Below, piece after piece: positions 1 to 64,000 of a DNA stretch of 64,000 nucleotides. Origin of the DNA: an uncultured Chloroflexia bacterium (GTDB lineage Bacteria; Chloroflexota; Limnocylindria; Limnocylindrales; CSP1-4); the NCBI GenBank assembly GCA_963821595.1, contig CAWGEL010000019.1:25566-89565 (forward strand). Reading direction: 5' to 3'. Each line of letters starts with the position of its first letter. Positions within the stretch are counted from its first letter, which is position 1. Both the position numbers and the translations under genes were made by a program. The notes under the pieces are model-generated. The model had not been told where the DNA came from. It searched no databases and saw nothing but the letters and a program-made list of their open reading frames with translations.

Positions 1-527
1 ACGCCCACGAGCAGGGTGAGCCCGAGCATCAGCGCCACCGCGCCGCGGCCGAGTTCGACGCCGGTGGCGGGCGCCTGGTCGGCCGCAGGATCGGCGCCGA
101 TGGCGCCAACCTCGGTCGCCTCCCCCGCCGGCGATCCGGGCGACCGGTCGTCCACCACCGATCCCACCGCTGCGCCGGTTCCGAGGGCCGGCGCCATGCC
201 GGCAACCGCGGCCGCCACCGATTCCACCGGTGCGACCTGTTCCCCGGGCCGCGCGGCCACTGCCTCGACGGCCGGCGGCTCCGCGGCGGCAACGGACGCC
301 GACCGGACCAGCCAGCGCGTCCCGACCACCAGCGTCTCGTAGAGGACCACCAGTCCGCGGACGAGCGGCAGGCGCGCGACGCGTCCGGCGCGGAACCCGG
401 CGCCAAGCCGTTCGTCCGCCCAGGCGATTCGCCCGTCGGGGTGGCGGAGGGCGACGGCGACGCCGTTGCGGCCGCGCATGAGCACCCCTTCGATCAGTGC
501 CTGCCCGCCATAGGAGAAGCGCGCCAC
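1..527 (-). CDS. DUF1385-family membrane protein, partial (runs off the window edge)
   Basis: Not in the ORF track. GTG at 527 reads MARFSYGGQALIEGVLMRG...LPLVRGLVVLYE, the GGQAxxEGVxMR signature of DUF1385/YqhQ; usual position after rpmE. Confidence 0.85.
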   Translation of the reverse strand, partial: MARFSYGGQALIEGVLMRGRNGVAVALRHPDGRIAWADERLGAGFRAGRVARLPLVRGLVVLYETLVVGTRWLVRSASVAAAEPPAVEAVAARPGEQVAPVESVAAAVAGMAPALGTGAAVGSVVDDRSPGSPAGEATEVGAIGADPAADQAPATGVELGRGAVALMLGLTLLVG

Positions 528-552
528 GAGTCAGCTCACCGTCCGTGAATTC

Positions 553-578
553 GAAACGGCGGGCCGACTGGCCCGCCG
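553..578 (-). terminator. Intrinsic terminator-like hairpin after rpmE
   Basis: Minus strand CGGCGGGCC-AGTC-GGCCCGCCG followed by TTTC. Confidence 0.55.
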
Positions 579-598
579 CTCCTGGCTGCGAAGGGATG

Positions 599-814
599 TC
601 AGCGCCCCGAGGCCGCGCGCTCCAGGCGACGCTGGAACCGCTCGACCTGGCCGGCGGTGTCGACGATCACCTGCTTGCCCGTGAAGAAGGGGTGGCAGTT
701 GGCGCAGACGTCGACGCGCATCTGCGCTCGCGTCGATCCGATCGTGTAGGTGGTGCCGCAGCTGCCGCAGTGGATCTCGGCTGCGAAGTACTTCGGGTGG
801 ATGCCGCTTTTCAC
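599..814 (-). CDS. rpmE: 50S ribosomal protein L31 (Cys-containing form)
   Basis: MKSGIHPKY...CGSC...VDVCANCHPFFTGKQ...VDTAGQVERF. Confidence 0.97.
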   Translation of the reverse strand: MKSGIHPKYFAAEIHCGSCGTTYTIGSTRAQMRVDVCANCHPFFTGKQVIVDTAGQVERFQRRLERAASGR

Positions 815-822
815 GGAGGACC

Positions 823-1125
823 TCAGGCGCTGGTTGCGACCGGCTCGTCGGTCGCGGGGGTGGCGGCGGCCTCGGCGGGCTCGATGCGAATCCGCTTCTT
901 GGCACGCGTCTGGTGCTCGAATCGCACGCGACCGGTGGCCGTGGCGAAGACGGTGTAATCGCGGCCGAGCCCGGTGCCGGTGCCGGCGATGAAGGTCATG
1001 CCGCGCTGGCGGACGATGATCGTCCCAGCGTGGACGAGCTGGCCGTCGCCCACCTTGACGCCGAGCCGCTGGCCGACCGAATCGCGGCCGTTGCGGGAGC
1101 TCGAACCTGCTTTCTTGTGGGCCAT
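823..1125 (-). CDS. rpmA: 50S ribosomal protein L27
   Basis: [16 protein letters not shown]...RLGVK...IIVRQRG; short Ala/Thr C-terminal tail. Confidence 0.97.
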
Positions 1126-1128
1126 CGA

Positions 1129-1815
1129 TCAGTCTTCCTTCTTGGCGGCGCGAGGCCGGCGGGGCTTGGCGGGCGCCTCGGCGGCCGGCGCGTCGCCGGC
1201 TTCGGCGGGCGAGTCGCCGGCTGCGGCGGGTGCCTCGGCGGCTTCGGCCGGTTCAGCCGCGGACGTGGTCGACGCCTCGGTCGTGGAGGCCTCGGCGGCC
1301 GGTGCGGCCTTCGCCGCCCGGGCGCGCGCGGGCTTCGCAGGGGTCGTCTCGGCCTCGACCGGGGGCTCGGCAAGCCGCTCGGCGAGCTTCGCGGCGAGGG
1401 CCGCGTCCGCGGCGGCCTTCTCGGCCGCGGCGGCCAACTGCTTCTCGTGCTCCGTCGCCTCAGTCGCCTGTGCCTTCTCCACGTCGGCGGCGGCACTGTG
1501 ACCGTTGAGCTGGATGTCGGCGATCCGGAGGACCGTCTGCTCCTGGCGATGGCCCTTCTTCACGCGGGAACGGGCCTTGGGCTTGTACTTGAACAAGATG
1601 ACCTTGTCGGCGCGGTCGCGGCGCAGCACGGTGGCGCTGACCGCGGCGCCGGGAACGACCGGCCGGCCGATCGAAGCCTGCTCAGCGTCGACGACGAGGA
1701 GGACCCGGTCGAGCGTGATCTGCGAGCCGGGCTCGGCATCCAGGAGCTCGACCTCGAGCTCCGTGCCGACCTCGACGCGGTATTGCTTCCCGCCGGTCTC
1801 GATGACTGCGTACAT
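1129..1815 (-). CDS. rplU: 50S ribosomal protein L21 with long Ala/Glu/Pro-rich C-terminal extension
   Basis: MYAVIETGGKQYRV...KYKPK...GHRQ; start placed at ATG 1815. Confidence 0.95.
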   Translation of the reverse strand: MYAVIETGGKQYRVEVGTELEVELLDAEPGSQITLDRVLLVVDAEQASIGRPVVPGAAVSATVLRRDRADKVILFKYKPKARSRVKKGHRQEQTVLRIADIQLNGHSAAADVEKAQATEATEHEKQLAAAAEKAAADAALAAKLAERLAEPPVEAETTPAKPARARAAKAAPAAEASTTEASTTSAAEPAEAAEAPAAAGDSPAEAGDAPAAEAPAKPRRPRAAKKED

Positions 1816-1900
1816 GGGTCTCCGGGTGGCTGGCGTGCGGGCACGGTCGGCCCGCGTGTGGCGCATGGGAGCGCCGCGGCCACGCCGGGCGCGAATGGGG

Positions 1901-1929
1901 AGTGTACGGCCGCGGACCGCTCCGGTCAA
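1901..1929 (-). promoter_or_regulatory. sigma70-type promoter for rplU-rpmA-rpmE
   Basis: Minus strand TTGACC-N17-TACACT. Confidence 0.6.
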
Positions 1930-1963
1930 ACCGCTCCCGGACCGATCGCCCCTCGCGACCGGC

Positions 1964-2767
1964 CTAGGTGAGCAGGTCGCGCGTTCGGAACCGCCATACG
2001 GCCACGGCCCAGCCGGCCACCGCGACCACGCCGAACACGGCGACGTCGCCGGCGGGGAACTCGCCCCGGTCGAGCAGGGCCACGAGGTTGAGGTAGTGGA
2101 AGGCGGACAGGCTCGTCAGCCAGCTGACGCTGGTCTGGACTTGCCCGAAGATGTTGGCCAGGTACATCGCCAGCAGCACGCCGGCGGCGATCCCGGCGGC
2201 GCGCCCCCGGCTCAGGGTGACCACGGCAATCGCGCTCGCGACCCCTGCGATCGCGCAGCCGAAGGCGAACAGGGGAATGGAAGCGAGCAGGAAGTGCTCG
2301 ACGTCGAACGGCGCAGCGGTCACCGCACCTGCCGACAGTGCCGTAGCGACCGCCAGGAGCGCCAGCACCGCCAGCACGATGATCTGGCCCGCGATCGACG
2401 CCAGCATGCTGCCGGTCCGGGTGAGGGGCGTGCCCAGGGTGAGATCCAACCAGCCGCGGTCCGCGTCGGCCGCCGAGGCCCGCGTCCCCAGGATGATCGC
2501 GGCGATCGCGGCCGCGACCGGCCAGAGGAAGCTCCCGATGTACGTGGAGAAGAAGACGCCGGGATCGTCCAGGTTGCCGCTCATGCCGAAGGCGGCCATG
2601 AACTCCTTGGGAAACAGCTTGAGGTAGTCCTGGACCATGCTCGCGTTGTCGTGGATGATCGGGTACATCAGCCCGATGATCGCCACGTAGCCGACCACGG
2701 TCAGGCCCATCCACAGCGCCAGTGAGCTGCTGCGGCGCAGCTCGAGCCGGAAGGCGAGTCCGTTCAC
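1964..2767 (-). CDS. ABC-2 type exporter permease
   Basis: About 6 hydrophobic segments, C-terminal FRTRDL motif, overlaps the upstream ATPase stop. Confidence 0.88.
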   Translation of the reverse strand: MNGLAFRLELRRSSSLALWMGLTVVGYVAIIGLMYPIIHDNASMVQDYLKLFPKEFMAAFGMSGNLDDPGVFFSTYIGSFLWPVAAAIAAIILGTRASAADADRGWLDLTLGTPLTRTGSMLASIAGQIIVLAVLALLAVATALSAGAVTAAPFDVEHFLLASIPLFAFGCAIAGVASAIAVVTLSRGRAAGIAAGVLLAMYLANIFGQVQTSVSWLTSLSAFHYLNLVALLDRGEFPAGDVAVFGVVAVAGWAVAVWRFRTRDLLT

Positions 2768-3690
2768 GAACGCACCTCCTGCGCGGGGGCTGGTGCGTCC
2801 GAGCCGGCAACCTCGCCACCGTACATGCCGAAGAACACGTCCTCGACGTCGGGCGTGGTGATGGCGACGTCACGGACGTGCAGCGTCGCCAGGCGCGCCA
2901 GCACCGGGTTGACGTCGCCGGTGACCAGCAGGTGGACGTCCTGCCCGGAGTCGGCCAGCACACGGACGTTGTCGAGCGCGAACGTGCCGGCGGGAGCCGG
3001 CGCGGCCAGGACCAGGTTGATCGATCGCCGGTGGTCGCCGAGCAGGCCCTGGACGGTGGCCACCTTCACCAGTCGACCTTCGCGGATCACGCCGACCCGA
3101 TCGCACGCCCGCTCCACCTCCGGGAGGTTGTGCGACGAGAGGAAGACCGTCCGGCCGGCGGCTCGCGCCTCGGTGAGGAGGGCAAGGAACTCGCGCTGCA
3201 TGATCGGGTCCAGCCCGGTCGATGGCTCGTCCATGACCAGCAGCGGCTCCTGGCCCATGAAGACCTGCACGACGCCGACCTTCTGGCGATTGCCGCGGGA
3301 GAGCTTCTTCACCGGGACGCGCGGGTCCAGCTCCAGCCGCTCGGCCAGTCTTCGCCAGGCGCCGGAAGGCAGGCCGCGCAGGCGGCCGAGGTAGTCGAGA
3401 AGCTCGGCAGCATTCTGGTCGCCCAGGTAGCCCGGGTCGGCGCCGAGATGGGCCAGCGTCCTGTGGACGGCTGCCGCCTCCGTCCAGCAATCGCGCCCCA
3501 AGACCCTGGCCGTGCCGCTCGTCGGCCGGATCAGGCCCAGCAGCATCCGGATGGTCGTGGTCTTGCCGGCACCGTTCGGGCCGAGGAAGCCGAAAACCTC
3601 CCCCTCGGCCACGTCGACGTCGACGTCGATGACGCCGCGCCGCTTGCCGTACCAGCGGGTCAGGTCGCGCAGCTGGATCACGTCAGCCAT
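2764..3690 (-). CDS. ABC transporter ATP-binding protein
   Basis: GPNGAGKTT Walker A, LSRGNRQK signature, MDEP Walker B, SSH switch; GGAGG upstream of ATG 3690. Confidence 0.93.
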   Translation of the reverse strand: MADVIQLRDLTRWYGKRRGVIDVDVDVAEGEVFGFLGPNGAGKTTTIRMLLGLIRPTSGTARVLGRDCWTEAAAVHRTLAHLGADPGYLGDQNAAELLDYLGRLRGLPSGAWRRLAERLELDPRVPVKKLSRGNRQKVGVVQVFMGQEPLLVMDEPSTGLDPIMQREFLALLTEARAAGRTVFLSSHNLPEVERACDRVGVIREGRLVKVATVQGLLGDHRRSINLVLAAPAPAGTFALDNVRVLADSGQDVHLLVTGDVNPVLARLATLHVRDVAITTPDVEDVFFGMYGGEVAGSDAPAPAQEVRS

Positions 3691-3943
3691 CGCGCACCTC
3701 CTGTCTCGTGGGCCCCTGCGGCGCGTGGATGCGCCGCGCGATCGCGTGTCCGGGGATCGCAGAAGGTTTGCTCCGCTGGAGCGCCGCGCGTGAGGGCCCC
3801 GTGAACCGATCGGCCGGGTCGAAGGTCCCGACCGACCTCGGCCGACTGCGCCGCACCGCACAGGGCCGCTCCCGCTCGCTGCGGCCCGGCGGGCCGGACG
3901 CGCGCGAGCGCGTTTCCCGGGGCCCGAGACGCCATGTCGCACG

Positions 3944-3995
3944 AGGGCGTACCCGTCGCCCCGGAGGTTACGCCAGGGCGTACCCGTCGCCCCGG
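3944..3995. repeat. 21-bp perfect direct repeat x2, 31-bp period
   Basis: AGGGCGTACCCGTCGCCCCGG at 3944-3964 and 3975-3995. Confidence 0.9.
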
Positions 3996-4066
3996 TCTCC
4001 GCGTGCCGGCTGCGCCACCGTCGCCCGCCTTCCGCGGCGCTCCGTCACCAGGGTCGGCCCGACGCC

Positions 4067-4816
4067 TCAGTCGTCTGCCATGACCACGGCGAGGCGGCGG
4101 ATCCGGTGGACGGCGAGGGGTCTGGAGGGCACGGAAGCGAGCGCCGCACCCGACCCGCTCGCCGTACCTGCCGGCCTCAGCCCATCTGCAGCGACAAGGA
4201 GATCCGCGATTGCCGCCACGACTTCGTCGGGCCGCCCGACGGCGGATGGCCCGTGCGCGAGGCGCATTCGCAGCAGTCCTGCTGGTCCGTCGGCGCGCGA
4301 GTCGACCCAATCGACGACGTCCAGCGACAGGATCAGGGGCCGGAGGTCGTAATCGCGGGCGGCCCGCTCGCGATGCCGCTGCCTGGGCAACGTGGCGGCC
4401 TCCAGGATCACTGCCACGGCCGCCCGCAGTGCGGCAGCCGCGGGACCGGCCGCGGCTACCTCGTACTCGGCGGCGACGACGGCCGCGGGGGCGGCCGGGG
4501 CACCCACCCAGACGTCGTGGAGGTCCACCAGCGCCGCCGAGGGCGGCAGGGCAGCCGCCACGAGCTCGCGGACCCGGGCGATGGGCATCCGCCTGGCCAG
4601 GACGAGGTCGACGACCTCTCGCTCGCCGGCCACTCCCAGCGGCAGCTGGGCCGCAGGGACGACCCGGCCACGCCCGCTCTCCTCGCCGGCCATCGGCAGC
4701 CCGGCGTCCGTGAAGAGGCGGGCCCAGCCTCGCGCGCCGGCCGGAGGGCTCTCGGGCGCAACCGCCGCGGGCAGGCGCAGGTAGCAGCGCCAGCGCTGCT
4801 GCGCGTCCGGGCTCAT
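4067..4816 (-). CDS. TIGR03936/DUF2344-like radical-SAM-associated protein (divergent)
   Basis: QRWR...AGLP...LPLGVAGEREVVD...YDLRPLI...GRPDEVV pattern; typical position downstream of rodA. Confidence 0.7.
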   Translation of the reverse strand: MSPDAQQRWRCYLRLPAAVAPESPPAGARGWARLFTDAGLPMAGEESGRGRVVPAAQLPLGVAGEREVVDLVLARRMPIARVRELVAAALPPSAALVDLHDVWVGAPAAPAAVVAAEYEVAAAGPAAAALRAAVAVILEAATLPRQRHRERAARDYDLRPLILSLDVVDWVDSRADGPAGLLRMRLAHGPSAVGRPDEVVAAIADLLVAADGLRPAGTASGSGAALASVPSRPLAVHRIRRLAVVMADD

Positions 4817-4943
4817 CGGCAGCGACGGCGCATGGCCGAACGGGCGGCGGAACAGGCGGCCGTAGGGGCGGCGGATGCATCAGCATCGGGCGTCCACGCA
4901 GCCGGGCAGATCGTCCGGCTGCAGCGTGAGTCCGCGGCCTCCG

Positions 4944-6101
4944 TCACCACTCGGCACGCTGCTGGCGGATCGCCACGCTCTGGAGAATCCCCAGGCCCAA
5001 GCCGAGGCTGACCAGCGACGCGCCGCCATGCGTGATGAAGGGGAGCGGGATGCCGGTGACGGGCATGACGCCCAGGACCATGCCGGCGTTGACGACAAGC
5101 TGGAAGAGGATCATCGAGGCGAGGCCGGAGCCCAGCATCAGGCCGAACGGATCGCGGCTGCGCCAGGCGATCGCCATCACCCGCCAGATCAGGGCCGCGA
5201 ACAGCAGGAACACGACCATGCAGCCGACGAATCCCAGCTCCTCGGCAAGCACGGCGAACACGAAGTCGGTGTCCTGAACGGGGAGGAGGTTCGCCTGTGT
5301 CGAGGCGCCGTTCGTGAGTCCCGCCCCCAGGAGCCCGCCGGCGGCGACGGCCTTCTGCGCGGCGAGCAGCTGGAACCCAGCGCCCAGCGCGTCCTTCGCC
5401 GGGTCCAGGAACGTCATCAATCGCTGGCGCTGGTAGTCGTGGAGCACGTACGTCCAGATCAGCGGCATCGCCGCCACCCCTGTGAGCGCCATCGCGCCGA
5501 GCCATTTGATGCTGGCGCCCGCCAGGAAGAGCATCCCGACCAGGATCGCGAGCAGGACCAGCGACGTGCCGAGGTCCGGCTGGATCATGACGAGGACCCA
5601 CGGCGGAATCACGATGGCGCACGCACCCAGGATGGCGCCCAGCGAATCGAGCCGCCGCTCGCGGTCGCCGAGGTATCGAGCCAGCACCACGATCATCACG
5701 ATCTTGGCGATCTCGCTGAACTGGAACTGCATGCCGAAGATCGAGATCCATCGCGCCGCGCCGGTCTGACCCGCGTCGGGCGCCCCGAGGACAAGGGTTG
5801 CGATGAGCAGTCCCAGGTTCACCAGGTACAGCGGCCACGCGAACGTCTTCAGCCAGCGATAGTCGAAGAGGGCGGCGAGCGTGAAGGCGCCCAGGGCAAG
5901 CGCTGCCCACATGAGGCCCTTCGCGAAGGTGGTGGCATCGCCGCCGGATGCGGCCGTATTGCTGTACGCCATGGCCAGGCCGAGCGTCGCGAGCAGAGCG
6001 GCATAGACGAACATCTGGAGGTCGAAGTCACGCCAGGCGATCCCGGCGGCGCGCGCAGCCAGGCCCGTGGGGGCGTCGCGCTCGACGCGCAGGACCCCCA
6101 T
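4944..6101 (-). CDS. rodA: Rod shape-determining protein RodA (SEDS glycosyltransferase)
   Basis: GAARWI, QFSEIAKI, QPDLGT, TDFVF, PVTGIPLPFITHGG; directly follows mrdA. Confidence 0.93.
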   Translation of the reverse strand: MGVLRVERDAPTGLAARAAGIAWRDFDLQMFVYAALLATLGLAMAYSNTAASGGDATTFAKGLMWAALALGAFTLAALFDYRWLKTFAWPLYLVNLGLLIATLVLGAPDAGQTGAARWISIFGMQFQFSEIAKIVMIVVLARYLGDRERRLDSLGAILGACAIVIPPWVLVMIQPDLGTSLVLLAILVGMLFLAGASIKWLGAMALTGVAAMPLIWTYVLHDYQRQRLMTFLDPAKDALGAGFQLLAAQKAVAAGGLLGAGLTNGASTQANLLPVQDTDFVFAVLAEELGFVGCMVVFLLFAALIWRVMAIAWRSRDPFGLMLGSGLASMILFQLVVNAGMVLGVMPVTGIPLPFITHGGASLVSLGLGLGILQSVAIRQQRAEW

Positions 6102-8038
6102 CAGGGCACCACCCCTTCGTAGAAGTTGCCGCGCTTGAGCAGCTGCGGCAGGCGGTAGTCGCGCTTGATGCCGTAGTGGAGCTGCAGGTAGTACTTGACG
6201 ATCTCGGTCGCCATGTCGCCGATGGTCCCCGCGTCGTAGACATAGCACACGACCGCGAGCTGTGAGTCAGGCTTCGAGACCGAACCGGACGGGTTGCTCT
6301 TCTTCGTCGCGTTCTTCGGCGTGAACGCGACGAACCAGTTGTGATACGGCAGGACGCCGTTCTTGTCGCGGAGGCCGAATTCGGCGGTGCCGGTCTTGCC
6401 GGCGATCACGATCGGCATGTCGACCATGTTGTAGGTGTGCCGGCTGGTCACGACCGTGCGTGCTGCCTCACGCATCAGCGTAAGCACGGACGCCGGAGCC
6501 ACCTGCTTACGGATGACCTTGGGCGTGAACGGCTGAACAACCGTGCCGTCGGGCGCGACGATCTGGCGGACGACCTGGGGCTGGTACAGCGTGCCGCCGT
6601 TGGCCAGCGCGGCGTACGCGTTGAGGAGCTGGAGCGGCGTCGCGAGGTCATAGCCCTGGCCGATTCCAGCCTGGAGCGTCTCGCCCGGATAGATGTATTG
6701 CCCGAGGGTGTCCATCTTCCACTGGTTCGTGGGGACGAGTCCGGCAGCTTCACCCGGCAGGTCGATGCCCGTCGGCTGCCCGAAGCCATAGCGATCCGCC
6801 CAATAGGCGAGCCGCGTGATCCCGAGGCGACCAGCCAGCTGATAGAAGAACGTGTCGCTCGAGTGACCGAAGCCGGTCTTGATGTTCAGCGGTCCCCAGC
6901 CCTGGTGATTCCATTCCCAGAACTTCGTGCCCCCGACGAGGACGTACGGCTTGCTCATGACGAGCTCGGTCGGCTTCAGCTTACCGTCGGCGAGCGCTCC
7001 CGTCCCGGTCACGATCTTGTACGTCGAGCCGGGCGGCTGGATGTCACCGATGGCGTGATTGACCAGCGGCTGGCCCTTCTCCGTCAGCAACTGGTGGAAG
7101 TCCTTGGCGCTGATCCCGCGCGAGAACAGGTTCGCGTCGTAGGTCGGCAGGCTGACCATCGCCAGGATCTCGCCCGTCTGCGGGTTCTCGACGACGATCG
7201 CGCCACGCGTCACGTGGGCCGTCTTGAGACCCCACTCGAGTGCCTTCTGGGCGAGTTGCTGTTCCTTCAGGTCGATGGTGAGGTAGAGGGAATCGCCGGC
7301 GACGGCGGGTGTCGTGGTCGCAAGGACGCGGACGACCTGGCCGGTCCCATCCTTCTGCACCTGCTGGACGCCATAGGTTCCGCGCAGGACGCTCTCGTAC
7401 GTCTTCTCCACGCCCGTCTTGCCGATCGTGTCGGAAGGCAGGTAGCCCTGGTTCTGGAGGCTGGCGTACGTGGCCGGGTCGATCTGGCCGGTCCAGCCGA
7501 CGATCTGGGTGAACAGGGGACCGGTCAGATAGTCCCGACGCGGGATGACGGACACCTCGACGCCGGGAAGGGTGAGGCTGTCCTCCGAGATGAGCCGGGC
7601 GGTCGCCTCCGGGACATTCCTGGCGATGATGACCGGATCGAAGCGCGAACCGGTGGCCGAATCCAGCGTCGAGTTGATCGTCACGATCGGCACGTCGAGC
7701 AGGGTCGACAGCCGCTGGACGACGCCGGGCCGCTGTGGGAACGGCAGGTTCGACGGCACGATCTGGACGGCATAGGTCGGCACGTTCTCGACCAGCGCTC
7801 GCCCGGATCGATCGTAGACGAGGCCGCGCGTCGACGGCACTGGCACGTTCGCAACGGTCACCCCGCCGCCGTTCGCCGCGGCCGGGGCCTGGGTGGAGCT
7901 CGGCGCGTTGGTGGCCGTGAGCTGGAGGGAGAAGAGGCGCGCCGTCAGACCGCTGACCGCCACCAGCACGGCGATCGCGAAGATCGCGAACCGCGCCGGG
8001 CGGCGGTCGTGGGTGGCGGGCTGCTCGAGAACGCTCAC
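6101..8038 (-). CDS. mrdA: Penicillin-binding protein 2
   Basis: N-terminal TM, RGLVYDRSG, SxxK (STYK), SSD, KTG motifs. Confidence 0.93.
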   Translation of the reverse strand: MSVLEQPATHDRRPARFAIFAIAVLVAVSGLTARLFSLQLTATNAPSSTQAPAAANGGGVTVANVPVPSTRGLVYDRSGRALVENVPTYAVQIVPSNLPFPQRPGVVQRLSTLLDVPIVTINSTLDSATGSRFDPVIIARNVPEATARLISEDSLTLPGVEVSVIPRRDYLTGPLFTQIVGWTGQIDPATYASLQNQGYLPSDTIGKTGVEKTYESVLRGTYGVQQVQKDGTGQVVRVLATTTPAVAGDSLYLTIDLKEQQLAQKALEWGLKTAHVTRGAIVVENPQTGEILAMVSLPTYDANLFSRGISAKDFHQLLTEKGQPLVNHAIGDIQPPGSTYKIVTGTGALADGKLKPTELVMSKPYVLVGGTKFWEWNHQGWGPLNIKTGFGHSSDTFFYQLAGRLGITRLAYWADRYGFGQPTGIDLPGEAAGLVPTNQWKMDTLGQYIYPGETLQAGIGQGYDLATPLQLLNAYAALANGGTLYQPQVVRQIVAPDGTVVQPFTPKVIRKQVAPASVLTLMREAARTVVTSRHTYNMVDMPIVIAGKTGTAEFGLRDKNGVLPYHNWFVAFTPKNATKKSNPSGSVSKPDSQLAVVCYVYDAGTIGDMATEIVKYYLQLHYGIKRDYRLPQLLKRGNFYEGVVP

Positions 8039-8541
8039 CAGTCGAGGCGCTCCGCGTCGTCGATCGCAAAGCGGCGGCGGACCAGGAGGGCGAACGCGCC
8101 GAGGATGGCGGCAGCGATGCCGGCCAGGACGCCGCTGGGGACGGCCGGGCTGAGCACATCAGTTCCGGTGGGAAGACCACGAAGGGCGCCGTACAGCACG
8201 ACGCGGAGGACCGCCGCAGCTCCACCGAGCACGGCCGCGCTCGCAACAATGGCCGGATAGCGGGCACGCGGCGCCAGCCGGCCGACGATCCAGGCGGCAC
8301 CGACGACCAGGAGGAGCACGAGCGAGGTCAGGCCCAGGGGCCAGTCGAGCAGAATGTCGATGATCAGTCCCCCGAGGAAAGCCCAGACCAGGCCGCCTTC
8401 GAGGTTCACCGCAACCGTCCAGACGACGGCCGCGACGAGGAGGAGGTCGAGGCTCGCACCACCGAGGGGTGCGAACGACAGGTTGGAAATCTGGATCAAT
8501 GCGGTTACTGCCGCCCCGACCGCGGCGATCACGAGACTCAT
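8035..8541 (-). CDS. mreD: Rod shape-determining protein MreD
   Basis: Hydrophobic ~168 aa, GLVWAFLGGLIIDIL...PLG; overlaps the mrdA start. Confidence 0.8.
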   Translation of the reverse strand: MSLVIAAVGAAVTALIQISNLSFAPLGGASLDLLLVAAVVWTVAVNLEGGLVWAFLGGLIIDILLDWPLGLTSLVLLLVVGAAWIVGRLAPRARYPAIVASAAVLGGAAAVLRVVLYGALRGLPTGTDVLSPAVPSGVLAGIAAAILGAFALLVRRRFAIDDAERLDW

Positions 8542-8841
8542 GCGGTCGGTCCTCAGCGTCCGACAGTTCGTGGGCGGTGGCACGCGTCGCCGCCATCGCC
8601 CCGTGTCTGCGGGCCAGAGTATACCCCGGCATCTCCACCGATCCTGACATCGAGCATCCCGGATTCCGCGTGCCTGTTCACGAAGCCCGGCCGAGTCAGG
8701 CAGGCACGACCGCGCGGCCGCGCCCTCGACCGGGCAGTCGACCACGGCCGGGTGCAGGCCCGCGCCGTGCCAGTGGCCCGTACAGCCGCTACGCTGGTCG
8801 CGTCAACGTCATCGGGATCGGAGCCCTGTGAATCGCACGCC

Positions 8842-9552
8842 GTGTCCAGCTTCACGACGCTCCGCGAGGGTTCGCTCCACGCGGCATTGAAGGCCCGCTA
8901 CGCAGCGATGATCGCCGGCGCGCGGATCGAGGACGCCGTCGACGGCTTCGTCGTGGACGTAGCCGGCCAGGACGAGCTCGTGGAGATCCAGACCGCCAGC
9001 TTCGCCTCGGCCCGACGGAAGCTCGAGCGGCTCGTTACCTCCCACCACGTCGTGCTGGTGCATCCGATTCCGATCGAGAAGTGGCTCGTCCGTGTCGATT
9101 CCGACGGCCTGGTGCTGCGGCGGCGGCGCTCCCCGAAGCGCGGGCTCGCGCTCGACCTGTTCGACGAGCTCGTCTACATCCCGAGGCTCATCGCCCATCC
9201 GAACTTCCGGATCGAGCTCCCGCTGATCCGCGAGGACGAGATCCGGGGGCCGATCCCCGATGGCGCGAAGTACCGCTATCCCCGCGCGTGGTGGCGCCTG
9301 GATCGCCGCCTCGTCGACGTTGTCGACACGCAACGCATCGACACGCCAGCCGATCTGCTATTCCTGCTCCCGCTCGGCCTGCCCGATCCATTCACGACGG
9401 CGGACATCGTCAGCGCGACCGGACGCTCGAAACGGCTCGCGATGCGCGCCACCTATTGCCTCGAACGATCCGGCGCCATCACGCGCCTCGCTCGCTCCGG
9501 TCGACTGGTCGCCTATGGCCGCGTGCCGTCCCGCGCGGACGAGGGGTCCTGA
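8842..9552 (+). CDS. Conserved hypothetical, PD-(D/E)XK-like nuclease fold with C-terminal winged HTH
   Basis: EGSLHAALK...DGFVVD...VEIQT motif order; FTTADIVSATGRSKRLAMRATYCL is HTH-like. Start uncertain (GTG 8842 or 8752). Confidence 0.6.
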   Translation: MSSFTTLREGSLHAALKARYAAMIAGARIEDAVDGFVVDVAGQDELVEIQTASFASARRKLERLVTSHHVVLVHPIPIEKWLVRVDSDGLVLRRRRSPKRGLALDLFDELVYIPRLIAHPNFRIELPLIREDEIRGPIPDGAKYRYPRAWWRLDRRLVDVVDTQRIDTPADLLFLLPLGLPDPFTTADIVSATGRSKRLAMRATYCLERSGAITRLARSGRLVAYGRVPSRADEGS

Positions 9553-9953
9553 CGCAACCGACTCCGCGGAGCGGCCGTCCCGCCAGGTGGCCGGCGCCAT
9601 CACGAAGGGAACGCTGGATGTCCGGCTCATGCCATCGGCGCCTCCCGGACCGGGCGGGTGTGCGGCTCCGGCACCGCCAGATGGCTCCGAGCCGGCACCG
9701 CCGGAAGGCTCCGAACCGGCACGAAGGCGCCGACTCTGCCGCCGCCCGCTGTCTCGTCTGCTGTCTCGGCCGCTGTCTCGGTCGCTGGCCAGGTGAGGCG
9801 TGCGGAGAGGGCCTGATGGCGTGCTCGAGCAGGGAGATCGGGCGTTACCCGTGACGCGTGACGCTCGGTCGATTCGCTCGGCGGGGATCTCCGAGAGGCG
9901 GCGAGGGCCAGTGGTCGAGCCCGACGCACGGAGGCGCGGTGTCCGGGCGTCGT

Positions 9954-9969
9954 GGTTTCACGTGAAACG
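9954..9969. promoter_or_regulatory. parS: parS site (14-bp palindromic core)
   Basis: gGTTTCACGTGAAACg, upstream of parAB. Confidence 0.85.
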
Positions 9970-10075
9970 GCGCGTTTACGGGGGCCGGCTCCCCACGCGC
10001 TCGCTCGGAACGGATGCCGAGGGGCGCCGCGGTCGCCGCAGAGGACGCCGTTGCCTCGCGACGTACTGCCGTTCC

Positions 10076-10091
10076 TGTTTCACGTGAAACA
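10076..10091. promoter_or_regulatory. parS: parS site, perfect consensus
   Basis: TGTTTCACGTGAAACA, identical to the widespread 16-bp parS consensus. Confidence 0.95.
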
Positions 10092-10254
10092 GCGTCGTTG
10101 TCGGACCCGGCGCCGTAACGGCGAGCAAAGGACCGCGTGGGACGATTGCGGCGCTCGCCGAAGCGCTCAGTCCCGCGACCGCATGGCTGCGGCGAGGCCC
10201 AGGAGCCCCGTTTTGGTAGACTTCACGTGTGATCCCCGAGGTACATGGCCGCTG

Positions 10255-11159
10255 ATGGGCCAGACAATCGCGTGCGCCAATCAGAAGGGTGGCGTGGGCA
10301 AAACCACGACCGTCGTGAACCTGGCGGCATACCTGGCGGCCGATCACGAACGGGTCCTGGTCGTCGATCTCGACCCCCAGGGCAACGCCACCAGTGGGCT
10401 GGGAATCGAACGCGCTTCTGATGGCGGGTCCGTCTATGACGCGCTCCTTGGACGAACGCCGCTCTCGGAGCTGATCGTCCCCGTCCCGGATGCTGGCATC
10501 GACCTCGTCCCGTCGAGCATCGCCCTGGCTGGCGCCGAGGTGGAGCTTGCCGGTGTACCGGCGCGAGAGCGTCGCCTTGCCCGTGCGCTGGCGGGCATGG
10601 ATGATCGCTACGACTACGTACTCCTCGACTGCCCGCCGTCGCTTGGCCTTCTGACCGTGAACGCCCTCACGGCCGCCGCGTCCGTGCTCGTGCCCATGCA
10701 GTGCGAGTACTACGCCCTCGAAGGCCTGAGCCAGTTGATCGCGACGATCCACCTCGTACGCGATCACCTGAACCCAGCGCTTGCAGTGAAGGGCGTGATC
10801 CTCACCATGTACGACGCCCGGACGAACCTGTCGGCCGAGGTCGCGAGTGAGGTTCGACGCCACCTCGGGTCGGCCGTCTTCGACACGGTCATTCCCCGCT
10901 CGGTCAGGCTCGCTGAGGCACCCAGCTACGGCCAGTCGGTCATTCGGTATGCGCCGGACAGCCGGGGCGCCGACGCCTATCGGGCTGTCGCAACTGAGCT
11001 GCGCCGGCGCGACGGGCGACCCGCAGCAGCCGCGAACGGAGCCGGAGCCCGCGCCCGGGATGGTGCGGAGGCTTCGAGCCCGGTCGCGGCAGCCGGCGGC
11101 CTGGAGGCTGTCATGGTCGTCCCGGCGCTCGAACCTGACCCGGCAGCGGCGGCTCCGCG

Positions 11160-11163
<4 letters not shown>
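10255..11163 (+). CDS. parA: Chromosome partitioning ATPase ParA/Soj
   Basis: NQKGGVGKTT, DLDPQGNAT, DCPPSLG, QCEYYALEG, IPRSVRLAEAPSYG. Confidence 0.96.
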
Positions 11164-13996
<2,833 letters not shown>

Positions 13997-13997
13997 C

Positions 13998-14531
13998 GTG
14001 ACGACGCCGTCCGGCCGCTTCGAGGTGACGCCGCATCGCTGCTTCGCGTGCGGCGAGCTGAACGAGCGCGGGCTCCGCCTCCAGCTCCACGTCGCCGGGG
14101 ACACGTGCTGGGCGGATCTCGTGCTCGACGAAGACTTCCAGGGCTGGGACGGGATCGCCCACGGCGGCATCATCGCCACGATCCTCGACGAGGTCATGGG
14201 CTGGGCCCTGGCCAGCGCGGACGCCTGGGGCTTCACCGCCCGGATGACGATCGAATACAAGCGCCCGCTTCCGGTGGGTGCCTCAGTCCGTGGCGAGGGT
14301 CGCCTCGTCGAGCGGCGCCGGCGCCTCCTGACGACGAGCGGGCGCCTGGTCGACGCGGTCACGGGCGAGGTCTACGCCACGGCCGAGGCCCTGTACGTCG
14401 CTGCGCCCGAGGAACGCCGTCGGGTCCTCAAGGAGCGGTACGGCTTCCGCCTCGTGCCGGACGAGCCTTCGCCCGCGGCGCCGGTCGTGCGTGCCGGTTC
14501 CGCGCCTGCCGGCCGGGGGGACGCGCGATGA
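13998..14531 (+). CDS. PaaI-family thioesterase (hotdog fold)
   Basis: CFACGELN..GL, FQGWDGIAHGGIIATILDE. Confidence 0.88.
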   Translation: MTTPSGRFEVTPHRCFACGELNERGLRLQLHVAGDTCWADLVLDEDFQGWDGIAHGGIIATILDEVMGWALASADAWGFTARMTIEYKRPLPVGASVRGEGRLVERRRRLLTTSGRLVDAVTGEVYATAEALYVAAPEERRRVLKERYGFRLVPDEPSPAAPVVRAGSAPAGRGDAR

Positions 14532-14731
14532 GCACGACGGCTGCGGTGAGCCCGGCGACGGCAGCTTCGGAGGCCTTCGTCGAAGCGCACCTTCGCGGCG
14601 CACGCGGGCCCGGTGCAGCGGCCGCCACCGTGTTCGACGAGGTGGCGTGCCTCCGGGTCGAGCGCCGCGACTGCATCACAGCTCACGCCGCCCAGGCCGC
14701 CACTGACCCGACTCGGAGCTCCGAACCGTGA
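14528..14731 (+). CDS. 67-aa ORF bridging the thioesterase and gyrA (possible gene remnant)
   Basis: ATGA overlap with the upstream stop and GTGA overlap with the gyrA start; [22 protein letters not shown]... Confidence 0.5.
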
Positions 14732-17292
14732 CCGACAACCTCGGCGACATCCGGACGGTCCGCATCGAGGACGAGATGCGGACCTCGTACCTCGACTACG
14801 CGATGAGCGTGATCGTGTCCCGCGCACTGCCCGATGTGCGGGACGGCCTCAAGCCGGTCCATCGCCGCATCCTCTTCACGATGGGGGAGATGGGCCTCAC
14901 GTCCAACGCCTCCTATCGGAAGTGCGCGGCGATCGTCGGCGAGGTGATGGGCAAGTACCACCCACACGGCGACGTGGCTCTGTACGACGCCCTCGTGCGG
15001 CTGGCCCAGGACTTCTCGATGCGCTATCCGCTGGTCGACGGGCAGGGCAACTTCGGTTCGGTCGATGGCGACCAGGCCGCGGCGATGCGGTACACGGAAG
15101 CGCGCCTGACCGCGATCGCCGCCGAGATGCTCGCCGACATCGACCGGGACACCGTCGACTTCGTCGAGAACTACGACGGCACCCAGAAGCAGCCGTCCGT
15201 CCTGCCTGCCAGGCTGCCGAACCTCCTCGTGAACGGCAGCTCGGGGATCGCCGTCGGGATGGCCACCAACATCCCGCCCCACCACCTGGGCGAGATCGTC
15301 GACGCGACGATCGCGCTCATCGACGATCCCGACCTGACCACGGACGATCTGTGCGGCCATGTGAAGGGCCCCGACTTCCCCACGGCCGCCTCGATCTACC
15401 GCTTCGAGACCCGCCGCAACCCGATGACCGGCATCACCGAGACGCTCGACGCCATCCGCGAGATGTACGCCCACGGCCATGGCCGCGTCGTGATGCGGGC
15501 GACCGTGGCGTTCGAGGAGGCCCGCCGCGACCGCGTCGCGATCATCGTCACGGAGCTGCCCTACCAGGTGAACAAGGCCACCCTCCTCGAGAAGATCGCG
15601 GAGCTGGTGAAGGACAAGCGGATCGACGGCATCGCCGACCTGCGCGACGAGTCGGACCGCGACGGCATGCGCATCTACATCGAGATCAAGAACAACGCCA
15701 ACCCGCACACCGTGCTCAACAACCTGTTCAAGCACACGCCGATGCAGCTGGCGTTCAACCTGAACCTGCTCGCCCTGGTCGACGGCCAGCCGCAGACGCT
15801 GCCCCTCAAGTCGGTCCTGCAACACCACGTCGACCATCGCCGGGAGATCGTCCGGCGGCGCACCGAGTACGACCTCGGCAAGGCCCGCGAGCGAGCCCAC
15901 ATCCTCGAAGGCCTCAAGATCGCGCTCGACCACCTGGACGCGGTCATCCAGACGATCCGTGAGTCGGCCGACGTCGAGACAGCCCGTCGCAACCTCATGG
16001 AGCGCTTCACGCTCACCGAGGTCCAGGCCCAGGCGATCCTCGACATGCGCCTGGCGCGCCTGGCCGCCCTTGAGCGCAAGAAGATCGAGGACGAGTACCT
16101 CGCCGTCATCCAGCTCATCGCCGAGCTGGAGGACATCCTGGCGAACCCGGGCCGCGTCCTCTCGATCATCAAGGACGAGCTCACCGAGCTGAAGCGCAAG
16201 TACGCGGGCCAGCGCCGGACCCGGGTCATCGACGATTCGACCCGTGAGCTGACCGACGAAGACCTCATCGCCGACGAGGACGTGGTGGTCACCATCAGCC
16301 GGCGCGGCTACATCAAGCGTCAGCCGGTGGCGACGTACCGCCGCCAGGGCCGCGGCGGGAAGGGGATCATCGGCCACGTCACCCGCGAAGAGGACGCCGT
16401 CGACAGCCTCCTCGTCGCCAACACGCACGACTGGGCCCTCTTCTTCACGAACCGCGGCCGCGTGTTCTCGGCCAAGGTGCACTCCGTGCCGGACGCGAGC
16501 CGCCAGGCGAAGGGGATCCCGATCATCAACCTGCCGGGCGTGCAGGTGGAAGGCGGCGAGGTGCCGACGGCCACGGTCGTGCTCCCGGACTTCAAGCCGG
16601 GCAGCTACCTGGTGATGGCCACCCGGAAGGGCACGATCAAGAAGACGCCCCTCGAGCAGTTCGAGAAGGTCCGCTCGTCCGGGATCCGCGCGATCACGCT
16701 CGCCGACGCCGACGAGCTGGCCTGGGTTGACGTCGCGACCGGCAGCGACGACGTCATCATCGCCACCGCCCAGGGCAAGCTCGCCCGGTTCGAGGAGAGC
16801 GAGGTCCGGGCCATGGGTCGCGATGCGGCCGGCGTCATCGGGATCCGTCTCGCCCGCGCGGGCGACGAGGTCGTGGCCATGAGCGTCGTCCAGCCCGGGA
16901 CTGACCTGCTGGTGCTGACCGAGACGGGTTATGGCAAGCGGGTGGCGCTGCGCGAGTTCCGCCGCAAGCACCGCGGCGGGCAGGGCGTCATGCTGATCCC
17001 GCTCGAGGGCCGCAAGACCGGCCGGGTCGCGGCCGTCCAGCAGGTGACCGAGGCCGACGAGGAGTTGCTCCTCATCTCCGCCGGGGGGCAGGTGGTCCGG
17101 ACGGAGACGCGGACGATCAACCGCTACTCGTCCGGCGCGCGAGGCGTGATCACGATGCGCCTCAACGAGGGCGACAAGGTCGTGGGTATCGCGGCCTTCC
17201 GGGAAGGACTGGCGGAGCGCGACGGCGTGGGCGACAATGACGGCCCCGCCGGCACCCCGCCCGATCCGGGAAGCGGGCCGGCGCCCCGGTGA
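14728..17292 (+). CDS. gyrA: DNA gyrase subunit A
   Basis: [25 protein letters not shown] catalytic Tyr, GyrA-box [10 protein letters not shown]. Confidence 0.97.
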
Positions 17293-18473
17293 CGCGCCTC
17301 GCCGAGGAGGAGAAGCGGGTGTATTCGGACCTGTTCGACGTCTACACCGGCAACGCCAACCGCGGCCTGGCCGGGAAGATCTGCCGCTATCTCGGCAAGC
17401 CGCTCGGGCAGGCCGAGGTCTTCGCGTTTGCCAACGAGAACATCTTCGTCAAGATCCTCGACAACGTCCGCGAGAAGGACGTCTTCCTGGTCCAGCCCAC
17501 GAACCGGCCGGTCAACACGTCGATCATGGAGCTGCTGATCATGATCGACGCCTTCAAACGGGCGTCGGCCGGGCGGATCACGGCGGTCATCCCGTACTAC
17601 GCGTACGGCCGGTCCGACAAGAAGGACCAGCCGCGGGTCCCCATCACTGCCCGCCTGGTCGCCGACATGATCACGGTCGCCGGCGCGGACCGGGTCCTGA
17701 CCATGGATCTCCACCAGGGCCAGATCCAGGGCTTCTTCAACATCCCGGTCGACGAACTGACTGCGGTGCACCTCCTCTCCAACTACTTCCGCCAGAAGGA
17801 GCTCGACGACCTGGTGGTCGTGACCGACCTCGGTTTCGCCAAGCGGGCGCGGACGTTTGCAGAACTCCTGGACGCCCCGCTGGCGATCATCGAGAAGCGC
17901 CGCGTCGGCAACCTGGACCAGGCCGAGGTCCTCAACGTGATCGGCGACGTCCGCGGCCGGCAGGCGATCATCGTGGACGACGAGATCGACACCGCCGGCA
18001 CGCTGATGGAAGTCGTCCGCGCCCTGAATCGCGAGGGCGTGTCGGACATCTATGCCTGCGCCACCCACGGCGTGCTGTCCGATCCGGCGATCGAGCGGAT
18101 CGCCGAGTCGGGGATCCATGAGATCGTCCTGACCGACACGGTCCCGCTCCCGCCGGCGAAGCGCCTCGGCTTCATCACGACGCTCTCCGTCGCGCCCCTC
18201 ATCGGCCAGGCGATCCGGCGCATCCACCGCGGTGAGTCCGTCGGCGCGCTCTTCTCCAGCGAGGTGTCGCTCACGCAGGAGCTGATGTTCTGGCAGGACG
18301 GGGTCCAGGCCACGGTGGACTCCCGCACGGGCGAGCATCTCGGGATCGATCACGTCACCGCGGGCCATGCGCCGCACCCGGCGGACGCGGGCGGCGGCGA
18401 GGCCGGCGGCGGTTCCACTGACTCCGTCGGCGCACCTCCGGCAACGATCCCGACAGCGATGGACGACCGATGA
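17289..18473 (+). CDS. prs: Ribose-phosphate pyrophosphokinase
   Basis: [34 protein letters not shown]; low-complexity C-terminal tail. Alternative start GTG 17319. Confidence 0.95.
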
Positions 18474-18706
18474 CGCTCCAACTGCACAAGCCCGACGGCG
18501 AAGGCGGTCTGACGACACGGACCGACGCCCCGAAGGACTGGCGGACGCAGCTGCGCTCGACGCGATGGCGGCCGGCGCGACTTGCCAACCCGGAGATGAA
18601 CCCCACGCGGGCGTCCGTGGCGGTCGTGTTCTGGCTGGCGCTGGGAGTCCTGACGTTCGTGCTCCTGGTCGCCGGCTACGGCTCCCACTTCTGGGTCTGG
18701 AAGTGA
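18470..18706 (+). CDS. Small hypothetical protein with a C-terminal TM helix
   Basis: ATGA-coupled to prs; VAVVFWLALGVLTFVLLVAGY segment. Confidence 0.7.
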   Translation: MTLQLHKPDGEGGLTTRTDAPKDWRTQLRSTRWRPARLANPEMNPTRASVAVVFWLALGVLTFVLLVAGYGSHFWVWK

Positions 18707-18905
18707 CCAGGGACTGAGCTCGGTGCGGGTCAAGCCCCACCGCGGGCTGGTCGCCCCGAGGGGCTCACGCTCCCGCAGGGGACCGAAGCTCGGCTGAGTT
18801 CGGGCAGCTGGCCACGCAGTCCAGACCGGGACCCACGGCAGCCCGGGGGCGTCGCACAGGGTGGGCGGCCGCCCACCCAGGTCCCGACGCCTATACTCAG
18901 GCGCC

Positions 18906-21893
<2,988 letters not shown>

Positions 21894-21978
21894 GCCCGCG
21901 CCCGATGCATGCGCTCGTGAGCCCGCGCCCGGGCCCGGCCCCGCGGCTGGCGGATCGGCCCGCGGCGGACCCGTGGGC

Positions 21979-22623
21979 GTGACCCAGCGCCCGGCCCGCT
22001 CGTTGGTTCGTGAGCTCGCGATCGTGGGACTGGCAGGCACCGTCTGCATCGCCCTCGTGGGCGGCGCCACGACGGCCCGGATCTGGCAGCGCGGCCAGGT
22101 GGACGAAACGCGGCCGGTCGACGCCATCGTGGTCCTCGGCGCCGCCCAGTACGACGGACGGCCTTCGGGCGTGCTGGCCGCGCGCCTCGACCACGCGGTT
22201 CGCCTCTGGCAGGCGGGCAACGCGCCATTCCTGGTGCTGACGGGCGGCAACCGTGAGGGCGACCGGACGACCGAGGCCGCGGTCGGGCGTGGTTACGCGC
22301 TTGGGCGCGGCGTGCCCGCGAGCGCGCTGCTGTCGGAGAACCACGGCAGTTCGACGCTCGAATTGCTGCAGGCAGTGGCCGAGATCATGCGCGAGCACGG
22401 CCTCCGGAGCGCTCTCTTCGTTTCGGACCGGACGCACATGCTGCGCGTCATCCGGATCGCGAAGGACCTTGGGATCGAGGCCTACGGCTCCCCGACGCCG
22501 TCGAGTCCCACCGACGCGGACCCGGGACGCGCGTTCGAGGCCACGCTCCACGAGCTCGGCGGCCTGGCCTGGTACGAGCTGTTCGGGACGTCCGGCCCGG
22601 AAGCGGTCGAACCGGGCGCCTGA
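21979..22623 (+). CDS. YdcF/DUF218 family protein
   Basis: DAIVVLGAAQY, LVLTGG, TEA, VSDRTHMLR. Confidence 0.85.
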   Translation: MTQRPARSLVRELAIVGLAGTVCIALVGGATTARIWQRGQVDETRPVDAIVVLGAAQYDGRPSGVLAARLDHAVRLWQAGNAPFLVLTGGNREGDRTTEAAVGRGYALGRGVPASALLSENHGSSTLELLQAVAEIMREHGLRSALFVSDRTHMLRVIRIAKDLGIEAYGSPTPSSPTDADPGRAFEATLHELGGLAWYELFGTSGPEAVEPGA

Positions 22624-22695
22624 GGCCGGGCGCCTGAGGCCGGGCGCCTGAGGCCGGGCGCCTGAGGCCGGGCGCCTGAGGCCGGGCGCCTGAGG
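22612..22695. repeat. Perfect 14-bp tandem repeat x6
   Basis: (CCGGGCGCCTGAGG)6; the first unit contains the YdcF stop codon. Confidence 0.95.
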
Positions 22696-22814
22696 CTCGT
22701 TGTCGCCCGTGCCCGAGGCTCAAACCGGGCGCTCGGGGCCGCCGGGCGCTCGGGGCTCGCGCGCCTCCTTCCGGCCCCGGTTCGGGCGGCGATCGCGCCT
22801 CAGAAATCACCCTC

Positions 22815-22843
22815 TTGGCCGCTGCGCGATTGTTCCGTATACT
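22815..22843 (+). promoter_or_regulatory. sigma70-type promoter for the Cys-rich ORF-prfB unit
   Basis: TTGGCC-N17-TATACT. Confidence 0.55.
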
Positions 22844-22932
22844 CGGGTCAATCTACCTGCCCGCGCCGACGTCTGCCCAGTCCCACACCGTCGGCGGTCC
22901 GGGCGTCACTTGGCATTTTGCGAGAGGGAGTG

Positions 22933-23157
22933 GTGAAGCAGGCCCAGGACGCAGCGTTCGTCGACCTGATTGCGTGCGAGCGAGACTGCCGGACGTGCAG
23001 CTACGCAGCCGCTCTCGACTGCGACGGCAACTGCGGCATCTGCCCCCACAACGGATACTGCCCCTGCGTGAACCCCGTCGTCGCCCGCAGCAAGACGGCC
23101 CTTCGGCTGATCGAGCTGCGGCCGATCCTCCTCCAGGACGTGCGGGGCCGGGTCTGA
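22933..23157 (+). CDS. Cys-rich microprotein (8 Cys, two CxxxCxxC motifs)
   Basis: GAGAGGGAG RBS; CERDCRTC-x7-CDGNCGIC-x5-CPC; TGATG overlap with the prfB start. Confidence 0.8.
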   Translation: MKQAQDAAFVDLIACERDCRTCSYAAALDCDGNCGICPHNGYCPCVNPVVARSKTALRLIELRPILLQDVRGRV

Positions 23158-24294
23158 TGGACCGGTCCGAGCTGCACGATCTGGCCGAGCGGATCCGGGC
23201 GACCTCGGGGAGGCTTTGACCTCCCATCACGTGAGGCGCGCGTCGCCGAACTCGACGCTCTGACTTCCGCGCCCTCCTTCTGGGACGATCAGCGAGCAGC
23301 CAAGCGGCTCCTTCGCGAGGCCGACTCCCTGCGCGAGGAGATCGGCCTGTGGCGCGATCTCGAAAGCCGCGCCGCCGCTCTCGAGGAGCTGGCCGACCTC
23401 GCCGCGGAGGCCGAGGACGCCGACCTGATCTCCGAGATCGATCGTGACGCGGGCGCCCTGGCGACGGCCTTCGCGCGCGAGCGGACGTCGCTCCTCTTCT
23501 CGGGCGAGTACGACGAGCGCGGCGCGATGCTCTCGATCAGCGCCGGCGCCGGCGGGACCGAGGCCACCGACTGGGCCGAGATGCTCCTCCGGATGTACCT
23601 CCGATGGGCAGAGCGACACCGCTTCCCCACGCAGGTCATGGACGAGACCGAGGGCGAGCAGACGGGCCTCAAGAGCGTGACGATCGCCGTGGACGGCCGG
23701 CGCGTCTACGGTTGGCTTCGCGCCGAGCGCGGCGTCCATCGGCTGGTCCGGATCAGCCCGTATGACTCGCAGAAGCGGCGCCAGACGACGTTCGCCCTCG
23801 TGGAGGTCATGCCCGAAGTCGAGGACGAAGGCGAGGTCGAACTGAACTGGGACGAGATCCGGGTGGAGAACTACCGCTCCTCGGGGGCCGGCGGCCAGCA
23901 CGTCCAGAAGACCAACTCGGCGGTCCGGCTGACGCACGTACCGACCGGGATCGTCGTGACCTGCCAGAACGAGCGCTCGCAGACCCAGAACCGGGAGATG
24001 GCATCCAAGGTCCTGGCCGCCCGCCTCCTGGAGCGCCGCCTGGAGGAGAAGGAGGCCGAACTGCGCCGCCTCAAGGGCGAACACGTGGAAGCTGGCTGGG
24101 GCAACCAGATCCGCTCGTACGTGCTCCACCCCTACCAGATGGTCAAGGACCACCGAACCGAGGTGGAGACCTCGAACACGGGCGCAGTGCTCGACGGTGA
24201 CCTGGACGTGTTCATGGCCGCCGAGCTCGAGCGTGAGGCGACCGGAGCGCCGATCGGCAGTACGGGCGAGCCCGGCGCGCCGGGACCCGCCTGA
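23157..24294 (+). CDS. prfB: Peptide chain release factor 2 (programmed +1 frameshift)
   Basis: ATG 23157, GGGGAGG-CTT-TGA-C at 23207-23220; the +1 frame gives DLPSRE...FWDD, GGTEA.DWA.ML.RMY, SPY, GAGGQHV. Confidence 0.97.
23207..23220 (+). other. RF2 autoregulatory +1 frameshift cassette
   Basis: Internal SD-like run followed by CTTTGAC. Confidence 0.95.
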
Positions 24295-24302
24295 GTCGCG
24301 TC

Positions 24303-25313
24303 ATGTCGACGATGCCCGAGCCGCGCTCACGCGCCCATGCGCCGCGCGACCTCGCCTTCCGGCAGGCGGGTCCGGAGGACCTGCCGGCTTGCGGCGAGGT
24401 CTGGCGGGCCGCCCTGACCGACTACGGGCTTCGAGTGGGTCGTCCGCCCTTGCCACCGAGCTTCGGCCCGCTGCTGGAGCTGCTCGCCCACGTCCGCTCC
24501 ACGGACCCCGAGCGGTTCGTGGTGGCGACACGGCCGGGTTCGGCGGGCGAGGAGACGACCGCCTTCGGTGCCGCCGTGCGGCGCGGCCCGGTCTGGTTCC
24601 TGTCCATGCTGTTCGTGCTGCCTGAGCTCCAGGGAATCGGCGTCGGTCGGACGATCCTGGAGATGGTCCTTCCCGGGCCCGGCGATGACCTCACGCTGGC
24701 GACCTGCACCGACAGTGCGCAGCCCATCTCCAACGCGCTCTACAGCCGCTACGGCATCGTGCCGCGGCAGCCGGTCGTCGAGCTCGTCGGCACGCCGGAT
24801 CCGGCCCGCATGCCGGACCTGCCGGTCGGGATCCGGGCCGTCGCCCTGGGGGGCCAGGCGTCCCGGGCACTGCCCGGCGAGGGAGCTTCGGGAGGACCGG
24901 TGGATGCGCCCCTCGTCGAGGGGGCCGGGGCGATCGACGCCATCGATCGGGAGACGCTCGGCTACGCCCATCCCGAGGATCATGCGTATCTCGCGCGGTC
25001 GGGCCGCCGCGGGTTCCTCTACGAGGACGCGACGGGGACGGCGCTCGGTTACGGCTACGTCGCACCGAGCGGCCGGCTCGGGCCGGTCGCGGTGCTCGAC
25101 GCATCCCTCATGCCGGCCGCCTTCGGCCACCTCGTGCGAGCGGTCAGGCCGGCCGGCGCGTTCTCGGCCTGGATGCCGGGTGCTGCCGGCGAGGCCATGC
25201 GGGTCCTGCTCCAGGCCGGCATGCGGATCGAGGACTTTCCGGCACTCCTGTGCTGGGATCGCCCGTTCGGCGATTTCGGACGCTACGTGCCGATCACGCT
25301 CGCGGTGCTCTGA
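24303..25313 (+). CDS. GNAT-family N-acetyltransferase
   Basis: LFVLPELQGIGVGR acetyl-CoA motif, NALYSRYG. Confidence 0.82.
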   Translation: MSTMPEPRSRAHAPRDLAFRQAGPEDLPACGEVWRAALTDYGLRVGRPPLPPSFGPLLELLAHVRSTDPERFVVATRPGSAGEETTAFGAAVRRGPVWFLSMLFVLPELQGIGVGRTILEMVLPGPGDDLTLATCTDSAQPISNALYSRYGIVPRQPVVELVGTPDPARMPDLPVGIRAVALGGQASRALPGEGASGGPVDAPLVEGAGAIDAIDRETLGYAHPEDHAYLARSGRRGFLYEDATGTALGYGYVAPSGRLGPVAVLDASLMPAAFGHLVRAVRPAGAFSAWMPGAAGEAMRVLLQAGMRIEDFPALLCWDRPFGDFGRYVPITLAVL

Positions 25314-25324
25314 GGCGGGGAACG

Positions 25325-25461
25325 CCGTGCCGGGCCGCGCCGGCCGCGCCGGGCCGCGCCGGGCCGCGCCGGGCCGTGCCGGGCCGCGCCGGCCGTGCCG
25401 CTCGTGCCGGCCATGCCGGGCCGTGCCGGGCCGGGCCGTGCCGCTCGTGCCGGCCATGCCG
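25325..25461. repeat. GC-rich degenerate ~10-bp tandem repeat
   Basis: Runs of GCCGGGCCGY, plus two copies of GGCCGTGCCGCTCGTGCCGGCCATGCCG. Confidence 0.85.
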
Positions 25462-25675
25462 CAGAGTCCCACCTGACTCATCGTCGGACGTTCGAGCGTG
25501 TGCCACGGGCCGCAACCGTGGTTCTGGCCCTGTCGGCGCGATCGCCACGGGCGGTCGACCCAACATCGAGTCGAGGGTGACTCATCGCGCGCGGCCGTGG
25601 CGCAGACCCCGATCTCCTGCCCTGACCCGGGCGAGCCGACAGGATCGGGCGGGCGGTGGTAGCCTCGCCGGGATC

Positions 25676-26626
25676 GTGACGACCGATACCGCCGCTCCGA
25701 GCGCCGCCCCCGGCTCCGGCGAAACCGCCAACGGCTCCGGCTCAACCGCCAGCGGCTCGTCCGACGGGGCGGATCGGGTGGGACTGCCCGGCGCAACGCC
25801 CGCACCCGGCGGCCCCACGTCGTCCCCCTGGTCGCGCTGGCGCGATGGGCGCCGGCCGGGCGGCTGGACTGGCTCCGCCGACGGGGTCGGCCGCCCGGCC
25901 GTGGCCGGCGGACCAGGTGTCCAGGCTGACGCCGCCCGTCCCATCCTCGAGATGCGCGGCGTCGTCAAGACCTACCCCAACGGCCGGGTCGCCCTGCGCG
26001 ACGTCGACCTCGCGCTCCACGAGGGCGAGTTCGTCTTCCTGGTCGGCCCGTCCGGTGCCGGCAAGTCGACGCTCCTCCGCCTCCTCATCCGCGATGAGCT
26101 CGCGACCTCCGGCCACGTCGTCCTCGACGGCAGCGACCTGGCGCGCGTGCCGGGCCGCAAGGTCCCCGAGCTGCGCCGCAAGATCGGGATCGTCTTCCAG
26201 GACTTCAAGCTGCTGCCGACGCGGACCGTCCGGGAGAACGTGGCCTTCGCGCTCGAGGTCACCGGCACGCCGCGGCGCCGGATCGGACCGGCCGTGGACC
26301 GGGCCCTCGCCGTCGTCGGCCTCACCGCCCAGGCCGACCAGCGACCCACGACCCTGTCCGGCGGGGAGCAGCAGCGAACCGCCATCGCGCGGGCGCTGGT
26401 CCACGAGCCTCGCCTCTTCATCGCCGACGAGCCGACGGGCAACCTCGATCCGCTGATCTCGTGGGAGATCATCCAGCTGCTCCTGCACATCAACGATCTC
26501 GGCGTCACTGTCCTCATGGCGACCCACAACGCCGACGTCGTGACCGCCCTCCGCCGGCGCGTCGTCGCCCTGGAGGAAGGCCGCGTCGTCCGGGACGAGG
26601 TCGGCGGCTACCACCGCGAGGACTAG
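25676..26626 (+). CDS. ftsE: Cell division ATP-binding protein FtsE
   Basis: FVFLVGPSGAGKST, VFQDFKLL, LSGGEQQR, ADEPTGNLDP. Start uncertain (GTG 25676 or ATG 25952). Confidence 0.9.
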   Translation: MTTDTAAPSAAPGSGETANGSGSTASGSSDGADRVGLPGATPAPGGPTSSPWSRWRDGRRPGGWTGSADGVGRPAVAGGPGVQADAARPILEMRGVVKTYPNGRVALRDVDLALHEGEFVFLVGPSGAGKSTLLRLLIRDELATSGHVVLDGSDLARVPGRKVPELRRKIGIVFQDFKLLPTRTVRENVAFALEVTGTPRRRIGPAVDRALAVVGLTAQADQRPTTLSGGEQQRTAIARALVHEPRLFIADEPTGNLDPLISWEIIQLLLHINDLGVTVLMATHNADVVTALRRRVVALEEGRVVRDEVGGYHRED

Positions 26627-26629
26627 CGG

Positions 26630-27541
26630 ATGGCCGGCTTCTTCCGCTTCCTCGCCTTCAGCCTCGGCCGGGCCCTCCAGGGCCTTCGGCGGAACCGCCT
26701 GATGTCGCTGGCGGCGAGCGCGACGATGCTGCTGATGCTCCTCCTCCTGGCGGGCTTCTGGCTGCTCCAGGCCGGCCTGGCCGCGACGGTCACCTACGTC
26801 GAGCAGAAGGTCGAGATCGTCGCGGAGCTGCGCGACGTCCCCGGCGCGGAGCCGGCCATGACGGTGGAGGCTGCCGCCCTGGCGCGCGAGGTCGCGGCCC
26901 AGCCGGTCGTCGAGACGGTCACGTACGTCTCCAAGGACCTCGCGCTCGCCCAGTTCCGGGAACGCCTGCGCGCTCGGGGGCAGACGGACCTGACGAGCTA
27001 CCTCGACCGTAACCCGTTGCCGGCGAGCCTCGAGGTGAAGCTGGTCGACCCCCGCGACTTCGGATCGGCGGTCACGCTCCTGAAGAACCGCCCGCTGGTG
27101 GTCGCCGACGTCGTCGAAGTCCAGGACGTGGTCAACCGACTGACCACCGTGACCGACGTCCTGCGCACGGGTGGCGTCGGGATCCTCGTGCTGGTGGGCC
27201 TGGTCGTCCTGTTCATCGTCGTGAACACGATCCGGCTGGCCGTGCTCGCGCGGCGCGAGGAGATCGAGATCATGCGCCTCGTCGGCGCTTCGGGCGCGTT
27301 CATCCGCTGGCCGTTCATCTTCGAAGGCGCCCTGGTCGGCCTCATCGCGGCCCTTGCGGCGATCGGCCTGCTGGTCCTCGTGGCGGACCCTGTCTCGAGC
27401 TTCATGGCCGGGTTCTTCGAGGTCCTGCCGCTCCAGCTGGGGGCGGCCGGGCGCGACCTCGTGGTCCTGATCCTGGGCACCGGCGTCGGCCTCGGCGTCT
27501 TCGGGTCGTGGCTGTCGGTACGGAGCTACCTGGGTCGCTGA
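26630..27541 (+). CDS. ftsX: Cell division permease FtsX
   Basis: RN.LMS.A, NPLPASLEV, NTIRLAVLARREEIEIMRLVGA, FIRWPFIFEG. Confidence 0.93.
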   Translation: MAGFFRFLAFSLGRALQGLRRNRLMSLAASATMLLMLLLLAGFWLLQAGLAATVTYVEQKVEIVAELRDVPGAEPAMTVEAAALAREVAAQPVVETVTYVSKDLALAQFRERLRARGQTDLTSYLDRNPLPASLEVKLVDPRDFGSAVTLLKNRPLVVADVVEVQDVVNRLTTVTDVLRTGGVGILVLVGLVVLFIVVNTIRLAVLARREEIEIMRLVGASGAFIRWPFIFEGALVGLIAALAAIGLLVLVADPVSSFMAGFFEVLPLQLGAAGRDLVVLILGTGVGLGVFGSWLSVRSYLGR

Positions 27542-27665
27542 CGGCTCCTGCCGGGCCCCGATCGGGCCCCGATCCGGCCGGGAGTCTCCGGCGAAGGGTC
27601 GGTGTACGCTGTCCCCCCGCGCCAGCCCGGCGCGACACGCAGGACACGCTCCCGGAGCCGACGCG

Positions 27666-29174
27666 ATGACCGAATACGACCCCAGCCCCTCGGCATCCGG
27701 GCTCCCGCCAGCGACGGCCGCAGACACGGCTGCGGGCGCTGCCCCCGCCGACCTGATCCCCGCGGTCGGCCAGCCGGCCTCGGCAGCAGCCGCGGCACTT
27801 CCGCTCCCGGCTGGGCTGACTCCCGGTGCTGTGCCGCTGACCGCGGACGACGCTCAGGATCCGGCGACACGGCCGGCGGTCGTCGCGCGACGGCGCACGC
27901 TCGCGCTTCCGCTCGCCCTCCTGGCGGCTGCCGTCCTCGGCGGCGCCGCGCTCTTCGTCGCCGGCTTCTCGCTCGGCAGCAGCAGCTTCCTCCACCCCGG
28001 AACTCCGGCCAACGAGGCCGCCATGTTCCAGCCGTTCTGGGACACGTGGGACTCGATCACCAACGCATACGTCGGGCCCTACGACCGGCAGGCGCTCGTC
28101 AATGGCGCGATCGACGGCATGATCAAGGCGCTGGGTGACCCGTTCTCGGGCTACATGAGCCCCCAGGATCTCCAGAAGGCCCGCGAGAGCCTGAACGGCC
28201 AGTTCGAGGGCATCGGCGCCGAGGTGTCGGCGCGTTCGACGAACGGCGGCAGCAGTTGCTCGCCGTTCGGCCCGACCTGCCGGATGACCGTCACCCGGCC
28301 GATTCCCGGCTCCCCGGCCGAGAAGGCTGGCCTCCAGGCGGGCGACGTCATCACGGCGATCGACGGCACGGCCGTCGATGGTCTCACGCTCGACGCCGCC
28401 ATTGCCAAGGTGCGTGGGCCGAAAGGCACGACCGTCACCCTGACGCTGCTGCGGGGCGGCCCCGGGGCGGGCACTCCGGTGGACCTCGCGATCGTGCGCG
28501 ACACGATCTCGCAGCCGCAGGTGTCCACTCGAGAACTGCCCGGTGGCGGAGCCTACATCAAGCTCAGTGCGTTCTCCGACCCGGCCGCCGTGGAATTCTC
28601 GGCAGCCGTCAAGGCGGCTGTCGCTCGGGGCGCGACCTCGATCGTCGTCGACCTCCGGGACAACGGGGGTGGCTACATCACGGCCGCCAGAGCAATCGCC
28701 AGCCAGTTCCTGGCCAGCGGGCCAATCTTCTACGAGGTGGGCGCGAACGGCGACCGCATGCCGACGGACGTCGCGCCCGGCGGGGCGGCCACCGCTTCGT
28801 CGATCCACGTCGCCATCCTGGTCAACGGTGGGACCGCCTCCGCCTCGGAGATCGTGGCCGGGGCGCTGCAGGACACAGGACGCGCGATCCTCGTTGGCGC
28901 ACAGACGTACGGCAAGGGGACGATCCAGGAGTGGATCGACCTGAGCCATGACCAGGGCGGCCGAACGGTGACGAGCGGCGGCTTCCGCCTGACCATCGCC
29001 AAGTGGCTGACGCCGAACGGCCGCTGGATCCACAAGAAGGGGCTCACGCCGAATGTCGTGGTGGCGCCGAATGCGCCGGATCCCGGCCCGACCGGGGATC
29101 CGTACATCGACGCCGCGCTGAAGGCGCTGGGGTCGACCGGAATGCAGCCTGGCGCGCTGGCGAAGGCAGCGTAG
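27666..29174 (+). CDS. ctpA: S41 family C-terminal processing protease with PDZ domain
   Basis: TM anchor, LGDPFS, FEGIGA, DLRDNGGG, TASASEIVAGALQD, TYGKG, WLTPNG. Confidence 0.92.
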   Translation: MTEYDPSPSASGLPPATAADTAAGAAPADLIPAVGQPASAAAAALPLPAGLTPGAVPLTADDAQDPATRPAVVARRRTLALPLALLAAAVLGGAALFVAGFSLGSSSFLHPGTPANEAAMFQPFWDTWDSITNAYVGPYDRQALVNGAIDGMIKALGDPFSGYMSPQDLQKARESLNGQFEGIGAEVSARSTNGGSSCSPFGPTCRMTVTRPIPGSPAEKAGLQAGDVITAIDGTAVDGLTLDAAIAKVRGPKGTTVTLTLLRGGPGAGTPVDLAIVRDTISQPQVSTRELPGGGAYIKLSAFSDPAAVEFSAAVKAAVARGATSIVVDLRDNGGGYITAARAIASQFLASGPIFYEVGANGDRMPTDVAPGGAATASSIHVAILVNGGTASASEIVAGALQDTGRAILVGAQTYGKGTIQEWIDLSHDQGGRTVTSGGFRLTIAKWLTPNGRWIHKKGLTPNVVVAPNAPDPGPTGDPYIDAALKALGSTGMQPGALAKAA

Positions 29175-29258
29175 CGCGTAGCGGCGACCTGATCTTCCCG
29201 GATATCCACCGGGAGGATCCTCGGTGGTTCCAGCGATCGATTCCCGTGCCGCCACGGA

Positions 29259-29287
29259 CTCGCCGAGCGGGATCCACGCTCGGCGAG
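29259..29287. terminator. 11-bp GC-rich hairpin after ctpA
   Basis: CTCGCCGAGCG-GGATCCA-CGCTCGGCGAG; no U tract. Confidence 0.4.
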
Positions 29288-29482
29288 CGACCCTTCCGCC
29301 GCCGCCAGTGCCCACGAACCTGCCCAACATCCCCGGAGCGGATATCTGGCGACTGACGGTGGCGAAGCGCCTCTCACGATGCTTCCCGTGGATGCCCGGC
29401 AACTCGCCGACCGACCGGAGACGCCGGTCCTCATCGCCGGCCGCGCGCCCCGGCGGCCCGCCCGCGCCCTCGACCGGGGCTC

Positions 29483-29511
29483 TTGCCAGAATCGCCGCCC
29501 TCCTGTACGGT
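29483..29511 (+). promoter_or_regulatory. sigma70-type promoter of a small transcript
   Basis: TTGCCA-N17-TACGGT. Confidence 0.6.
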
Positions 29512-29539
29512 TCGGACGATCGAAAGGAGGTGATGTGCA

Positions 29540-29590
29540 GTGACAGAGAGCAGTCCGCGTCGTTGCACCACCTCGGAGGCGGCCGTCTGA
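29540..29590 (+). CDS. 16-aa micropeptide MTESSPRRCTTSEAAV
   Basis: GTG lies 9 nt after GGAGG of a perfect extended SD; TGA at 29588-29590. Confidence 0.45.
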   Translation: MTESSPRRCTTSEAAV

Positions 29591-29625
29591 CGGAAGCCAC
29601 CCGAGAGTGGTGCTCGAAGCGAATT

Positions 29626-29657
29626 GAACGCCGGCCCTGACTGTGGGGCCGGCGTTC
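29626..29657 (+). terminator. Terminator-like hairpin
   Basis: GAACGCCGGCCC-N8-GGGCCGGCGTTC. Confidence 0.65.
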
Positions 29658-29821
29658 GTGCGTCCGAGGGCCGCCTACAATTTCGGCCGGACCGGCGCCT
29701 TTGGCCGAGCCGGATTCAGCCGAGCGGGCGGCGTCAGCGGTCGCAACCGGGGATCTTCCAGGGCGCCGGCCGGACCGGCCAACCCGGCCCACGAATCCTC
29801 CGCGGCGCGAGCGAAGGGAGC

Positions 29822-30295
29822 ATGGCAACCATGGGCGAGGGGACCGTCGCCCTCAATCGAAAAGCACGCCACGAATTCTCCATCGAGGAGACGTTCGAGG
29901 CTGGCCTGGTCCTGACGGGCACCGAGATCAAGTCGATCCGGGCCGGCAAGGTCAACCTGCAGGACGCGTACGCGCGCATCGAGCGGAGCGAGGCGTGGCT
30001 GGTCGGCGCCCACATCGCGCCGTACGCCACCGGTAACCGCTGGAACCACGAGGCGAAGCGGTCGCGCAAGCTGCTCCTCCACCGCGACGAGATCGACGAA
30101 TTGCTGGGCAAGACGAAGTCGAAGGGGCTGGTCCTGGTTCCGCTCCGCCTCTACATCGACGATCGGAGTCACGCCAAGATCGAGCTCGGCCTGGGCCGCG
30201 GCAAGCAGCTCCACGATCGCCGCCGCGACATCGCGGACCGCGAGGCGAAGCGGGAGATCGCGCGCGAGATGGCGGCAGCCGCGCGGGGGCGCTAG
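29822..30295 (+). CDS. smpB: SsrA-binding protein SmpB
   Basis: NRKARHEF, EAGLVLTGTEIKSIR, RKLLLHR, GKQLHDRR; AAGGGAG RBS. Confidence 0.96.
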   Translation: MATMGEGTVALNRKARHEFSIEETFEAGLVLTGTEIKSIRAGKVNLQDAYARIERSEAWLVGAHIAPYATGNRWNHEAKRSRKLLLHRDEIDELLGKTKSKGLVLVPLRLYIDDRSHAKIELGLGRGKQLHDRRRDIADREAKREIAREMAAAARGR

Positions 30296-30361
30296 TCAGG
30301 CCTTTGCCGGGCTCCGCACGGCCGAGCGGTAGTCAGCCTTTGCCGGGCTCCGCACGGCCGA
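30293..30361. repeat. Near-tandem 32/33-bp direct duplication at the smpB/methyltransferase junction
   Basis: TAGTCAG(G)CCTTTGCCGGGCTCCGCACGGCCGA at 30293-30325 and 30330-30361. Confidence 0.9.
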
Positions 30362-31280
30362 CAGGCACCACGCCTTCAAGGCGCCGGGTCGTCGCGGCAA
30401 GGTAGGCGGGATCGATCTCGAAGCCGACGAAGCGCCGGCCGAGCTCGATCGCGGCGACCCCGGTCGAGCCGACGCCCATGAACGGGTCGAGCACCAGGTC
30501 GCCGGGCCTCGACGCCAGCTCCAGGAGGCGTCGCAGCACGGCCACCGGCTTCTGCGTGGGGTGCTTCGGGTCGCGCACCCGTTCGGCGCCCATGCAGATC
30601 GGCGATTCGATGAAGTTGTGCATGTCGCGCTGGCGCCCGAAGTTCCAGGTATGCCCGCGGTTCCACGCGCAGGCGATCAGTTCCACGGAGTTCAGGAAGC
30701 CCGCGCGGCGGAGCTTGGGCGGTGGGTTCGTCTTGTGCCAGGCGATGAACTGGAACGTGTCGAAGGCCGGGTCGAAGGCCGCGTGCCAGCGGCCCAGCAG
30801 GTTGTAGCTCGTGAACGCGAAGACGTTGCCCGTGGGTGCGAGCACGCGCCGGAACTCGTCGAGCCACTCGGCGGGCTCGAACGTGGCCTGGTCCCACGCC
30901 GCCACGTCGTTGTTGAAGTCGGCCCGCCAGTCCAGGCGGATGTTGCCGGTCGAGTAGCCGGCGAGGTTGTACGGCGGATCGGTGAGGATGAAGTCGACCG
31001 AATGGTCCGGGATGCCGCGGAGCAGCTCGCGGGCATCGCCCATTCGGACCCTCCATTCGGACCCTTCTGCCGTGATGCGCGTCGGTGCATCAGGCGGGGC
31101 GTCGGGCGCGGGGGGTCCTCCCGTGATGCGTATCGGTGCATCAGGCGGGGCGTCGGGCGCGGGGGGTGCCGGGGTGATGTGCGGAGGCGCATCAGGCGAC
31201 GGGTGTCCTTCTCCGGGCACGAACCGCGCCGGCGTCCCCGCCCGCGGCGCCCCTGCCCGCGGCGCGCGCGGAAGGCTCAT
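30333..31280 (-). CDS. Orphan beta-class N6A/N4C DNA methyltransferase
   Basis: TDPPY precedes HPTQKP and VLDPFMGVGSTG (beta order); Pro-rich repeated N-terminus; ATGA overlap with the upstream GNAT. Confidence 0.92.
   Translation of the reverse strand: MSLPRAPRAGAPRAGTPARFVPGEGHPSPDAPPHITPAPPAPDAPPDAPIRITGGPPAPDAPPDAPTRITAEGSEWRVRMGDARELLRGIPDHSVDFILTDPPYNLAGYSTGNIRLDWRADFNNDVAAWDQATFEPAEWLDEFRRVLAPTGNVFAFTSYNLLGRWHAAFDPAFDTFQFIAWHKTNPPPKLRRAGFLNSVELIACAWNRGHTWNFGRQRDMHNFIESPICMGAERVRDPKHPTQKPVAVLRRLLELASRPGDLVLDPFMGVGSTGVAAIELGRRFVGFEIDPAYLAATTRRLEGVVPVGRAEPGKG
31071..31203. repeat. 51-bp coding tandem repeat (~2.6 copies)
   Basis: Encodes PPAPDAPPDAPxRIT units in the methyltransferase N-terminus. 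Confidence 0.85.
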
Positions 31281-31783
31281 CGCTGGTTCTCGGGGATGAG
31301 GCGCTCGACGATCACGACGTCGAGCCAGCGGCCGTCGAGCTGGCCGTGTCGTTCGTATGTGCCGACCTCGCGGAAGCCGACCCTCCGCATCAGGCGAAGG
31401 CTGGCCTGGTTCGCGGCGAACACACGTGAGACGAGCTTCCAGAAGCCGGCGTCGCGCGCCGCGGCCACCAGCGCCTCCATCGCGATCCGGCCCACCCCGC
31501 GTCCGCGAGCGTCCGCGGCCACGTAGACGCCGAACTCGGCGATCCCCGCGTAGCACTCGCGCGGCCGATAGGTCGACGTCGAGGCGAAGGCGATCACCCG
31601 CCCATCTTCCTCGACGACCACGATCGGGTGGCGCCCGTCGAACCAGCCGCCAACGTCCTCGGCCGTGCGCAGGCGGGTCTCGAAGGTCGCCTGCCGTCCT
31701 TCGATCCCTTCGTTGTAGATGGTCGCGATCGCCGCGGCATCGTCGGCTGTCGCCGGCCGCGTCCGGAATCCAGGGTTGGTCAT
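31277..31783 (-). CDS. GNAT acetyltransferase, ArsN1/phosphinothricin acetyltransferase (YncA) type
   Basis: IYNEGIEGRQATFET, YRPRECYAGIAEFGVYV, RGRGVG, WKLVSRVF, WLDVVIVERL. Confidence 0.88.
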   Translation of the reverse strand: MTNPGFRTRPATADDAAAIATIYNEGIEGRQATFETRLRTAEDVGGWFDGRHPIVVVEEDGRVIAFASTSTYRPRECYAGIAEFGVYVAADARGRGVGRIAMEALVAAARDAGFWKLVSRVFAANQASLRLMRRVGFREVGTYERHGQLDGRWLDVVIVERLIPENQR

Positions 31784-31926
31784 CGGCGCCGGCCGAACGT
31801 CGTCGAGGGCATGCCGGGATGGTAGCGGTGCACGCGACGCTGGGCGTGAGCGCCGGGGAGATCGACTGGAAGAGCACCGGGCCGCGGCGGCCGTGGCGAC
31901 GAACCCCGCGCGCGAGCCCGGAGCGC

Positions 31927-32439
31927 CTAGCTGCCAGCGAGGTGGAGCACGTACCGTGGCGCCGCTGTCGTCGAGCCGCTGGCAGGCTCCACGGCGAACG
32001 TGGCGGCCTGCCGCGATGCCTGGAGCGAACCGGAGCTGCCCAGGTCGAACCAGACCATGGGCTGGCCCGTGTCGAACCTGACCCAGGAGACCAGGCGGCC
32101 ATGGTCGGCGAACGCGACCACGAAGGCCTGGTTGCTGGAGCCGTCGCCGAACTTCGCCGCGCCCCCGAAGACCTGCGGGCCCTTGACGGCGGCCGTCCGC
32201 CCGTCCCAGACGTAGGCCGTGTCCCAGGTCGCGGTCACGATATCCGCAAGGCGAACGGTTCCGCCGGGGCCGGCCTGGCCGGCAGCTCGCACGATGCCGG
32301 TCTGGATCTCGGCCTGCGAATGCGGCGTCGAGTCGTACAGCATGGCCAGCACCGGCCCGAACGTGAGCACGGCGAGCAATGCGCCGGCAAGCGCCAGCGC
32401 AGCGACGGCGGCCGCGCCAAGCATCGCCCGCTTCGACAT
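31927..32439 (-). CDS. Hypothetical secreted or membrane-anchored protein
   Basis: N-terminal hydrophobic segment; TACGCT -10 box 7 nt upstream of ATG. Confidence 0.6.
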   Translation of the reverse strand: MSKRAMLGAAAVAALALAGALLAVLTFGPVLAMLYDSTPHSQAEIQTGIVRAAGQAGPGGTVRLADIVTATWDTAYVWDGRTAAVKGPQVFGGAAKFGDGSSNQAFVVAFADHGRLVSWVRFDTGQPMVWFDLGSSGSLQASRQAATFAVEPASGSTTAAPRYVLHLAGS

Positions 32440-32581
32440 CCGTTCGAGCGTATCGGCGCCCGGGGCGCGGGTCCATGTGCCGTTGGGAATACGGCAGCCG
32501 GATCTTCCGAGCGAGAGTGCCGCCGCGTGCCGCCGCGTGCCGCCGCGCGTCGGCGCGCCGGGGGAGCGCGCGGCGCTGGAC

Positions 32582-33958
32582 TCAGCTCGCCAGCGTCATC
32601 GCCCGGTCCGGGCGAAGCAGGAAGGGCGGGAGGTGGCCGGCCAGGTTGGAGAGCGGCAGCACGTCCGGATGCAGCTCGATCCCCAGGACGTTCGCCATGA
32701 ACGCCCGGCGGGCTTCGACCCGCCGCCAGGCCTCCGGGTGGGCCGCGGCGAACGCCGCCCGAAGGGAAGCGTCGGCGAGAGCGATGCCGTCCTCGATGTT
32801 CGTCGTGAAGTGCGGCGTACCCGTCGCCGGGATGATGTCGACCTGGAAAGCCATCCCCGAGCGCAGCTCGATCGTCGAGCCGGCGGCGATCGGCGAGTTC
32901 ACCCACTCGTCAAGCTGGATCTGGTGGCCCGGGTTCAGGAAGATGCCGAAGAACGGATCGCCGAGCCGTCGATCGATGATCTCGTGCAGGGCGCCGCCGA
33001 CCTGGCCCACGTGGAGGGCCTCGTACCACGCCGCCACCGCTTCGAAATACGGCGCCACCAGGCGCTCGACGTAGTCCCCGATAGCGTCCGGGAGCTCGCC
33101 GGCATCCTCCGCGACGAAACCGGCCCGGCACGTGAGGCCGCCCCAGACGCCGTACGCAACCGTGAACGGATCACCGCGCTCGATGGGCCGGTCGCTCGGG
33201 CTGAGCAGCCCGAAACGCGCGCGCGGCCCGGCCGTCAGCATCGCGTGGCACGAGAGCGGCATGCCGTTCCAGCCGAGCAAGGCCACCGCCTCGCGCTCGC
33301 GCATCCCGGGCCGCAGGCCCCACAGCACGCGGCGCACGCCGTCCGAGACGTGACCGGCGGCGTGCTCGAGGGCAGCCAGCTGCTCGACCTCGTTGACCAC
33401 TCGCAGGCCGTCGGCGGCGTCGATCAGCAGGCCCGTGGCGTTGACGACGGCACCGGTCGAGCCGACCAGCCGGCGCAGCTCGTCGACCAGGTACGACGGC
33501 ACGTCCGTCTGTTCGGGTCGGGCGTACGTCTTCCAGCCGATCACGCCGACGCGGCTGCCGGGCGCCACGCCCTCCCCGGCCAGGATCGCCGCCAGCGGCC
33601 GGGAGCGGTCACGCGGCTGGCCCGGCAGGCTGAAGTCCTGGAAGCGCTCGGCACGCATCGGCAGGGGAGCGGCGGCCGCAACACCGAGGCATTCGTTGCC
33701 GGCCAGGATCGCCGGATCACCGCTCGGCCCGACGACCAGGAGGGCCTCCTCGAAGCGGGGGTCGAAGCCGGTCAAGTACGACAGGTTGGCGCTGTGCTCG
33801 CGATCGGCGTAGACGACCACGCGGTCGAACCCGCTCGCGTCCGCACGCTCGCGAAGCCGAGACATGCGCGAGACGTAGAGCGAGGCCGGCAGCTCTGGCC
33901 GCTCCTCGTCCGCCCCGAAGTCCGGAAGCTCGATCGTCCCCAGCCGAGCCCTGCGCAT
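32582..33958 (-). CDS. M24/Xaa-Pro aminopeptidase-like protein
   Basis: YADREH.ANL.YLTGFDPRFEEA, LNPGHQIQLDEW, QVDIIP, NIEDG. Confidence 0.78.
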   Translation of the reverse strand: MRRARLGTIELPDFGADEERPELPASLYVSRMSRLRERADASGFDRVVVYADREHSANLSYLTGFDPRFEEALLVVGPSGDPAILAGNECLGVAAAAPLPMRAERFQDFSLPGQPRDRSRPLAAILAGEGVAPGSRVGVIGWKTYARPEQTDVPSYLVDELRRLVGSTGAVVNATGLLIDAADGLRVVNEVEQLAALEHAAGHVSDGVRRVLWGLRPGMREREAVALLGWNGMPLSCHAMLTAGPRARFGLLSPSDRPIERGDPFTVAYGVWGGLTCRAGFVAEDAGELPDAIGDYVERLVAPYFEAVAAWYEALHVGQVGGALHEIIDRRLGDPFFGIFLNPGHQIQLDEWVNSPIAAGSTIELRSGMAFQVDIIPATGTPHFTTNIEDGIALADASLRAAFAAAHPEAWRRVEARRAFMANVLGIELHPDVLPLSNLAGHLPPFLLRPDRAMTLAS

Positions 33959-34048
33959 GGCCAACGCTCACCTGCTCGCGCGGGGCTCAGTGCCTGAACT
34001 GGCGAGCCCGCGGCGGTCACAGCGTAGCCTGCCGAAGGGGCCCGCGGG

Positions 34049-34141
34049 CGGGCGGCTGCGGCCGGGCGGCTGCGGCCGGGCGGCTGCGGCCGGGCGGCTG
34101 CGGCCGGGTCTCTGAGCCCGCGGCCGGGCGGCTGCGGCCGG
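34049..34141. repeat. 14-bp tandem repeat (4 contiguous copies plus 1)
   Basis: (CGGGCGGCTGCGGC)n upstream of the ssrA promoter region. Confidence 0.9.
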
Positions 34142-34236
34142 CCCTTGTTCGGCCGTCGACTACAATGGACCAAGCCGGCCGTGGGCCGGCTCGAATGGGC
34201 GCTTCGGGCGATTTGCCGAGCGCCGGTTCGATCGGT

Positions 34237-34609
34237 GGGGATGCGTGGTCTCGACGGGGCCCTGCAGCCCGGGAACGCGAGCCGAGGATGCCGCTCTGGC
34301 CTCGTTAAAAGGCGGCAAAACGAAGTACCTGCCAACAAGCAGCCTGCTCTCGCCCTCGCCGCTTAGGCGGTAAGGTGAGCGTGGAAGCGGCCTCCTCCCC
34401 GTGGGCCGTGGAAGCGTCATTCAGCGGGGATGCAGCCCCGGCAAGCGCCGCGTAGCCGGGAGCGAAGCCCGATCTAGGGACACGCAGCTGGGCTGACAGC
34501 AACCCTGCCGATGGGGGTGCGCCAGCCGAGATCAATCATCGGACACGCTCGTAGTGGTTCCGGGTCACGGGTTTCGGACGGGGAGTTCGACTCTCCCCCA
34601 TCTCCACCA
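34237..34609 (+). ncRNA. ssrA: tmRNA, tag peptide (A)ANKQPALALAA
   Basis: 5' GGGGATG pairs with 3' CATCTCC-ACCA (G3.U); TCGAC near the 5' end; TTCGACT T-loop; tag frame 34331-34366. Confidence 0.96.
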
Positions 34610-34712
34610 CCTGCTTTGGTCCGGGCTGCGCTGTGGCTGGCTGGCGGCAGGCTGCTCGCACAACAACCGCGATTGCCACTGCCATGCGGGCGCGCTCCGG
34701 TAGCATCCCGGC

Positions 34713-35864
34713 ATGGAGAACGCCCCGGCCATTCTTGAGCTTGGGCTGCTGCTCCTGGCAGCAGTCGGCTTCGGCTGGGTCGCCCGCCGGATCGGGCTGC
34801 CGGCCGTCGTGGGCTACCTCGCCCTGGGCGTGGCGGTCTCGCCCTTCACGCCAGGCTTCGTCGCTGACCGTCACCAGGTCCAGCTGCTCGCGGACGTGGG
34901 CGTGATCCTCCTCCTGTTCGAGGTCGGGATCGAGGTCGACCTCCTGCGGCTGCGCCGGGAGCAACGGGCGCTGCTGTGGGCGGCGCCGCTGCAAGTCCTC
35001 GTGACGATGACGGCCTCGGCCGCCGCCGTCGTGGGATTCGGGATCGACGTCCTGGCGGCGGCCACCCTGGGCCTGTGCATCGCCCTCTCGTCGTCCGTCG
35101 TCATCGTCAACATCACGCGGAGCAACCGCCGAACGACCGATCGGCGCACCGAAGAGGCGCTGCTCGGTTGGAGCGTCGTGCAGGACGTCGTCGGCGTCGC
35201 CGTTGCCGCGGCTCTGCTCGCGACGGTCGACGCGGGTGCCCGACCCTTGCCAATCGCCCTGACCGGACTTGCCTTGTTCGTCCTCGGTTCGGCTGTCGTC
35301 GCATGGGCGCTCCCCCGCATCATCGCCAGGCTCAGCGAGCAGCACGACCTCCTGCTCATCGCGTCGGTGGCATCGGCCCTGGCCGTCGCCGGCACTGGAT
35401 CCGTCGTGTTCGGGGTTCCGCTCGCCCTCGCGGCGTTCGTGGGAGGGCTCGCCATCACGGAGGGTCCGGCGGCCGTGGAGATCCGCCAGCGCCTGCTGCC
35501 GTTCCGCGACGTGTTCGCGGTGATGTTCTTCGTCGCCATCGGGATGCTCGTCGACCCCGCCGAGCTCGTTCGCGGTGTTGCGTGGCTGGGCCTGTTCCTC
35601 GTGCTGATCGTTGTGACGAAGGTCGGGGTGGCGTTCGTCGTGGCACGGCTCGCGTCGCTGAACGCGCGACCGCTGCAACTCGCCGTCGGCCTGGGTCAGG
35701 TCGGCGAGTTCAGCTTCGTGCTCGCGTCGATGCTGGTGGCCGCCGGCAGGATCAGCGGTTCGGTCTTCGTGGCGCTCGTCGCCGCCGTCGTGGTCTCGAT
35801 CGCGGCGAGCGCGGTCGTCGTGCGCCTGGTTCCTGGATGGTCGCGCGGTTCGAGGCGCGGTTGA
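34713..35864 (+). CDS. Cation:proton antiporter (CPA2, no KTN domain)
   Basis: GVILLLFEVG, ALSSS, VVQD, PFRDVF..MFFVAIG, QVGEFSFV. Confidence 0.88.
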   Translation: MENAPAILELGLLLLAAVGFGWVARRIGLPAVVGYLALGVAVSPFTPGFVADRHQVQLLADVGVILLLFEVGIEVDLLRLRREQRALLWAAPLQVLVTMTASAAAVVGFGIDVLAAATLGLCIALSSSVVIVNITRSNRRTTDRRTEEALLGWSVVQDVVGVAVAAALLATVDAGARPLPIALTGLALFVLGSAVVAWALPRIIARLSEQHDLLLIASVASALAVAGTGSVVFGVPLALAAFVGGLAITEGPAAVEIRQRLLPFRDVFAVMFFVAIGMLVDPAELVRGVAWLGLFLVLIVVTKVGVAFVVARLASLNARPLQLAVGLGQVGEFSFVLASMLVAAGRISGSVFVALVAAVVVSIAASAVVVRLVPGWSRGSRRG

Positions 35865-35948
35865 GCGTGTCCGAGCGGGGATCGATGCGCGTCGGGCGCG
35901 GCATCCGGCCGGCCGACGGCCCTCGCCTGCGCGCCGCCCGGAACCCGT

Positions 35949-36677
35949 CTAGGCCGTCGGACCGTCGGACGCCCGCACCTGGCGAATCGCCTCGGCCACG
36001 CCGCCGGTCCATGGGTCGCCGTGCCCGGGCAGCACGTATCGCGCGGGGAGATCCGCCAGCCGGTCCAGCGACGCCACCGCGGCCCCGGCATCGGCCGTGA
36101 ACGGCGCCACCTGGGGGCCGCGTCGGCCTGTCGTCACGGCGTAGGTCGCGAGGGCGTCCCCGACGAACAGGGCCTCGAGCGACTCCACGTGCAGCGCGGC
36201 ACTGCCGGGCGTGTGACCCGGCACCAGCACGACGCGTGGCGAGCCGGGCACGTCCAGGGTGGCTCCGTCGCCGAACGTGGAGACGGCGGTGAGGTGGGTC
36301 GTCCGCAGCCCACCGTGCAGCATGCTGTACCAGAGGAAGCCCAGCAGCGGCGCGATCCGCGTCCGTCCCATCCCTTTCGCCGGGTTCGGCACGGTTCCCT
36401 GGGCGAGGGCGGCGTCCGCCTCGTGGACGGAGACCGGCACGCCTCGTTCGCGGCGCAGGCGCTCCGCGAACCCGATGTGATCGGTGTGGCCATGGGTCAG
36501 GATCAGGGCCCTGACGTCGGCGACCGAGCGGCCCATCGCGGCGAGCTCGCGGGGGAGGTCGCCGTAGTAGCCGGGCACGCCCGCGTCGATGATCGTGACC
36601 GCGCCCGCCTCTTCCACGAGGTAGGCGTTGATCATGCTGTTGGTGCCGACGCGGTGGATCGATGGCGCGATCTGCAT
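35949..36677 (-). CDS. MBL-fold metallo-hydrolase
   Basis: IIDAG, THGHTDHIG, PGHTPGS, GDA, PGHG. Confidence 0.9.
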   Translation of the reverse strand: MQIAPSIHRVGTNSMINAYLVEEAGAVTIIDAGVPGYYGDLPRELAAMGRSVADVRALILTHGHTDHIGFAERLRRERGVPVSVHEADAALAQGTVPNPAKGMGRTRIAPLLGFLWYSMLHGGLRTTHLTAVSTFGDGATLDVPGSPRVVLVPGHTPGSAALHVESLEALFVGDALATYAVTTGRRGPQVAPFTADAGAAVASLDRLADLPARYVLPGHGDPWTGGVAEAIRQVRASDGPTA

Positions 36678-36872
36678 GCAGGCGAATCCTCCTGCGACCT
36701 TGAGACTCCGCACAGGCGAGACGGCCGGGCGCCCCTCGGGGCAAGCCGGCCGGGCCTCCGCGCCGTGGATGGTACGGTCTGCGCTCAGTCTTCGCCGCTG
36801 ACGAGTCCGCCGGCGGCACCCGATCGTATGGGCTCGTATCCGCCGCGCGACACCGCGCTGCTCCTCGAGGTC

Positions 36873-38205
36873 ATGCCGAGCACCATGGACGAGATCCCGG
36901 AGCTGGAGCCGGTCCTGCCGAGACGGGGAGGGCCGCGGCGGCGCGTCGTCGCACTCGTGGTCGGACTCCTGCTCCTGGCCGGCGGAGCCGCCCTCGTTGC
37001 CGGTGGCACGTTCCATGCCGGACCCGGACCCATCGCTCCGGCGCGGCCCGACCGGATCGCGATCGTCGACGCGTCGGGCGGGCTCGCCACGATCGCGGCC
37101 GACGGCACCGACCGCCGCTCGTACCCCGTCCCGGGCCTGGTCGCCCTGTTTCCGGACTGGTCGCCGGATGGCACCCACGTCGCCGTCGTCGCGGCGAACG
37201 AGACCGGGGGCGCCGTGGTGGTGGCGAACGATCGTGCGGCCGGGCCCCCGGCCCCGCCGACGACCGTGTTCCGGAGCGCGCTGGGCCCGATCTACGCGTC
37301 CTGGTCGCCGAACGGCGACCGGCTGGGCGTCCTGACCAACGAGACGAACGGCCTCGCCCTGCGAATCGTTCGCCCGGACGGCACCGGCGCGGCGCCGATC
37401 GTGAGCCAGGGCCAGCCGCTGTACTGGGACTGGGTCGACGGCACGCGCCTGCTGGTCCACGTCGGAGGCAATGACCCCGGCGCGTTCCTTGGGGAAGTGG
37501 GCGTGGACGCCAGTCGCGGCGCGGCGCTGACGACCTCGGTCGGCCCGTTCCAGTCGCCGGCCATCTCCGCCGGTGGGCGCTACCGCGCCTTCGTCGCCGG
37601 CGGGACCGGCGGCCCGGCCGTCGTCGTCGAGGCGAGCAACGGTTCCGGACGACACGAAGCGGCCGTCCAGGGTCCCAGCGCCTTCGAGTGGAGTCCACGC
37701 GCCGACGTGCTCGCCTACATCGAGCCGAACCAGGCCGACCTGCCGATCGGGGCCCTGCGAACCATCGACGCTTCGACCGGGGTGACCCGCCGGGTCCTGG
37801 ACGGGGTGGTCCTGGCGTACGAGTGGTCGCCGGACGGCCGCACGATCGCGGCCATCCGGGTTGTTCCGGCCAGCACCCCGGCGACGGGGCAGCGCGCCAT
37901 CCCGACTGCCGGGGTTCGGCTGGTGGCCACCGGCTCGATCGCGCTCGAGCTGACCTTCGTCGACGTGGCCGGCGCTGCCATCCGGTCGCAGACTGCCGAT
38001 CAGCCTGCCCGACGTGATGCTGACCCAGTTCATCCCGTACTTCGACCAGTACGCACGCAGCCACCGGCTCTGGTCACCGGGCAGCGACGCGGTCGTCCTG
38101 CCGCTCGTCGACGACGCCGGGGCCTCGCACATCACGATCGTCCCGGCGGACGGCTCGGCGCCGCGGCGCGTGGCCGACGGCGTGGCCGCGTTCTGGAGCC
38201 CGTAG
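36873..38205 (+). CDS. TolB-like beta-propeller membrane protein (frameshift near 37998)
   Basis: TM followed by WSPDG/WSPNG repeats; the C-terminus YFDQYARSHRLWSP lies in the next frame (38014-38205). Confidence 0.78.
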
Positions 38206-38336
38206 GCGCGGCTGGCTCGCAGGACCGGGTCGGCTGAGCACGCCACTCGGCCTCCGGGACGGCCCGCGCCGAGAACCGATGGCTGCCCCCGATCGTAGGG
38301 ATTCGCAGCCGGCCCGAGTGGCCCGGAAGGAGCGAG

Positions 38337-38528
38337 ATGAGTCCTGTTCGCCTGGTTGTCGTGGCGGTGCTGTTGCTGTTGGGCCTGGTCTGGATCGGCC
38401 AGGGCCTGGGCTGGATCGGCGGCAGCTTCATGAGCTCCCAGCCTTTCTGGGCTGCCGTCGGGGCGGTCGTCGTGGTCGCCGCCGGCGTCATCGCCTGGCG
38501 CGGCCGGCGGGTCAGCTCGGCGTCATAG
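38337..38528 (+). CDS. Small 2-TM membrane protein
   Basis: AAGGAG RBS; GLVWIGQGLGWIGGSFMS...W pattern. Confidence 0.8.
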   Translation: MSPVRLVVVAVLLLLGLVWIGQGLGWIGGSFMSSQPFWAAVGAVVVVAAGVIAWRGRRVSSAS

Positions 38529-38541
38529 CCATCCCCGGTGT

Positions 38542-38612
38542 CGACGGCGTGGCACGCGACGGCGTGGCGCGACGGCGTGGCGCGCGACGGGGCAGGACGC
38601 GATGGCGTGGCG
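38542..38612. repeat. Degenerate tandem repeat between convergent genes
   Basis: CGACGGCGTGGC-like units, about 5 copies. Confidence 0.7.
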
Positions 38613-38621
38613 CCGGCGACG

Positions 38622-39326
38622 CTAGCGGCGCCCCTGGCGAAGCGCGACGCAGCACCCGGTCGCGGGGTCGGCGGGCTCTGCCGTTACGGCCGGAAACCCC
38701 TCGGCGAGGCCCTCCAGCAGGGCGAGGTTCATCGCGCAGATCACCGCGCGATGCGTCCGTGCGACGCCCTCGAACGGGCAGTTGAGCAGGTGGATCACGG
38801 TCGGCTCCGCCCGGTCCTCGCGGGGCTCGAAGCCCTGGGCGCGAAGGGTCTCCCGCAACCGCTGATGCCCGTCCGGAGCCGCGCCCTGGTCCGACGCGCC
38901 CGAGCCTTGCTCCGCGGCCAGCGAGCGGCCCGATGCGCGCGCCGCTTCGACGAGCGCCTTCCTGGTCGCGGGACCCGCACCCTCGAATCCGGCCGCGAGA
39001 ACCCGGGCCGCCCACTCGTAGCGGCGCGGCGGCAGGGACACCTCGAGGGCAGTGCCGGCGCGCCGGTACAGCTTGGCCGGGCGGCCGGCACCAGGGCCAC
39101 GGCGCCCGTTCGTGCGCCGGAACTCGGTCGCCAGCAGTCCGCCGGCGACCAGTCGATCGAGGTGGAAGGCGGCCAGGGGCCGACCGATCCCCAGCGCACC
39201 GGCGGCCTCGTCGCGGCCGACCGACTCGTCGCGCCCGATCACGAATTCGTAGAGGGCCCGGCGCGTCGGCTCCGCCAGGATGCCAAGGACGGCGATCGGA
39301 TCGTCAGTGGCGGTCACTTCACCCAT
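38622..39326 (-). CDS. ArsR-like HTH regulator (COG2345/SufR-like Cys motifs)
   Basis: LAEPTRRALY, AAFHLDRL, GRPAKLY, NCPF, ICAMN, CCV. Confidence 0.85.
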   Translation of the reverse strand: MGEVTATDDPIAVLGILAEPTRRALYEFVIGRDESVGRDEAAGALGIGRPLAAFHLDRLVAGGLLATEFRRTNGRRGPGAGRPAKLYRRAGTALEVSLPPRRYEWAARVLAAGFEGAGPATRKALVEAARASGRSLAAEQGSGASDQGAAPDGHQRLRETLRAQGFEPREDRAEPTVIHLLNCPFEGVARTHRAVICAMNLALLEGLAEGFPAVTAEPADPATGCCVALRQGRR

Positions 39327-39364
39327 GGTGCAACTCTACTGTAAGCGGTGACTGGTGTTAGGGA

Positions 39365-39393
39365 TTGACAGGACGCTCGGGGCATTGTATCAA
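39365..39393 (+). promoter_or_regulatory. Promoter in a divergent AT-richer intergenic region
   Basis: TTGACA-N17-TATCAA, overlapped by the palindrome ATTG-TAT-CAAT. Confidence 0.45.
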
Positions 39394-39418
39394 TAACGGC
39401 GACTCATCCTAGAGTCGC

Positions 39419-39816
39419 GTGACGCAGCCGGACGGCATGCGGGTCCGCTCGAACAACGGCCGAACGCGGGCAATGGCCTCGTCATCGAACGCGTCCAGAC
39501 CGGCGTCCGGATGGAGCGTCGAATGGTCAAGGTGCTCAAGGCCCTCGCCGAGTACCACGACCTTTCGCTGGGAGACCTCCTGGAGGGGATCGTCCTGCAT
39601 GCCTTCGAAGGCCGCTCGCCGTTCTCCGGAAGCTCGCTTGAAACGGTTGCGACGCTCAAGGCGGTCTATGGCATGACCTACGGCGTCGAGGCTTCCCATC
39701 GCCTCACCGACGACGTCGGGGGCGTGGAGGCCGCGGCCACGATCGGCGCCGCCCGCGGGGCCGACCTCGCCGGCATCGCCGCCACGCGCCGCGACCCTGG
39801 CGAACCTGCCTCATGA
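39419..39816 (+). CDS. Conserved hypothetical protein (start probably frameshifted)
   Basis: VIERVQTGVRMERRMVKVLKALAEY...LLEGIVLHAF extends upstream of ATG 39511 without an in-frame start; nearest start is GTG 39419 in another frame. Confidence 0.65.
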
Positions 39817-40289
39817 ACGGCTCCAGTGGCGCTCGTCACGCCGCCCGCAGCCACCGCATCCGCCTGGGGGTCGACGCGGCCACGGCGTTCCCGCTGTTCG
39901 AACCGATCGGCGAGGGCCGGTGGGCCGCGGACTGGCGGCCGACGTTCGCCTGGCCGGCGGACGGCGAGGCCTGCGTCGGCGGCACGTTCCTGACCGACCA
40001 CGTTGACCACGAAGCCGTCTGGGTGATCGCCGACTACGATCCGCCGAACCGGATCGTGTACGTCGCCGTCGCGCCCGGCGTCCGGGCCAGCCGCATCGAG
40101 GTCCGGTGCCATGCCGACGGATCCGCCGGCACGGACGTCGACGTCCGCTACGACGTGACGTCGCTCTCACCGGCCGGTGATTTCCGCCTCGAAGGACTCG
40201 AGGAGCCTGCCTTCAGCGCCATGATCGAGCACTGGCTGGTCGCGATCGAGCGCAGCCTCGCCGGCCAGGGGCCGACGCACCACGTCTGA
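39813..40289 (+). CDS. SRPBCC/START-like protein
   Basis: AFPLFEPIGEGRWAADW, YDPPNRIVY, VRYDVTSLS; ATGA-coupled. Confidence 0.65.
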   Translation: MNGSSGARHAARSHRIRLGVDAATAFPLFEPIGEGRWAADWRPTFAWPADGEACVGGTFLTDHVDHEAVWVIADYDPPNRIVYVAVAPGVRASRIEVRCHADGSAGTDVDVRYDVTSLSPAGDFRLEGLEEPAFSAMIEHWLVAIERSLAGQGPTHHV

Positions 40290-40411
40290 ATGCCGTCGGG
40301 CGGCTCGGTAGGGAGCTCGACCGGCGCCTGCGTTCGACGGCGACAATGCGCGCTCGTGGCCCTACCATGGGTGGGCATCGGCAGCGTCCCACTGCCCGCA
40401 AGGATCCGAGC

Positions 40412-42011
40412 ATGGCAGGCCGAACTCCGCGCACGTCCCGGCCGGCGCGCTCCGCCGCGAGCGCGATGAGCGCCGTGAGCACGCACCCCGCCCTGGACGC
40501 CAGCCCGATGGCCGTGCTCGGCGTCGCTCCTGACGGGACCATCGCCTACGCGAACCCGCAGGTCGAGCGGACGTTCGGCTGGAAACCGCGCGGGCTGATC
40601 GGGCTCCCGATCGAGACGCTGATCCCGGAGCGACTCACCGTCCAGCACCTGGCCCACCGCCGATCGTTCATGGAGCGTCCTCTCGCCCGGCCGATGGGCA
40701 TCGGCCTGGACCTCGCCGGCCGGCGCCGGGACGGGTCGGAGTTCCCGGTCGAGATCAGCCTGGCGCCCGTCGCCACGCCCGACGGTGTCTTCACGCATGT
40801 CACGGTCATCGACATCACGGCCCGCAAGAGCCTCGAGGGCCAGCTCCTCCAGGCGCAGAAGATGGAGTCGATCGGCCGGCTCGCAGGTGGCATCGCCCAC
40901 GACTTCAACAACATGCTGTTCGCCATTCGCGGCCACGCGGCGATCCTTCGCGACGACCTGGACCCGGACGCGGCGCGCCCGCCCGACATGGCGGCGGTGC
41001 GGCGGAGCGTGGAAGCCATCGAGACGGCCGCGGAGCGGGCGGCGGCGCTGACGGGTCAGCTCCTCGCCTTCAGCCGCCAGCAGGTGGTGCAGCCGGTGGC
41101 CCTCGATCTGCGCCAGGCCATCACCAGCCTGGAGCCGCTTCTCCAGCGCCTGATCGGGGCGGACGTCCGCCTGGTCCTCCAGCTCGATGGGGCGACCGGC
41201 GACGTGCGAGCCGACCGGAGCCAGATCGACCAGGTGCTGGTGAACCTCGTCGTCAACGCCCGCGACGCGATGCCGGGCGGCGGCACGATCGCGATCGAGA
41301 CCGGGAACGTCGCCTTCGACGAACCGTACGCCGTCGAGCACTTCGAGGTCACGCCGGGCGAGTACGTGATGCTGGCGGTCAGCGACACCGGGATCGGCAT
41401 GGACCGCGAGACCCGGATCCACGTGTTCGAACCGTTCTTCACGACCAAGGAGCCCGGCAAGGGGACGGGGCTGGGGCTGGCCACGATCTACGGCATCGTC
41501 CGCCAGGCCGGTGGGCACATCTGGCTGTACTCGGAGCCCGGCCGCGGCACGAAGTTCAAGCTCTACTTCCCGCGCCTGGCCGTGCCCGCCCGCGAGGTCG
41601 CGAGCGAACCGCCGGTCGTGGTCGTCGATTCGGGCACGGTCCTGCTCGTCGAGGACGAGCCGGCCGTGCGCGACCTCACCCAGCTCGTGCTGGAGCGCGC
41701 CGGCTTCCGCGTGCTCCTGCCCGCCGAATTCGGCGGAGGCCCTGGCGATGGTGGAGCCGGGCGGGCCGGCCATCGACGTCCTGGTCACGGACATGGTCAT
41801 GCCGGGCGTCTCGGGACGAGACCTGGCCCTTCGCGCGATGGCAGCCCGGCCGGAGACCGCGATCGTGCTGCTCTCCGGCTACAGCGCCGACCACGCGCAG
41901 ATCGCCGACCTGATCAGCCGCGGCGTCGCGTTCGCCAGCAAGCCGCTCTCCGGCAGGGAGCTCCTGCAGGTCGTTGACGAGGCGCGCCGCCAGCGGGCGT
42001 CCCCTCGCTAG
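40412..42011 (+). CDS. PAS hybrid histidine kinase/receiver (frameshift near 41724)
   Basis: PAS (RRRDGSEFPVEISL), H-box GIAHDFNN, NARDAM, FFTTK, GTGLGL; the receiver continues as VTDMVMPG...SKP in the next frame. Confidence 0.88.
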
Positions 42012-42157
42012 GACACCGGGGCCGGCCGGGCAGGAAGCCTCATGCCGGCCGTCCGGGCAGCCCGACATCGCGCTGGGCCGGCGCGTCCGCGCCGTCACCC
42101 GAACCGCCGGCGGTCGCGTAACCGCTGCGAAAGGCTGCCCGGCCAAGACTGGCGGCC

Positions 42158-42724
42158 ATGACGACCCGCACCTTTACCCCGGCGGCCACGTCGCGACTGC
42201 GTGCCTTCTCATGGCCCCTGCCGCCCATGGCGGTTCGCCAGGTGCTGGCCTTCGCCGCGATCGGGGCGGTCAGCACCGCGGCGTACGTCGCCCTCTACGC
42301 GCTCCTGCGGGAGGCCGTCCCGGCGACGGCAGCGAACGGCGCGGCGCTGGTCGCCACGGCGATCGGCAACACGGCCGCCAACCGCCGCCTCACGTTCCGG
42401 GTCCAGGGCCGGCATCGGCTCGCCCGTGATCACGCGGCCGGCCTGATCGCCCTCGGCATCGCCCTCGCCATCACGTCAGCGTCGCTGGCCGTGCTGGGCC
42501 GGGCCGCCCCCGGGGCCGCACGCGAGGCGGAGCTGGCGGTCCTCGTCGGCGCGAATGGCGTCGCGACGCTCGTTCGGTTCCTCCTGCTGCGCCGGGCACT
42601 GGGTCGCGGCCCGATGCGGCGGCGCACCGAAGTCGAACGCCTCGAGCCTGCCGCCGCCCTCCCGGCGGCGGCCCGGAGCCCGGCCATGACCCAACCCTCC
42701 AGGCTCGAAGGAACCCCCCGATGA
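42158..42724 (+). CDS. GtrA-family flippase-like protein
   Basis: FAAIGAVST, NTAANRRLTF, ATLVRFLL. Confidence 0.85.
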   Translation: MTTRTFTPAATSRLRAFSWPLPPMAVRQVLAFAAIGAVSTAAYVALYALLREAVPATAANGAALVATAIGNTAANRRLTFRVQGRHRLARDHAAGLIALGIALAITSASLAVLGRAAPGAAREAELAVLVGANGVATLVRFLLLRRALGRGPMRRRTEVERLEPAAALPAAARSPAMTQPSRLEGTPR

Positions 42725-44724
42725 CCGCCATTCCCCACGACGCACCGGGTGCGGAGCGTCCGCAGCTGGCTCGCACCCGTGCACTGCCGCGTCTTCGCGC
42801 CCTCGAGCTGGGCTGGGAGCTGGCGGCTTTCGCCGGCGTGACCACCCTGGCGGCCGTGGCGTACCTCTGGAATCTCGCCGTGAGCGGCTACGCCAACACC
42901 TACTACGCGGCGGCCGCACTGGCCGCGTCGAAGAGCTGGTCCGCGTTCTTCTTCGGATCCTTCGATGCCGCCAACTTCATCACCGTCGACAAGCCGCCGG
43001 CGTCCGTCTGGCTGATGGGCCTGTCCGTGCGGATCTTCGGCCTGAGCTCGTGGAGCGTGCTCCTGCCCCAGGCTCTGTGCGGAATCCTGACCGTCGCGCT
43101 CCTGTTCGTCGCCGTGCGCCGGAGCTTCGGAACGCTCGCGGCCACGGTGGCCGGCCTGGTCATGGCCGTGACGCCGGCAGCGGTCCTGATCTTCCGCTTC
43201 AACAACCCGGACGCACTGCTGACGCTCCTGCTCGTGGCCGCGGCCTACGGCCTGTTGCGCTCTCTCGATCGCGGCAGCCTGCGCTGGACAGCCGCGGCGG
43301 CCGCGTGCGTGGGTTTCGCCTTCCTGACCAAGTACCTCCAGGCATACCTGGTGCTGCCAGGCTTCGCCCTCGTCTACCTCTTCGCCGCCGACGCATCGCT
43401 GCGGCGGCGCGTCCTGGGCCTGGGCCTCGCCCTGGCCACGGTCCTGGCCACGAGCGGCTGGTGGGTCGCGATCGTGGAGCTGATCCCGGCAGGCAGCCGG
43501 CCCTTCATCGGCGGGAGCACGACGGGATCCGTCCTCGATCTCATCTTCGGCTACGACGGGCTGGGCCGGATCTTCGGCAACGCGGGGCCCGGTGGCGGTG
43601 CGGCCGGCGCCGGAGCCGGTTTCGGCGGCGAGGCGGGGCCGTTCCGGCTGTTCAACGACCAGTTCTTCGGCCAGGTCGCGTGGTTCATCCCGCTCGCGAT
43701 CGCGGGACTGGCGCTGGGACTGTGGCTGCGTCGCCAGGCCCCGCGGACAGACCGGCGACTCGCCGGGTACCTCCTGTGGGGCAGCTGGTTCGTGGTGACC
43801 GCGGCCGTCTTCTCGTACATGTCCGGCATCGTCCACTCCTACTACGCGGTGGCGCTTGCTCCCGCCGTGGCGGCCCTGGCGGGCGCCGCCGTCGCGGAGC
43901 TCTGGCACCTGCGCGGCCGGTCCGTGGCCGCGGCGGCGCTCCTCGGTGGCGGGCTGCTCGCCGTTGCCGCATGGGGTGCCTGGCTGCTGGCCCGGACGCC
44001 GGACTTCGCCCCGTTGGTGGCGCCGGTGGCGGTGGCCCTGGCGGGTGTGGCCGCGGCTGGCCTGGTCACCGCGGTCGCAGTGCGGCACCGCGCCATGGGC
44101 GAGCGCCTCGCCCGCGTCGCGCTCGCCGCCGGGCTGGTGGCGACCCTGATGGCCCCGGGCGCGTACGCACTCGCGACGGTGGGGACGGCCTATGGCGGCG
44201 GCGATCCTCACCCCGGGCCCGGTGCGGCCTCCACGCAGGGTGGCTTCGGCGGCGTCCCCGGCGGTCCCGGCGGCGGGGCCGCGGCAGGACTCGGCGGCTT
44301 CGGCGGCGTCCCCGGCGGTGGCCCGACGACCGGCAGCGGAGCGGGCGGTTTCGGGGCCGGAGGTGCCTCCGCAGATTCGGCACTGGTCGCCTACCTGGTC
44401 GCCAACCGCGGCACGGCAACCTGGATCGTCGCCGCCGATGGCTCGATGTCGGCCGGGCCGATCGAGCTCGCCAGCGGCCTGCCGGTCATGGCGATGGGCG
44501 GCTTCACGGGCTCCGACCCGACGCCCACCCTGGCCCAGCTCAAGAGCGCCATCGCCGCCGGGCAGCTCCGGTTCGTCCTCGTCGGCAGCCAGGGCGGGTT
44601 CGGGGGCCCGGGCGGCGGCACGACCTCGTCGGAGCGGACGGCGTGGGTGACCAGCGCCTGCACGATCGTCTCGATCGACGGATCGACGTCGAGCGGCCTC
44701 TACGACTGCGCCGGGGCGTCCTGA
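42721..44724 (+). CDS. GT39/ArnT-like (GT-C) membrane glycosyltransferase
   Basis: GYANTYYAAA, FITVDKPP, FRFNNPDALL, FLTKYLQA, HSYY, Gly-rich linkers, MGGFTGSDP. Confidence 0.9.
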   Translation: MTAIPHDAPGAERPQLARTRALPRLRALELGWELAAFAGVTTLAAVAYLWNLAVSGYANTYYAAAALAASKSWSAFFFGSFDAANFITVDKPPASVWLMGLSVRIFGLSSWSVLLPQALCGILTVALLFVAVRRSFGTLAATVAGLVMAVTPAAVLIFRFNNPDALLTLLLVAAAYGLLRSLDRGSLRWTAAAAACVGFAFLTKYLQAYLVLPGFALVYLFAADASLRRRVLGLGLALATVLATSGWWVAIVELIPAGSRPFIGGSTTGSVLDLIFGYDGLGRIFGNAGPGGGAAGAGAGFGGEAGPFRLFNDQFFGQVAWFIPLAIAGLALGLWLRRQAPRTDRRLAGYLLWGSWFVVTAAVFSYMSGIVHSYYAVALAPAVAALAGAAVAELWHLRGRSVAAAALLGGGLLAVAAWGAWLLARTPDFAPLVAPVAVALAGVAAAGLVTAVAVRHRAMGERLARVALAAGLVATLMAPGAYALATVGTAYGGGDPHPGPGAASTQGGFGGVPGGPGGGAAAGLGGFGGVPGGGPTTGSGAGGFGAGGASADSALVAYLVANRGTATWIVAADGSMSAGPIELASGLPVMAMGGFTGSDPTPTLAQLKSAIAAGQLRFVLVGSQGGFGGPGGGTTSSERTAWVTSACTIVSIDGSTSSGLYDCAGAS

Positions 44725-44922
44725 TCGGGAGGGTTGGGGTCGACGCCGGCCGGCGTCGAGCGTCCCCGGGCCGAATCCCGGATGTGGATCGCCGGGCCGC
44801 CCGGGTTGCGCGGCCGAGGCGACGCGACCCGTCGCCGGGCCGGATCCGGGTCGGTATCATGGGCCGGCGGCTGCGGCCGAGGGTGCGACCGCGGCTGAGG
44901 TCGTGCACTGGAGGAGGCCTCG

Positions 44923-45621
44923 GTGGCCCTCGACTTCGACTCGTTCGACGTCCTCACGTTCGACTGCTACGGCACGCTCATCGACTGGGAGGCCGGGCTG
45001 GCGGCTGCGTTGCGGGCCGCGCTCGCTCCACGCGGCGTCGACGTCGACGACGAGCGGCTCCTGGAGCTGTATGCCCGTCACGAGGCGCAGCTGGAGGCCG
45101 GCCCGTACCTGCGCTACCGCGACGTCCTGGCCCGCTCCCTCGAGGCAATCGCGGCCGACCTCGGGGTCGCACCCACGGAGGCGGAGCTCGCCACGTTCGG
45201 GGCCTCGGTCGGCGCCTGGCCGGCGTTCCCGGACTCCCCGGCGGCCCTGGCTCGCCTGAAGGATCGCTATCGGTTGGGCGTGATCACCAACTCCGATGAT
45301 GATCTGTTCGCTCTGTCGAACCGTCGGCTGGGGGTGACATTCGACTGGGTCATCACCGCCCAGCAGGCCGGCGGGTACAAGCCGCGGCTCGCCAACTTCG
45401 AGCTGGCGTTCGAGCGGATCGGATCACCCCGGAACCGCATCCTCCACGTCGCCCAGAGCCTGTTCCACGACCACGTCCCGGCAAAGCAGCTGGGCCTGCG
45501 GACGGCCTGGATCAACCGGCGCCACGGGCGGACCGGCTCCGGGGCGACGCCGGCTGCGGTCGCCACGCCGGACGTCGAGGCGCCGGACCTGGCGAGCTTC
45601 GCCGAGCTCGCCCTCGGGTAG
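44923..45621 (+). CDS. Haloacid dehalogenase type II-like HAD hydrolase
   Basis: TFDCYGTLIDWE, ITNSD, YKP, HVAQSLFHDH; GGAGG RBS. Confidence 0.9.
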   Translation: MALDFDSFDVLTFDCYGTLIDWEAGLAAALRAALAPRGVDVDDERLLELYARHEAQLEAGPYLRYRDVLARSLEAIAADLGVAPTEAELATFGASVGAWPAFPDSPAALARLKDRYRLGVITNSDDDLFALSNRRLGVTFDWVITAQQAGGYKPRLANFELAFERIGSPRNRILHVAQSLFHDHVPAKQLGLRTAWINRRHGRTGSGATPAAVATPDVEAPDLASFAELALG

Positions 45622-45679
45622 CTGGGTCCGCGGCGGGGGACGGTACCGCGGGCTCGGCATCCCGGCCGCCGTGGCCGGG

Positions 45680-46855
45680 TCAGCGGCGTTGTGGCTCGTC
45701 CGGCGGCGCGCTCACGAGCAGCAGGTCGACGCCGGGAAGGGCATCGGCCAGGCGCACCACGAGGGACGGGCGGCGCAGGCGGTCCAGGCGGCCCGCCGGC
45801 CGGTGAGGAACGACGACGCGAGTGATGCTCCGGCTCCGGATCAGGGCGATCGCCTCCTTGAGTGCGTCCGGGCCGCCGACGCGCACGACCTCGGCGCCCA
45901 GGTCCACCGCCTGCTCCGTGGCGTTGCGCGTGGAGACGGTCTGGTGCCAGTCGGAGCCCGACGGCGCGGGCTCGACCACGATCGCCACCAGGCCCGCGCG
46001 GAGCGCGCTCGCCAGCGCTGCGGCCCGGCGCACCGCGGCAGCCGAGCCGGGGCTCCCGTCGGCCAGGACCGCGACCCGGTCGCGGACCTGGGCCAGCGCA
46101 CCTTGCTCGCGGACGCCGGACTCCTCGAGCTGGTCCTCGACCCGGCGGGCCACGACCCGGAGCGACAGCTCGCGGAGCGCGGTGAGGTTGCCCTCGGTGA
46201 AGAAGCGATCGAGCGCGATGTCGGCGCGGTCGGCTGGATACACGTTGCCGTGGCGCATGCGCTGGCGGAGCGCGTGCGGGCTCATGTCGACGAGCTCGAT
46301 CTCGTCGGCCGTCGCCAGGGTCTCGTCGGGCAGGCGCTCGCGGACCGGGGCCCCGGTGATGGTCTCCACGGCCGACGCCATCGACTCGAGGTGCTGGATG
46401 TTCAGCGTCGAGACGACGTGGATCCCGGCGGCCCGGATCTGCTCCACGTCCTCGTGGCGCTTCTCGTGGGAGGCGCCCGGGACGTTGGAGTGGGCCAGCT
46501 CGTCGATGAGCGCGACCGTGGGCCGACGAGCCAGCACCGCGTCGACGTCCATCTCCTCGACGGTCACGCCGCGATGCTCGACGTGCAGCCGGGGCAGGAC
46601 CTCCAGGCCGTCCAGCAGGGCGGCCGTCCGGGGTCTTCCGTGCGTCTCCACGAACCCGACCACGACGTCCGTGCCGCGGTCGAGCCGGCGGTGGCCCTCC
46701 TCCAGCATCCGGAACGTCTTGCCGACGCCCGGGGCCATGCCGAGGTACACCCGCAGGCGCCCCCGTCCGCTGACATCGGAGGCGCCGATCCGGGCGAGCA
46801 TCTCCTCGGCCGTCGGCCGGACGTCGAACGCGTCGCGCTCGTGGTGCTCGCTCAT
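45680..46855 (-). CDS. kdpD: Stand-alone KdpD N-terminal sensor plus Usp domain
   Basis: [48 protein letters not shown]; no TM or kinase domain. Confidence 0.9.
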
Positions 46856-46886
46856 CCGGGCCCTCGCGTCAGCCCACGCTGGCGGC

Positions 46887-47483
46887 TCACTTCAGGAGGC
46901 CGTCCAGGTCCAGGTTCACGAGCAGGACGTTGACCCGCGCCTCCCCGAGGAAGCCCAGGAGCGGCTGCTGCGTGTGGCGGGCGATGACCGCCCGGACGGC
47001 GTCCTGCGTCAGCCGGCGAGCCGTCGCGATTCGGGCGACCTGGTACTCGGCCGCGGCGGGGCTGATCTCCGGGTCCAGCCCGGACGCCGATGTCGTCACG
47101 AGGTCCGCCGGGACCGGGGCGTTGCCGTTGGCCGCGCGGAGCTGGTCGACGGTCGCCGTGACGCGATCGATGAGCGCCTTGCTGGTCGGCCCCAGGTTCG
47201 ACCCGGCCGAGCCGTTGGCGTCGTAGCCGTTCGGGTTGTCGGACGTGACGCCGGCCGCGGACGGTCGACCCCAGAGGTACTTCGGGTCGTTGAAGAACTG
47301 GCCGATGAGGCTGGAGCCGACCGTCTTCCCATTGACGACGATCATGGATCCGTTGGCCTGGTTCGGGAAGGCCACCTGGGCGATGGCGGTCACCGCGGCC
47401 GGATAGGCCACACCGGTGATGAAGGTCAGGGCCAGCAGGAGGGCGAACGCCGGGTAGAGCTGGCGCCGCAGGAACGTGCGCAT
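46887..47483 (-). CDS. kdpC: K+-transporting ATPase subunit C
   Basis: [41 protein letters not shown]. Confidence 0.95.
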
Positions 47484-47495
47484 TCGGATCGGTCC

Positions 47496-49678
47496 TCAGG
47501 CGAGGTGGAGCGCGGTCACCAGCAGGTCGATCGCCTTGATTCCCAGGAAGGGGGCGATGATCCCGCCAAGGCCGTAGATCAGGAGGTTCCGCTGGAGCAG
47601 GACGCTTGCGGGCGCGGCCCGGAAGCTGACCCCGCGCAGGGCCAGCGGAATGAGGGCCACGATGATCAGCGCGTTGAAGATCACCGCCGACAGGATCGCG
47701 CTCTGCGGCGTGGCCAGTCCCATGATGTTGAGGGCGCCAAGCTCCGGGTAGACCACCACGAACATGGCCGGCAGGATCGCGAAGTACTTGGCCACGTCGT
47801 TGGCGATCGAGAACGTCGTGATCGAGCCGCGAGTGATCAGGAGCTGCTTGCCGATCGCGATCACCTCGAGCAGCTTGGTCGGATCCGAGTCGAGGTCGAC
47901 CATGTTGGCCGCCTCCTTGGCCGCCGAGGTCCCGCTGTTCATGGCCAGGCCGACATCCGCCTGGGCGAGGGCCGGCGCGTCGTTCGTGCCGTCCCCGGTC
48001 ATCGCCACCAGGTGGCCCTCGGCCTGCTCCTCGCGGATGAAGCGGATCTTGTCCTCGGGCTTGGCCTGGGCGATGAAGTCGTCCACGCCGGCCTCGCGCG
48101 CGATCGTGGCGGCGGTGCGCGGGTTGTCGCCCGTGACCATGACCGTCCGGATGCCCATCCGCCGGAACTCGGCGAACCGCTCGACGAGGCCTTCCTTGAC
48201 GGTGTCCTTGAGCTCGATGAGGCCCACCACGCGGCCGTCGTCGCGGATCGCGAGGGGCGTGGCTCCGAGATCGGCGAGATGGTCCGAAGCCTCCAGGATC
48301 TCCTTCGGCATCGAGCCGTTGAGGTCCTGGCCGATGGCGTCGACCGCGCCCTTGAGGACGATGACGCCGGAGGTCAGCTTCGAGCCGCTCGTGCGGGTCT
48401 CCGCGCGGAACGGGATCTCCTCGGCGATGGTCGCCGCCAGGCTCGTGTAGCCCGGCTCGTCCTGGGTCCCGGCCGGCCCGCCCAGCGCGGCCAGGCGCTG
48501 GCGGGCGAGGGTCGACGATGGACCGGCCCTCGGGCGTCTCGTCGCGGATGGACGCGACCAGCGCGGCCGTCAAGGCCGCGGTCTCGTCCACGCCTGGCGC
48601 GGCCGTGATGGAGGCGGCGAGGCGGTTGCCGTACGTGATCGTCCCGGTCTTGTCGAGCAGGATGACGTCCACGTCGCCGGACGCCTCGACGGCACGGCCG
48701 CTCATGGCCAGCACGTTGAAGCGGGCGACCCGGTCCATGCCGGCGATGCCGATCGCGGAGAGCAGCCCGCCGATGGTCGTGGGGATCAGGCAGCACGAGC
48801 AGCGCCACGAGCGCGACGGTGTCGACGGACCGCTCCGGCGTACTGGCCGAACGGGCGAAGCGTGACGACGGCCAGCAGGAACACGATCGTCAGGCCGGCC
48901 AGCAGGATCGCCAGCGCGATCTCGTTGGGCGTGCGCTGCCGCTTGGCGCCCTCGACGAGGGCGATCATGCGGTCGAGGAACGTCTCGCCCGGATCGGCCG
49001 TGATGCGAATGGTGAGCGTGTCGCTGGTCAGCGTCGTGCCACCGGTCACGCTGCTGCGGATGTCCGTGCCCGGCTCCTTCAGGACCGGGGCCGACTCGCC
49101 CGTGATCGCCGACTCGTTGACGAACGCGACGCCCTCGATGACGTCGCCGTCGCCCGGGATGATCTCGCCCTCGCGAACCACGACGATGTCGTCGCGCCGC
49201 AGCTCGGACGAGCCGACCTCCTCGAGCGACCCGTCGGCCGAGCGCCGGTGCGCCGTCGTGACCGATCGGGTCCGCCGGAGGCTGGCCGCCTGGGCGCGGC
49301 CGCGGGCCTCGGCGATCGCCTCCGCGTACGTGGCGAACAGCACGGTGAACCACAGCCAGGCGGCGATCTGGACCTGGAAGCCGAGGCCGCCGATCCTGCC
49401 CTGCGCCTGCGCGCCGGTCGCGGTTGCCGATCGCGATGAGCGTCACCAGCACCGCCGTGACCTCGACCACGAACATGACCGGGATTCCGGATCAGGTACT
49501 GCGGATGGAGCTTGCGGATCGACTGCGGGAGGGCGGCCCGCAGCAGCTTCGGGTCGAAGATCCCGCGCGGGCCGGGGGCGCCGGCGGGGGCGCCGCCTGA
49601 GGGAGCGGCAGCGCCCCGGCCGAAGCGCTGGAACCGGCGCGTGCCGCGGGAGAGGTCGATCGAGCGCAGGAGGGCCAT
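47496..49678 (-). CDS. kdpB: K+-transporting ATPase subunit B (several frameshifts in this sequence)
   Basis: [35 protein letters not shown] spread over several frames. Confidence 0.92.
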
Positions 49679-49679
49679 C

Positions 49680-51394
49680 TCAGAAGACCTTTCCGGCGTT
49701 CTGGAGGAGCTGCTCGACGATCGGCCCCAGCGACAGGGCCGGGAAGAACGTGAGCGCGCCGACGATCACGATCACGCCGATGACGAGCACGCTGAACAGC
49801 GCGCCGGTCGTCGGGAACGTGCCGAGGGACGCGGCGACTCGCCGCTTGCCGGCCATCGATCCGGCCAGGGCCAGGATCGGCACGATCATCCCGTAGCGCC
49901 CGATGAGCATGGCGAACCCGCCCGTGATGTTGTAGAAGGGCGTGTTCCCGGAGAGGCCGGCGAAGGCCGAGCCGTTGTTGCCGGTCTGGCTGGAGTACGC
50001 GTAGAGGATCTCGCTGAAGCCGTGCGGGCCCGGCGTTGAGCGGCCCGGCCAGGCCCTGGGTCGTGACCGTGGCGAGGGCGGTGAAGCCGAGGATGCTGGC
50101 GCCCAGGACGAGGACGGTGACCATGGCCATCTTCATCTCGTAGGCCTCGACCTTCTTGCCCAGGTACTCGGGCGTGCGGCCCACCATGAGCCCGGCGATG
50201 AAGACGGACAGGATCGCGCCGATCACGAGCATCCCGTAGAGGCCCGCGCCGATGCCGCCGGGCGTGATCTCGCCCAGCTCGATGTTGAAGAGGGGGACCA
50301 GGCCGGCGATCGGCTGGTAGCTGTCGTGCCAGCTGATGACCGCGCCGGTGCTGGTGCTCGTCGTGATCGAGGCGAAGAGCGCCCCGACGCCCGAGCCGAA
50401 CCGCGTCTCGTTGCCCTCCATGCTGCCGAGGGCCTGGTCCACGGTCGAAGGGAACAGCGGGTTGCCGGCGGTCTGCGTTGTGCATCGCGAGACGGCGCCG
50501 ACGAGGAAGACGCCGCCATCGCGCCGAAGATCGCCCAGCCCTGGCGCTGGTCTGCCGGCGTAGCGCCCGAACGTGTAGGTCAGCGAGAACGTGATGGCGA
50601 ACATCGCGACCATCTCGACGAAGTTCGTGAGCGGCGTCGGGTTCTCGAACGGGTGGGCCGAGTTCGCGTTGAGGAACCCGCCGCCGTTGTTGCCGAGCTC
50701 CTTGATGATCTCCTGCGAGGCGATCGGGCCGAGGGCGATGGTCTGCTGGGCGCCCTGCAGCGTCGTCGCGGTCGCCGGCGCGTTGAGCGTCTGGGGCACG
50801 CCCTGCCAGACGAGGAAGACGGCGACGACGATCGAGATCGGCAGCAGGATGTAGAGGACGCCGCGCGTCAGGTCCACCCAGTAGTTGCCGAGGGTCTTCG
50901 CGCTGCGCCGGGTCAGGCCGCGGACCAGGGCGATCGCCACGGCCAGGCCGGTGGCGGCCGAGGTGAAGTTGCGGACCGCCAGGATGAGCATCTGGCTCAG
51001 GTAGCTGACGCCGGTCTCGCCGGAGTAGTTCTGCCAGTTCGTGTTGGTCTCGAAGCTGACCGACGTGTTGAAGGCGAGGTCGGGGGACTGCGGCGTGGCG
51101 CCGTTCGGGTTGAGGGGCAGCGAATCCTGGATGCGCAGGACGACGTAGCCGACGACGATCGCCACCAGGGCCATCGCCAGGACCGAAACCGTGTAGGCCT
51201 TCCAGTCCTGCTCGGCCGTCTCGTCGACGCCGCGAGACGCGGTAGACCGACGCGCTCGACCGGCCGCAGGACCGGGCTCAGGAAGGTGCGCTCGCCCTCC
51301 ATGACCCGGTGGATATACGTCCCCAGGATCGGGCGTGATCATCAGGATCACCCCGCACGAAGACGACCAGGGTGATGAAGTCGCCGGTGGGCAC
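49680..51394 (-). CDS. kdpA: K+-transporting ATPase subunit A (several frameshifts)
   Basis: [55 protein letters not shown]; GTG start at 51394. Confidence 0.92.
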
Positions 51395-51396
51395 GG

Positions 51397-51487
51397 CTAG
51401 AAGTCCTCGGGCCGCAGGAGGGCCCACAGCAGGTACACGAAGACGAGCGCGGCGGCGATCCCGGCCGAGGAGGTCAAGGACGTTCAT
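51397..51487 (-). CDS. kdpF: KdpF peptide (1 extra base)
   Basis: MNVLDLL/AGIAAALVFVYLLWALLRPEDF*; the span is 91 nt, one base too long. Confidence 0.85.
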
Positions 51488-51573
51488 CCGCGCACCCGGT
51501 CCACCAGGACCAGCAGGCCGGCGAAGAAGCCCACGCAGACGACGGCGATGAGCAGGATCGTCAGGTCGGTCAT
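51484..51573 (-). CDS. 29-aa hydrophobic peptide upstream of kdpF
   Basis: GGAG RBS; MTDLTILLIAVVCVGFFAGLLVLVDRVRG*; ATGA overlap with kdpF. Confidence 0.75.
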   Translation of the reverse strand: MTDLTILLIAVVCVGFFAGLLVLVDRVRG

Positions 51574-52024
51574 TCACCGTTCTCCAACATGGGCTCGCGC
51601 CCGCTGCCTGCGGCAGTCGGGTCGTCTCCACCCGCAGGGCCGGCGCCAGGAATCGGTCGCACACCTCCAGCAGGGTCTCCAGGGCAAAGGGTTTCGGCAG
51701 GTAGCCGGCGACCCGCAGCTCCCGCAGTCGCCGGTGGCTGACCCCGATCGCGCTGACGACGACCACCGGCGGCGCGCCGTCATCGGCCAGGGGACCGGCG
51801 CGGAGCAGGTCCCAGCCCGTGGCGCCGGGCAGGTTCAGGTCCAGCAGGACGAGCGACGGGCGGAACCCCCTGCCGAGCATCGTGCCCGCCTCCTCGGCGC
51901 TTCCCGCCTCCACGACCGGGTGGCCATGGGCACGAAGGCTTCGGGACAGCACGGTACGCAGGGGCACGTCGTCCTCGACGAAGAGGATCGGGTCAGGCGT
52001 CGCGACGGACGGATCCGTCGACAT
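51574..52024 (-). CDS. Single-domain response regulator (3' end probably frameshifted)
   Basis: ILFVEDD, VLLDLNLPG, VSA, YLPKPF; as given the frame runs on to 51278. Confidence 0.8.
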
Positions 52025-52277
52025 CCACCGACTCCACGACCAGGTCGGGATTGCCGTCGCCCAGCGGCCAGATCTCGGTGATCCGGACGCCGCGCCGGGC
52101 CGCGATGCGGCGAGCCTCGCCACCCAGCATCGACGACATCCGGAGCCCGCCCAGGCTCACCCGCGACGCGAGCCCCGTCGCCACGAGCTCGACCGCCGCG
52201 CGGACCGAGTTGAGTTCCCGTTCGATGGACGCCTCGGCCGCGCGCTGCAGGTCGGAGGGCACGGAAAGCGTTCGCAT
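51993..52277 (-). CDS. Hypothetical 94-aa protein, first gene of the putative kdp transcript
   Basis: Natural-looking composition; ATG 6 nt after a CAGGCT -10-like box. Confidence 0.6.
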   Translation of the reverse strand: MRTLSVPSDLQRAAEASIERELNSVRAAVELVATGLASRVSLGGLRMSSMLGGEARRIAARRGVRITEIWPLGDGNPDLVVESVDVDGSVRRDA

Positions 52278-52333
52278 GCCCGTAGCCTGCGATCGGGCGC
52301 CAAGAGGAACCCGGGCACCCGGCGCGTCGGCCG

Positions 52334-52350
52334 CCTCAAGGACCTGTCAA
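52334..52350 (-). promoter_or_regulatory. Candidate KdpE binding site
   Basis: TTGACA-GGTCC-TTGAGG, an 11-bp-period direct repeat like the E. coli KdpE box TTTATA-N5-TTTACA. Confidence 0.55.
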
Positions 52351-53123
52351 GTCGTCCTCGAGCCGATCGGGGCCCAGGATGGTTGAGAGCTCCCCGACCC
52401 GGTAGCCCACGCCCGGCTCGGTCACGATGAGGCCGCGCAGCTCGTCCGCGGGATCGAGGGCCGCGAGCTTGCGGCGGAGCTGGCTCACGTGCACGTGGAG
52501 GTAGTGGCGCTCCTCCTGGTACGCCTGGCCCCAGACCGCGCGGAGAAGCCGGCCGTGGGTTACCAGCCGGCCCGGGTGGGCGAGGAGGACGCGGAGGATC
52601 TCGAACTCGCGGGGCGTCAGCGAGGCCGGCTGGCCGCCCACCGTCACCGTGTGGCGCGTCGCGTCGAGCACCAGCGGGCCGGCGTGAACCACGCCGTCTG
52701 GCTCGGCAGCCGGGCCGCCGGCGCGGCGCAGGACTGCCCGGAGGCGCGCATGAAGCTCACCCAGGGCGAACGGCTTGGTGACGTAGTCGTCCGCGCCGAG
52801 CTCGAGCGCCTCGATCTTCGTCGCCTCCTCCCCGCGGGCCGAGAGGATGACGATCGGCGTCGCCGCCTCGCGGCGCATGAGCCGGACGAGGCGAAGGCCG
52901 TCCGTGTCCGGCAGGCCCAGGTCCAGGAGGACGACGTCGGGCCGCCGGAGTGACCAGCGCTCGAGCGCCGTCCGACCGTCCGGCGCCAGGTCCACGCGGC
53001 AGCCGCGCGCGGCCAGGTCTCGCGCGAGCGAGGCGCGGGTCCCTTCGTCATCTTCGACCACCAGGACCGTCGGGCCCTCAGCGTCGGCTCGCCCGGCGCC
53101 GAACGAGGCGGCGCGGGGTTCAT
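52336..53123 (-). CDS. kdpE: Response regulator KdpE (OmpR family)
   Basis: VLVVEDD, LLDLGLPD, GADDYVTKPF, LTPREF, TEPGVGYR; ATG 53123 coupled to the kdpD stop needs a frameshift. Confidence 0.9.
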
Positions 53124-54843
53124 GGACGACCCTCGGCAGTCGCGGGCGCGTTCGCGGCCTCCTCGGGCACGGTGCCTGCCGGATCGGGCGGCGGCTCGGG
53201 CCGTGAGGATCCCTCGGAGGAAGGCTCGCCATCCCTCGCCGCTGCTGCCGGCAGCGTCACGTCGATTGCCAGTCCGCCGAGATCGCCGATCCGCGCCTCG
53301 ACCGTCCCGCCCATCGCCTCCACGAGGCCGCGGACCACGGCGAGGCCGACGCCGGTCCCGCTGCGCGAGCCGGCCGAGCGCCGGGGCACGCGGAAGAACT
53401 TGTCGAAGAGCCTGGGAAGCGCGACGGCCGGCACGCCGGGTCCGCTGTCCTCGATCGTCAGCACGACCGTCCCCCGGTCGCTCGCCGGCGCGGGACCAGA
53501 CTCGGACGCGCGCGCCGGCGTCCGCGTACTTGGTCACGTTCTCCAGGAGGTTCGTCAGGATCTGGTCGAACAGGGCGGGATCGACGTCGACCGGCGGCGC
53601 AGCGTCGAGGTCGATCCGATGCTCCGGGTCGCCAGGCGACGGCGAAGCCGGTCGAACGCCGTCTCGACGAGGTCCGCCAGGTCGTAGGGGTCGAGGTCGA
53701 CGCGGAGCGCGCCGGCCTCGATCCGGCTCAGGTCGAGCAGGTTGGTCACGACGCGATTGAGGTGCTCGGCCTCCCGATCGATCATCTCCGCGTCGGCGAA
53801 CCGATCCTCGGCGGGGAGGTCCAGCGGCGGTCCATCAGGCTGCCCGCCGCGGCACGGATGGACGCCAGCGGCGTCCGCAGGTCGTGCGAAACGCTCTCCA
53901 GGAGGGCCGTCTTGAGCTGGTCGCTGCGACGGGCGATCTCCGCCTCCTGGGCCTCCCGGGCGAGGCGGTCCTGCTCGAGGGCCTGGCCGATCTGGTCCGC
54001 GGCCGCCGCGATCAGCCGGGTTTCCGTCCGGTCGGGCCGGCCGCCCTCGCGCGGGATGAGCACGTTCAGCGCGCCGACGGCGCGGCCGCCCACCTCCATG
54101 CCGACCCGGTGGACGACCGCCTCCGCCCCGTCCGCCGCGTCCGCCGCGTCCGCCGCGAGGCCACGCTCGGCTCTCCCCGCGAGGGGTGTGTTGACCCGGG
54201 CCGCCGCCCCGCCGCGCCCGGTGTGGATCGCGACCCATTCGGCCGGCGCATCGCCGGGCGTCCGCCGGAGCACGTACTGCGTCCGCGGCGCCGGTCGCGG
54301 CGAGGCTCCGTCCGTGTCGGTGACCACATGGCGTGCCCCCGTCGCGTCCAGCACCTCCACCCACGAGCGGGCGGCCCGGGTTTCCTCGAGGAGGGCGGCG
54401 GCGATCTGCGGCAGCGCGTCGAGCGTCGAGGAGCGAGTGGCCAGCTCGCGGATGACATTGAAGAGGGCACGGGCCTCCCGCTCCCGCCTGCGGGCGGTGA
54501 GCGTCTGGCTCCGCTGGAGGACGGCGAGCTGGCCCACGAGCACGCCCACGAAGACGAGGAGCACGAGCGTCACCCACTCGCCGGGCTCGCTGATCGTGAA
54601 CGTGAACCGAGGTTCGGTGAAGAAGAAGTCGTAGAGCAGGAACGCCCCGATCGACGCGGTGACCGCGCCGGGCGCGCCGGCGACGAGGGCGGTGACGGCC
54701 ACCGCGACGACGTAGATCGCCGACGCGTTCGGAACGCGCAGCCATGACTCCGCCGCCCAGACCGCTGCCGTGGCCGTCGCCAGGGCGAGCGTCACCGTCG
54801 CCAGGCCGCGAAGGATCGCCCGGGGCGAGAGGTTGCGCCGCAT
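53120..54843 (-). CDS. kdpD: KdpD membrane/GAF/histidine kinase portion (frameshifted)
   Basis: DUF4118 TMs (YDFFFTEPRFTF), SVSHDLRTPL, NLLDLSRIEAG, DSGPG, GTGVGL across frames. Confidence 0.88.
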
Positions 54844-55139
54844 CGCCACAGGCTACGACACGCCCATCTCGGTCGCGGCCGCTCCGACGGGCTGTTCCGT
54901 GGCTGTGTGGTCCGCGACGGTCGCGTCCGCCGCCCGGCCATGGCGACCGGCCGGCCCGACGGCCGACACGGCGAGCAGGGCACGGCAGGACGCTCGGGAC
55001 GTCGCGTGAGGCCCCGGCACCGCATGACGACTGAAGCCGCGGCGGACTTGCCGAGGAGGTGGCGAATCCGGGCGTCACCCCCGCTTCAGACAACCCCGCC
55101 GGCAGCCGGCGGAGGGCGAACGCCGCGGGGGTCAGTCGC

Positions 55140-57038
55140 TCAGGGGGCGGCGGGAGTGGGGGTCGGCGGCGCCGGCGTGGGCGTGGCCTTCGGCGCGGGC
55201 GTGGCCTTCGGCGCCGCGGTCGTGGCCTTCCGGCCGATGAGGATCAGGCCGTTCACGCGCGCGTAGTTCGAGTAGTACGTCTCGCGATGGATGACCTTGC
55301 CGCTGGCGTCGGTGACGGTACGGGTGACCCAGACCTCCATGCCCGTGGTGGGGAACTCGGCCTGCTCCCGGGTGCCCGGCGGGAGGCTCGTGGTGTACTG
55401 GACGACGGTCGGGCCGGGCGTCCGGATGTTCTTGACGATCGGCTTGGTGAAGCTGGTGTGGCGGCCGGTGGGGATGCTGTAGAGCGTGAACCGGACCGTG
55501 CCGGGGACCGCGTACGAGCGGATCAGGATCGGGTACGGCGTGTCGTTGCGGAAGGACATCGTCTCGGCACCGGTGTCCGTCTTGAGGACGGTCGCATCAA
55601 GGCCGAGCGGGTAGCGGTTGATGTAGTAGAAGTGGGCGTGGCGGGAGAGGATCTGGAGGCCGGCTCGCGCGGCTGCGTTGAACATCGTCGTCGATGCCGA
55701 GCAGATGCCCCCACCCAGGGCCCCAGTGTGCTCGCTGTGGCCGTTGATGATGGCCCCGCCCATCTTGTAGCCCCTGGCGGTGCTGACCTCGCCGATCGCC
55801 TTCCAGAAGTCGAAGACGCCCCCGGGCGGGATGACCATGCCGTTGACGGCCCGGGCGGGGATGGTGATGTTGGCGCTGAAGCCGTTGGCGACGCCGACGG
55901 GGTAGTACGTGGTCCAGGACGAGATCGCCGTCATGAGCGGGGCGGCCTTCTGGGCCTGCTCCGTCGTGAGCTTGGGATTCGTGCTGGTGACGGCCATGGC
56001 GACGGCGGGCGAAGGCGACGGGGCGTCGGCGGCGGCCCGGGCCTCGACGGCCTGGGCGACGACGGCTGCCGTTGCGTTCACGTCCATCGCCCGGCCGGTC
56101 TTGCCCGCGGTGACCCCGACCACCTTGTTGTTCTTGCCGATGAGGAACAATGCCTCGACGGGCGCTCGCACCACCTTCTTGGCGAGCGCGGTGAGGGACG
56201 CGACCGGGGCACTCGGCGACACGACGGCGACGTACTGCCCGCCAGGCATCGACGCGAACGAGATCCACGTCCGAACCGTCGCGGCGGGGATCTTCCAGTT
56301 CTCCTTTCCCTCGGTCAGCACGACGTCGCCGACCATCCTCTGGGCCATGGCCACGGCATCGGCGGCATCGGCATCGGCGACGGCCGGCTGCGTCGTCGTG
56401 AGTCTGGCGGTCACCGTGACGGTGTCGGGGGCGGTCGCGTCGGCGAGCTGCGTCTCGATCTGCGTCGCGATGTCGGCCTCGTCCACCTCGAGCCCGGTGG
56501 CCGAGGCTGTCGTTGCGAACCCGGTGGCCGTGGCCGCGGCAGTGGCGTTCACGGGGGCCTTGGCCAGCGGGCCGACCGCCTTCGCGATTGCCGCGGTGAC
56601 CGCGGACGGGTCGAGCACGATGCGCGGCCCGAGGGCGGTCCCGCCGACCAGGGTGCGCACGCCTTCGGCAACGCCGGCGACGCCGTCGGTTGCCCGGCCG
56701 ATGGCCATGGCCTGGTCGACGAGTGCTGCGACGTCGGCCTTCCGCCCGAGGGCCGAGTACGGGATGGACACCGTCTGGCTGCCGGCCACGATCCTGACCG
56801 TGCCCTGGCCGTAGTGCGCGAGGGCCTCCGTCAGCCGGGCCTCGGCCGCGGCCGGATCCAGCCCGGCGAGATCGACGCCGTCGACGCTGACACCGGGGTA
56901 GATGCGATCCTGGTACCGGTCCTGGTAGGCGAAGATGGCACCCGCGCCCACTGCGCCGGTGAGGACGAAGCCGGCGATCGTGGCGAAGATCAACCGTCCG
57001 AACGGGAAGCGGCGTCGCGGAGCCGTGGGCATCGTCAT
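55140..57038 (-). CDS. VanW-family protein with peptidoglycan-binding repeats (YoaR-like)
   Basis: TM, IYPGVSVDGVDL, LGGGICSASTT.FNA, HFYYINRYPLGLDATV, FRNDT. Confidence 0.88.
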   Translation of the reverse strand: MTMPTAPRRRFPFGRLIFATIAGFVLTGAVGAGAIFAYQDRYQDRIYPGVSVDGVDLAGLDPAAAEARLTEALAHYGQGTVRIVAGSQTVSIPYSALGRKADVAALVDQAMAIGRATDGVAGVAEGVRTLVGGTALGPRIVLDPSAVTAAIAKAVGPLAKAPVNATAAATATGFATTASATGLEVDEADIATQIETQLADATAPDTVTVTARLTTTQPAVADADAADAVAMAQRMVGDVVLTEGKENWKIPAATVRTWISFASMPGGQYVAVVSPSAPVASLTALAKKVVRAPVEALFLIGKNNKVVGVTAGKTGRAMDVNATAAVVAQAVEARAAADAPSPSPAVAMAVTSTNPKLTTEQAQKAAPLMTAISSWTTYYPVGVANGFSANITIPARAVNGMVIPPGGVFDFWKAIGEVSTARGYKMGGAIINGHSEHTGALGGGICSASTTMFNAAARAGLQILSRHAHFYYINRYPLGLDATVLKTDTGAETMSFRNDTPYPILIRSYAVPGTVRFTLYSIPTGRHTSFTKPIVKNIRTPGPTVVQYTTSLPPGTREQAEFPTTGMEVWVTRTVTDASGKVIHRETYYSNYARVNGLILIGRKATTAAPKATPAPKATPTPAPPTPTPAAP

Positions 57039-57209
57039 CACCGGGAGCTGAGGGCGGATATCACCGGAGCCGGAATTTAGCAGGCCTGCGCAAGCATGCA
57101 CGCGCTCGCGGCTCGAGGCGCCTGGCGGTGGGTGTGACGGCCGGCACCACCACCGCGTGACGCGGCGGAGGCGCGTCCGGGCATCCGCGCATCGATCGGG
57201 CGCGGGCCG

Positions 57210-58272
57210 TCAGGCCCGCGGCACCAGCACGACTCGCCGGTTGGGCTCCTCGCCGATCGACTGCGTGCCCACGCCGGGATGGTCGCGCAGCGCCAGGTGG
57301 ATCCAGCGGCGCTCGAGCGCGGGCATCGGCTCCAGCTGGAGCATCTTCCCCGTCTCGGCGACGCGGGCGGCGGCCCGGGTGGCGATCTCGCGAAGCTGGC
57401 GCTCGCGACGACCGCGGTAGCCCTCGACGTCCACGAGGACGCGGGTCCACTCGCCCATCTCGCGCGACAGCATGAGGTTGACGAGGTGCTGGAGCGCGGA
57501 CAGTCGCTCGCCCTTGCGCCCGATCAGGGCGCCGAGCGCGTCATGCTCCTCGTCATTGCGGCCGACGACGTTGAGCCGGTTCGTCTCGCCGTGCTCGACG
57601 GCCACTTCCGCGTCAAAGCCCATGAGGTCCATGAGCCGTTCCAGGAGGGCCTTGCCGGCGGCGAGCGCCTCCGGGGACGCCTCGGCCGCCTGCAGCTCCT
57701 CGCGCTCGCGAGCGAGCGACCGGGCCGCCTGCACCATCTCCACCTCGGAGGACGAGACGGAGGTGCCGCCGACGGGCGCATGGGCGCGCCGGTCGTCGCG
57801 GCGCGGCCCCGGCTCCGCGGGTCGTCCGCCGCGTTCCGGGCGCCGCTCGGCCGGGCGTTCGGCGGTTCGCTCGACCTGGGCCGGGCGGTCCGTGGCAACA
57901 GGGGGCGGCCCTGCGGGCCTGGGCGCGCGAGCGGGGCGGCGCACCGGCGCGGTCGTCCCGGCGGGGCGGGCGGTCGTCCCGGCGGGGCGGGCGATCATCC
58001 CGGCGCGGGGGGCGATCGTCGCGCCATGCGCGCTCCTGGACCGGCTGGATCGGCACTGCCTCGGCGGCCTCTCGCTTGGGCGCCGCCCCGCCCAGGACGG
58101 AGCGTGGGGCGGCGAGGACGCGGGCAGGCTCGGCGCCCATGCCCAGCACGCCACGGCTGCCGGGGGTCAGGATCTCGAAGTCGAGGCCGTCCAGGCCGAC
58201 GCCGAACTCTTCCCGGGCCTGGCGGAGGGCTTCCTCGACGGACTTGCCGGTGAACTCGCGGTACTCACTCAT
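57210..58272 (-). CDS. jag: Jag/KhpB/EloR RNA-binding protein (frameshift near 57945)
   Basis: Jag_N (FTGKSVEEAL) in one frame; KH (LIGRKGERLSALQ) and R3H (ERRWIH) in another. Confidence 0.92.
57950..58024. repeat. 21-bp coding repeat (RDDRPPR)x~4 in the jag linker
   Basis: Seen in both the translation and the DNA. Confidence 0.8.
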
Positions 58273-58274
58273 GC

Positions 58275-59495
58275 TCAGCGTCTTCTCCCTCGGCGGCCTT
58301 GCCGCCCTCGTTCACGAGGCCGCACCGTGGCGGCCGCTGAGGCGGCCCGGTCGATCGGCTTGCGCTCGGTCGTGCGGGGCTGGGTCCGGGCCGACGGAGG
58401 CTGGCCGGCCGCGGATGGCGGTTGCGTCCGGAGCGGGCCGACGTCAACCGGGAAGCGGGGGGTGTGGTCGCGGGCGAATCCAGGTGACCAGCCGAAGAGC
58501 GGGAACAGCGATCCCCAACCCACGATCAGGTACTGCTGGACGATGCCGAAGATCGTCGTGACGATCCAGTAGATGAAGAGGCCGGCCGGCAGGAAGCCGC
58601 CGTAGACCAGCGAGATGAGCGGCAGGAACAGGACGAGCTGGCGCTGCATCTTCGAGTTCTGGTCGCTGTAGTCGCTGGTCGCGGGCGGCATCGTCATCCG
58701 GCTCTGGACCAGCTGGAGGACGGACGCGATGGCGGCCAGGATGCTGAACCAGCTGAGCAGCGGGATGTCCGGGAAGAGCACGGCCTTGGTGGACACGTCG
58801 AGGTGCCCCAGCCACGGCACCACCGTGTCGATGCAGGGCTTGTAGAGGTTGGCCACCTGCCCCGGGACGTCCACCCCGTTGACGCACGTGTAGTCGACCA
58901 GCTTGGTCCCGAAGAACGAGAACATCGCCGTCGGGTTCGGGTTCTGCAGCCCGTTGCTGATGACCGAGTAGATGATGAACAGGAGCGGCAGCTGCAGGAC
59001 CATCGGGAGACAGCCCGAGGCGGGATTGACGCCGCGCTCCTTGTACAGCTCCATCTGGGCCTGCGAGAACCGGGCGCGGTCGCCCTTGTAGCGCTTCTGC
59101 AGCTCCTTGAGCTCCGGCTGGAGCAGCTGCATCCGCCGGGTCGACACGATCTGCTTGCGGAAGAGGGGGATCAGGAGGGCCCGGATCAGGATGGTGGCGA
59201 TGACGATCGCCACCAGGATGTCGCCGGTGAGCTTGTCCAGCCAGACGAGACCGATGAACAGGAGCTGGAAGATGGGGTTGAACAGCCAGGCCAGGAGGCT
59301 GACCGGGTCGGCGCCCGGACTGGCCGGGACGAGCGGCGGGTGGGGCGCGGCCGTGGCGACGGCGCCCGAGCTGGCGGCCGGGCCGATCGGTGACGCCGAG
59401 CAGGCCGCCAGGAGCACGGCGACGCCCACGATCGCGAGGGCCGGGAGCACGCGCTCACGGGCGAACCGACGGTCGAACACGAGCGATGGCCTCAT
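58275..59495 (-). CDS. yidC: Membrane protein insertase YidC (lipoprotein-type signal)
   Basis: LLAAC lipobox, LQPELKELQKRYK, GCLPMVLQLP, PAGLFIYW, IVQQY. Confidence 0.95.
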   Translation of the reverse strand: MRPSLVFDRRFARERVLPALAIVGVAVLLAACSASPIGPAASSGAVATAAPHPPLVPASPGADPVSLLAWLFNPIFQLLFIGLVWLDKLTGDILVAIVIATILIRALLIPLFRKQIVSTRRMQLLQPELKELQKRYKGDRARFSQAQMELYKERGVNPASGCLPMVLQLPLLFIIYSVISNGLQNPNPTAMFSFFGTKLVDYTCVNGVDVPGQVANLYKPCIDTVVPWLGHLDVSTKAVLFPDIPLLSWFSILAAIASVLQLVQSRMTMPPATSDYSDQNSKMQRQLVLFLPLISLVYGGFLPAGLFIYWIVTTIFGIVQQYLIVGWGSLFPLFGWSPGFARDHTPRFPVDVGPLRTQPPSAAGQPPSARTQPRTTERKPIDRAASAAATVRPRERGRQGRRGRRR

Positions 59496-59702
59496 CTAGC
59501 GGACCGGGTCGTAGCCGCCCGGGTGCCACGGGTGGCAGCGGGAGATTCGCTTCGCGCCCATCCAGCTGCCCCGCAGGAGGCCGTACTTCTGGATTGCCTG
59601 CTCCGTGTAGTGGGAGCAGGTCGGGTAGTAGCGGCAGCTGGACGGAAGCCACGCGAAGACGGCGCGGTAGCATCGGATGAGCCCGATCCCGATCCGCTTC
59701 AC
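59496..59702 (-). CDS. yidD: Membrane protein insertion efficiency factor YidD
   Basis: [23 protein letters not shown]. Confidence 0.95.
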
Positions 59703-60046
59703 GTGAGCGTCGATCCTCCCAGGGCTCCTCCCCGCCGGAGGACCCGCTCCAGCGCCTGGACGAGCGTGACATGGCCGGCGGTCACCAGTCCCGGCCGGGC
59801 GATGATGAGAACGTCCCAGCCCGGCTGGAACGAGGGCGCCATCACCCTGAGTGCCTCCCGGAGCCGGCGCCTGGCCCGGTTGCGGACCACCGCTCCCCCG
59901 AGAGCCCGGCTCGTCGCGATGCCGAACCGAGTCTCGATGAGGCCGTTCCGGCAGAACCGCGCGGCCAGGATCGGGTGGGACCGAGTGGTCCCGGACGCCT
60001 GGAGCGCCGCGAAGTCCGCCGGTCGGGTGAGCATCACGAGCCGCAC
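59699..60046 (-). CDS. rnpA: Ribonuclease P protein component
   Basis: [22 protein letters not shown] (RNR motif); start at 60046 or 60034. Confidence 0.92.
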
Positions 60047-60069
60047 GTGCGGACGGCCCGCCTCCGGAT

Positions 60070-60204
60070 TCAGACGGTCAGCCGCTTCCGCCCGCGCGCC
60101 CGGCGCGCTGCGAGCACACGGCGGCCCCCGGGGGTCTTCATCCGGGCGCGGAAGCCGTGCTCCTTGGCGCGATGCCGCTTCTTCGGCTGGTACGTCTGCT
60201 TCAT
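60070..60204 (-). CDS. rpmH: 50S ribosomal protein L34
   Basis: Below the ORF-track cutoff: [44 protein letters not shown]. Confidence 0.97.
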
Positions 60205-60312
60205 CGAGTGTTGTGATCCTCAACCTTCCGGCCTCCGGGGTCTGGCATTCCTGCCCCAAGAGGCACGCAAACGCGCTGGCGCACGAAGGCGCAAGCGCGT
60301 CAACGCCTGAGG

Positions 60313-60342
60313 ATTATAGGAACCGGCGGAATCGAGTGTCAA
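60313..60342 (-). promoter_or_regulatory. Consensus sigma70 promoter for the rpmH operon
   Basis: TTGACA-N18-TATAAT on the minus strand. Confidence 0.8.
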
Positions 60343-60642
60343 ACGCACGCCCGGCAGGCGCACGCCCGGCCGGCCGTCGCGGGTGGCCCCCGGCTGTGCC
60401 GGGCAGACACAGGTGCGGCGCAGCACCAGTGCTCAGTGCGTGATCCCCCGGCCGCTGCGCAACCGCCCGCGGCCAGGAGGCGCGGTCGACCGGAACGTGG
60501 AGTCACGACAAATCGTGGGATCCGACGTGACCGGCACGCTCACGGCACCTGCCCTCGACCAGGATCCCTGGCAGCGCGCGATCGGCGGCGGCAACCCTGG
60601 CCGACGTCACCGAAACCGACGGGGATCCAACAAGTCGCGCCG

Positions 60643-61813
60643 CTAGATCGCTCCCCCGACGATCAGGCGGCGGAACCGGAGCGTGGCGATGGCCAGCATC
60701 CCCGCCGCGAAGCCGAGGAGCACGGCGACGTCCGGCACGACCTGCCCGATGCCGGGACCGTCGAGCAGGAGCTTGTGGAACGCGTCCATCGCCCAGGCGT
60801 GCGGCGTGATACGGGACAGCGTCCGCATGATGTCCGGGAAGACCTCCGGCGGCACCATCGTCCCGCCGAGCAGGCCGAAGATCATGCCCATCGCCGGGCC
60901 GATGGCCGAGACCTGGTTGTCGTTGGCGGCGAACGTGCCGACCAGCATTGCCGCGCCGGTGGAGACCAGGGCAAAGGCGACGATGATCGCGGCCGTCGCG
61001 GCAGGATCGACCCAGTCGACGCCGAAGAGGAGGGAGGACGCGGCGACGATGAAGACGCCCTGGAACAGCGCGAAGCCCAGGCGCCCCAGGGCCTCGCCGA
61101 GGATGATCGAGCCGGCGCTCGTCGGCGTGGCGAACTCCCGGCGGGAGATGCCGAGCCGCCGCGTCGAGACCAGGATGGAAGCGCCGGTGAGCGAGGTCAG
61201 GAACATGAACAGGATGACCTGGCTCTCGGCGCCCTGGGCATAGCCGTTGGGGTTCGACGACACCGCGTCCACGGACTCGACGGTGACGGTGACGCCGGCG
61301 ACGGCGGCCCTCTCGTTCCGGGCGAGCGGCGAGGGCCCGGTCGAACGACATGCCGGCCTCGCCAGCCGTGAAGCGCGCCGCGAAGACCAGGGCGTCCTGC
61401 GCGGCGACGGCCCGGCCTCGACGGCCGTGCGGACCGTGGAAGCGGTCGACGTGGCCTGGGCGACGTACTGCACGGTCGCGGAGGACCCGCCGCGGATGGC
61501 CGCGCCATAGCCATTCGGGATCAGGAGGCCGAATTCGACGTAGCCGCGCTCGACGGCATCCCGCAGGTCGGCCTCCGAGCCGTAGCGGCGGACTTCGAGG
61601 CGGATGTCGGTCGTGCCGATGCCGGACGACGAGGTCCGCGGACAGCGCGCTGCCGTCGAGGTCCGCCACGCCGATCCGGGCTGAGCCCATGCCGCCGTAC
61701 GTCATGCCGAGCACGACGATCAGGATCATGGGCAGGACGAGGATGAAGAACAGGCCCATGCGGTCGCGGAGCGTGCGCAGGATGCTGACCCGGGCGATGG
61801 CGAGCGCCTTCAT
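60643..61813 (-). CDS. ABC-2 exporter permease (frameshifted)
   Basis: LRDRMGLFF N-terminus; LGGTMVP, TPHAWA C-terminus in another frame. Confidence 0.82.
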
Positions 61814-62994
61814 GCCGGCACCAGCGAGCGGCGGGCGCGCGCGAGGCCGATGGCGCCGGTCACGGCGCCCATCGCGACCAGCACGAGCACGGACGGCAGG
61901 ATGTCGCCGAGGTTCGCGCCCGGGAGCGCGAGCGAGTCGATCGCGCGCAGGAACCAGGCGTGGGGCGTGACCAGGGCGATACGGGTCAGGATCTCGGGCG
62001 CCTGGCTGAGCGGGATGAAGACGCCGCCGACCGCCGCCATGCAGAGGGCCACGATCGCGTTGAGGCCGCCCGCCTGCTCCACGGTCCGGGCCAGCGTGGC
62101 GACGAGGGCGGAGATCCCCGTCGCCGCGATGACCGCGGCGCCGATGAGGAGCGCGACGAGTGGCGGCGGCCCCCAGGTCGCGTGCCCCACGAGCGTCGTG
62201 GCGAGCACGAGCACGGTCATCGCCAGGGCGCCGAGGGCGAGACCCGCGAGCGCCCCGCCGATGATCACGGACGACGGCCGGATGGGCGCGGCGAGGAGCC
62301 GGTTCAGCGTTCCGACATGGCGCTCGCCGAGGACTGCAAGGGCTCCGTACTGGGTCGCGAAGAAGACGAACATGATCGCCATCGCCGCGGCGTAGAACGT
62401 CGCCAGGGACGCCTGGCGCTTGCCCGCAGTGTCATCCGTGACCGCGATCGGGCCACCGGCTGCACGGCCGCCGGCGATCGCGGCGACCGTGGCCGCGTCG
62501 GCGGTGGGTGCCGCGCGCCGCGGCGACGCGTGGCGACCGTGAGCTGGACGGCGCCCACCTGGTCCGCGTAGCGGGTCACGGCGGCGCGGGCGATCTCGCC
62601 TGGCGATGGGGCTGGCGCCGCCGAGGATGGTGATCGTGGCGGGCCGCCCGGACTGCACGGCCGCGCGTGAAGCCGCCCGGGATCACGATGCCTGCGTCCG
62701 CGGTCCCGCCGTGATCTCGTCGCGGGCCGCCGCCTCGGTCGCGGGCTCGCGGATGTCGATGATCCCGTCGGCGACGAGGCCGCCGAGGACGTCCCGGGTC
62801 AGCGGCTGCGAGAGCGCACCGCGGTCGAGGTCGACGACCGCAAACGTCTCGTGGATGTTCTGGTTGAAGTCCGGGATGATCGCCGCGAAGGCGAGCGCAA
62901 GTCCGAGCGGCGTCAGGACCGCGAAGATGATCGCCGACCGGTCCCGCAGGCGCTGGCGGAGGATGCGGGCGGCGATGACGAGCGCGGTGCGCAT
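61810..62994 (-). CDS. ABC-2 exporter permease (frameshifted)
   Basis: RQRLRDRSAIIF N-terminus; ERHVGTLNRLLAAP, TPHAWF C-terminus. Confidence 0.82.
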
Positions 62995-63010
62995 CGAGGC
63001 GTCCTCCCTG

Positions 63011-64000
63011 TCAGTCCCGCAGCGCCGGCCCGTCAGGTGGAGGAAGACCGCCTCCAGATCGGGCTCGATGACCTCGACCGATCGGATCGATGCGCCGTGA
63101 TCGGCGATCGCCTCGAGGAGCCTCGGCAGCAGCTTGCGGGCCTCGACGACCAGGAGGTCGATGGCGCCGTCGCGCGGCGTTGCCTCCCGGACGCCCGGGA
63201 TCGCGCGGGCGGCCTCGGCCGCCGCCGCGAACGTCGCCCGGGCCGAGAGGGCGACGCGATCGAGGCCGCCGACGAGGGCGACCAGCTCGCGCCGGGTTCC
63301 CTCGGCGATGATCTTCCCCTCGTCGATGATGCCGACCCGGGTCGCAGAGCCGCTCGGCCTCCTCCATGTAGTGCGTCGTATAGAGGATGCCCATGCCCTG
63401 GTCGCTGAGCTGCTCGACGCTGGCCAGGATGGCGTTCCGGCTCTGCGGGTCGACACCGACGGTCGGCTCGTCGAGGACCAGCAGGCGGGGCCGGTGGAGC
63501 AGGCCCACGCCGATGTTGAGGCGGCGCTTCATCCCGCCGGAGAACTGCTCGGTCCGTTCCTTCGCCCGGTCCGCGAGGTCGACGACCGCGAGCACCTCGT
63601 CGACCCGACGGGCGAGCTCGCGGCCGCCCAGCCCGTACAGCCGCCCGAAGAACGTGAGGTTCTCGCGGGCGCTGAGGTCCGGGTAGATCGCGAGGTCCTG
63701 GGGCACGTAGCCGATCGCGCCCTTGAGCGCCGTTCGAGAGGGGTCCAGGGGCTGCCCGGCGAGCAGCACCTCGCCGGCGTCGCGGCCGAGGATCCCGCAG
63801 ACCATCGAGATCGTCGTCGTCTTCCCGGCGCCGTTCGGACCGAGCAGGCCGTAGGTCTCGCCCGGCGCGATCTCGAAGCCGACGCCGTCGACCGCCTGGC
63901 GCTCGCCGAAGCGCTTTCGCAGCCCCGAGCAGCGGAGGATGGGGGTGGTCGCCGCGACTGGCGGAGCGGTGAACGTGGAGACGGCGTCAGCGGCCGCCGT
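63011..64000 (-). CDS. ABC exporter ATP-binding protein (start outside the window; frameshifted)
   Basis: GPNGAGKTT, FSGGMKRR, LDEPTVGVDPQSR, TTHYMEEA, DLEAVFLHLTG. Confidence 0.92.
   Translation of the reverse strand, partial: TAAADAVSTFTAPPVAATTPILRCSGLRKRFGERQAVDGVGFEIAPGETYGLLGPNGAGKTTTISMVCGILGRDAGEVLLAGQPLDPSRTALKGAIGYVPQDLAIYPDLSARENLTFFGRLYGLGGRELARRVDEVLAVVDLADRAKERTEQFSGGMKRRLNIGVGLLHRPRLLVLDEPTVGVDPQSRNAILASVEQLSDQGMGILYTTHYMEEAERLCDPGRHHRRGEDHRRGNPARAGRPRRRPRSRRPLGPGDVRGGGRGRPRDPGRPGGNAARRRHRPPGRRGPQAAAEAPRGDRRSRRIDPIGRGHRARSGGGLPPPDGPALRD

Follow-up and report, generated by a model that had tools for sequence, protein, structure and literature searches.

An eight-cysteine protein family encoded directly upstream of frameshift-regulated prfB in Candidatus Limnocylindria

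Autoregulation of RF2 by a frameshift within prfB is a textbook circuit, and the gene that carries it is normally self-contained, with a ribosome-binding site of its own. In the DNA analysed here (64,000 nucleotides of an uncultured Chloroflexota genome, in the following simply the window), the start codon of prfB overlaps the stop codon of a small, cysteine-rich gene. The locus thus raises two questions: what kind of protein this small gene encodes, and whether prfB depends on it for its ribosomes.

The small gene and its surroundings

The features of the locus are the following.

18861..21893, + strand: secA, the conserved upstream neighbour (ORF list; neighbourhood survey)
21973..22623, + strand: DUF218 (ElyC/SanA-like) gene between secA and the eight-cysteine gene (PF02698, E 6e-26)
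22815..22843, + strand: promoter-like site of sigma-70 type, TTGGCC-N17-TATACT, 5' of the putative operon of the eight-cysteine gene and prfB
22924..22930, + strand: Shine-Dalgarno (SD) sequence GAGGGAG of the eight-cysteine gene; GAGGGA is invariant in 24 clade-1 5' regions
22933..23157, + strand: eight-cysteine gene, 74 aa, GTG start, TGA stop counted in
22975..23067, + strand: 31-residue core Cys15-Cys45 with all eight cysteines inside; 31 residues in 239/239 loci
23068..23154, + strand: basic C-terminal tail, 29 residues; 26-31 residues in all three clades
23155..23159, + strand: TGATG stop/start overlap, TGA 23155-23157 (stop of the eight-cysteine gene) and ATG 23157-23159 (start of prfB)
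23157..23219, + strand: prfB ORF1, 20 codons to CTT, then in-frame TGA (sequence reading)
23207..23220, + strand: +1 frameshift cassette GGGG(AGG) CTT TGA C, invariant in 25 clade-1 sequences
23218..24294, + strand: prfB main frame, RF2 residues 21-378 plus stop, with PCRF and RF-1 domains

The original prediction had described a small ORF with a ribosome-binding site, 74 amino acids, the cysteine spacing C-x3-C-x2-C-x7-C-x3-C-x2-C-x5-C-x-C (read from the translation) and the TGATG overlap, and all of these are in the sequence. For comparison, 239 loci were assembled from three clades (80 in clade 1, 80 in clade 2 and 79 in clade 3), 238 of them with downstream sequence. The ORF as listed begins at TTG 22918 (79 aa). 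Its start was re-set from relatives to GTG 22933, because all 80 clade-1 loci have an equivalent GTG and four of them (L026, L039, L072, L073) have a stop codon directly before it. By codon position, clade 1 has 24/15/65 variable sites out of 74 and clade 2 has 17/12/62 out of 65, and the synonymous share of pairwise codon differences amounts to 76% and 88%, respectively. As the ORF is kept in hundreds of genomes and varies between them in the way of a coding sequence, 22933-23157 is a genuine protein-coding gene. Its product is even more alike between genomes than RF2: mean pairwise identity is 0.908 versus 0.757 when both proteins are taken from the same 69 genomes, and 0.937 versus 0.759 in a set of 76 genomes.

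Regarding its distribution, the gene is present in 190 of the 201 genomes that were sampled from the class Candidatus Limnocylindria (Chloroflexota), or 181 of 192 without nine unpublished genomes, and it is single-copy in the window's genome. The three clades comprise at least 496, at least 87 and at least 154 genome loci, and the protein fills 460 clusters that are named only 'hypothetical'. A survey of 268 other Chloroflexota yielded two weak matches only; the eight-cysteine protein is specific to Candidatus Limnocylindria. SecA is encoded upstream on the same strand in 70/80, 58/80 and 73/79 loci of clades 1, 2 and 3, and the DUF218 gene is present at 69/80 clade-1 loci and at none in the other two clades. 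The proposed placement within a secA-prfB locus, with secA upstream and prfB directly downstream, is therefore borne out by the relatives, and so is the conservation of the ORF and its linkage to prfB: it immediately precedes prfB in 238 loci of three divergent clades.

A promoter belonging to the small gene had also been proposed. TTGGCC (22815-22820) and TATACT (22838-22843), with a 17-nt spacer, form the only promoter-like site in 22400-23400 (mean over 50 shuffles 0.0), and the TATACT -10 hexamer is at least 90% conserved among 40 clade-1 upstream regions. Both observations agree with the proposal, and the segment 22815-22843 probably acts as the promoter of the gene pair. No consensus RNA structure was found in the clade-1 5' UTR, and Rfam gave only a sub-threshold match to aceE-II (19.4 bits, cut-off 100), which was taken as chance. 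None of the sequencing runs contained half or more of the words, and bins left without coverage carry no information. The contigs from RNA runs come from relatives and prove no transcript. One RNA-library contig of a relative spans 23055-23235, which is a weak hint, since an assembled contig may contain DNA.

The junction with prfB

The last codon of prfB ORF1 is CTT (23214-23216); an in-frame TGA (23217-23219) and a C come next. A single +1 step at L20 restores full-length RF2, 378 aa with PCRF and RF-1 domains, so that prfB of the window is of the frameshift-regulated type, as originally stated. Downstream of the stop of the eight-cysteine gene, CTYTGA(C/T) is present in 238/238 loci, at a distance of 52-101 nt except in L157 (142 nt). 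With known prfB autoregulation (surveyed in PMC12421855), the locus shares CTT TGA C, preceded at 3 nt by a G-rich element resembling an SD, and the length of ORF1, about 20 codons; here, in contrast, prfB has no SD and begins on or beside the stop codon of the gene before it. A term search of that survey turned up no upstream ORF, translational coupling, operon, secA or Chloroflex.

The geometry of this junction is kept in each clade. With prfB starts assigned by rule rather than observed (of the in-frame start codons 17-26 codons upstream of the shift site, the one most distant from it), prfB starts -1 to +3 nt from the upstream stop in 79/79 clade-1 loci, within 14 nt in 76/80 clade-2 loci (the other four gaps are 23-76 nt), and with a 14-nt overlap in 79/79 clade-3 loci. 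In the window, no GGAG, GAGG or AGGA lies 4-18 nt before the prfB ATG. Over the whole set, an SD tetramer precedes the prfB start in 29 of 238 loci (25 of 79 clade-1 loci have an SD-like tetramer in range), whereas one is found 4-18 nt before the start of the eight-cysteine gene in 233 of 239.

Genomes that do without the small gene offer a comparison. It is absent from a reduced-genome family of the class (0/7), and in the four genomes of this family that were examined secA is followed directly by a frameshift-type prfB, with a clear SD in three of the four. Likewise, five other Chloroflexota have a frameshift-type prfB with a clear SD and no cysteine-rich ORF upstream.

Overlapping or near-abutting stop and start codons on the same strand, the geometry of coupled genes, were thus seen both in the window and in its relatives. 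Huber et al. 2019 (PMC6728339) show coupling of overlapping gene pairs for E. coli and for Haloferax; how far an SD is needed varies. Common to those pairs and ours are the TGATG-type overlap or few-nt gap and the shared strand. Two things differ: the downstream gene here, prfB, has a +1 frameshift 20 codons on, and the arrangement, known from sequence geometry, is fixed class-wide with an upstream partner of no known family. Because of the junction geometry and the missing SD, prfB would be translated by re-initiation after the stop of the eight-cysteine gene; the SD-like tetramers of the 25 clade-1 loci and the four wider clade-2 gaps speak against this. The translational link to a prfB without its own SD, as first suggested, is in this sense upheld.

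RNA structure contributed nothing to this picture. At the junction, 0 of 22 predicted pairs had a compensatory change. A long-range pairing of an invariant 12-nt run in the small ORF with the region before the shift site was considered and rejected: its duplex energy, -30.0 kcal/mol, does not improve on the -29.5 kcal/mol of codon-shuffled controls, and genomes that lack the eight-cysteine ORF conserve the downstream partner as well.

The eight-cysteine protein and its look-alikes

The cysteine core is the most conserved part of the protein. Its eight cysteines (C15, C19, C22, C30, C34, C37, C43 and C45) are invariant in 146 sequences, as are 16 positions of the core altogether. The core is acidic (net charge -1 to -2), and the tail has a median net charge of +3 to +4 in the three clades; the tail sequence differs from clade to clade while its length is held. 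Judging from these cysteines, the protein probably binds metal. AlphaFold2 models were of low confidence, with a pLDDT of 50 from 146 sequences and 56 for the core alone from 83 sequences.

That no characterised family would match had been anticipated, and the searches gave this result. The window's protein hit no Pfam family at E up to 1 and no NCBIfam model, a Pfam scan of 146 family members at E up to 0.1 came back empty, as did PHROGs. In a profile search of the PDB the best hit was a beta-galactosidase (E 0.39). A protein atlas returned only the family's own unnamed clusters, named clusters scoring 0.80 or less, and viral contigs held no relative. Literature searches found no description of the protein or of a cistron upstream of prfB. 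The family, about 65-105 residues long with its 31-residue core, is new and well defined.

Several known systems resemble it in part. The Cx3Cx2C of radical SAM enzymes lies within a partial TIM barrel, a domain of at least some 200 residues, alongside SAM-binding motifs. Our protein has 74 residues, no barrel and no match to the superfamily model (PF04055), and its Cx3Cx2C is a motif resemblance only. Two such triads plus two more cysteines, with two Cys-Pro pairs, could give 4 + 4 ligands, as in 2x[4Fe-4S] ferredoxins. The ferredoxin assignment (Fer4) was rejected as well: the spacing is Cx3Cx2C...Cx3Cx2C...CxC and not CxxCxxCxxxCP, and there is no Pfam match. The eight-cysteine protein differs from both groups in having all eight cysteines within 31 residues. 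A RiPP precursor was discarded given the neighbours (secA, DUF218, prfB, a GNAT-like gene and ftsEX, with no maturase) and a core that is conserved rather than variable. In the case of a zinc-binding anti-sigma factor (Hx3Cx2C, zf-HC2), there was no Pfam match and no sigma factor gene among the neighbours.

One relative was found in another context. A protein with a ParB N-terminal domain (P0211; L242 313-1275, minus strand, from a Chloroflexota MAG) carries a homologous domain in its first ~70 residues, which align to the family profile with all eight cysteines (hhalign probability 95.3%, E 2e-8). It shares the flanking Y-x-D-L and C-x-C-x-N-P motifs, whereas its loops are longer (C-x5-C and x9) and the domain is fused to ParB_N and a helix-turn-helix, on a 3-kb contig away from prfB. 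P0211 is a singleton in 5.8 billion clusters. Since the homologous domain is fused to a ParB-like protein, the eight-cysteine domain would seem to work as a protein. Other apparent fusions were set aside. Longer proteins joining the small ORF to RF2, SecA or DUF218 have one member sequence each and were taken as gene-call read-throughs, and P0210, a clade-2 N-terminus with a family-4 uracil-DNA glycosylase on one 1144-nt contig, is a probable assembly chimera.

Explanations for the gene pair and what they mean

Taken as a whole, we consider it fairly probable that the small protein binds metal and that its synthesis and that of RF2 are obligatorily coupled at the level of translation, which is our best reading. 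The protein would consist of a short lead, the 31-residue eight-cysteine knot and the basic tail of 26-31 residues. The knot would most likely hold two tetrahedral metal sites, occupied by two Zn or by two Fe-S clusters; one Cx3Cx2C motif and one cysteine of the final C-P-C would make up each site. The gene of the protein would open an operon of two genes, with prfB as the second, under its own promoter. In Limnocylindria, prfB would have lost its own Shine-Dalgarno, and ribosomes ending on the eight-cysteine gene would re-start within a few nucleotides on prfB ORF1. RF2 output would then be the product of three terms, namely translation of the eight-cysteine gene, re-initiation efficiency and the RF2-sensitive +1 frameshift at CTT TGA C, and as a consequence the small protein would never be made in smaller amounts than RF2. 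The protein itself would act in trans. That its trans role lies in translation or termination, or is a metal- or redox-dependent role tied to them, is a tentative suggestion that we think less probable than its opposite; what links the protein to RF2 is co-expression alone, which weighs against the favoured reading.

The alternative that survives best, although we judge it unlikely, is that the protein is unrelated to termination: an Fe-S or Zn protein, such as an electron carrier, a metal buffer or a WhiB-like redox regulator, that shares the operon of prfB. The eight invariant cysteines would fit this, including a C-x2-C-x5-C stretch that resembles cluster-binding motifs of several Fe-S protein families, as would the acidic core, the re-use of the domain in a ParB-like DNA-binding protein and the loss of the gene without visible change in RF2. 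It gives, however, no account of a prfB junction that is kept in 238/238 loci, the 14-nt overlap included, with the SD lost. Metallothionein-like buffers are also rarely so conserved outside their cysteines, and no member (0/146) matched Fer4, Whib or metallothionein models.

Less probable still is that the protein serves RF2 or the terminating ribosome as a dedicated partner, for example as an ArfA/BrfA-like rescue factor or a metal- or redox-sensitive modulator of termination. This would suit an obligatory co-expression with RF2 across a class and a small protein with a basic C-terminal tail that is more conserved than RF2; five relatives, moreover, have only two RF-1-domain genes each, and thus no ArfB-type backup. 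As for the rescue context, a tmRNA is present alongside. The abstract of the BrfA paper expects that lineage-specific RF2-dependent rescue factors are still to be discovered (PMC6881298). Measured against ArfA and BrfA, our protein is likewise small, lineage-specific, tied to RF2 and basic in its tail; it differs in its eight cysteines and lack of sequence likeness, and it is known from sequence alone. Expression of ArfA and BrfA is, according to the abstracts of papers on them, tied to trans-translation via non-stop mRNA, whereas the eight-cysteine ORF must be read to its stop to feed prfB. An assignment to ArfA/BrfA was thus rejected, the conserved stop abutting prfB and no Pfam or NCBIfam model matching.

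Three further points speak against such a partner: the protein resembles no family in sequence, its tail is only mildly basic (+3 to +4), and RF2 is not relaxed in the family of genomes that lacks the gene. In that family RF2 has 10 group-specific substitutions, compared with 3, 16 and 6 in the three clades, and no special divergence or relaxed pattern was seen. As these genomes do without it, the eight-cysteine protein is not indispensable for termination. Both findings count against the favoured reading too.

We regard as improbable that the ORF is a cis-acting leader or uORF that tunes prfB through its translation or nascent chain, with a functionless peptide. The tight and conserved junction with a prfB without SD would be expected of a leader, and so would a tail held at 26-31 residues while its sequence differs; given the length of the exit tunnel, such a tail would put the cysteine knot near the tunnel end at termination. 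Opposed to this, the protein is under stronger purifying selection than RF2 over its whole length, the core never departs from 31 residues and keeps 16 positions invariant across 146 sequences, and the domain occurs elsewhere fused to a ParB-like protein. Leaders so large and conserved are not the rule, and covarying RNA structure is missing at the junction (0/22 pairs). The earlier suggestion of a 'Cys-sensing leader' was therefore given up, on the selection and the ParB-like fusion above all.

The original prediction had further proposed that the UGA stop of the small gene, read by RF2 only, could put prfB under another RF2-dependent control before the frameshift cassette is reached. The TGA that overlaps the prfB ATG in the window fits this, as do the 44 of 239 relatives that end in TGA; the other 195 use TAG (131) or TAA (64), readable by RF1, and an RF2 tree of 145 loci requires at least 15 changes of stop identity. 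In clade 1, TGA is even under-used, at 18/80 loci versus 294/393 neighbouring long ORFs (about 75%) and a share of 71.6% among all 2433 ORFs counted in the window's genome, which points towards a ribosome delivery kept independent of RF2. Clade 2 has no TGA bias (26/80 versus 169/460), and clade 3 has no TGA (0/79), its stop, however, falling within codons of the overlapping prfB. Read-through of the TGA would join the small protein in frame to RF2 in the window, a frame relation that is not conserved (37/40/2 in clade 1). A second RF2-dependent step is accordingly very hard to believe, and the identity of the stop codon is no part of the mechanism.

Returning to coupled synthesis of a metal-binding protein and RF2, what would it mean? 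In an abundant, uncultured class of soil and freshwater bacteria, the ribosome-binding site of prfB appears to have been replaced by a hand-over from the eight-cysteine gene. If the coupling is real, RF2 supply depends on the translation of a cysteine-rich, probably metal-dependent protein. A bolder version, to which we give little credence, makes the protein a dedicated metal- or redox-sensitive partner of RF2 or of ribosomes at termination, perhaps a novel type of termination modulator or a rescue factor dependent on RF2; or else the protein would fold at the tunnel exit in a metal-dependent manner and so gate the passing of ribosomes to prfB. If true, either would explain why the eight-cysteine gene has taken over prfB initiation in almost the whole class. 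A protein that acted on termination or ribosome rescue as well would count as a new translation factor. On a modest reading, too, the locus defines a new protein family that lends itself well to experiment.

Layout of the 8-Cys gene and its neighbourhood

On reading 22500-23700, all elements listed in the original prediction were found to be present, in the following arrangement:

22815-22820 and 22838-22843, + strand: promoter-like pair TTGGCC and TATACT, 17-nt spacer
22924-22930, + strand: GAGGGAG, ahead of the GTG at 22933
22933-23157, + strand: 8-Cys gene, from GTG 22933 to TGA 23155-23157, 74 residues
23157-23159, + strand: ATG of prfB, its first base being the A of the 8-Cys stop TGA
up to 23214-23216, + strand: prfB ORF1 (the stretch before the in-frame TGA), 20 codons, the last being CTT 23214-23216; TGA and C come next, and a GGGG stands 3 nt before the CTT

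TTGGCC-N17-TATACT is the sole promoter-like site within 22400-23400 (shuffle mean 0.0), and its -10 hexamer is at least 90% conserved across 40 upstream regions of clade 1, the one of the three divergent groups of 8-Cys loci that holds the window. The upstream blocks of clades 2 and 3 are likewise conserved, each being the clade's own. An automatic ORF call placed the start of the 8-Cys frame at TTG 22918 (79 aa). Because GTG stands at this start in 80/80 clade-1 loci, with a stop codon immediately before it in four of them, GTG 22933 was taken as the start. Downstream, reading with a single +1 shift at L20 yields an RF2 of 378 residues that contains PCRF and RF-1 domains. One contig assembled from a soil metatranscriptome, belonging to a relative, covers 23055-23235 and crosses both junction and shift site; it hints at a transcript at most, as contigs prove none and RNA libraries may hold DNA.

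Regarding the neighbourhood, secA lies upstream of the 8-Cys gene in 70/80, 58/80 and 73/79 loci of clades 1, 2 and 3, while a DUF218 gene (69/80) and a GNAT-like gene (72/80) occur in clade-1 loci only. On the same strand downstream, ftsE is found in 74/80 clade-1 and 70/79 clade-3 loci, and ftsX in 73/80 and 64/79, respectively. The window's GNAT-like gene (24303-25313, 336 aa) sits between prfB and ftsE, and all its Pfam matches fall below curated cut-offs. A perfect tandem array (22612-22696; 14-nt unit CCGGGCGCCTGAGG, 6.1 copies, 100% matches) carries a TGA in each unit because it starts where the DUF218 gene finishes; 22627-22795 is skipped in one DNA contig of a relative.

Coding status, family and architecture of the 8-Cys protein

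The 8-Cys ORF is a protein-coding gene under strong selection. Variable positions at the 1st, 2nd and 3rd codon base numbered 24/15/65 of 74 in clade 1 (74 distinct nucleotide sequences) and 17/12/62 of 65 in clade 2 (66 distinct sequences), with synonymous shares of pairwise codon differences of 76% and 88%. The protein exceeds RF2 of the same genomes in conservation, with identities of 0.908 vs 0.757 in clade 1 (69 genomes) and 0.937 vs 0.759 in clade 2 (76 genomes). Across 146 aligned sequences from the three clades, the eight cysteines and I13, E16, Y24, L28, G32, Y42, P44 and V46 are invariant. At the nucleotide level, codons N47-V50 (about 23071-23082) read AAC CCC GTC GTC in all 79 distinct clade-1 sequences, and in clade 1 only; this run includes four synonymous sites, and third positions elsewhere vary. 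The run pairs with the sequence ahead of the shift site no better than controls do.

A word-indexed search gave 460 protein clusters at E ≤0.01, the sole names being 'hypothetical protein', and 60 matches came from searching a single sequence exhaustively against 1.84 billion representatives. The protein has no match to a characterised family: none of 146 members matched a Pfam family, and NCBIfam, PHROG and PDB sequence searches were without match (best PDB E 0.39). No relative was found in viral contigs. Record titles are overwhelmingly Chloroflexota or Candidatus Limnocylindria MAGs, and the handful of contigs assigned to other phyla presumably reflect binning errors. Of 201 genomes sampled evenly across the class, 190 carry the gene (121/126 of the good-quality ones); nine of the 201 are unpublished, all matching, and without them the count is 181/192. 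It is single-copy in the window's genome, and outside the class weak matches occurred in 2/268 genomes of a phylum-wide sample.

The cysteines are spaced C-x3-C-x2-C-x7-C-x3-C-x2-C-x5-C-x-C. The lead is variable (6, 14, or 38-46 residues), whereas the core from first to last Cys has exactly 31 residues in 239/239 loci and a net charge of -1 to -2. It is followed by a C-terminal tail of 26-31 residues (net charge about +3 to +4), highly conserved inside each clade and unlike between clades. The two Cx3Cx2C triads and the C-P-C could provide two sites of four ligands, each suited to Zn or an Fe-S cluster; on this motif argument, the protein probably binds metal. AlphaFold2 models reached a pLDDT of 50 (entire protein) and 56 (core).

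The sole distant relative found is P0211, a 321-aa ParB_N and helix-turn-helix protein of another Chloroflexota MAG (locus L242, 313-1275, minus strand) and a singleton in a large protein collection. Over its N-terminal ~70 residues it aligns to the 8-Cys profile, all eight Cys included (hhalign 95.3%, E 2e-8). Judged from this alignment, the eight-Cys knot can act as a protein domain, which argues against a mere leader peptide; the earlier idea of a Cys-sensing leader is thus not supported. P0211 lies on a 3-kb contig, and its two adjoining ORFs look OB-fold-like by eye. A further protein, P0210 (227 aa, on a 1144-nt metagenome contig), is identical to the clade-2 protein over its first 31 residues and continues with a family-4 uracil-DNA glycosylase domain; the join falls at a C-P-R-C-P-R stretch common to both parts, and P0210 is probably an assembly chimera.

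Probable coupling to prfB and the stop codon of the 8-Cys gene

Eighty loci were taken per clade; a motif regex found the ORF in 239/240 (L187 was missed), and one locus, L008, stops just past the ORF, leaving 238 with downstream sequence. The predicted linkage to prfB holds throughout, as CTYTGA(C/T) follows the 8-Cys stop in 238/238 loci, at 52-101 nt in all but L157 (142 nt). By a rule of our choosing, the prfB start was set at the in-frame start codon lying farthest from the shift site within 17-26 codons upstream of it; in clade 3 this rule is backed by likeness of the ORF1 peptide to the other clades, judged by eye.

Table. The three clades: size, genome stretches found, distance from 8-Cys stop end to prfB start, and TGA at the 8-Cys stop vs background (long GC3-rich ORFs on the same loci in clade 1).
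Clade 1 (window's): typically 74 aa; at least 496 stretches; -1 (33), 0 (39), +1 (2), +2 (4), +3 (1) in 79 loci; TGA 18/80 vs 294/393
Clade 2: typically 65 aa; 87 stretches; ≤14 nt in 76 of 80 loci, others 23, 35, 35 and 76 nt; TGA 26/80 vs 169/460 (no bias)
Clade 3: 96-107 aa, Pro/Thr/Ser-rich insert before the core; 154 stretches; -14 in all 79 loci, a 14-nt overlap; TGA 0/79 vs 216/319, the stop sitting inside overlapping prfB codons

An SD tetramer was detected 4-18 nt before the 8-Cys start in 233/239 loci, and before the prfB start in 29/238 (25/79, 4/80 and 0/79 in clades 1-3). In the window, no GGAG, GAGG or AGGA occurs 4-18 nt before the prfB ATG. Judging from this arrangement, the 8-Cys gene and prfB are probably translationally coupled. 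In clade-3 loci L161-L166, a 5' UTR hairpin lies ~40-70 nt before the 8-Cys start, its two arms seeming by eye to change together between loci; no such hairpin was found in the 5' UTR of the window's clade.

The original prediction had also suggested that the UGA stop could add an RF2-dependent step. As a conserved feature this does not hold: among 239 loci, 131 end in TAG, 64 in TAA and 44 in TGA, so that TAG or TAA stands at 195/239. On a FastTree of RF2 proteins (145 clade-1 and clade-2 loci, with clade 3 and incomplete-RF2 loci left out), at least 15 changes separate 'TGA' from 'readable by RF1' states. In the window's genome, TGA ends 71.6% of 2433 long GC3-rich ORFs. There is a bias against TGA at the 8-Cys stop in the window's clade, among related and hence non-independent genomes, which would make sense if the supply of ribosomes to prfB must not be held up for want of RF2. 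The RF-1-domain genes in five relatives are RF1 and RF2 only, and a tmRNA was found in the window's genome. In the window, the 8-Cys frame equals the RF2 main frame, and across 23155-23220 the TGA is the sole stop between them, so read-through would yield a fusion protein; this frame relation varies among relatives (37/40/2 in clade 1). Altogether, the earlier interpretation stands in part, namely as a real, probably coupled gene whose product probably binds metal, and is not supported as regards a UGA sensor or Cys-sensing leader.

Genomes without the gene and relation to known systems

In one family of small genomes (1.0-1.4 Mb), the gene is found in 0/7. Four genomes of this family (G011, G044, G056 and G065; loci L244-L247) have secA directly followed by frameshift-type prfB (~56 nt apart in the single genome that was read completely), and a GAGGG-type SD precedes prfB in 3/4. 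Five Chloroflexota of other classes lack an upstream Cys ORF, and their frameshift-type prfB carries a plain SD. Both natural controls point the same way regarding the SD of prfB. The frameshift cassette of the small-genome family is the one also seen in the window's clade. Group-specific RF2 substitutions at otherwise conserved columns number 10 in this family vs 3, 16 and 6 in the three clades. PMC13212565 divides the class into four families; in one of them, whose sister family has larger genomes, reduction has brought the median genome size down to 1.3 Mb. The small-genome family that lacks the 8-Cys gene fits this description, which suggests that the gene was secondarily lost during genome reduction.

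Nothing was found in the literature searched (main texts) on the 8-Cys protein or the circuit, and in a term search PMC12421855 turned out to mention neither upstream ORFs nor coupling nor Chloroflexota. The circuit joins two known processes, termination-reinitiation coupling (PMC6728339) and the prfB frameshift (PMC12421855). What would be new is the apparent class-wide swap of prfB's own ribosome-binding site for a hand-over from an upstream cistron, and an upstream 8-Cys protein that appears to lie outside all described families.

Follow-up and report, generated by a model that had tools for sequence, protein, structure and literature searches.

A conserved, probably translated micro-gene with a predicted self-masking Shine-Dalgarno sequence between ctpA and smpB in Limnocylindria

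A compact unit between a ctpA-like gene and smpB

The window analysed in this work, that is, the whole stretch of 64,000 nucleotides, belongs to an assembly of 3.59 Mb with a G+C content of 72.4% and a completeness of 75%. It contains a ctpA-like protease gene followed by smpB, and the 647-nt gap between them harbors the unit described here (29483-29665, plus strand), which is composed of a promoter, a 13-nt Shine-Dalgarno sequence (SD), a GTG-started ORF of 16 codons, a 16-bp masking hairpin and a 13-bp terminal hairpin. The features of the locus are the following:

26630-27541, ftsX, located 5' of the ctpA-like gene in the local gene order
27666..29174, plus strand, ctpA-like gene for a C-terminal processing peptidase of the S41 family that carries a PDZ domain (Pfam PF03572 at 1e-44, PDZ, CtpB_N-like)
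29483..29511, plus strand, predicted promoter (-35 TTGCCA at 29483-88, 17-nt spacer, -10 TACGGT at 29506-11)
29522..29534, plus strand, maximal SD GAAAGGAGGTGAT, whose 13 nt are all complementary to the single-stranded part of the genome's own 16S 3' tail
29540..29590, plus strand, GTG-started ORF of 16 codons plus TGA (MTESSPRRCTTSEAAV), read in the sequence, with 13-17 codons in 126 distinct homologues
29559..29574, plus strand, anti-SD mimic inside the ORF (GTCGTTGCACCACCTC), 3' strand of the predicted masking hairpin P1 (5' strand, 29527-29544)
29578..29598, plus strand, small hairpin P2 of the predicted fold, its loop lying at the stop codon (29588-29590)
29601..29613, plus strand, SD-like "anti-anti-SD" CCGAGAGTGGTGC (consensus GGGUGGU), alternative partner of the mimic in the predicted helix Palt with 29565-29576
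29626..29665, plus strand, terminator-like terminal hairpin of 13 bp (29626-29657) followed by GTGCGTCC, from the predicted fold
29822..30295, plus strand, smpB (Pfam PF01668 at 1e-58)
34237-34609, tmRNA with the tag ANKQPALALAA (Rfam)

An initial annotation of the window had proposed a discrete unit at this place, and both this proposal and the coordinates given in it for the promoter, SD, ORF and hairpin agree with the sequence. The unit is conserved and present in a single copy in the genome, paralogous copies having been one of the points that the annotation raised. The 12-nt SD that it described (AAAGGAGGTGAT, 29523-29534) is also there, but the match is longer by one nucleotide, as the genome's own 16S 3' end reads ...GGATCACCTCCTTT|CT and pairs with the 13 nt from 29522 to 29534. 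This 13-mer occurs only once in the 3.59-Mb assembly outside the two 16S genes, which contain it on their antisense strands.

A generic promoter and terminator scan gave no match at the unit, since its -10 box is weak when compared to the consensus and its U-tract is poor. Among homologous sequences, a TTGnnn-N17/18-TAnnnT motif that ends 9-11 nt 5' of GAAAGG was found in 133 of 135 distinct upstream regions, when 0.8 were expected from shuffled sequences, and from this we infer a conserved and autonomous promoter of the sigma-70 type. Because this spacing is maintained, the RNA is expected to begin 2-4 nt before the SD, which in the window corresponds to a predicted start around 29518-29520. 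We also considered whether the unit could be a piece of a longer protein gene, as an ORF of 138 amino acids extends from 29224 to 29640; this candidate was rejected, as it shows no conservation 5' of 29478 even within the genus.

Conservation, reading frame and RNA folding

Within the genus, the unit is present in 23 of 24 other genomes with 76-83% identity, and the similarity runs from the -35 box (~29478-29482) to just past the terminal hairpin (~29666-29676), the flanking sequences not being alignable. An exact-motif scan that included one genome per species detected at least 120 places, nearly all of them labelled as Chloroflexota/Limnocylindria and a few otherwise. We then used 126 distinct copies to build a covariance model, which gave one match each in 121 of 151 sampled Limnocylindria genomes (117 of 147 when four genomes flagged as unpublished, G102, G122, G131 and G157, are left aside). 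According to family, these matches were distributed as 44/44 in f1, 6/6 in f2, 49/50 in f4, 20/49 in f3 and 1/1 in f5, those of f3 being weak and coming from a divergent, longer form. In the rest of the phylum, weak matches were obtained in 9 of 136 sampled genomes. Furthermore, the same three-part design recurs with quite different sequences in f3 and in another Chloroflexota class (loci L297/L298).

The ORF opens with GUG and has 13-17 codons in all 126 distinct copies (13 to 28 when divergent families are included). The distance from the start codon to the mimic is 19, 22, 25 or 28 nt and that from the mimic to the stop 20, 23 or 26 nt, so that every insertion or deletion inside the ORF is a multiple of three in 126/126 copies. 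The stop codon occupies one homologous site, where TAG (64 copies), TAA (37) and TGA (25) replace each other; 3' of it, lengths show no bias modulo three (43/42/41), and the terminal hairpin begins 20-40 nt downstream. Frame-preserving indels together with interchangeable stops at a fixed site are the signature of a translated frame, and the comparison of these sequences points to selection for an open ORF. A two-codon ORF starting at an upstream GUG (GUG CAG UGA) was discarded, as this reading is valid only where the next base is an A, which is the case in 90 of 126 copies.

The constraint on the encoded residues is weak. The codons located in the hairpin loop have a pN/pS of 0.57-0.71 and the last nine codons of the ORF one of 0.93-1.13, values that are crude here given that ORFs of 13-17 codons and non-independent pairs were compared. 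The 126 copies encode 80 different peptides of 13-17 amino acids, rich in S/T/D/E/R and with a mean Kyte-Doolittle hydropathy of -0.28, in line with the earlier opinion that a membrane toxin is unlikely. Their last residue is V, A, L or I in 107/126 copies and R, K, N or H in the other 19, and a C-terminal pattern [ST]-x-E-[VAMI]-x-[AV] recurs across families, including the ORFs of the CC2171 RNA discussed below. The conserved residues C-T-T-S and E are accounted for at the RNA level, because their codons coincide with pairing motifs: C-T-T-S corresponds to UGC ACC ACC UCG, which is the mimic itself, and the Glu codon GAG lies within an SD-like GGAG/GAGGU. All these data suggest that the selected feature seems to be translation through the mimic and termination at a fixed point rather than the identity of the peptide. 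The degron-bearing peptide put forward in the initial annotation does not fit with the lack of constraint in the last nine codons or with the 19 copies that end in R, K, N or H.

The 151-nt RNA has a predicted folding energy of -78.3 kcal/mol, compared to -56.9 +/- 3.9 kcal/mol for 200 shuffled sequences (z = -5.5). The masking hairpin P1 can be read directly in the sequence as it had been described, with 16 bp, two G.U pairs and a 2-nt bulge; GAGGTG (29527-32) pairs with CACCTC (29569-74) and GTGCAGTGAC (29535-44) with GTCGTTGCAC (29559-68), in such a way that the SD and the region of the GUG start are covered. P1 also appears in the RNAalifold prediction from the homologue alignment. Its 3' strand is a copy of the 16S tail placed within the ORF (..GCACCACCUC..; mimic ..CUGCACCACCUC..). 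The main set of homologues was gathered with a pattern that fixes the 5' strand of P1 and contains zero double changes there; nevertheless, the helix is rebuilt with other letters elsewhere, as GGUGGUGUG/CACGCCACC in f4, GAGGUGGUG/CGCCGCCUC in f2 and GGAGUGGG/C(C)CUCACUUC in f3, and the L297/L298 loci have a perfect 15-bp helix between SD and mimic (GAGGUGAUGCC../..GGCAUCACCUC). The arms of P2 also vary and, judged by eye, still pair in homologues (GAUCGUC/GACGAUC, GGUCAAC/GUUGACC, GCUC/GAGC), with the stop codon in or at the loop.

When the SD was forced to be single-stranded in folding, the mimic paired with the downstream GGGUGGU-type motif in 126/126 copies, forming Palt, and a compensatory change from CCACC/GGUGG to CCGCC/GCGG is found in nine copies from two lineages. 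P1 and Palt are mutually exclusive. According to predicted energies, the best structures on each side differ by a median of 0.6 kcal/mol and by 3 kcal/mol or less in 87/126 copies, and the unconstrained optimum contains P1 in 66 copies and Palt in the other 60. For the copy present in the window, folding predicts the unmasked state with Palt as the optimum (-75.4, versus -70.1 for the masking hairpin). In f3 the third strand lies within the ORF (CUGAGGUGA, encoding T-E-V) and the pairing logic is alike.

The terminal hairpin shows changes on both sides at 9 of its 13 pairs, with 97.7% of cells paired in the 126 copies and a covariation score that was not reached by any shuffle. It had been given 12 bp in the initial annotation, so that its presence holds and its length has to be corrected to 13 bp. 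It is best described as terminator-like: the family of the window has only the poor U-tract UUCGUGCG after it, and the U-tract of f1 is weak, while true U-tracts follow it in f3, f4 and other classes, with strong ones in f3 and f27.

Comparison with CC2171 and other known systems

At gathering thresholds, Rfam detected only the tmRNA in the whole window and no family for the unit, so the view that the unit is undescribed stands at that level. It has to be qualified, as the model of CC2171 (RF01867) gives 26.5 bits at the unit, its threshold being 75 bits and the E value 0.0014 for a search of 701 nt, and the unit is the best genome-wide match of this model in 18 of 21 related genomes, the second best in G001, and absent as a match in G009 and G031. 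Scores lie between 16.2 and 36.4 bits in 20 of the 21 relatives and none reaches the cut-off. Other permissive Rfam matches (mir-662, Xoo2, Scr6925, CRISPR repeats, HgcC and Rhizobiales-2, with E values of 0.2-9) were taken as chance.

CC2171 was reportedly first described by Landt et al. in 2008. The papers that our literature search yielded on this sRNA give no function for it. In Caulobacter it has been detected by RNA-seq and tiling array. Dataset S1 of Schrader et al. (2014; PMC4117421) contains the sRNA CCNA_R0051 (2404309-2404501), whose triphosphate 5' end was mapped, and inside it the ORF CCNA_03965 (2404323-2404409), mapped by ribosome profiling; two earlier "ncRNAs" are described by these authors as translated. 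In Methylorubrum extorquens CC2171 has been seen on Northern blots, in a preprint which states that the condition affecting it was unidentified (bioRxiv 10.1101/2022.01.24.477521). Evidence for translation is thus of two kinds, frame conservation for the unit and ribosome profiling for the CC2171 of Caulobacter only.

Scanning metagenomes with the 5' motif of CC2171 yielded at least 119 loci, which fall into three groups according to their ORFs. The first (65 of the matches listed) has MSHC..W-I-L-A-S-x-E-V ORFs, and 5 of 7 tested loci pass the CC2171 threshold with 76.7-90.2 bits, being true CC2171 loci. The second (31 of the matches listed) has MS-x-TKRCHLAGIAR ORFs in which CAC CUC constitutes a tail mimic that masks the SD; this group adjoins a tRNA gene and matched no Rfam family. 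The third (23 of the matches listed) has other ORFs. The 59 CC2171 metagenome ORFs among the matches listed end in TGA (24), TAA (18) or TAG (17), and 39 of 44 keep the ORF motif in frame, which constitutes a coding signature; two CC2171 ORFs of 25 amino acids matched no family in Pfam and NCBIfam scans.

CC2171 and the unit resemble each other in being autonomous, with a 5' CGAAAGGAGGUGAU complementary to the 16S tail, a ..CAGUG with the GUG start of a short ORF, the use of all three stop codons, an SD-like GAGGU towards the end of the ORF, and hairpins both in the interior and, a strong one, at the terminus. A 15-nt string (GCCUCUCACGAGGUC) is common to family f2 and a true CC2171 locus, and of the features of RF01867 the unit has the 5' single-stranded perfect SD, the GUG, the short ORF and the terminal G+C-rich hairpin. 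However, the helix CAUUGUC/GACAAUG that closes CC2171 around two internal hairpins is gapped on both strands for the window sequence, the CC2171 ORFs are longer (21-29 codons), their SD complement is 17 nt long, extends into the start codon and is unmasked in most folds, and the promoter type differs. Furthermore, none of the 119 CC2171-motif loci listed lies beside smpB or ctpA, the neighbours in Caulobacter being a patatin-like gene and an isovaleryl-CoA dehydrogenase gene. The uncharacterised CC2171 family is therefore the nearest relative or analogue of the unit, which could be either its homologue or a convergent solution; convergence is possible because every part that they have in common mirrors the universal 16S tail.

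The unit also shares traits with several other systems. Sinorhizobium rnTrpL, which encodes the 14-residue peTrpL, is described as an RNA that occurs in two forms, sRNA and leader (PMC10117765). Like attenuators of this type, the unit is a small terminated RNA that precedes a gene and carries a short translated ORF; unlike leader-peptide attenuators, it has no regulatory codons and no antiterminator, and its alternative pairings would govern its own SD. A ribosome-binding site locked in a hairpin is also typical of type I toxin mRNAs and of RNA thermometers, although in the unit the SD is sequestered by a copy of the 16S tail inside the ORF and there is a third competing strand of predicted equal stability. 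Neither of these classes was retained. A type I toxin mRNA needs a small hydrophobic membrane peptide, at odds with the composition of the unit's peptides given above, and P1 is a G+C-rich helix of 12-16 bp, with up to 15 perfect bp in relatives, rather than the short thermolabile helix of a thermometer. Rescue factors of the ArfA/BrfA type are encoded by ORFs of ~50-70 codons that are truncated before the stop by a hairpin or terminator; such non-stop regulation was rejected for ORFs of 13-17 codons whose stop precedes the terminal hairpin. Finally, the STAB-SD of Bacillus thuringiensis cryIIIA is a perfect SD of the GAAAGGAGG type near the transcript 5' end that stabilises the mRNA, whereas the SD of the unit is masked in cis and has a start codon and a conserved ORF downstream.

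A possible reading of free ribosomes and its alternatives

The reading that we favour, although only tentatively, is that the unit is an autonomous translated micro-gene in which what counts is the act of translation and the state of the RNA, and not the peptide. According to this, the conserved promoter would give an RNA of ~145 nt with the 13-nt perfect SD almost at its 5' end. The mimic, made ~35 nt after the SD, would fold back on the SD and the GUG to form P1, the locked state, and the downstream GGGUGGU would draw the mimic off the SD to form Palt, the open state, both being about equally stable by prediction. A 30S subunit would have to capture the SD against the mimic in cis, most easily during RNA synthesis or while the third strand holds the mimic. 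As initiation would then depend on how fast a 30S subunit arrives, the translated fraction of the transcripts could work as a gauge of free, initiation-ready ribosomes. A translating ribosome would melt both helices and halt at the P2 loop, and the RNA could afterwards relax into either state. As for the output, which is the weakest step of the proposal, we favour the fate of the transcript begun at the unit, including the part that may cross the weak hairpin and continue into smpB, since in most genomes smpB has no evident promoter of its own. The anatomy of the unit, its conservation, the selected open frame with its fixed stop, the weakly constrained residues and the two alternative pairings are what the sequences show, and the ribosome-sensing role and its output are inferred.

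The relation to smpB is relevant for this output. Among 157 motif-bearing loci, which include some places fetched twice and ~40 loci of only 621 nt, smpB lies 3' of the unit on the same strand in 139, many of the rest being too short to tell, and the protease gene lies 5' on the same strand in 133. The gap between the unit and smpB is often 20-60 nt long and is not enriched in -10-like TAnnnT motifs (38/120, when 29.7 were expected), which is why read-through from the unit promoter may feed smpB. However, one species has the unit alone inverted between ctpA and smpB (L086) and another has smpB in convergent orientation (L087), and the unit is intact in both. Related units are not adjacent to smpB in any of the 119 metagenome matches listed or of five loci from other Chloroflexota classes. 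Since these cases are uncoupled, the unit does not need a link in cis to smpB in order to persist. Synteny is what suggests a functional tie to smpB or ctpA, and it could be a mere reflection of the conserved ftsX-ctpA-smpB order. We also folded the 126 copies up to the position before the 3' arm of the terminal hairpin, and no consistent pairing that competes with this hairpin was found: the partners of its 5' arm were downstream sequences in 83 copies, none in 23, the 5' region in 16, the loop in 3 and the mimic in 1, in differing registers. In the absence of such a conserved competitor, nothing in the structure connects translation to read-through.

These data bear on a more classical explanation, namely that the unit is a cis-acting leader of smpB, with either a leader peptide and an attenuator hairpin or a 5' SD working as a ribosome-bound stabiliser, the short RNA being a by-product. 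The co-oriented smpB at a short distance, the gap devoid of -10-like enrichment and the weak U-tract of f1 all agree with it, as do the unconstrained residues, which are usual in leader peptides, and an SD located 2-4 nt from the predicted 5' end as in STAB-SD. Moreover, when the unit was compared with an attenuator, the co-oriented short ORF upstream of a gene and the terminator were found, with L086 and L087 as exceptions; the antiterminator pairing with the hairpin arm was not, and regulatory codon runs are absent from the ORFs examined. The stop codon 20-40 nt before the hairpin, the intact units of the inverted and convergent loci, the strong U-tract terminators of f3 and f27 and the relatives that are not beside smpB argue in the same direction, so we consider a classical leader unlikely, though still worth keeping in mind. 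In the literature, no smpB leader peptide or attenuation appeared in titles or abstracts, and nothing was found on sRNAs of Limnocylindria. The autonomous promoter and hairpin and the survival of uncoupled units would fit with a trans-acting or dual-function sRNA, in which the CCACCUC of the mimic would be a seed for the SDs of other mRNAs and the SD and GGGUGGU would be lids opened by translation. C-rich seeds that target SDs occur in other sRNAs, and CC2171 is a discrete sRNA both in Methylorubrum (Northern blots) and in Caulobacter (RNA-seq, tiling array). But neither predicted state leaves the mimic unpaired, and the fixed position of the stop would be left unexplained, which makes this possibility doubtful.

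The complementarity to the entire single-stranded 16S tail, unique in the genome, and the conservation of the SD across the class could also be understood if the open-state SD worked, as the initial annotation suggested, as a decoy that holds 30S subunits, shrinking the pool available for other mRNAs, or that shields the 16S tail. We find such a sponge very unlikely, because a short RNA would hold one ribosome and be relevant only at a very high copy number, its capacity would be cut by self-masking, and it needs neither an intact frame nor a fixed stop, both of which appear to be selected. Similarly small is the chance that we give to a functional micropeptide, for example one whose non-polar C-terminus is read by the neighbouring S41 protease or by ClpXP. 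It would account for a frame that is open in 126/126 copies, for the 107 that end in V, A, L or I and for the C-terminal pattern that recurs across families and in the CC2171 ORFs; against it are the pN/pS close to 1 in the last nine codons, the 19 polar or charged ends (R, K, N or H), the variable length (13 to 28 codons), the 80 different peptides and the fact that the conserved residues fall on RNA motifs (the mimic UGC ACC ACC UC and the GAG of GGAG/GAGGU).

Going back to the translated micro-gene that we favour, a bolder extension, to which we grant little probability, is that it represents a cross-phylum class defined by a maximal SD, a copy of the 16S tail inside the ORF and an SD-like third strand, which would operate as a ribosome-titrated bistable gauge of free 30S subunits and which in Limnocylindria would be wired to the head of smpB. 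Such a class would comprise the units of Limnocylindria and of other Chloroflexota, the alphaproteobacterial CC2171 and at least one further metagenome group. The unit adds a conserved and probably translated gene, with ORFs of 13-17 codons that are invisible to gene callers, to a class of abundant uncultured bacteria, and Rfam CC2171 could be regarded as one face of a wider design in which a maximal ribosome-binding site is gated by a copy of the ribosomal RNA tail. If this gate does report on free ribosomes, translational capacity would have a sensor that is simple and portable, and with its constant position ahead of smpB the regulation of ribosome rescue would become open to testing; if the gauge is indeed wired to the head of smpB, ribosome-rescue capacity would track ribosome availability. 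A point against a strict role in cis comes from f3, in which TACGCT precedes 3 of 6 smpB starts and TAGTCT 1 of 6 by 6-7 nt, hinting at a separate, perhaps leaderless, promoter for smpB in that family.

Sequences flanking the unit

The interval between the S41 protease gene and the probably translated micro-gene begins with an inverted repeat, and a long reading frame follows smpB on the opposite strand:

Window 29190-29220: inverted repeat of 11 bp, GATCTTCCCGG..CCGGGAGGATC, directly 3' of the stop codon of the protease gene
Window 30333-32102, minus strand: long ORF containing ..ILTDPPYNL.., directly 3' of smpB

The inverted repeat is probably the terminator of the protease gene itself, and in that case the protease gene would be separated from the unit. 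In the Rfam search it gave a weak, sub-threshold match to the Rhizobiales-2 model (21.9 bits, E 3.2). The ILTDPPYNL stretch of the minus-strand ORF is what we take to be a DNA methyltransferase motif. As for smpB, at four loci (L162, L163, L164, and L166) of the Limnocylindria family that carries a longer, divergent form of the unit (f3), a hexamer is found 6-7 nt 5' of the smpB ATG, TACGCT in three of them and TAGTCT in the other one, sequences that would fit a leaderless smpB mRNA.

Similar units in metagenomes and other Chloroflexota

A family of 14-codon ORFs encoding MS-x-TKRCHLAGIAR was found at L175, L180, L181, L184, and L185 and in at least 26 more metagenome loci. The UCACCUC of its ORF masks a perfect SD of 17 nt, the units have a strong terminator and adjoin a tRNA gene, and the Rfam search returned no match for the family. 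Another Chloroflexota family has a 14-codon unit at two loci:

L297, 714-849: 14-codon unit, MSDQPIGITSGKVS
L298, 722-857: 14-codon unit, MSDQPIGITSGKVS

In both, the hairpin between SD and mimic is a perfect 15 bp, the third strand is GGGGUGAUG, and the unit has a textbook bidirectional terminator; smpB is not adjacent in the neighbourhood of either locus.

Partial likenesses and other strong 16S-tail complements

Three MAG loci (L080, L102, and L123) have the first ∼30 nt in common with the unit, from the SD through GUG AGU GAA CG:

L080, 1501-1521, minus strand: 5' motif
L102, 1501-1521, minus strand: 5' motif

Their ORF differs from that of the unit (24 codons, MSERSSRAGG..), as do their surroundings (an ABC ATPase; a biotin-ligase-like gene), and smpB was not among the neighbour genes of the three loci.

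Elsewhere in the source assembly, GAAAGGAGGTG at G000:C28:225443 is preceded by a TTGACG-type promoter-like sequence and followed by an 8-codon ORF (MAKASGGA), an arrangement which may represent a further micro-ORF unit. Several next-strongest matches to the 16S tail are each 12 nt long, among them the complement at G000:C11:43267, located ahead of a putative ribosomal protein S21 gene (rpsU, named by eye).
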